A stretch of DNA of 29,204 bases from an uncultured Ruminococcus sp. Lineage in GTDB: Bacteria > Bacillota > Clostridia > Oscillospirales > Ruminococcaceae. Positions 1 to 29,204 of the stretch are shown here, one piece after another (the first letter of the stretch is position 1; the number at the start of each line of letters is the position of its first letter). Below the pieces are notes generated by a model. It saw nothing but the letters and a program-made list of their open reading frames with translations, ran no database searches and was not told the origin of the DNA. The stretch covers positions 1 to 29,204 of the forward strand of contig CAMWUF010000001.1 of NCBI GenBank assembly GCA_947177375.1. Reading direction: 5' to 3'. Position numbers and translations under genes: made by a program.

Positions 1-93
1 CCCCCCTCCCCCCCCACCTTTAGTTCTCGACCACACCTGAGCATCTGAGCTCCTGAGATGTCTCGTGGGCCCTGAGATGTGAAAAAGAGACAG
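1..93 (+). other. Sequencing artifact: poly-C plus degraded Illumina Nextera i7 adapter (not biological)
   Basis: 60-93 GTCTCGTGGGCCCTGAGATGTGAAAAAGAGACAG matches Nextera GTCTCGTGGGCTCGGAGATGTGTATAAGAGACAG at 30/34. It is preceded by an 8-nt index-like CCTGAGAT (52-59), a degraded P7 GCAT..GAG.T and poly-C (reverse complement of a two-colour poly-G tail). Confidence 0.93.
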
Positions 94-307
94 CTCCTAT
101 CAGAGTGTGCAAAACAGAACATTTCACTCCGTTGCATTTATTGGGCAAAGTCTGCGACCTTGATGGCTATAACTTCTCACAAATTTTCTAAAAAAATTTA
201 TTTTTTCTCCAAAAAAATTTAAGTGAGAAGTTTTTATCTGCTCCGCAGTTGGGAAATTCCCAAACCCTTTTTTATAATTTTTATAACTAGCTTGTTAAAC
301 AAACTAG
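94..307. promoter_or_regulatory. Non-coding region rich in inverted repeats; candidate oriT or operator region
   Basis: IR AACTTCTCAC (171-180)/GTGAGAAGTT (223-232); perfect TTGGGAA-A-TTCCCAA (249-263); CTAGCTTGTT/AACAAACTAG (287-307). It lies downstream of the toprim module, where oriT-mobC-relaxase often follow in related elements. Confidence 0.4.
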
Positions 308-313
308 GAATTT

Positions 314-634
314 TTAATTGTTATTTTTTGTTTTTCCAATTCTGTCAAAATAGTTTTCTGGTGTTTCTTCAATCGCATTGACATAAATTGAAAATAGTTT
401 GATAAGCAATGCTGCTTCATGCTCATAAAAATAAATAACAACTTGCTCTTCATCATTGTATATGAATTTTCTTCCATGATTCAAAATCTTATTTTTTAAT
501 CGTTTGGCATATACGCTGTATTTATTTGTTGTATCAATAGCAATATAATTTTCTAAAACAGAAATCATAGAATTTAGAAAATCTCTTGTCATGAAAACTT
601 CCACAGCACCACGTCTGCTTTTATTATTGTTCAC
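314..634 (-). CDS. Hypothetical protein (106 aa)
   Basis: GTG start overlaps the upstream TGA (GTGA coupling); RBS-like GAGGTG upstream. Confidence 0.75.
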   Translation of the reverse strand: MNNNKSRRGAVEVFMTRDFLNSMISVLENYIAIDTTNKYSVYAKRLKNKILNHGRKFIYNDEEQVVIYFYEHEAALLIKLFSIYVNAIEETPENYFDRIGKTKNNN

Positions 635-1689
635 GAATTGCCACCTCTCTTCTTAAAAAGATTTGATAATGATAAATTTTTTTGTTGCTGATTCTCCATC
701 AGATTCAAATTTTTATTTTCACTTTGAAAAACGAGAAGTTCATTCCAATCTTTGAATCCTTGATAGTCAAGATGTTTCTTTACGCTTTCAGAACGAACGA
801 AACCATTGTCTGATTCAAACTGCCTACCCTTATTATCATTATCTACACAAGAAATAATTTCCACTCCCTCAGACTGTAATTTTTTTGGAATCGTTGGCTT
901 TAGTCCAGCCATTGAAATGAATGCTGTACCTCTCATTAATTTGTTTTTTTTATCACAGAATGAGTAGAAACTCATCAGGTCAATTGCACTCTCAAACAAA
1001 TATGCCCTTTTTAATTTGCCATCTTTTGCAGGATAGGGCGTAAACATAAATACGCTGTCACGAGTTCCAGCAACTACACCTTTGAAACGTTTAAAAGAAG
1101 TAATTCCTTGAATTTCACCGCCAATAATTTCACCTTTGGCATTTTTATGAATAAAAACCGCATTTTCTCCTTTTAGTCTTTCGGTTTTCTGTGATTGGTA
1201 TAAATTTTGCGAGTGAACCAATTCTTCAACAATCGCAACAGGAATTTTTCTAGTCTTGCAAAGGTAAGCAAATAATCTTCTCATGTTTTGTGCTGGTGGT
1301 GGCATTTCCAACATTCTTTTTATTTTTTCAAGTTTTTCAACTGGAGGTGAAGTGTATTCTGGGGCTTGACTTTTTGGAAAATCATAAGAATGCATTGTAG
1401 AAATATTTCTTCCAGTCAGTTCCAGAACGGCTTGGTTAAAACTCATGCCAAGCAGTTCAGTAAGGCAATCAATGGAATTATTAATTCTTCCCTCTATGCC
1501 ACCACCTTTTTTAGTGGCATAATGACAGCACCATTTCTTTTCAGATGGATTAATGCAAAGTCCAGGAATTTCTTCCACATAATATTCAGTTCTATATTTT
1601 TTCAATGTGTAGCCACTTATTCGGAAATAATCGACTAAATCGGCTTCTCTTGCATCTTGCACTAACCTGTTAAAATCTTCTTTGTTCAT
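631..1689 (-). CDS. DUF3991/Toprim-domain protein (primase-like, ICE-associated)
   Basis: DnaG-like N-terminus (DLVDYF..., KWCCHY, NSIDCL), RLFAYLCKTRKI segment, Toprim motifs LFESAIDLMS and CVDNDNKG; RBS AAAGGAG. Confidence 0.85.
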   Translation of the reverse strand: MNKEDFNRLVQDAREADLVDYFRISGYTLKKYRTEYYVEEIPGLCINPSEKKWCCHYATKKGGGIEGRINNSIDCLTELLGMSFNQAVLELTGRNISTMHSYDFPKSQAPEYTSPPVEKLEKIKRMLEMPPPAQNMRRLFAYLCKTRKIPVAIVEELVHSQNLYQSQKTERLKGENAVFIHKNAKGEIIGGEIQGITSFKRFKGVVAGTRDSVFMFTPYPAKDGKLKRAYLFESAIDLMSFYSFCDKKNKLMRGTAFISMAGLKPTIPKKLQSEGVEIISCVDNDNKGRQFESDNGFVRSESVKKHLDYQGFKDWNELLVFQSENKNLNLMENQQQKNLSLSNLFKKRGGNS

Positions 1690-1714
1690 TTATTATATTA
1701 TCACTCCTTTAAGC

Positions 1715-1750
1715 ATAAATGCCCTTAAAGTTTTCGAAGAGGGCATTTAT
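1715..1750. terminator. Intergenic stem-loop between the helicase and toprim genes
   Basis: ATAAATGCCCT (1715-1725)/AGGGCATTTAT (1740-1750) perfect 11-bp IR. No U-tract on the minus strand; T-rich tail on the plus strand. Confidence 0.5.
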
Positions 1751-1759
1751 TAATGTTTT

Positions 1760-4700
1760 TTATATTCTTCGTGTTGTTTGAAATTGGTTCAAGTTATCTT
1801 CTTCAGTAGGTTGATAATCGTTTTCATCTACACTATAGAGTGCTTCACGGCTTGTTTTTTCTTCTATTGTTTCAATCACTGGGTCAGCTTCATCTTCAGG
1901 GTCATAAATGTCATCTGATGAATCAAAAAAAGAATCATCCTGTTCTGAAAGTTTGGCAAGTCTTTGTTCCAGTTCTTGTAATTCTTCTATGTCGGCTTGC
2001 AATTCTTCTTCACGAGGAAATGGAATAGTAGCACGTTCTTCCGCCTGTTTCAAGCTTAGCTGTAAATTTTCTATTTCATGTATTGTGTCTGTTTCTTGGT
2101 TTGGAATAGCTTTGTTAATAAGATGTTGTAACCTAGACATATTGTCCTGTTTTTCACCGATACCAGCGTCACAGTGGTAACTATGTTTGCCTTTTAGGAT
2201 AAATTTGATTTTATCATGGATAGCATTGACAAATACAGAAAGTTTAAAACCACCGATTTTTGCTTTTGGAAATTTCTGATTTGGATTGCTCATTGCTCTA
2301 TGTACCATACTCAAGAGATATGCATTAATATCTTTTCTTTCTTTTAGAATATTTCCTGAGTCTGTTGTCAATGTAAAGTTTTTCATTAATGTAGCAGAAG
2401 ATTTATCTTGCTGGATAGTTTCAAGTAATTGCTGTTTTCCTGCGATTTGTTTAGGAATATCTTCAATTTTTTGTTCTGTGATTGCAGTTTCACGCATATA
2501 AGCTTTTTTTAGCATTTTAAGTTCTTCAATTTCGTTGCTTAACTCAATTCTTCGTCTAAAATCTGGATTTCCCTCTGCTGCTGCCTGAATTTCACCAAAT
2601 GTCAAAACTTTTTCGTCACAATCTTCTGAAACTCTTGCAGGACATTTGTCATCTAAAAGCTGTGCGATGAATCTAGCTTTATCGGTGACTGTTTGATACA
2701 AGTAACTATCAAGCGTTCCCTCTGTTACATAATTAAAAATTTCTACTTCATCAAAATTATTTCCTTGGCGGAGAATTCTTCCCTCACGTTGTTCAAAATC
2801 TGATGGCTTCCAAGGAATGTCCACATGATGTAATGCATAAAGATTTTCCTGAATATTTGCTCCTGTTCCAAGTGTTCCTGTGCTTGCAATCACGACTTTG
2901 TATTTTCCGTTATTAATATCTTGAAAAATTGCTTCACGATTCTTAGCGTCCGCTTTTGGTGCAAAGATAATCTCATCTTCTGGAATGCCCTTTTCTATTA
3001 GTTCTTTCTTGATATAGTCATATACTGAGAAATTTCCATTATCAGAATTTACAGCAATATCTGAAAAAATAATTTGCACGCCATTTTGCTCTTTTTTATC
3101 ATGATAAATTTGTGCCACATTTTCAACACATTTGTCAACTTTGCTATCTTTGACATCAAGAAATCCCTCTGGAATATCTTCTCCATTTTTTTGATAGAGG
3201 GAGGCAATCGCTTGATTGCCTAATCCAACGAGCCGAGCTTCACTTGTGATTTTCAAAAGATTATCTTCACTAGGTTCTACCACACCATCTGAAATTGCTT
3301 TTGCACGGCGTGCTAAACTTCTGACATACTCTTTTTGTTCAGGACTTGCTGAAACTTTCAAAATTTGAGGCTTGCCTGTTTTTAAAGCTGGGCGTGGTAA
3401 TTGTAATTTTTCAGCACTTTGAACATCCGCAAATTCTTTGTACATTGCCATCAATTCAGGCAAATTTGCAAATTTAGCAAAAGCCGTTCTTAATTTCAAT
3501 TTTCCGTCTGCACCTTGTTGATTTTTCGTTACTACCTTTCCAAATGTTGCTGCCCAGTCGTCAAATCTTGCTACGCCTGCTTGTTCAAGCAAATCTGGAC
3601 GGAGATAACGTGTCATGACGTATAATTCTGTCATGCTGTTACTTACAGGTGTGCCTGTGCAAAATAGAATGTGTCCTTGTCCGAGCGTTTGGTTGAAATA
3701 ATCTGTCTTCATTTGCATATCTTCTGCTCTTCCTGATGGTCTTGTTGTAACTCCTGCGACATTCGTCATTTTGGTCACAACAAAGCCATTTTTATAGGCA
3801 TGTGCTTCATCGCATACAAGGTAATCAAAGCCCAATTGCTCAAATTCAAGCAAATCATCTTTTGCTTTTGACTTACTTTTTGGGTTAAGCAATTTTTCAA
3901 GTTTGGCTTCCAATTGTTTTTTAGCTTTTTCGATTGCTTTGACAGAATAATCTTTTTTTCCATGAGATTGTAATTTCTTTTCACGAAGCATATCTGCCAA
4001 GTCGTCAATTTCTTTTTGTATAAATTTTGCACGATATTCACGGGACATAGGAATTTTTTCAAATTGTTCCTGTGACATAATCACAGCGTCATATGAACCT
4101 GTTGCTACCCTTGCCGTGAATAAATTTCTTTTAGCTTCTGTAGACAAATCGTCATTTGTAACAGTCAGAATTTTGGCATCAGGGTACAATTTTCGCCATT
4201 CGCTTGCAGTTTGTTCAGTTAGTGCTTTTGGAACAACTACACAGGCTTTATTAATTAAGCCTAATTCTTTCTTTTTCATAACTGATGTAAACATGACAGC
4301 TGATTTTCCAGCACCGACAACATGTGCAGCAAGTGTATTTCCGCCATATACTGCTCTTGCAACGCAATTTTTCTGGTGTTGTCGTAGTTCAAAATTGTTG
4401 GCAAGTCCAGAAAAAGTTAAATGTGAGCCATCGTAGTCACGACCAACAAGACTATTAAAAATATCATTGTACTTACGTTCATATTTTTCTTTTCGTTCTG
4501 GAGTTGCGAAAATCCATTTTTCAAATTCTTGACGAATCGCTTTTGCTTTTTCCAATGCAATTTTAGTAGCTTGTGCATCTGTTCTTGTAATTGTTTGGCT
4601 TTTGTCCTTTGGATTAGGGTATTCTCGCTTTACAACAATACGACGTTGATTTAGAATTTTATTTGCTAGTTCATACATGTTGTAGTCACTTGTGCCATAT

Positions 4701-7700
4701 GTTGTTGTTTCATTCTGATTAAAGTCTCTATTACGACTTTTTGCTTTTATCACTTCAAATTCCCCTGTTGCTGATGAAAAATTTACGCTACATTTTTGGT
4801 CATTTTGATTTCTACCGCTTAAATGGTGTAAAAATTCTGTATAGTCTTCTGAATCAATCCAAGTACAGCCCATTTGTGCAGAAATTTCTTCTGCTTTTAT
4901 GTCTTCTGGAATGACTTGCTTTAAGGCTTGCATGTTTCTTTCATATTCTGGATTAATTTTTGCATGTTCTGTAGCAAATAATAATTTTTTTCTAACATTG
5001 CCTGAAAGATATTCGCTACGTTCTACAACACCAGAATAGGGCTTATCAGGCATATTTTTTTCAGGGTCAATGAAGATATACCCTTTGTCCAAAAGTTCCT
5101 TACAAACTTGTTCAGAAACTTGCGAAAAATTCATTGGGTAATTATCTGATAATAGCGTTGCCATGTATGGAATGTCTGGCTTTCCTTTTTTGTCAAGCGA
5201 AATTTGTAGTGCTTCTTCTACGGTCTTAACGGACGTAACTTCAACCATTGCATTGACCGTACGACGTGAAAAAATATCTGCTTTTTTTTCGTCCTTAGTT
5301 TCTAATGCTAGCAAAACTGGACAATCTGAATCAGTTTTAAAAAGCTTTTGGACTTTTTTATCTGATAACAAACCAAACTTTTTTTGATATTCATCATATT
5401 TTTGATTAAGTTGCTCACGCAGAGGAATCAATTTTGAATCGTCAACAGTATTTTTCTGCATGGTGATTAAATTTCTCGCTATTGTGCGAATTTCACACAA
5501 CATAGAAATTTGTTCTCTTTCAGAATCCTTGCATTTAATAGCAATCATGCTATTACCCTGACGGTAATATACTTTGCCATCTTTGATATGAAAGGAAAAA
5601 TTTTTGCCCCAAGGTTCGATTTTTTCCTGTCTTTCAGCAAAAGCTTTTTCACGTTTTGTTACTGTAATCTTAGCATTCAAGTTCTTAATTGCTTCATTCA
5701 ATTGCACTTGTAAATCAGTATTTGGAATTGGTGTACAAGTCATTCGTCCCTGATAAGATGATTTTTCAATTTTTCCAAGTACCATTTGCGGATTCTGTGC
5801 GAAGTAAGCATTAATGTTCAAACCACTGGCATTAGGGTCAGGCACAGTATAGCACCAATTAGGCTTTTTTTCATGAAATTGCAAAGGTGTTTCACGTTTT
5901 TTGAAAAAAATTATGTCAGTAGGTGTTTTTGTTCCTGCTGATGAAAAAGCATTATTCGGTAATCTGATTGCACCAACAAGTTCTGCTTGTTCCGCTAGAT
6001 ACTCACGGATTTTTGGATTTTTCTTGTCAAGTGTTCCACATGATGTAACAAAAGCAACTATTCCACCAGAGGCAACTTTGTCTAATGCTCTACGAAAGAA
6101 TGCGTCATGAATTCGCCAATCTTCTCTATAATCAGGGTCATTCAGGTTATAATCACCGAATGGCACATTGCCAATCACAAGGTCAAAGCTATCATTTTCT
6201 AGCTTCGTATGTTCAAAACCATTTTGAACAATCTGTACATTAGATTTTTCTCTGTGTAATTGCTTTGCAATTCTGGCAGTAATACTATCAATTTCAATGC
6301 CAGTAATTTCAGAATCGCTAAAACTATTGGGCATTCTGCTGATAAAGTTGCCTGTGCCACAAGACGGCTCTAAAATGCGTGCGTCTCGTGGCAAATCCAT
6401 ATTTTGAATTGCTTTGTACATTGAATCAATAATGATTTGTGGTGTATAATGTGAATTTAGTGTGCTAGAGCGAGCATTTGCATATTCTTCGTCAGTCAGC
6501 ATTTCTTTTAGTTGTTTTCTATAATAATCATACTGATGAAAACTTTCATCAAATAATTGTGGCAGTCCGCCCCAACCGCTGTAACGTCTTAGACGATTTT
6601 CGGAATTTTGTTTGCTATTATACTGGTTACTTCTTTTGTCATAAAGTTCTTCACCATTTTCTTCCGCTTTTTCGAGGCGAATCATTTCACGAATTGCAGC
6701 CAAATTATCAGAAATTTTTCTTGATGGGCTACTTGCGTATGCAATTTCAGGTAGATTTTTTTGTACTTTTGGCAATATAGATATGCCACCATGACTTTCA
6801 ATTGCACTTTGTCTGCTATATAATTCAGCTCTAAGCCCCATTACTTTTTCAAAGCTTTCTAACGATTTGTGAAGTGTCTCAGGTGTGAACGGAAATCCAT
6901 CTTCAGGATTATTAATTCTTCCAAGTCTGTATGTTGTACCGTCTTCCAATGTTTCAGTTAATGCCCATCCATATCCTTCGGATTCAACATTTAATTCGCC
7001 GAAACCGTGCTTTTGTGAAAATTGATTCAATATTTCACGTAAATAAGGTGTTTTGTCGTTGTTGGGTTCTTCATCTTCAATTATTTCTTCTGATTCTACT
7101 GTATCATTAATCCACATATAATTTTCATTTTTCTCATTGTATTCTGAAAGTGGTTGCCACATTTTCTCTATCGCTTCTAAAGTATGTTCGAAATTCTTTT
7201 CCAGTTCTTTTTGCAGATGTATATCAGGATTACCATAATCATCATGAACACACTGTGTCGTACTTATTTTAGAAATACTTTCTTGATATTCCAAAATTTC
7301 AAGTCTTTTTTCTTCATGTTTCAAGTCAAAAGTGAAAGTGAATTTAGGTCTATATATTAAATCGCCATTTTGAGATTCAGGTCTATATATTAATTCTCCA
7401 TCTTGAGTATGAAGATTCGTCATGCCATAGGTTTCACCACCTATACGTTCTAAACAAAGTAGTTCATGGTTATTTTCATCACGTCGCTCATATACATGTA
7501 TACCATCTGCAATTTCAGGGAATAGCTGTGTGAATTTTCCGTATAAACGCTCAGGACGAGTTTGGTGTTCAATTTTTGGGGTATGTTCTTCCTTAATTTC
7601 ATTTTTTAAATCTTTGAAATCGGAAATTTTTATGTTCTGAAAAGAAACACTGTCGTCAGTTCTATTTTCCTCTGAAATACCACCTTTTCCGTCATTAACA

Positions 7701-9136
7701 CTGTAAATAGTTGCTTCATTTTCATCGAAATTCACATCAACAGAGATTGTGAATTCATCGCTTTGCTGAAATGTTGCATAGTCTAAATCGCTTATTCTCT
7801 GCCCAATATTCATCAGTTCCCAGTACGGTTTTTCGCTATTGGCAGCAATATGTAAGATTTCATCAGCAGTAATTCCACTTGCTTTATAAGTGCCACTTTC
7901 ACCATTCATTTCTATTTTGTAAAGAATTTCATCTGTTTTACTTTGTAAATCTTTGAAATCAGAAATTTTTAGATTTTGGAAAGAAACATTGTCGTCAGTT
8001 CTATTTTCCTCTGAAATACCACCTTTTCCGTCATTAACGCTGTAAATAGTTGCTTCATTTTCATCGAAATTCACATCAACAGAGATTGTGAATTCATCGC
8101 TTTGCTGAAATGTTGCATAGTCTAAATCGCTTATTCTCTGCCCAATATTCATCAGTTCCCAGTACGGTTTTTCGCTATTGGCAGCAATATGTAAGATTTC
8201 ATCAGCAGTAATTCCACTTGCTTTATAAGTGCCACTTTCACCATTCATTTCTACTTTGTAAAGAATTTCATCTTTTGTTTTATTTTGTGAATCTTTTTCT
8301 TGAGAAGAAACATTGCTATCAGTCCTATTGCTCTCTGAAATACTTCCTTTTTTGTTATCCTTATTGTGAATAATTTCCTGTGTATTTTCAGATTTTTGTT
8401 TACTATTTTCTTCTGCTTGTGCTTTTTGTTCATTTTTTTCTGCAATCTTTTTAGCTATCATTTCTTGCATAGTGGCTTCAATTTTCATTAAAGCTCGATT
8501 TGCACTATTTGTAGCATAAGCTAAAAATGCCATTTTTTCTGATTCTGTTCTTAGCATTTGAAAAGCAGTAGGATTGGCAGGAATAGTAAATGAGTTGTTC
8601 CCCATTTCTAGCCTGCCCGACATGATGATTTGAACAGCATTAGAAAACGATTTTTGAAAAGTTTGGTATTTGTACGGTGGAATATTTAGAGCTTTCATGC
8701 ATTCCGTGACTTCTGGAATTCCTACTTGTCGAAGTGTTCCAGTAATAATACTTTCTTTTTCAGATATGCCAAGTTCTTTTTTTATAATACTAGCAGTCTG
8801 CTTGTTAAGTGTCCAAACACGAGGTTTTTTTTCTTCTTCTACTTGTGAAAAGTCGTATAGTTCCGTCTTTTTTCCATTTTTATCAATGAAACGTATGCCA
8901 GAAGCTCCAGCTTGTAGAGTGTAATCAAGCTGCTCCCACTGTTGCCTTGTCGCTATGAATTGTGCGTTTGGTCTTTGTGCAAAGAATTCAAGAGCTACGC
9001 CAGTCTTATGTTTGAATACCCGACCTTGAAATTTCAAAAAGTCTATATACATTTCAGCATTTTTTGTCATTTCTCTTAATTTTTCAGCACCAGCAGAGCT
9101 GAATGCGATTACTTTAACTTTATTTGTATTTTCCAA
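1760..9136 (-). CDS. Large polyvalent protein: ArdC-N-like domain + duplicated unknown domain + N6-adenine DNA methyltransferase + SNF2/SF2 helicase (DarB-like)
   Basis: TTG start with GGGAGG RBS. N-terminal AQRPNA..A...QW...G..GI (ArdC-N-like). MTase motif I EPSCGTGNF (6344-6370) and motif IV NVPF (6158-6169). Helicase motifs VGAGKS (~4301-4315), DEAH (3800-3811), GTPVSN and QREGRILRQGN. Confidence 0.9.
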   Translation of the reverse strand: MENTNKVKVIAFSSAGAEKLREMTKNAEMYIDFLKFQGRVFKHKTGVALEFFAQRPNAQFIATRQQWEQLDYTLQAGASGIRFIDKNGKKTELYDFSQVEEEKKPRVWTLNKQTASIIKKELGISEKESIITGTLRQVGIPEVTECMKALNIPPYKYQTFQKSFSNAVQIIMSGRLEMGNNSFTIPANPTAFQMLRTESEKMAFLAYATNSANRALMKIEATMQEMIAKKIAEKNEQKAQAEENSKQKSENTQEIIHNKDNKKGSISESNRTDSNVSSQEKDSQNKTKDEILYKVEMNGESGTYKASGITADEILHIAANSEKPYWELMNIGQRISDLDYATFQQSDEFTISVDVNFDENEATIYSVNDGKGGISEENRTDDNVSFQNLKISDFKDLQSKTDEILYKIEMNGESGTYKASGITADEILHIAANSEKPYWELMNIGQRISDLDYATFQQSDEFTISVDVNFDENEATIYSVNDGKGGISEENRTDDSVSFQNIKISDFKDLKNEIKEEHTPKIEHQTRPERLYGKFTQLFPEIADGIHVYERRDENNHELLCLERIGGETYGMTNLHTQDGELIYRPESQNGDLIYRPKFTFTFDLKHEEKRLEILEYQESISKISTTQCVHDDYGNPDIHLQKELEKNFEHTLEAIEKMWQPLSEYNEKNENYMWINDTVESEEIIEDEEPNNDKTPYLREILNQFSQKHGFGELNVESEGYGWALTETLEDGTTYRLGRINNPEDGFPFTPETLHKSLESFEKVMGLRAELYSRQSAIESHGGISILPKVQKNLPEIAYASSPSRKISDNLAAIREMIRLEKAEENGEELYDKRSNQYNSKQNSENRLRRYSGWGGLPQLFDESFHQYDYYRKQLKEMLTDEEYANARSSTLNSHYTPQIIIDSMYKAIQNMDLPRDARILEPSCGTGNFISRMPNSFSDSEITGIEIDSITARIAKQLHREKSNVQIVQNGFEHTKLENDSFDLVIGNVPFGDYNLNDPDYREDWRIHDAFFRRALDKVASGGIVAFVTSCGTLDKKNPKIREYLAEQAELVGAIRLPNNAFSSAGTKTPTDIIFFKKRETPLQFHEKKPNWCYTVPDPNASGLNINAYFAQNPQMVLGKIEKSSYQGRMTCTPIPNTDLQVQLNEAIKNLNAKITVTKREKAFAERQEKIEPWGKNFSFHIKDGKVYYRQGNSMIAIKCKDSEREQISMLCEIRTIARNLITMQKNTVDDSKLIPLREQLNQKYDEYQKKFGLLSDKKVQKLFKTDSDCPVLLALETKDEKKADIFSRRTVNAMVEVTSVKTVEEALQISLDKKGKPDIPYMATLLSDNYPMNFSQVSEQVCKELLDKGYIFIDPEKNMPDKPYSGVVERSEYLSGNVRKKLLFATEHAKINPEYERNMQALKQVIPEDIKAEEISAQMGCTWIDSEDYTEFLHHLSGRNQNDQKCSVNFSSATGEFEVIKAKSRNRDFNQNETTTYGTSDYNMYELANKILNQRRIVVKREYPNPKDKSQTITRTDAQATKIALEKAKAIRQEFEKWIFATPERKEKYERKYNDIFNSLVGRDYDGSHLTFSGLANNFELRQHQKNCVARAVYGGNTLAAHVVGAGKSAVMFTSVMKKKELGLINKACVVVPKALTEQTASEWRKLYPDAKILTVTNDDLSTEAKRNLFTARVATGSYDAVIMSQEQFEKIPMSREYRAKFIQKEIDDLADMLREKKLQSHGKKDYSVKAIEKAKKQLEAKLEKLLNPKSKSKAKDDLLEFEQLGFDYLVCDEAHAYKNGFVVTKMTNVAGVTTRPSGRAEDMQMKTDYFNQTLGQGHILFCTGTPVSNSMTELYVMTRYLRPDLLEQAGVARFDDWAATFGKVVTKNQQGADGKLKLRTAFAKFANLPELMAMYKEFADVQSAEKLQLPRPALKTGKPQILKVSASPEQKEYVRSLARRAKAISDGVVEPSEDNLLKITSEARLVGLGNQAIASLYQKNGEDIPEGFLDVKDSKVDKCVENVAQIYHDKKEQNGVQIIFSDIAVNSDNGNFSVYDYIKKELIEKGIPEDEIIFAPKADAKNREAIFQDINNGKYKVVIASTGTLGTGANIQENLYALHHVDIPWKPSDFEQREGRILRQGNNFDEVEIFNYVTEGTLDSYLYQTVTDKARFIAQLLDDKCPARVSEDCDEKVLTFGEIQAAAEGNPDFRRRIELSNEIEELKMLKKAYMRETAITEQKIEDIPKQIAGKQQLLETIQQDKSSATLMKNFTLTTDSGNILKERKDINAYLLSMVHRAMSNPNQKFPKAKIGGFKLSVFVNAIHDKIKFILKGKHSYHCDAGIGEKQDNMSRLQHLINKAIPNQETDTIHEIENLQLSLKQAEERATIPFPREEELQADIEELQELEQRLAKLSEQDDSFFDSSDDIYDPEDEADPVIETIEEKTSREALYSVDENDYQPTEEDNLNQFQTTRRI
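7346..7407. repeat. 33-bp imperfect tandem duplication (11 aa: QDGELIYRPES/QNGDLIYRPKF)
   Basis: AGGTCTATATATTAA at 7346 and 7379. Confidence 0.85.
7607..8273. repeat. 339-bp (113-aa) near-identical tandem duplication within the polyvalent protein
   Basis: 7607-7934 versus 7946-8273, almost identical in DNA. A degenerate partial third copy lies at ~8303-8353 (GSISESNRTDSNVS). Confidence 0.97.
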
Positions 9137-9169
9137 AAATTTTCCTCCCTTGCTTATTTAAAATAACTC

Positions 9170-9198
9170 TTTACATTTTCACTCTGTTATGATATAAT
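9170..9198 (+). promoter_or_regulatory. Candidate strong sigma-A promoter, antisense to the operon
   Basis: TTTACA (9170-9175), 17-nt spacer ending in TG-a, then TATAAT (9193-9198). Confidence 0.7.
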
Positions 9199-9526
9199 AA
9201 AATTGTTTTACAAGCTCATCATGGAGTTTTTCATTTTGGAACATGCGGATATTTAGGATAACATCTATTGCCATACAATATTTTTCCCATATATTAAACA
9301 TATCAATAACAGAGCTGTCATCAGCAGACTGTATATTATCAAGTCCATAAACATTAGATAAAATACTGCTAATTTGTTTTGGAGATAAACCATAACCAGG
9401 TGCAATTTCATAGAATGCAAACTGGATATAGGCAATCAAATACTGCATTACTATGTTGCTATAATCTGTGACTATATAGACAGAATCTTTATCCGAAAAA
9501 TGAATGCTCTTTATTTTATATATCAA
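9179..9526 (-). CDS. Hypothetical protein (~115 aa; start re-assigned to TTG 9526)
   Basis: GAGGTG RBS at 9533-9538 upstream of an in-frame TTG (MIYKIKSIHF...). The longer ORF extension to 9721 is only the antisense shadow of the + gene. Confidence 0.65.
   Translation of the reverse strand: MIYKIKSIHFSDKDSVYIVTDYSNIVMQYLIAYIQFAFYEIAPGYGLSPKQISSILSNVYGLDNIQSADDSSVIDMFNIWEKYCMAIDVILNIRMFQNEKLHDELVKQFYYIITE
9457..9465 (+). promoter_or_regulatory. Candidate extended -10 promoter upstream of the + strand gene
   Basis: TGcTATAAT at 9457-9465, about 90 nt upstream of ATG 9558; no good -35. Confidence 0.45.
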
Positions 9527-9557
9527 AAATAAACACCTCACTTTAGGAGAAAATAAA

Positions 9558-10367
9558 ATGAATACCAAATTTGAAGAAGCAAAGTACATAAATGGGGCAG
9601 TTACTAGAATGTACTCTGCTGAAGAAATAACTGCGATACGCAATGAAAATACACAAAGATATAACGAAATAAAAGAATATCTTTTCTGCCCAGAATGCAT
9701 GCAACCAAAACTTATGCACAACCGATGTCAAAGTAAACAAGATTATTTTTCCACTTATCCTAGACAGTTTCATGTGGTAGGCTGTTCCTACGAATGTGAA
9801 AAAGCTACAAAGAAAATTTTGACATATTTAGGAGAAAGTAAAAATTTAAATAATCTACATACACGCCTCCAAGACTGTCTGCTTCTATTTATTAAAGGAC
9901 AAGCGGTTATAAATAATCCATGTATCATTTCCAAGCAAACAGATGTCCAGCTTTTAAAGCAAACCACTAATACACAGAATGCTTATGGAAAGCGGTACTA
10001 TATTCCAAGAAAACGTCTTACTGACTGTGTGGATCAAAGCAGTATTGACGATTTCAAAATTTTTTATGATACAGCAGAATTTAAATGGTATGAGGATGAG
10101 CATGGTGGATACTATCCTCATAGGCTTAATATCTATCATAACAATCGAGAAAACTTAATCTGTTCTTTGAGATTTTCTAATAACGTTTATGAGCATTTAC
10201 CATTAGAATACAGACAATTTGATGATGTATATTTTAGAGCGTTAATTGCTTTTTACACTAAACTAACAATTCATACTGATTCTGGAACAGAAAATAGGAC
10301 TTATTATGAGGGAATTATTAACTATTCACTAAAAATTACTTTTCTGGATATTCTTCCAATTGATTGA
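9558..10367 (+). CDS. Hypothetical protein with N-terminal CoiA-like Zn-binding motif (LFCPEC...YF...H...C), ~269 aa
   Basis: AGGAGA RBS at 9545-9550 before ATG 9558; CPEC-x25-H-x3-C pattern; only well-supported + strand gene in the window. Confidence 0.8.
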   Translation: MNTKFEEAKYINGAVTRMYSAEEITAIRNENTQRYNEIKEYLFCPECMQPKLMHNRCQSKQDYFSTYPRQFHVVGCSYECEKATKKILTYLGESKNLNNLHTRLQDCLLLFIKGQAVINNPCIISKQTDVQLLKQTTNTQNAYGKRYYIPRKRLTDCVDQSSIDDFKIFYDTAEFKWYEDEHGGYYPHRLNIYHNNRENLICSLRFSNNVYEHLPLEYRQFDDVYFRALIAFYTKLTIHTDSGTENRTYYEGIINYSLKITFLDILPID

Positions 10368-10700
10368 ATTTAGCATGGTGATACTATCATTATTGCAAAA
10401 ATAGTCTCGCACGTCTAAAATATTTGCATAAAGATAACCATTTTTATCAGAAACACTTTCCTCTATCAAATTGTAATATGTATATGGATATTTTTCATCA
10501 GTATTTAGTTTCACAAATTGAATCTCTTCTGCTTCAACCCCAAATTGAAACTCCTGCACGAAAAAATCAATAACCTTATACTTATCTACTTGTTTTATAC
10601 AAACCATGCCAAGTAATAACAGCATTGTCTGCGGGTTTAGATTACCAACAATCAATGAACCGTAATTTGTGTTATCAGTAATAAAATAACGAAAATTCAT
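10329..10700 (-). CDS. Hypothetical protein (123 aa)
   Basis: Purine-rich RBS GAAAGAGAG before ATG; the 3' end overlaps the convergent + gene by 39 bp. Confidence 0.65.
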   Translation of the reverse strand: MNFRYFITDNTNYGSLIVGNLNPQTMLLLLGMVCIKQVDKYKVIDFFVQEFQFGVEAEEIQFVKLNTDEKYPYTYYNLIEESVSDKNGYLYANILDVRDYFCNNDSITMLNSINWKNIQKSNF

Positions 10701-10727
10701 TTGTTTTTCTCTCTTTCATGATATATT

Positions 10728-10961
10728 TTATTTGAACCATAAATTCCACACATTGAATTCTGGTTCTGTTGCTGTTGCATAGGCTACTATGACAGAAAAA
10801 GCAATCGCTGTCAGGGAGTATGCACCAGCAAAAATAGTATACAGAATAGTCCATAATTTTTTCTTCTTTGTTTTTACCACTTTGAACAAACGAAAAGACG
10901 AAATTATGCCATAAACTGCAATAACAATCCATAAAAAATTTAATATCATAGTTATTTTCAT
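10728..10961 (-). CDS. Small membrane protein with two hydrophobic helices (77 aa)
   Basis: Two TM-like segments separated by a Lys-rich loop; starts 3 nt after the upstream TGA. Confidence 0.6.
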   Translation of the reverse strand: MKITMILNFLWIVIAVYGIISSFRLFKVVKTKKKKLWTILYTIFAGAYSLTAIAFSVIVAYATATEPEFNVWNLWFK

Positions 10962-10964
10962 TGT

Positions 10965-11174
10965 TCAATCTTTTTGTTTTTTGTAAAGCGGAATGTAGTA
11001 TATTCCTGAATATTTCCACCAACCACAAATATGTTTTGTGTCAACTTTTAATTTTGCATGCTTTGCTCTTTTTTCAGTGTAAAGTTTTGCATCACGCATT
11101 TGTTTTGCTGTTCTTGAAGTGTATACAGGTAGTCCACTTTTAATAATATTATTTCTAATTTCTTCTAAGTTCAT
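10965..11174 (-). CDS. Hypothetical basic protein (69 aa)
   Basis: RBS AAGGTG before ATG, directly after topB. Confidence 0.6.
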   Translation of the reverse strand: MNLEEIRNNIIKSGLPVYTSRTAKQMRDAKLYTEKRAKHAKLKVDTKHICGWWKYSGIYYIPLYKKQKD

Positions 11175-11200
11175 GAAGTATCACCTTGCCATTTTGAAAA

Positions 11201-13519
11201 TTATTGTTTTTCGGTTTTCCATTGATAATAAGTTTTACCCTGATAATCATTTTGAATGACTTCTGGAAGAACAGTGGTTGTTTTGTTATTTGTTACATAA
11301 GAAATTTTTTTTCCAGAAAGCAACATTTTTACTTGTTTTTCAGTAAGTACTTTTCCATAAATTTTACCAATCATCATACCGCATTTTGAAGTACAATAAA
11401 TTCCATAATTTCCATTTTTGACTTCTCCACTGCACTTAGGGCATTTACCAAGGCTTTCATGCTCAGAGGAATCTCCATTATTTCCTGTTTTCCACTGATA
11501 ATAAATCTTGCCTTGATAGTCATTTTGAATAATTTCAGGGAAAACAGTTGTTTTTTTACTATTTGCTGTGTAAGAAATTTCTTTACCAGACAACAATTTT
11601 TTGACTTGTATTTCAGTGAGTACCTTTCCGTAAACTTTTCCAATTATCATGCCACATTTGGCTGTGCAGTGAATGCCAAATTTTCCATCTCTAACATCAC
11701 CGCCACATTTGGGACATTTTCCGAGTGTTTCATATTGAGTTCCAAAAGATATACTAGTATCTTCTGTGCTATATTTTTCACAAAGCATTTTTACAAATTC
11801 TGTAATATCATGCATGAATTTTTCAGAGGAATATTTTTGATGTTCAATTTGTTGTAGCTGCATTTCCCATTCCGCTGTGAGTTTAGGAGATTTCACTTCA
11901 TCAGGGACGACCTTAATTAAATTAATTCCTTTTTCTGTTGCTGTAATCTGCTTTTTATTACGAACGGCATAACCACGCATTACAAGCATTTCAATAATTC
12001 CTGCTCTAGTTGCTGGAGTGCCTAAGCCTTTTTTTTCAGTTTCGTCATCATATTCATCAAGTCCAGCGTGTTCCATTGCAGATAAGAGAGTATCCTCCGT
12101 GAAAGTTTTTGGTGGACTTGTCCAATGCTCAGATTTTTGTGCCGAAACATTGTTAAATTCCTGCCCTTGTGTAATTTCAGGCAATGTTTTTATATTTTCT
12201 ATTTCATTATCAGAATTTTTATTTTTTAGTGCCAATTTGATAGAAGTTTCAAATAATTTCCAACCGTTTGTAATAATTGTTTTTCCATTTGCTGAAAAAT
12301 TATTATTTTCGCATGTAATATCTACTCTAACAGATTCATACTTGTGTGATTCTGCGGTTGCCATGATAAGTTTTGCAGAAATCATCATCAAAATATTTTT
12401 TTCATCATTAGGCAATTCGTTTAAGTCAGTTTTCGCAATATTAGCAGTTGGAATAATAGCATGATGTCCAGTTACTTTTGCATTGTTGATACAACGATTT
12501 ACATTAACAGTTTGCGGAGTGCCAAACTGTGGGAATACCTGAAATATAATCTTTATCATATCGGTTGCTGTTTGTTCCATATCATCAGAAAGATACTGTG
12601 AATCAGTTCGAGGATAAGTAGACAATTTCTTTTCATACAACGATTGTAAAAAATCAAGCGTTTGTTTTGCAGTATAGCCAAATTGCTTATTTGCTTCACG
12701 TTGTAGCGTTGTTAAATCATAAAGTTTAGGTGGATTGACTGTTTTTATTTCTTTTTTAATTTCTGAAACAACTGCCGTTTTTCCATTTACCAAAGAAATA
12801 AGATTATTTGCCTTATTTTCATCATCAATACGTTCTGAACTAGCAATAAGACTGCCACAATCGAGTTCTACAGTAAAATATTTCTGTTTCACAAAATTCT
12901 TTACATCGTCATCACGCTTAACAATCATAGCAAGTGTTGGTGTTTGAACCCTGCCCAATGTCAATGCCTGACGATAACGGATAGAAAATAACCTTGACCC
13001 ATTCATACCAACAAGCCAATCTGCCTTACTTCTGCAAAATCCTGCTTGGTATAATGAATCATATTCAACAGCATTTTTTAATTTTTTCATGCCGTCTCTA
13101 ACTGCACTTTCTTCCAAACTGGAAATCCACAATCGTTTGACAGGTTTTCTACAGCTAGTTAAGTAATAAACATAGCGGAAAATACATTCTCCCTCTCTGT
13201 CTGCATCTGTTGCACAAATGATTTCATCAATTTTGTTGTCATGCATTAGATTCTTGAGTGTGTTGAACTGTTCCTGTGCATCTGGTTTTACCTTAAATTT
13301 CCAGTTTTCTGGAAACATTGGCAATTGTGAAAAATTCCACGGCTTTTCTGCCCATGCTTCACAGTAATCGTTGGGCATTTGTAAAGCAACCAGATGACCG
13401 AAACACCAAGACACAATGTAGTCATTTCCCTCTATATAGCTATTTTTGTTTATCGTTGCTCCAACAACAGAAGCAATGCCCTTTGCTACGGAGGGCTTTT
13501 CAGCAATAATAAGTTTCAT
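11201..13519 (-). CDS. topB: DNA topoisomerase III (type IA)
   Basis: IAEKPSVA, ATDADREGE, LGRVQTPTL and active-site STYPRTDS (Tyr ~12614-12616); C-terminal Cys-containing repeats. Confidence 0.96.
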   Translation of the reverse strand: MKLIIAEKPSVAKGIASVVGATINKNSYIEGNDYIVSWCFGHLVALQMPNDYCEAWAEKPWNFSQLPMFPENWKFKVKPDAQEQFNTLKNLMHDNKIDEIICATDADREGECIFRYVYYLTSCRKPVKRLWISSLEESAVRDGMKKLKNAVEYDSLYQAGFCRSKADWLVGMNGSRLFSIRYRQALTLGRVQTPTLAMIVKRDDDVKNFVKQKYFTVELDCGSLIASSERIDDENKANNLISLVNGKTAVVSEIKKEIKTVNPPKLYDLTTLQREANKQFGYTAKQTLDFLQSLYEKKLSTYPRTDSQYLSDDMEQTATDMIKIIFQVFPQFGTPQTVNVNRCINNAKVTGHHAIIPTANIAKTDLNELPNDEKNILMMISAKLIMATAESHKYESVRVDITCENNNFSANGKTIITNGWKLFETSIKLALKNKNSDNEIENIKTLPEITQGQEFNNVSAQKSEHWTSPPKTFTEDTLLSAMEHAGLDEYDDETEKKGLGTPATRAGIIEMLVMRGYAVRNKKQITATEKGINLIKVVPDEVKSPKLTAEWEMQLQQIEHQKYSSEKFMHDITEFVKMLCEKYSTEDTSISFGTQYETLGKCPKCGGDVRDGKFGIHCTAKCGMIIGKVYGKVLTEIQVKKLLSGKEISYTANSKKTTVFPEIIQNDYQGKIYYQWKTGNNGDSSEHESLGKCPKCSGEVKNGNYGIYCTSKCGMMIGKIYGKVLTEKQVKMLLSGKKISYVTNNKTTTVLPEVIQNDYQGKTYYQWKTEKQ
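11204..11725. repeat. Two 91-aa (273-bp) C-terminal zinc-ribbon/Toprim C-terminal repeats in TopB
   Basis: LGKCPKCG...C...CG...GK..GKVLTE.QVK.LLSGK...NDYQGK.YYQWKT twice; the LGKCPK starts are at 11725 and 11452. Confidence 0.9.
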
Positions 13520-13588
13520 CCTTTTTTCCTCTTTTCTTTTAGAATATTATTTTTTCTGCTTACTTAAGCAGAGGTTTACCAAATCATT

Positions 13589-13783
13589 CTATAAATACTT
13601 TAGCATTAACTTACGCTGTTCAACATATTCAGAATTTTCATATAATTCAATTGCTTCATTTATTACATTATTGTCTATACCTTTTAGCCAATCAGGTATT
13701 TCATCGAATTCGTTTAGTTTTAGAAATAATAATTTCTTTGGCAAACAACAAAGCATTTCTAACAGATATTTATGTTCTGACAT
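13589..13783 (-). CDS. Hypothetical protein (64 aa)
   Basis: Strong RBS AAGGAGG before ATG. Confidence 0.65.
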   Translation of the reverse strand: MSEHKYLLEMLCCLPKKLLFLKLNEFDEIPDWLKGIDNNVINEAIELYENSEYVEQRKLMLKYL

Positions 13784-13801
13784 TTTTTCCTCCTTATTTC
13801 A

Positions 13802-14173
13802 TTATAAAGTTTCTGTTTCATTTTGTTTTTTGGTATGTTCATGGTAAGCAACAGTTACAGCATTTACCATAGTATCTACGTCCAAAATATCAATTTTATC
13901 CTGAATTTGCTTGCTTAATTCCAGGATTTTTATAATCTGTTCGCCTGTTATGTTGCCATGTTTAAACCATGCGTCAGAAATTTTTCTCTGCAAATCTTCA
14001 TGATAGAGCTTGTCATAAATTGTTTCTAATTCCTTTATTTTAGCATTTTCCGACTTTATTTCTTCTGTGAGAGACTTAATTTTTTCTTTTTTCTTCTCCT
14101 TGGATTTTTCTAGTTTTTCTAATTCTCTCTGCACACTTCGCAGTGTGTAAGGTTTTTCTGTTTTTTCAATCAT
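13802..14173 (-). CDS. Coiled-coil protein (DUF4315-like position upstream of topB)
   Basis: N-terminal K/E heptad-rich helix; ATGA overlap with the upstream gene; RBS GGGGGA. Confidence 0.7.
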   Translation of the reverse strand: MIEKTEKPYTLRSVQRELEKLEKSKEKKKEKIKSLTEEIKSENAKIKELETIYDKLYHEDLQRKISDAWFKHGNITGEQIIKILELSKQIQDKIDILDVDTMVNAVTVAYHEHTKKQNETETL

Positions 14174-16308
14174 GTTTGTTCCCCCGCAACCATTTTTTCA
14201 AGTAAATCTTCTATTTCAGCTGGATATGCCAAACTACCACTATCATTACCAAATATATTATTTTCACCAAATTTGAAACTGCCTGTAAAAATTTCTTTTG
14301 GATTGTTTGGATGAATCGTATTCTGGTTAATCACGCTTAGAATATTTTGCTGATAAAACGCATAATCTGGTGCAAGTCTAACTGTATCATCATATTCAGA
14401 AACTTTCTGACTGCCGATAACTGAAAACTCTGTTGGAGAAACAGTTGCTGTTACTAGGTGTCCATAATTTTCTGTTCCGTCTGTACCAATGATACCGCCA
14501 GAAACACCAGCTTTTTTGATTTCTTGGCGTTCAGAATCTGAAAATACGCCTACGCTAAAATCTAAGTCGTTTGTATAGCAATTTGAAATAATTGCGTTCT
14601 CCGTGCCAGTGCTAGCTTCACCAGCAATACCACCAGCGGATACTTCGGTATATAGCGTAATTTTCCTAGCAAGACAACCTTGTATATTGCCTCCGTAATA
14701 TCCAGGAATTTCTTGTCCAGTCGGATTATATCTTTTTGCACCACTAGCACTGCCGACAATTCCACCTGCATTGAAAATATTGCCCTTTGCTGAAAATTGA
14801 TAAACTGCGGAGTTAATGACATTTGCTGGTTTTCCAGAAATTCCACCAGCATATAGAATGTAATCATCAAGATAGGCAGAAATTACGAAATTTGTAACAT
14901 AACAATTTTCAATTTCACCTCCTAATCCTGTAATTCCGCCAATTGCATATTCACCTTGTCTTGTCGGTTCTACAGGTTCAGTATCTTCAGATTTTTCAAT
15001 AATATTTCCATCTTCATTATATTCAACTAAATCAGGCGGTACGACTGATGGAGCAGTGACAACTTCTGTAGCTTGTGTTTCTTCTGTTTGTGGTTGACTT
15101 GCCAAAATCGAAGAATTTGAAACACTGCAATGTTGGATTAAGGTTTCTCCAGTATCATATCTTGTGCCATCTTCAGCAGTATAGCGATAGTTATAAACAG
15201 AACATGCAATAAAACCATAATCTTTATATTCTACTGTTTCAATTGTGGAATTCGTGATATTGACATTCTTAATTACCGCACCCGAAACTTTTCCAAATAG
15301 AGGACTGTCCAAATTTTCAATAGTATATTCACCACCATCATATTCAAAATATTCTGAATCTGGGTCAGACTTTAACTCATTGATAGTATCAATAGGTGTA
15401 TGACTAGCCCAGTCAGGAAAGACAATATCCGCAGTTTGTTTGAAATATCCCCTTGCTTTTTCTTTGCTCATAAGTTCCAACTGGTCGTAGTAATCAATCA
15501 AGTAAGGGTCGTCTCTTGTTCCACTTCCACCGCCATACTTGACAAGTACACGATATAACTTTGTATCTTCTGAAAAATTATAAGATTGACCACCATAATA
15601 TTCAATTTTTTTTGCATTGGGGTCAGTGCTAAATCCCCATGTATATCCAGATACATGACTAAAAAAGTCAGTTTTGTCAAATTCTGGCAAAGTAATTTGT
15701 GCTTTTCCGTCCACAACTACGCCTTTTAATTGCAAATCTTCTGTTGGAATAGCCGAGTAAGAACGGTCAATAGAAACTGTAATTTGTTGTGCTTCATTTT
15801 CAATTTCTTCTTGTTCAGGAATTAGCATACCATCTTCATTGACGGATTGCTCTGTTTTAGTTTCATCTGCAACAACATTTTCAGGTTTTGCTAGCATTTT
15901 TCCAACTCCGAAACTCATGACCGCTACAACCAAAAGACACCCAACAAAGCTAATGACCAAAGTAGGAGAAATTTTCATTTTCTTTTTTGCTGAAAATCTG
16001 CTTTTATCGTGAATGCAATCGATACTTAATTCGGATTGTCCACATTTTTCAGAAGTTTCGGTCAATTTTTCAAATTCTTCATCAGGTAGTGCAGCATTAA
16101 TATCACTTTCTGTGGCATAAACTATATAATCAGCCATAATCAATTTTGGCTTGTATTTTTGACGAAAATCCATATACTGATGATTTTCCAAAAGAATTTC
16201 TTTGGTCAGTTGTGGTATTTCGTCAGATGATAAACCGTTTAAAACAATAAATATTCTTGCTTCCTGTTCTTTCTTAGATTGAATGTGTATATCACAGAAA
16301 TAATTCAT
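14170..16308 (-). CDS. Membrane-anchored surface protein with GLUG/beta-helix region (putative conjugation adhesin)
   Basis: One TM helix (ISPTLVISFVGCLLVVAVMSFGVGKML); InlB-B-repeat-like segment; GGSGTRDDPYLI...YFKQTADI...YDGG.YTI.NL; repeated GGI(T/S/V/A/I)G GLUG-type motifs. Confidence 0.8.
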   Translation of the reverse strand: MNYFCDIHIQSKKEQEARIFIVLNGLSSDEIPQLTKEILLENHQYMDFRQKYKPKLIMADYIVYATESDINAALPDEEFEKLTETSEKCGQSELSIDCIHDKSRFSAKKKMKISPTLVISFVGCLLVVAVMSFGVGKMLAKPENVVADETKTEQSVNEDGMLIPEQEEIENEAQQITVSIDRSYSAIPTEDLQLKGVVVDGKAQITLPEFDKTDFFSHVSGYTWGFSTDPNAKKIEYYGGQSYNFSEDTKLYRVLVKYGGGSGTRDDPYLIDYYDQLELMSKEKARGYFKQTADIVFPDWASHTPIDTINELKSDPDSEYFEYDGGEYTIENLDSPLFGKVSGAVIKNVNITNSTIETVEYKDYGFIACSVYNYRYTAEDGTRYDTGETLIQHCSVSNSSILASQPQTEETQATEVVTAPSVVPPDLVEYNEDGNIIEKSEDTEPVEPTRQGEYAIGGITGLGGEIENCYVTNFVISAYLDDYILYAGGISGKPANVINSAVYQFSAKGNIFNAGGIVGSASGAKRYNPTGQEIPGYYGGNIQGCLARKITLYTEVSAGGIAGEASTGTENAIISNCYTNDLDFSVGVFSDSERQEIKKAGVSGGIIGTDGTENYGHLVTATVSPTEFSVIGSQKVSEYDDTVRLAPDYAFYQQNILSVINQNTIHPNNPKEIFTGSFKFGENNIFGNDSGSLAYPAEIEDLLEKMVAGEQT

Positions 16309-16604
16309 TGCAAGTTGTCCCTCTCTTTCCTTCGTTCACGAACTATCATAATAGTACAAAATCCGCCTCCACTTGCCAGTATAACCAGGTCAGACCAGTA
16401 AAATTGCCATCGCATTATATTTTCTTTTTCTTCGGTTTCTTGTATTTCATTAATTTCAACATCATTAGAAGAAAAATCAGAATTTACTCTACTGAAAAGA
16501 AAATTGCACAATAAATAACACATTGTGATGATTGCAATAACGGTGAATAATTTATTCTTGTTAATAAAATTTTTAGCTATTTCAACACGCTTTGCATACT
16601 TCAT
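16305..16604 (-). CDS. Small two-TM membrane protein (99 aa)
   Basis: Two hydrophobic helices; RBS GAAAGGAAG; ATGA overlap with the next gene. Confidence 0.75.
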   Translation of the reverse strand: MKYAKRVEIAKNFINKNKLFTVIAIITMCYLLCNFLFSRVNSDFSSNDVEINEIQETEEKENIMRWQFYWSDLVILASGGGFCTIMIVRERRKERDNLQ

Positions 16605-16651
16605 AACTACTTCCTTTCTCTCTAATTAAAGCCTTTTTTTTCACTCCTGAC

Positions 16652-17938
16652 TTATATAGAAATATTGGTATTATTTTCAAACCCTTTTTCGGTTAGTTCT
16701 TCCCATCGCTTATCATTATTGGTAAATTCTAAAGCATTCATAATATTTTCTTTTGTAAAAAATGCTAGTCCGATAGAATGTAAATCGTGCTGATATTCAC
16801 AAATATATGTAATTTCTTCTATTGTAGGTGAAGTGTTATCAAAAACATTTGACCAGTACTCATACTGCTGTCCCCAATACTCATCTCCGCCAGAATTATT
16901 ATAGTTATCTGCTGCTTCATTTACTCTGTCTAACGCATAGTAATAATCTGGATTATCTACTAGCTCTACATGTCTAGTGCAATTTTCGTCTGGACAATAC
17001 TGACCACTGTAAACTGTATTGCTAAATGTAACACATTTTGTAAGAATTAAATCAAATACTTCTTGCGTATAAGAAACTTCGTAAATACCACCCTCTGTAT
17101 GATTTTCAGCATTTTTTTCTTTCTCCAAATAAACGTAAGCAATTGCAATAGCTTCTTTTGCTGTAACCGTCAAATCCATATCCCATGCAGATTTTAGTGT
17201 TGCTTTCCTCTCATCAATAGAAAAACTCTTGTCATAGATGATAATAGGTTCTGGGAGAGTCCTTTCCATGTAAACTAAACTACTTTCAGTCAGGTTATTA
17301 TAATCATAATACATATTATCTATTATAGAATTAAATTCTTCTTGACGATTTGCAACAGCAGTATTAAAAAAGTCTAAAGCATTTTGGTATTGTTCTGGTA
17401 CATCTACTAGTCCTGCTGCTGAAGAATATGCATATTGTTCAGAAATATTTGCACTGGCACCACCACCCATTAATAGGACTACCATAGCTAATACCATTAT
17501 CAAAATTACAATAAATATAGCAATAATTATTACAACAGGATTCATCAAAGCAGCAGTAACATTTATGACAATAGTTTTTGCTACTTTTACAGTAAAAACA
17601 ACGGCTTTTCCAGTAAATTTACCTGTTTTATAAATGATTTTTCCTGTTTTATTAATTACATTTCTTGATGTTTTGATAGTACGAATAGTACGTTGTGTTG
17701 TTTTGATACTTCTATCAACTACTTTTACTGCTTTTTTGGAATTTGTGTAAGCGAATCGCATACTTTCAATACCAGAATCAGAAACATCATTTTTATTGAT
17801 ATTTTTATCAAACGGATTTGCTTTTGAGACAATATTTAGCAAATTTGATTTTATGGCACTAAGAGGAGCAGTTGCTATTCTTTTGAAAATATTTTTTTGA
17901 GATTTAACAGGCTTATTTTCAGTATTTTTATCTTCCAA
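16652..17938 (-). CDS. CD1108-like conjugation protein (VirB1 position) lacking a recognisable hydrolase domain
   Basis: Basic Lys/Thr-rich N-terminus, TM helix (PVVIIIAIFIVILIMVLAMVVLL), extracellular region ending at ..MNALEFT..KRWEEL. Start probably TTG 17938 after AAGGAG. Confidence 0.7.
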   Translation of the reverse strand: MEDKNTENKPVKSQKNIFKRIATAPLSAIKSNLLNIVSKANPFDKNINKNDVSDSGIESMRFAYTNSKKAVKVVDRSIKTTQRTIRTIKTSRNVINKTGKIIYKTGKFTGKAVVFTVKVAKTIVINVTAALMNPVVIIIAIFIVILIMVLAMVVLLMGGGASANISEQYAYSSAAGLVDVPEQYQNALDFFNTAVANRQEEFNSIIDNMYYDYNNLTESSLVYMERTLPEPIIIYDKSFSIDERKATLKSAWDMDLTVTAKEAIAIAYVYLEKEKNAENHTEGGIYEVSYTQEVFDLILTKCVTFSNTVYSGQYCPDENCTRHVELVDNPDYYYALDRVNEAADNYNNSGGDEYWGQQYEYWSNVFDNTSPTIEEITYICEYQHDLHSIGLAFFTKENIMNALEFTNNDKRWEELTEKGFENNTNISI

Positions 17939-17991
17939 TATGTCCACTCCTTTCAAACAAAAACAATTTTACTTTACTGAAAAGAGTATGA

Positions 17992-20454
17992 TTATTTATT
18001 TAAATTTTCACCGAACTTTGTAGAAATAATACTATATATCTTAGTATTTGTAGGGAATTTATTCTCAAATGGAATTGTACCGTATTCATCAGCATATATC
18101 AATCCTTTACCAGCACCAGCATTTGTAACATAACGCATTGTTTCAGGAGATATTTTCAAAAGTCTTGCAAGTTGTTCACGGTCAGTTGCATTTTGTGAAA
18201 GCATGACGACAAACTGCGTATTAGAAAGCATTGACCTTGCCATTTCTGAACGAAGTAAGTCCTCTACATTTTGGGTAATTCCAGTAGGAACACCGCCCCA
18301 CTTTCTAGCTCTTTTATAAAGCTCATAGAAGAAATTTGCCGACTGTTCCGACTTAAATAACAAGTACATTTCATCAATGTAAATTCTCGTACCTAGTCCT
18401 CTTAACCTATTTTTAGCAACTTTATCCCATAAATTTTCAAGCACAATCGTCATGCCAACAGTTTGGAGATTTTTACCCAAATCCTTAATGTCATAGACAA
18501 CGATTCGCTTATTGATATTCACATTTGATTCATTTGAAAAAACATTCATAGAGCCATGTACATATAAATGCAATGCTTGACGAAGGTAAGAAGCTGTCGA
18601 TTTTGTTTCATCTGTAGCATTTTCTTCATATTTCTGCAATTCTTCATAATATTCTTTTAGAGTAGCCCTTTGATGATTCTTGTAAGTGCTATGCATTACA
18701 TTATCAATAATTGTTTTCTGAATTGGGTTAATTTCTGAATTTCCTAAAATTGCTGAAAAGAATGATAGCAAAAAATCAAGTTTTGCTTTGATAGGGTCGT
18801 ATTCCTTATCCTCTTTATCTGGATTTTCTGTCAAATCCAGAGGATTAATATGTGTTTCTGAATTTGGTGAAATGTAAATCACTTCGCCCCCAAGAAATTC
18901 TACTAACGCACCATATTCTCGTTCAGGGTCTAGTATAAGAATTTCATCTTGTGTGGCTAAGAGAGCAAATAATATTTCAAGTTTCATCAAAAAGCTTTTC
19001 CCACTTCCAGGAACACCAAGAACAAAGCCATTTGGATTTTTTAATTTTCTTCTGTCAAATAAAATAATATTTTTTGTCATTTTATTGAGACCATAGTATA
19101 AACCGCCCTCGTGTAAAAGTTCTCTTGCATTGAACGGCATAAAAACCGCTGTACTTTCAGAAGATAATGTTCTCCTAACTTGAATGTTATGCTCTTTATC
19201 ACATGAAAACGAGTTACCTAACGGTAAAACACTTGAAAATGCCTGTTCTTGTCTATAAGAAGCATTGATAGGCTCAATCTGATGTTTCCGAAGAATTATT
19301 TCTAATGCCTCTGTATTTTTCTGTAATTCTTCATAACTATTAGCAGTTAGCATAATAATAAATTGGCATAAAGTCATCTTCTGATTACGTTCCTGCAAAT
19401 CTTGCAAAAATTCCTGTGCTTGTGCCTTATCGATTGCAAGTTGCGTCCCCTCTATTGGGTCAATGAATGCTCCATGTGATGCTTGTGCAGCTTTGCGAAC
19501 TTTATCAATTTCCTCCTGTTTCATATCTGTAATTTTTCTTTGCAACATAGTAAATGCTTCTGTTGGTTCTACAAACTCTACATTTTTACTAATGATAAGT
19601 GACTGGTTCATATCCACAATGTCTTTGAAAATAGTATCCTCAACTGATGTTGGCAATCTTTTGAAATAGATACATCGAGCAAATTTGTCATTATACATGA
19701 AATAGTCTTTTTTGAATTCAAAATAGTCAGGGCAACAAAGCAGTTTTTCTGATTTCCTTGCAAATTCTTCACGAGAAATGGGACGGATTTGTGTATTCAC
19801 ATCACGAAGTATGTCCGCCATTAGACGCACTCTATCATTGGCATTTAACGTAATTAATTCTGTTCCAAGTTGTTCCAGACAATTAATCAAGTGCGTTTCA
19901 ATATTGAAAAATCTAGTGCTTGCAGTTTCAAAGTTGATTGCTGACACTGTCACTGTGATAAATTTACGGCACTGCATTCCGTTCTGTCCCTGCATCATGT
20001 TATCTTGTAAAATTTCATTGAATTCGTTACGAAATTCATTCAGACCATCGTTTTTATTTTTTAACAGAATTTTTGCTTTAAATTCCTCTTTATTGAACTG
20101 TGTATTCAGAATTGTAACTTGCAGACTGATAGAACTATCAAAACCGTTCAGTAACTCAATATACAATTGCAATTTTTCAAGTTGTTGTTCTCTGGTGAGT
20201 GCTGAGTAGTTGATGTCTGGTACAAGATAGGTTTTAGAATATAAATTCGTTGTTTCTTTTCCGATTTTGACATTACTTTTTAGCAAACAAATGTAATTAC
20301 TAACAAAGCATTCATAAGGCATTGTTTGCATAGTAGTACGCTTAATTTTTCGCTTTTCTCTTGATTTTTTATTCTGTTCTTTTTCTTTTCTTAAATTCAA
20401 AACACGTTCTTTGTCAATTTCTTTTGCAGATTTTTTCAAAATTTTCACTCCCAT
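17992..20454 (-). CDS. virB4: VirB4-like T4SS ATPase (TraE/TrsE)
   Basis: Walker A GVPGSGKS (~18994-19017), ILDPEREY, Walker B IYIDE, RARKWGGVPTGITQN; directly follows prgI. Confidence 0.95.
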   Translation of the reverse strand: MGVKILKKSAKEIDKERVLNLRKEKEQNKKSREKRKIKRTTMQTMPYECFVSNYICLLKSNVKIGKETTNLYSKTYLVPDINYSALTREQQLEKLQLYIELLNGFDSSISLQVTILNTQFNKEEFKAKILLKNKNDGLNEFRNEFNEILQDNMMQGQNGMQCRKFITVTVSAINFETASTRFFNIETHLINCLEQLGTELITLNANDRVRLMADILRDVNTQIRPISREEFARKSEKLLCCPDYFEFKKDYFMYNDKFARCIYFKRLPTSVEDTIFKDIVDMNQSLIISKNVEFVEPTEAFTMLQRKITDMKQEEIDKVRKAAQASHGAFIDPIEGTQLAIDKAQAQEFLQDLQERNQKMTLCQFIIMLTANSYEELQKNTEALEIILRKHQIEPINASYRQEQAFSSVLPLGNSFSCDKEHNIQVRRTLSSESTAVFMPFNARELLHEGGLYYGLNKMTKNIILFDRRKLKNPNGFVLGVPGSGKSFLMKLEILFALLATQDEILILDPEREYGALVEFLGGEVIYISPNSETHINPLDLTENPDKEDKEYDPIKAKLDFLLSFFSAILGNSEINPIQKTIIDNVMHSTYKNHQRATLKEYYEELQKYEENATDETKSTASYLRQALHLYVHGSMNVFSNESNVNINKRIVVYDIKDLGKNLQTVGMTIVLENLWDKVAKNRLRGLGTRIYIDEMYLLFKSEQSANFFYELYKRARKWGGVPTGITQNVEDLLRSEMARSMLSNTQFVVMLSQNATDREQLARLLKISPETMRYVTNAGAGKGLIYADEYGTIPFENKFPTNTKIYSIISTKFGENLNK

Positions 20455-20834
20455 TCATCAATTTCGCCATTGTCTATTCTTTGTTGCATTGTATCCAGCA
20501 AAATCATTTCTTCATGTAAAGAACAAAACAAATTTACTTCTGTATCTTCATACACTCTTTTTTGTGGAAAAAAATTAAACATGAAAAACACTCTTGCAAA
20601 TTCTTCAAATTTCATATCTTTAAATTTCAAGAATCCCCATGCTGCAAATGGTGCAACTGAGAAAATTACAAGCCATGTCAATATATCTGATGGAATATGA
20701 CCATAACCAAACACTCCTAACGGAACGCCAACAGCCAAAGCTCCTCCAATAGCAAGTATTTGCCTAACCGACAATCCAGCGACCAATTTGCTTTTATATG
20801 CCTGTATTTCCGCTGGAATTTTTACTTCAATCAT
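20445..20834 (-). CDS. prgI: PrgI-family (VirB3-like) protein
   Basis: MIEVKIPAEIQAYKSKLVAGLSVRQ, two TM helices and KDMKFEEF, the typical PrgI pattern. Confidence 0.9.
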   Translation of the reverse strand: MIEVKIPAEIQAYKSKLVAGLSVRQILAIGGALAVGVPLGVFGYGHIPSDILTWLVIFSVAPFAAWGFLKFKDMKFEEFARVFFMFNFFPQKRVYEDTEVNLFCSLHEEMILLDTMQQRIDNGEIDEWE

Positions 20835-20851
20835 GCCTAAACCTCCTTATT

Positions 20852-22006
20852 TCAACCTATACCACATATCTTCTTTGACCATGAACCACTTTTTACAACG
20901 CCTAATCCTAATGAAATCAAAACCACTATTTGTAACATTCCGTTAGCTGATGGCATTCCGTTATCTGATACCATTCCAGTTGGATATAAACTGGCAATAT
21001 ATGTTGTCGTGGCTGAATATACCAAAAACATTACAACAATTACAGCTATTTGTAAAATCGTTGCAATATAGTTTTTGATAAAATTTTTAGCAACATCATG
21101 TGTTGTTTCTGAAGCAAATGTAGCAAGTGGCAACGGTGCAAAAATTGTGTAAATCGACAATTCAAACACACGACCAATCACAATAACAAAAATAACATAG
21201 GCGATGGCTTTTATCACTAAAAAATACGGCTGTAATAAAATTATTTCAAGTGTAGGCATGAAATTCATTGATGTAGTTGGATTAGCAAAAGCAGAGTTAG
21301 TTAAATCTGTTCCATCAGGGAATGTTGCATTAGGATAGAACATCTTCACAGAATCTTGCGATATAGAATAGTAAAAATCTTTATAATTTTCACCTGAAGC
21401 TCTCTCATACCAAAAATCCCACCATCCTTTTTGAACTTGTTCAACAATAGATTCTTTCACTCGCATATAATACGTAACAGGTGTACTATATGGCAAAAAA
21501 TCAATAGATGTACTTGTTGCAGCGTCATTAATAGATTTGAACCCTGCATACAAGTAACCAATAATAACATCTGCATTCTGCACTACTTGTTTTATCACAA
21601 TAATTTTTATCAGAAAAATCAAAATATTTTCCCATTTTGATGACCATTCAAAATTAATTGATTTTCTGAAAAAATCCACCATCAAAAGCAAAGTAGCAAC
21701 TACTAATGCCATTGTTTTAGAAGCATTTCTAACTGCAATTGCAATTGCTCCCGAAGACGTTCCGTCAAGGCTATTAACAACATCATACGGAGAAGTTTGC
21801 GAAAATGCAAAAGCCTTTTGCAAAATTTCATTCGTTTCTTTTACATTTTCTGTGATGGTAGCATATATATCTTGAATTTCAAAACCAAAAATGTCCGCAT
21901 GTGCTACTAATGGTGAAAAAATACTTATTACTCCAAAAAGAATAAAAAATAAATAAATTTTTGTTCGTATTGTTATTTTCCGTTGCGGTTGTATGTAACG
22001 ATTCAA
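20852..22006 (-). CDS. virB6: VirB6/TrbL-like polytopic T4SS channel protein
   Basis: TTG start with AGGAG RBS; several TM segments; GRVFELSIYTIFAPLPLATFASE...KNFIKNY motif. Confidence 0.85.
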   Translation of the reverse strand: MNRYIQPQRKITIRTKIYLFFILFGVISIFSPLVAHADIFGFEIQDIYATITENVKETNEILQKAFAFSQTSPYDVVNSLDGTSSGAIAIAVRNASKTMALVVATLLLMVDFFRKSINFEWSSKWENILIFLIKIIVIKQVVQNADVIIGYLYAGFKSINDAATSTSIDFLPYSTPVTYYMRVKESIVEQVQKGWWDFWYERASGENYKDFYYSISQDSVKMFYPNATFPDGTDLTNSAFANPTTSMNFMPTLEIILLQPYFLVIKAIAYVIFVIVIGRVFELSIYTIFAPLPLATFASETTHDVAKNFIKNYIATILQIAVIVVMFLVYSATTTYIASLYPTGMVSDNGMPSANGMLQIVVLISLGLGVVKSGSWSKKICGIG

Positions 22007-22020
22007 AATATCACACTCCT

Positions 22021-22518
22021 TTATACAAATTGTGGCAGAATCGCAGAAATTGACGCAATAATTGCCCCTGCACCTAGTGTTTTCAAGCCTGTGATTTTCG
22101 TAACAGCATTATTATCCTTAATGGCAAGTCCAAGCATAATTGCACCGATAAATAGTCCTGATACGCCAACTCTGCGTATCCAGCCACTAATGAAATTCAT
22201 GATAGCTGTAAACTCTGCATTAGCAGTAGCGTCAGTATACACAGTTGGGATATTAAATATACTCAATTCGTTTACAGCAGCCCTAATCATAAAGCCTGAT
22301 ACCATTGTCAGAATGCATTGTAACTTTTCTTTTGCATCTTCCGTATTCATAGATAACGCAAACTTAATTGCACCGATAAAAGCTACAAATCCGCCAATTC
22401 TTGCAATCCAAAGACTAAAGAATTCTATTCCGTCTTCGGCAAGTATATTTGGAGTCCCTACAGGTGGGTCAGGAAGAATATTTGCCAAAAAAGTGATTAC
22501 ACTTATCATATTTATCAT
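22021..22518 (-). CDS. Tandem double VirB2/Maff2-like pilin
   Basis: Two internal units, FF..WI.RIG....IGAI...L...A..K...I.T...G and FI..WIRRVG....IGAIMLGLAIKDNNA..K..GL.TL.AG; AGGAGG RBS. Confidence 0.75.
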   Translation of the reverse strand: MINMISVITFLANILPDPPVGTPNILAEDGIEFFSLWIARIGGFVAFIGAIKFALSMNTEDAKEKLQCILTMVSGFMIRAAVNELSIFNIPTVYTDATANAEFTAIMNFISGWIRRVGVSGLFIGAIMLGLAIKDNNAVTKITGLKTLGAGAIIASISAILPQFV

Positions 22519-22562
22519 TCTTGAGAATCCTCCTGTTCTTAATTTTTATTTTATATTTTATT

Positions 22563-22598
22563 GTCATTTGTCCCAGCACTTCTGCCAGGACAAATGAC
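22563..22598. terminator. Strong intergenic hairpin between the two pilin genes
   Basis: GTCATTTGTCC/GGACAAATGAC perfect 11-bp arms plus inner CAG/CTG; no U-tract on the coding (minus) strand. Confidence 0.6.
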
Positions 22599-22640
22599 TT
22601 TAGTAGAGAGAATTAAAAGTAATGAACAACACAATAAAAA

Positions 22641-23129
22641 TTAGGAGAACAAGTCAAACATATCTGCTGCCGTGCAGACTGCTGCAACAACAAATCCTGC
22701 AACTAAAGTTAGTAAACCTGTTTGTTTTTGTTCTGCGTTATTGTCTTTAATGGCAAGTCCAAACATGACAGCACCTACTAAAGCAACAAACATACCGATA
22801 CGTCTAAGCCATGTAATGAAGAATTCAATAACTGTTTGGTATGTACTGTCAGCACTTGTAGCACCTTCTAATTTGTAAATATTTGGCATAATTACAGCAA
22901 CATTTGCAATAGACACTTCTGATATTTCCATTGTAATAAAATCATCATTAGTAAGTACATCAGGAATTCCCTCTATAGTAGCAATAGTAGCATTAGAAGT
23001 AGAAACTTCTGTTGCATTTGCTGTCATAGGTACACAACTCAAGACAATTGCCATTGTTAGCACTGTCATCATCATAGTAAGAAATCTTGTCAAAATAGAC
23101 TTCTTTTTTCTCTTTATATCACTGTACAT
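22641..23129 (-). CDS. VirB2/Maff2-like pilin with N-terminal signal-like helix and Ser/Thr/acidic spacer (~162 aa)
   Basis: Start ATG 23129 after GAGGA; basic KRKKK, hydrophobic helix and ANA|TE cleavage-like site; C-terminal unit EFFITWLRRIG...GLAIKDNNAEQKQTGLLTLVAG. Confidence 0.75.
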   Translation of the reverse strand: MYSDIKRKKKSILTRFLTMMMTVLTMAIVLSCVPMTANATEVSTSNATIATIEGIPDVLTNDDFITMEISEVSIANVAVIMPNIYKLEGATSADSTYQTVIEFFITWLRRIGMFVALVGAVMFGLAIKDNNAEQKQTGLLTLVAGFVVAAVCTAADMFDLFS

Positions 23130-23169
23130 GATAAAATCCTCTTTTCTTAATCTTAGTTTTATGGAATGC

Positions 23170-25737
23170 TTATTCAAAAACATCCATATCAAAATCATCA
23201 ATTTCTTGCAATTCGTCGAATTCAGAAAATCCTTCACTAGAATATTCTTCTGTAACTGAAATAGATTCCAATTCTGTATCCTCTAAGTTGTCAATATATT
23301 CGGGGTCTTCTTCTGGCTTGTCATAGTATTTAGTGTCAGTATCCTGTTCTGGTTCATTTTCCTGATTTAAGGAAAGAATGACGGAAATTTCATCTTCATC
23401 ATTCAACACCTCCTCTCTCTGTTTGACAGATTCACCTAATTCTAGTGATTCTAGTTTTGAAACTTTCCCATATCGAGGCATTTCCTCAACATATTCTTCG
23501 GAAAATGTTTCTAACTCTGAAATATCACCATATTCAGGCGATTCCTCAATATATTCCTCTGAAATAGCTTCACTGTCATCTTCCTCATCGGCATACAATT
23601 CCGCTTCCTCATAGGTTTCAAATTGAATAGTAACTTTTGTTACCTGTGGTGGAGTATCATTTCGTTTAAAAATACTCTCTATTTTCTGATGTACTGTTTG
23701 TTCCTCTTTTTCAAGATTAACAGGTACATTTTTTTCTTTTTCAATTAATTTCTGTTGTTCTTCAAATTCTTTTACACTAACTGCTCTGACTGTCTTTACA
23801 TCATAGGCATTATCAGGATTATAATCCTCCAGAAACTGATAATTAGGATGTTTTTCTATTGGATACTTCGTGCAGTAAAACGGATTATGCGAACGTATTC
23901 TCACAATACAATCACTAATGGGCATTGTTGCCACCTCATTTGTCTGCATAAGTTCACGACCAAGAATGCTATTATTTTCAGATGTGCTTGGAGATTTCCC
24001 TTTTGTGCGGTTTTCACCTTTCACATCAATTGTTTCTTTTCCAAGTGCTTCGGAAATATATTTCAGAGTACTTTCTTCTTGTCCGCCTAGAAATAATAGA
24101 CTATCACAATTACCAGTGATAACTTCCCATGTTTTCTCATATTTTGCTTTTAGTTGGGCAAGGTTCTGAATGATAACATTTAAACTCATGCCCATAGAAC
24201 GCACAAAAGCAATTACTTTATCAAAATCTGGAATTTGTCCTATATTGGCAAATTCGTCCATAATACAACGTACATGAACGGGAAGTGTTCCACCATATTT
24301 GAAATTTGCACGATTCGACAGAACATCAAACATTTGCGTATACAGCATTGCAACAACAAAGTTATATGTTGAATCTGTTGCAGGAATAATCAAAAATAAT
24401 GCGGTTTTTCTGTCACCTATTGTTTCAAGTTTGATATTATCACAACAGGTTAAATTCATCATATTATTCATGTTGAACATAAAAGTTTTCACATTTGCAC
24501 TTGATAAAAATGATTGTCCTGTTTCTTCAGGGGCGTTTCTAACTTCCTTGTATAAACGACCAGCAAGCGTATCGCCTTTGCGTTTTTCAAGCTCTATGAA
24601 ATCTTTATCAAGTGGACACAAGAACGCTTTAAATTGTCTTGCACGGAAATCTTCTTCGCTTTCGTCTGGATTTCTTTCAAGGAAAAATCCATCAGGTGCT
24701 TGACTTCCTCGTGGTGGATATTGTAAACGTCTCATTTTCTCTGTTACAGAGAAGAAATTGAGATGTGAAATATCTCTCGTTTCTGGGATAATTTTTCCAT
24801 TTTCCTCAAATTTTGCGTCATATTCACTTTCTTCAAACAGCAAAAATGTGATTGCTTCAAGTAAAGATTGCCCTTTTTGACTCCAAAAGTCATCTTTTTC
24901 GCCATCGCCTTTGGTTGACTTAAAAAGCACATTTATCATTTTTTTGATATTATCCTGTGATAAATCGCCATTGTGGTCATAAACATAATGGAATGGATTA
25001 TAATTATTAGAATGCTCCATTTGAATTAGATTCAAAACATGCACTTTATAGCCTGCTTCAGTTAGCATTTTTCCTGTAGATTGCAGAATTTCGCCCTTTG
25101 GGTCTGTAATAACATACGAAGTGTTCAACTGCATAATATTAGGCTTTGCATAAAACCTAGTCTTACCAGAACCAGAACCGCCAATAATAAGTACATTCAA
25201 GTTTAGAAGATGTTGCCTTGCATTTAACGAAAGCTTTACTTCTTCCGTTAAAATAATGTTGTTATCAACAGTCACTCCCATAAATTCGCCTTTTTTGTCA
25301 AATACACGCTTTCCATCAGAAGTTAGAATTGGTCTAAATTCAGGTTTTTTTTCTTTTTCAGCTAGTGATTTCATTTCGCTGTCATCGCCCCATTTGGCAC
25401 TGCCATGCTCTACTCCTCTACGGTGCAAACGTTTCTTTTCTTCTGTGTATTTGTAAAGTGCATAAATACTTGTACAACAGATACCCATAAAACCCATCTT
25501 TCCAGCATAACCACCTTTTGTTTGTAAGGCTTTCGTAATCAAATCTGGATTGGACAGCACTCTATTCAAGCCTTGACCCAACAGATTCACATCCACTTTT
25601 CCATCAGATTTTAGAGAGTAATCCATAGCAGCACCTAGAATAAAAGAAAATATAATTATTAGTAAAATAACAATGCCATAAATAATTAATGTAGACATAC
25701 TTGTCTTTTTTGGCATTCCTGCTCTTGATTTCGCCAT
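23170..25737 (-). CDS. virD4: VirD4/TraG type IV coupling protein with long acidic C-terminal tail
   Basis: Two N-terminal TM segments, HGSAKW, Walker A GGSGSGKT, DPKGE, Walker B MDEFANIG, GNCDSLLFLGG. Confidence 0.96.
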   Translation of the reverse strand: MAKSRAGMPKKTSMSTLIIYGIVILLIIIFSFILGAAMDYSLKSDGKVDVNLLGQGLNRVLSNPDLITKALQTKGGYAGKMGFMGICCTSIYALYKYTEEKKRLHRRGVEHGSAKWGDDSEMKSLAEKEKKPEFRPILTSDGKRVFDKKGEFMGVTVDNNIILTEEVKLSLNARQHLLNLNVLIIGGSGSGKTRFYAKPNIMQLNTSYVITDPKGEILQSTGKMLTEAGYKVHVLNLIQMEHSNNYNPFHYVYDHNGDLSQDNIKKMINVLFKSTKGDGEKDDFWSQKGQSLLEAITFLLFEESEYDAKFEENGKIIPETRDISHLNFFSVTEKMRRLQYPPRGSQAPDGFFLERNPDESEEDFRARQFKAFLCPLDKDFIELEKRKGDTLAGRLYKEVRNAPEETGQSFLSSANVKTFMFNMNNMMNLTCCDNIKLETIGDRKTALFLIIPATDSTYNFVVAMLYTQMFDVLSNRANFKYGGTLPVHVRCIMDEFANIGQIPDFDKVIAFVRSMGMSLNVIIQNLAQLKAKYEKTWEVITGNCDSLLFLGGQEESTLKYISEALGKETIDVKGENRTKGKSPSTSENNSILGRELMQTNEVATMPISDCIVRIRSHNPFYCTKYPIEKHPNYQFLEDYNPDNAYDVKTVRAVSVKEFEEQQKLIEKEKNVPVNLEKEEQTVHQKIESIFKRNDTPPQVTKVTIQFETYEEAELYADEEDDSEAISEEYIEESPEYGDISELETFSEEYVEEMPRYGKVSKLESLELGESVKQREEVLNDEDEISVILSLNQENEPEQDTDTKYYDKPEEDPEYIDNLEDTELESISVTEEYSSEGFSEFDELQEIDDFDMDVFE
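23455..23570. repeat. 60-bp (20-aa) duplication in the VirD4 acidic tail
   Basis: ISEEYIEESPEYGDISELET / FSEEYVEEMPRYGKVSKLES. Confidence 0.8.
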
Positions 25738-27884
25738 TATCTCCTACCTCCCATAGAAGATGGAGGAGAAACAGGAGGTATGTTTTGTGGCATATCTGAA
25801 GTTGGTGTATTCTCATATTCTTCTCTAATCCAATCTGGAGCTTCTGGAATATCGGTAATATTATATTCTTCTGGCGGAATATATTCAGGAACCTGTGCAT
25901 TGTCATATTGCTTTCTAAACCACTCTGGCTCTTCTGGAACATTCGTACTATATGCTTCTGGCGGAATAATTTCCTGCTGAAATGGTCGTTGATTTTGCCC
26001 ATGTTGTAGTTGTTGTGGTGGAACAGATTCTTGTTGAAATTGTCGTTGATTCTGCCCATGTTGTGGTTGTTGTGGTGAAACAGCTTCTTGCGAAGATGAC
26101 GGCTGATTTTGCATAAGGTCTCGCTTTGGCAATTTCAATTGCATATCAGATATTGTCTTGTTTTCCATTTCAGACAGATTCGATAATTCTTTCGCAATAT
26201 CAAATTTTTCACTTACCATTTCCATCAATTTTTCTGAATGTGCTTGAGAAATATCAAATTTATCGCTAATTTCTGCAACTGCTTTTTCAGGTTCAGAAAT
26301 ATCAATTTCTAACTTTTTGTCATGATGTGAAAGAATTACAGATTTTTCTTTCACTTCTTCAATCAAAACTACTTTTTCAGGATTCTGCGTTTCAGCCATT
26401 CGGAACACTTCTTTTGCCATTTGTTTGGCAATGTGTTCTGAAATGCCTTGTCTATGATAAAGCTGTGTCATTTGAAATAAAGAATCTTTTTTATCTGAAA
26501 AGGAAAGCCGTAATACTTGTTCATCAGATGATTTGTATTCCTTGCCATTCTGGTCTGTTTCCATACTGTTGATAGAAACACTCACAGAAAAACTATCTTT
26601 TCCTGTTCGTTCAACGGCATTAGAAACATCATTAATAGGTACTGATTTTGTAAATATATTACCCTCATCATCTGTACGACGCATTTGGCTAACAATAGCA
26701 GGATTTGTCATATCAAAGTCATTTTTAGTAAATTTATAATCCAAAGAAGAACTTTCTTCTCTAACATAATAATCCGAAACTTTTTCAGCCTTATCTATTA
26801 AGGCATTGATTTGTTTTGTATCTTGTAAGCCCATTTGCTCACGAAAAACAGTAGCCATTTGCTTTCTAGTCATATTTTCAGGGGTTAGAATGGCAAATTT
26901 ACCAGTTTCATTACTTCGGAACACAATGCGAGGAATGTGGTCAGTCTTAGGCGTTACGTGCCAACAAGAAAATTCTTTTGCATAAACATTTTCGCCCTCA
27001 ACTTGAATGTTAGCGTCAATATTAGAAAATTCTCTTTGTGGATTATCACCAAAAAATTGTTCTTTTTCTAATCCTTGCAGATATTTTTCGCCAAATTTAG
27101 CACAGACAATGCTAGATTTATTAACATCGTAACCAAATTTTTCTTGAATCTGGTCACTAAGTTCTTGTCTTGTTGGAATTTTATCAAATGAAATTTCTTT
27201 TCCTGAATGAACATCTTTCAAAATATAATAACCTTTGTCGTCTTTATCAAAAGTAACTTCCTTTTCTACTTCATTACATTTGCGAACAAACTCATTTCTA
27301 GCAATATGAATTGCTTTTTCGTCTGATTTTTCATACAGACAAAAATATTCACCATCTTTTGTTTTGCCAAATTGTGCTGATAGGTTATGTTTGTTTAGCT
27401 CACTGATAATAAAAGGCATTTCCCATTTCTGCACTTTGAAATTCCCTAGTTCCTGTGGTCTTTCCGCAATTTTATCCTTCATCATCTCTGTACAGATACG
27501 CTGGAAGATTGGCAAATCACCCGTTCTAACATTCGCATAAAGATTATCCTTATGTTCTGAACCTGTAAATGCGACTGGAATACCATATTCTTTAGCTTTT
27601 TTGGTGATATATTTTTTATCCGCATTAGTCAATCCTTGTTCTGATGCAGATATACTATCTCCGTTTTTCTTTGCACTAGCAATTAAATCACGGATTTTTG
27701 TTTCTCCTGGCTTTAAATCTGTTAAGTCAGTAGATTTTATTGGCTTTTTCTTTTGATTTTCGATAAGCATTTGCAGAAGTTTTGCAATCAAATCAACAGT
27801 CCTGTCAATCATATGCATTCCAGATTCTGCAACTCTAGTTGCCATTTGTAAAGTAGCACTAGTTACTTCATCACTCATATTCAT
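25737..27884 (-). CDS. Extended PcfB/DUF3801-like protein (~715 aa) with Q/P-rich repeat tail
   Basis: N-terminal GETKIRDL...KKAKEYGIPVAF...(R/K)..D...F pattern and a position immediately before virD4 (TAATG overlap); AAGGAG RBS favours ATG 27884. Confidence 0.7.
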   Translation of the reverse strand: MNMSDEVTSATLQMATRVAESGMHMIDRTVDLIAKLLQMLIENQKKKPIKSTDLTDLKPGETKIRDLIASAKKNGDSISASEQGLTNADKKYITKKAKEYGIPVAFTGSEHKDNLYANVRTGDLPIFQRICTEMMKDKIAERPQELGNFKVQKWEMPFIISELNKHNLSAQFGKTKDGEYFCLYEKSDEKAIHIARNEFVRKCNEVEKEVTFDKDDKGYYILKDVHSGKEISFDKIPTRQELSDQIQEKFGYDVNKSSIVCAKFGEKYLQGLEKEQFFGDNPQREFSNIDANIQVEGENVYAKEFSCWHVTPKTDHIPRIVFRSNETGKFAILTPENMTRKQMATVFREQMGLQDTKQINALIDKAEKVSDYYVREESSSLDYKFTKNDFDMTNPAIVSQMRRTDDEGNIFTKSVPINDVSNAVERTGKDSFSVSVSINSMETDQNGKEYKSSDEQVLRLSFSDKKDSLFQMTQLYHRQGISEHIAKQMAKEVFRMAETQNPEKVVLIEEVKEKSVILSHHDKKLEIDISEPEKAVAEISDKFDISQAHSEKLMEMVSEKFDIAKELSNLSEMENKTISDMQLKLPKRDLMQNQPSSSQEAVSPQQPQHGQNQRQFQQESVPPQQLQHGQNQRPFQQEIIPPEAYSTNVPEEPEWFRKQYDNAQVPEYIPPEEYNITDIPEAPDWIREEYENTPTSDMPQNIPPVSPPSSMGGRR
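25810..26095. repeat. Two repeat pairs in the PcfB-like tail: 57 bp (19 aa) and 87 bp (29 aa)
   Basis: QEAVSPQQPQHGQNQRQFQ/QESVPPQQLQHGQNQRPFQ (offsets 25985, 26042) and IPPEAY...PEEPEWFRKQY/IPPEEY...PEAPDWIREEY (offsets 25868, 25955). Confidence 0.88.
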
Positions 27885-27907
27885 ATTAAATATTTTTCTC
27901 CTTTCCA

Positions 27908-27936
27908 TTGACATACTAGTAAATTAGAGATATAAT
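27908..27936 (+). promoter_or_regulatory. Perfect consensus sigma-A promoter pointing away from the tra operon
   Basis: TTGACA (27908-27913), 17 nt, TATAAT (27931-27936). Confidence 0.8.
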
Positions 27937-28055
27937 ATATTTAGCAAAATTTTTAGGATTCATGGATATTTACTAATTTTTTCAGTACTTCTTCTTGTGT
28001 AGTTATGATTTTAATCGATGGAATGAATTATTGTATTTCTACGGAACGCTTAATG

Positions 28056-28091
28056 ATTATATCAGCAAAACTAATTTACCTGTAAAATTAG
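28056..28091 (-). promoter_or_regulatory. Candidate tra-operon promoter with overlapping operator-like palindrome
   Basis: Minus-strand TGaTATAAT (28064-28056); TTTACA at 28086-28081 (19-nt spacer); CTAATTT-N7-AAATTAG IR at 28071-28091. Confidence 0.55.
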
Positions 28092-28178
28092 ATTTTCAAC
28101 TTAGAGAATATTGTATTTCAGATTTAATCCAAAATATAGAAAAGTATAAAAATAAGAATATTTACTTTGATATTTATA

Positions 28179-28688
28179 TTACATATCTCTAAATTTTTCA
28201 GACAGGGAATGGTTCTTCCAGATTAGTTCGCCAAGAAATCGACTGATAAACATAAACTTAAAATATAATGCTATACTTTCCTGTTTGTCACAGTAATTCA
28301 TCATTTTTCGATAAAGATAGCCTATATAAATTTCGTTGTTTTGAGGTAAGAATATTCTTTGAGATTGGTATTCTATAAACGTAGTATTAAACCTTGCATT
28401 TGGATTAACATCAATAAATGATGCAATTTTAAATGGATTTCCAATGCAATTTTCCAGATATTTGCCCATATAACTTTCAAAATCATTTTCTTCCAGCAAT
28501 CTGGAATTGATTTGGTTAATTTCCAAGGCAATATCTGATATGTCAGTCACTATTTTTTTATCTGAAATATAGCTGTTTAACATACTTGAAATATCCATCA
28601 GTTCCCGTGAAAAAGTTTGATTATATATAGGAAAGACAAAACTATTTTCTATAAAAACAGGCTTTTCAAGTACATAATTTTCTTCCAT
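28179..28688 (-). CDS. Hypothetical protein (~169 aa)
   Basis: Long AT-rich ORF; AAAGGA before ATG 28688 (alternative start 28703); no recognisable motif. Confidence 0.7.
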   Translation of the reverse strand: MEENYVLEKPVFIENSFVFPIYNQTFSRELMDISSMLNSYISDKKIVTDISDIALEINQINSRLLEENDFESYMGKYLENCIGNPFKIASFIDVNPNARFNTTFIEYQSQRIFLPQNNEIYIGYLYRKMMNYCDKQESIALYFKFMFISRFLGELIWKNHSLSEKFRDM

Positions 28689-28704
28689 ATTGTTTCCTTT
28701 CATT

Positions 28705-28927
28705 ATTTTTTGTTTTATGCATTATTCCTCCCTTGTATTAAAAAAACCCGAGGATTTGACAGGTATAGTTCACCTAACAAAACCTCTGGTTTTCCAGTCA
28801 GTCTTTCAGAAATAGCTATTTTTTATCCATTTCTTGTAAATTTTCAATGGATTTTAATTTTTTTGCTCACATATTTTAGTGTGAAGATTATCAGCAATTT
28901 TTTCAAGATTTTTTGTTTTATGCATTA
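28705..28927. repeat. Perfect 20-bp direct repeat ATTTTTTGTTTTATGCATTA
   Basis: Identical copies at 28705-28724 and 28908-28927. Confidence 0.9.
28740..28793 (-). terminator. Intrinsic terminator-like hairpin (possibly bidirectional)
   Basis: Arms 28743-28758 and 28778-28793 match at 14/16, with inner AGGT/ACCT; a T7 run ends the stem on the minus strand. Confidence 0.65.
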
Positions 28928-29204
28928 CTCCGAGAGTTATAAAGATTTTAATGCACCAACACAGTACCATCATAGCACCTAATATTATAATTCCGTATTT
29001 TGTATACTTGAAACCATTGTTAACTTCAGAGAAAATATTGTAATCTATGTCTAAAGCTAACAGAAATATTACTATAATTGTTGATAACAAAAATCCTTTT
29101 CCTATTAATTCACACACACACCTTTCATTAACAACATATTTTCTTACTTTATGTCTAAGCGACATATATTCTTCATGACATTTTGTTCTATTATCATCTA
29201 TCAC
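28854..29204 (-). CDS. Two-TM membrane protein, 5' end truncated by the window edge
   Basis: ORF open to the window end, with two hydrophobic helices. Confidence 0.55.
   Translation of the reverse strand: MIDDNRTKCHEEYMSLRHKVRKYVVNERCVCELIGKGFLLSTIIVIFLLALDIDYNIFSEVNNGFKYTKYGIIILGAMMVLCWCIKIFITLGVMHKTKNLEKIADNLHTKICEQKN

Follow-up and report, generated by a model that had tools for sequence, protein, structure and literature searches.

Promoters that face each other upstream of Gram-positive conjugation genes are known from pCF10, where PQ and PX are convergent over 223 nt, PX drives prgX together with the structured Anti-Q RNA, and the PQ leader encodes a peptide and an attenuator, as given in PMC3181467 and in Chatterjee 2011 as cited there. 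In noncontiguous operons, or excludons, an antisense gene with its own promoter lies inside an operon, e.g. in S. aureus and, for tha-1/ith-1, in phage 80alpha (PMC11087260, PMC7154746). A third arrangement is the bidirectional promoter, in which symmetry of the -10 element gives divergent starts 18 bp apart (Warman 2021, as related in PMC10268837).

Here we compare these systems with a locus in front of a PcfB-like gene. The DNA analysed (29,204 nt; referred to as the window) makes up all of contig 1 in a Ruminococcus-like MAG of the Oscillospiraceae that is 80% complete. On its minus strand lies a type IV secretion (T4SS)/transfer gene set of the Gram-positive kind that includes genes for the PcfB-like protein (715 aa), a VirD4 coupling protein, PrgI and a VirB4 ATPase, as well as topoisomerase III (TopoIII), a 2458-aa polyvalent protein and a DUF3991-Toprim protein. 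The PcfB-like gene is separated from a 169-aa gene by 294 nt with 22% G+C, and in this stretch two predicted promoters, P(+) and P(-), stand face-to-face with their starts ~107 nt apart (Table 1). An initial annotation had read them as a convergent antisense switch of the pCF10 type. The reading that we find best supported, and regard as probable, is instead that of an orphaned cargo-gene promoter in a recombination hotspot, with possible interference with the T4SS genes.

Table 1 Predicted features in front of the PcfB-like gene and their positions in the window
Feature	Position	Strand	Details
PcfB-like gene	25737..27903	-	ATG 27884, RBS AAGGAG 27903..27898; then VirD4 and T4SS genes
P(+), sigma-70/sigma-A TTGACA-17-TATAAT	27908..27936	+	12/12; predicted start near 27943
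Reciprocal -10-like hexamer TATTAT	27932..27937	-	Read from the sequence; without usable -35
Residual 5' end of cargo gene (possible): weak RBS-like AGGA, ATG 27962, MDIY, in-frame TAA 27974-27976	27955..27976	+	Codon print
GNAT-like remnant, C-terminal 69 codons + stop	27986..28192	+	Blastx; pseudogene
P(-), TTTACA-19-TGaTATAAT	28056..28086	-	11/12 + TG; TTTACA 28086..28081, TG 28064..28063, -10 28061..28056; predicted start near 28049
Palindrome CTAATTT-N7-AAATTAG (7-7-7)	28071..28091		Spans -35 of P(-)
169-aa gene, P0002/P0005 family	28179..28688	-	Convergent partner of GNAT-like gene
Bidirectional intrinsic terminator hairpin	28745..28800		-22.6 and -18.2 kcal/mol, z -2.8 and -2.5

The N-terminus of the PcfB-like protein matches DUF3801/PcfB only below threshold (E 8.7e-4, 19.8 bits vs a cutoff of 24.1). 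Its true start is the ATG listed in Table 1 (MNMSDE) and not position 27914, and this start is kept in five relatives (genome loci L005-L009) in which the protein is 54-97% identical. Blastn against the plasmid database gave no match. The Q/P-rich C-terminal tail of the protein contains tandem repeats in variable number (window 25805-26090; L010:5943-6225), and in L010, a metagenome contig with the same locus, the tail is ~200 nt longer (792 aa from an upstream ATG vs 725 aa for the equivalent window frame).

P(+) was found as first described, i.e. as a perfect plus-strand promoter that starts 4 nt from the RBS of the PcfB-like gene. It has the hallmarks of a sigma-A promoter (TTGACA, a spacer of 17 ± 1 nt and TATAAT) and it is the sole 12/12 site of the 29-kb window, where shuffles predict 0.02. 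The accompanying claim that its transcript has no convincing protein was not confirmed, and the stretch between the promoters is no tra leader, as it encodes the C-terminal remnant of a GNAT-like gene on the plus strand. Blastx with positions 27930-28200 as query matched this remnant to the protein of an intact gene in another locus (L038) with E 1.3e-25 and 57% identity over 69 residues, ending at the same C-terminal residue; among the corresponding proteins of L038 to L041 the E-values range from 1e-25 to 3e-20 and the last residues are the same. The plus-strand ORF 27995-28192 overlaps the stop of the 169-aa gene, a P0002-family member, by 14 nt (28179-28192).

Compared with a full-length ORF of ~175 aa, only the part equivalent to residues 107-175 is left, and residues 1 to ~106, with the N-terminal beta-sheet and the predicted acetyl-CoA loop R-x-x-x-G-x-G-K, are gone. 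Between P(+) and the remnant the ATG at 27962 and the TAA that follows it share the frame of the C-terminal part, and we consider this short segment as possibly the residue of the 5' end of the cargo gene; whether its ATG is the original start is uncertain, and the likeness of MDIY to the MSIFDI N-termini of intact homologues is suggestive at most. The remnant is 51% identical to its homologues and the intact genes are 43-49% identical among themselves (alignment A4). Since the remnant is no more diverged than the intact genes, either the truncation is recent or some constraint still acts. Six contigs, each from a different sample accession, have the truncation in identical form, which argues against an artefact. 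For an intact partner, an AF2 model (pLDDT 71) compared with PDB using Foldseek retrieved GNAT acetyltransferases only (E 4e-4 to 3e-2), with TM-scores of just 0.35-0.44. On the basis of this model we predict that the decayed gene encoded a protein of ~175 aa with a GNAT-like fold. The intact homologues thus resemble GNAT N-acetyltransferases in predicted fold and in having the R-x-x-x-G-x-G-K loop at the position of the acetyl-CoA motif, while the window copy differs from them in that the whole N-terminal and motif-A part is absent.

An exhaustive phmmer search with the 169-aa protein as query gave 11 clusters (a word-indexed protein search returned the query alone, and ESM Atlas gave no match). 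In five loci (L038, L039, L040, L041 and L042, of which L042 was located by way of a homologue of the partner) the homologue of the 169-aa gene is followed by a convergent partner gene encoding between 122 aa, where a contig end cuts it, and 191 aa, and in four of the five (L038, L040, L041 and L042) the two stops overlap by 14 nt as in the window. The 169-aa gene is not obligatorily paired, because in L029 its homologue (180 aa, 49% identity) stands without a partner. The previously unnamed cassette is now defined: it consists of a protein of 168-180 aa without Pfam match and a convergent GNAT-like gene of ~175 aa with an exact 14-nt stop overlap (L038:964-2150; L040:2501-3569; L041:1905-2925; L042:3501-4803; window 27986-28688), and it may represent a toxin-antitoxin-like or defence pair. 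An Xre-type HTH gene is located directly upstream of the cassette in L038 and L042, and the insertion point is either before TopoIII (L040, L042) or before the PcfB-like gene (window).

Promoters of the P(+) type stand before the homologous partner genes in both L042 and L040. The intact partner of L042 has TTGACA-17-TG-TATAAT (12/12 plus TG), back-to-back with the TopoIII start and followed by GAGGTG and ATG, and that of L040 has TTGAAA-18-TG-TATACT (10/12 plus TG), likewise back-to-back with the TopoIII start. The homology of the promoter blocks themselves between the window and L040/L042 is weak and in part due to the consensus itself, and a MAFFT alignment of the 5' regions of the cargo genes was uninformative. 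Judged by its sequence and position, P(+) is a genuine sigma-A-type promoter that belongs to the cargo gene rather than to a regulatory RNA. Because ~100 N-terminal codons are gone and a TAA interrupts what is left, it is probably the orphaned native promoter of a dead, backwards-inserted cargo gene, and the "convergent switch" would then for the most part be the wreck of a gene.

The convergent pair also allows a reading in which P(+) chiefly yields a long antisense RNA over the 169-aa gene that keeps this gene off, and in which the two genes may once have been mutually antagonistic, as in a toxin-antitoxin pair or a noncontiguous operon. The stop-overlapping pair is kept in five loci and the window, there is no terminator between the two genes and the first one on the plus strand lies beyond the 169-aa gene, and for the latter no separate promoter is evident downstream of the hairpin. 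Against this, both proteins are without match in Pfam, PADLOC and NCBIfam, and the L029 homologue lacks the partner; we therefore consider such silencing distinctly unlikely and retain the orphaned cargo-gene promoter as the preferred explanation.

The region in front of the PcfB-like gene differs among related elements. The upstream DNA is shared by none of the five loci L005-L009 (0/5) and no promoter pair comparable to P(+)/P(-) was found in them, and a blastn search of 400 same-family genomes with 27880-28200 as query turned up short AT-rich chance matches only. The conservation of the promoter pair and 9-mer in related elements, by which a switch was to be recognised, is hence seen neither in these loci nor in the family genomes, and the sole copies of the convergent arrangement are 100% identical. 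In L005, where the PcfB-like protein is 97% and the gene DNA 98% identical, homology to the window ends exactly at the PcfB-like ATG and resumes at the terminator hairpin (window 28737-28808; 97% match), and so the window holds an 851-bp replacement between these two points. In L006 the PcfB-like gene is preceded by ParA and ParB-like genes. The 169-aa gene is present in six metagenome contigs, with 100% identity among them over the gap. Two of these, L010 and L011, reach past the window end and show, in order on the operon strand, YezD, a terminator, a cassette and a duplicated YezD 3' stub with terminator, after which come the 169-aa gene, the gap and finally the PcfB-like gene. The L010/L011 cassette comprises DUF6037 (on the opposite strand), a 67-aa ORF, a 76-aa Xre/CI-type HTH gene and genes for 209 and 223 aa. 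Since same-strand genes continue upstream (YezD and the Xre cassette, or ParA/ParB in L006), the operon does not begin with the PcfB-like gene, contrary to the initial annotation.

Several observations concern recombination at this junction. An Xre-HTH ORF in L035 (1432-1713) starts with MNISDE, copying the first codons of the PcfB-like gene (MNMSDE), and together with the homology break of L005 at the ATG this would suggest that cargo is swapped through recombination at the PcfB-like start. We conclude that the junction before the PcfB-like gene is a hotspot of cargo swapping and recombination. The 3' end of YezD (DUF2292) with its hairpin is present twice (L010:417-487 and L010:3110-3180; window 28737-28812), the two stubs bracket a cassette of 2.7 kb and the loops of the two hairpins differ. 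A 31-nt direct repeat with 90% identity (window 28698-28728 and 28901-28931) looks like a recombination scar: the MHKTKN codons with which the 223-aa gene ends recur a short way before the RBS of the 169-aa gene. Over 1.44 kb (window 27385-28823) there are zero SNPs relative to L010/L011, with flanks that differ by ~0.55% (~8 expected), which fits a recent sweep or an exchange of the segment. As other origins of the 264-nt gap, a decayed HTH, DUF6037 or 256-aa gene was rejected (blastx E > 0.5), and an imperfect inverted repeat of 20-28 nt on either side of the gap (27921-27948/28166-28195), considered as MITE ends, is probably due to chance as 60 such pairs exist in 1.5 kb.

For the minus promoter, the TTTACA and TGaTATAAT elements reported in the initial annotation are present, but the spacer is 19 nt and not ~17; because of this length a standard promoter scan missed P(-), which was found in a later scan. 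In shuffles of a 238-nt stretch a site of this quality on its strand occurs with p = 0.016, and with the TG with p = 0.0008. Its -10 falls in the codons N-D-Y-I-S of the remnant and the palindrome over its -35 in the codons T-N-L-P-V-K-L-D. In L038, L039 and L040 the homologous codons yield neither TGnTATAAT nor the palindrome, and the promoter-like sites on the operon strand of the intact partners are weaker and at other positions. P(-) is therefore lineage-specific, and it is a candidate internal promoter for the PcfB-like/T4SS genes that lies antisense inside the pseudogene; the quality of the site makes it a reasonable one, as does the strong bidirectional terminator that precedes the 169-aa gene.

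The 9-mer shared by both spacers, GTAAATTAG, could be confirmed (27919-27927 on the plus and 28079..28071 on the minus strand). It occurs in these two copies only in the whole window, and its offset differs, 5 nt after the -35 of P(+) vs 1 nt after that of P(-). Shuffling the 294-nt stretch at its 22% G+C yields some inverted 9-mer pair in 61% of trials; a 7-mer that occurs four times, as AAATTAG does, arises with p = 0.039 and a 7-N-7 palindrome with p = 0.28. The frame of the dead gene contains P(-), the palindrome and three of the four AAATTAG half-sites, two of the half-sites being within the 69-codon remnant, and none of these elements is found at the matching codons of intact relatives. 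That P(-) exceeds chance and the half-sites cluster is left unexplained by decay alone, and some selection, for operon-directed transcription or a binding site within the dead gene, is possible on sequence grounds. Of two candidate roles for the motif, that as the mark of a host regulon was rejected, since the sole other perfect copy of the palindrome in the genome is inside a flavoprotein gene, and that as the target of the Xre repressor of the upstream cassette is not supported, since AAATTAG is absent from L010 1-3230. The Xre promoter block holds a different repeat, TCCCT-N7-AGGGA-like.

These data bear on whether the locus has been exapted, so that a kept P(+), a new P(-) and AAATTAG operators set T4SS expression on or off through interference and antisense pairing, controlled by a regulator that binds the motif. 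In its favour, both promoters beat chance, the 9-mer is in both spacers, the half-sites cluster and the palindrome covers the -35 of P(-); in addition, the strong upstream terminator implies that the T4SS genes plausibly need P(-), and the segment free of SNPs relative to L010/L011 has diverged flanks. We nevertheless regard exaptation as unlikely, given that conservation is limited to copies that are 100% identical, that the motif statistics are weak after composition is taken into account, and that the palindrome and -10 are encoded by remnant codons for a conserved peptide and are missing in intact relatives. Furthermore, no cognate regulator is known, the Xre gene having another operator-like repeat and no AAATTAG nearby, and neither a structured antisense RNA nor an attenuator is predicted. 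The orphaned promoter of a decayed cargo gene accounts better for P(+).

With respect to transcripts, the terminator hairpin is the predicted stop for upstream operon transcripts on the minus strand and also the first plausible stop for the plus transcript, ~850 nt past its start; no plus-strand terminator was found before 28491 or 28745. The plus transcript folds less stably than its shuffles (z +1.97), and the leader 28049..27885 has no significant structure (z -0.19), terminator or Rfam match. Rfam searches of the whole window and, with permissive settings, of 27700-29204 gave no match. A discrete small antisense RNA was rejected, there being no stable fold and no nearby terminator, and the suggestion that the plus transcript may be a regulatory RNA is not supported, as no structured small RNA, terminator or attenuator is predicted here on either strand.

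Compared with pCF10, the locus is alike in having predicted face-to-face promoters upstream of Gram-positive conjugation genes, with a predicted overlap of ~107 nt vs 223 nt. It is unlike pCF10 in lacking a repressor gene, a structured and terminated RNA, a leader peptide and an attenuator; the antisense promoter would drive only a truncated GNAT-like remnant where PX drives a repressor and a structured RNA, and on the sense side there is no leader with a signalling-peptide ORF and an attenuator or terminator. There is no sequence or protein homology between the two, and the arrangement in the window is not conserved in related elements. Hence, of the proposed convergent switch the face-to-face geometry stands, while a dedicated pCF10-like antisense switch finds no support in the comparison: P(+) is more simply the native promoter of an anti-operon cargo gene, P(-) and the palindrome are not at the homologous codons of intact relatives, the sequence at the pcfB position is not conserved in related elements, structured RNA, terminator and attenuator are missing and the plus transcript encodes no regulator as PX does with prgX, and the PcfB-like gene is not the operon head.

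We propose that a small cassette was inserted into the transfer operon of related Oscillospiraceae conjugative elements, with a backwards GNAT-like gene run by a near-consensus promoter that abuts the RBS/start of the next transfer gene. In the window the cassette lies directly before the PcfB-like gene; its backwards gene is short of ~100 N-terminal codons and has an in-frame stop, with the promoter, a 5' scrap and the last 69 codons as the survivors. The orphaned P(+), which presumably still fires, would give a non-coding RNA of ~850 nt that covers the pseudogene, P(-) and the 169-aa gene in antisense and ends at the hairpin near 28745-28800. If both promoters fire, their orientation entails head-on transcription, and the P(+) RNA would meet T4SS-bound transcription, including that from P(-). 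Collision or occlusion, and perhaps processing of double-stranded RNA, would then damp T4SS expression, in the way described in PMC11087260 for the noncontiguous operons of S. aureus and 80alpha. Head-on transcription with interference is physically likely given this geometry, and the damping would be a side effect of the arrival and decay of the cargo and not a purpose-built switch in the style of pCF10.

The likeness to noncontiguous operons is in an opposite-strand gene with its own promoter nested among co-directional mobile-element genes (a pseudogene in the window, an intact gene in L040 and L042), and in head-on transcription that is expected to set two expression states against each other. 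The differences are that the antisense gene is dead here, leaving a promoter and a predicted non-coding transcript, and that we deal with an Oscillospiraceae conjugative element known from sequence and not with a staphylococcal phage or chromosome. The window also has an intact noncontiguous example: the gene 9558-10367, its lone intact plus-strand gene, is preceded by TTTACA-17-TG-TATAAT (9170-9198, plus strand) located ~20 nt from the RBS of the polyvalent protein, which is the head-on architecture of the PcfB-like junction, except that the cargo gene here is alive. A more general possibility, which we rate as rather improbable, is that cargo is systematically placed head-on in the transfer operon so that its expression and that of the T4SS genes are mutually exclusive, and that here the kept promoter together with the new opposing promoter and AAATTAG acts as a brake on transfer. 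Should head-on cargo promoters indeed throttle T4SS expression, this would bear on how transfer is restrained in gut and rumen elements. The chief value of our analysis is a correction: what looked like a striking regulatory signature, with an outward perfect promoter, an opposing promoter and a shared motif, is made up of a promoter and the C-terminal stump of a decayed gene, and AT-rich mobile elements will present this pitfall again.

Outward promoters are also present at other cargo genes. Within the element, the 91 nt around P(+) have their best non-self match on the opposite strand, immediately before the Xre gene. Among homologues of the Xre protein (59-81% identity), taken with their genomic contexts, the HTH gene either stands immediately before the PcfB-like gene or is divergent from a 256-aa gene (L031/L032, L036), or it faces DUF6037 (L033, L010). 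In L010, L031, L033 and L036 a TTGAC(A/T)-17-TATAAT promoter (11-12/12) on the other strand abuts the RBS of the HTH gene; these blocks align with that of the window at 72% column identity, and the ATATTATA core is invariant across the four homologous blocks. With an outward promoter at the HTH RBS in four contexts, such promoters are a feature that cargo insertions share across this family of elements.

In L031 and L036 a gap of 68-69 nt is the only room for a promoter of the HTH gene. Because the block may be bidirectional, TATTAT in the window is a possible weak proximal promoter of the PcfB-like gene, with a start near 27925 that would be 18 bp from the plus start. The arrangement shares with bidirectional promoters, as these are portrayed in PMC10268837, a near-symmetric -10 core, a reciprocal hexamer and AT-rich, horizontally acquired DNA; relative to that portrayal, P(+) differs in having a full consensus -35 and in facing a former gene, and is in the first place a conventional directional promoter. 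One might go further and take the TATTAT reciprocal to ATATTATA, directed toward the PcfB-like gene, as the useful arm, with a start near 27925 and a 41-nt leader carrying the RBS; the plus arm would then merely follow from the symmetry of the -10. The sequence does show the 18-bp spacing and the reciprocal -11A/-7T that this source describes, the core is unchanged in four blocks and the HTH genes of L031 and L036 have just the short gap. Yet the perfect -35 serves the plus arm alone, the operon-strand arm is without -35 or TG, and the plus arm demonstrably faces a gene in relatives. This makes the proposal very improbable; P(+) as a cargo-gene promoter remains the reading we prefer.

The promoter spacers before the Xre genes contain an inverted repeat, TCCCT-A7-AGGGA and variants (L031:2432-2500, L036:1933-2000 and L033:2440-2500), which is probably the Xre operator; the window block keeps only the right half (TAGAGA) of an Xre-type inverted repeat. 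In L010 an operon-strand ORF of 67 aa (L010:1253-1456) lies between DUF6037 and its probable promoter, TTGACT-17-TATAAT (1489..1461), and is either a real small gene antisense to the 240-nt DUF6037 leader or spurious; the corresponding gap in L033 is 159 nt and holds no counterpart of this ORF.
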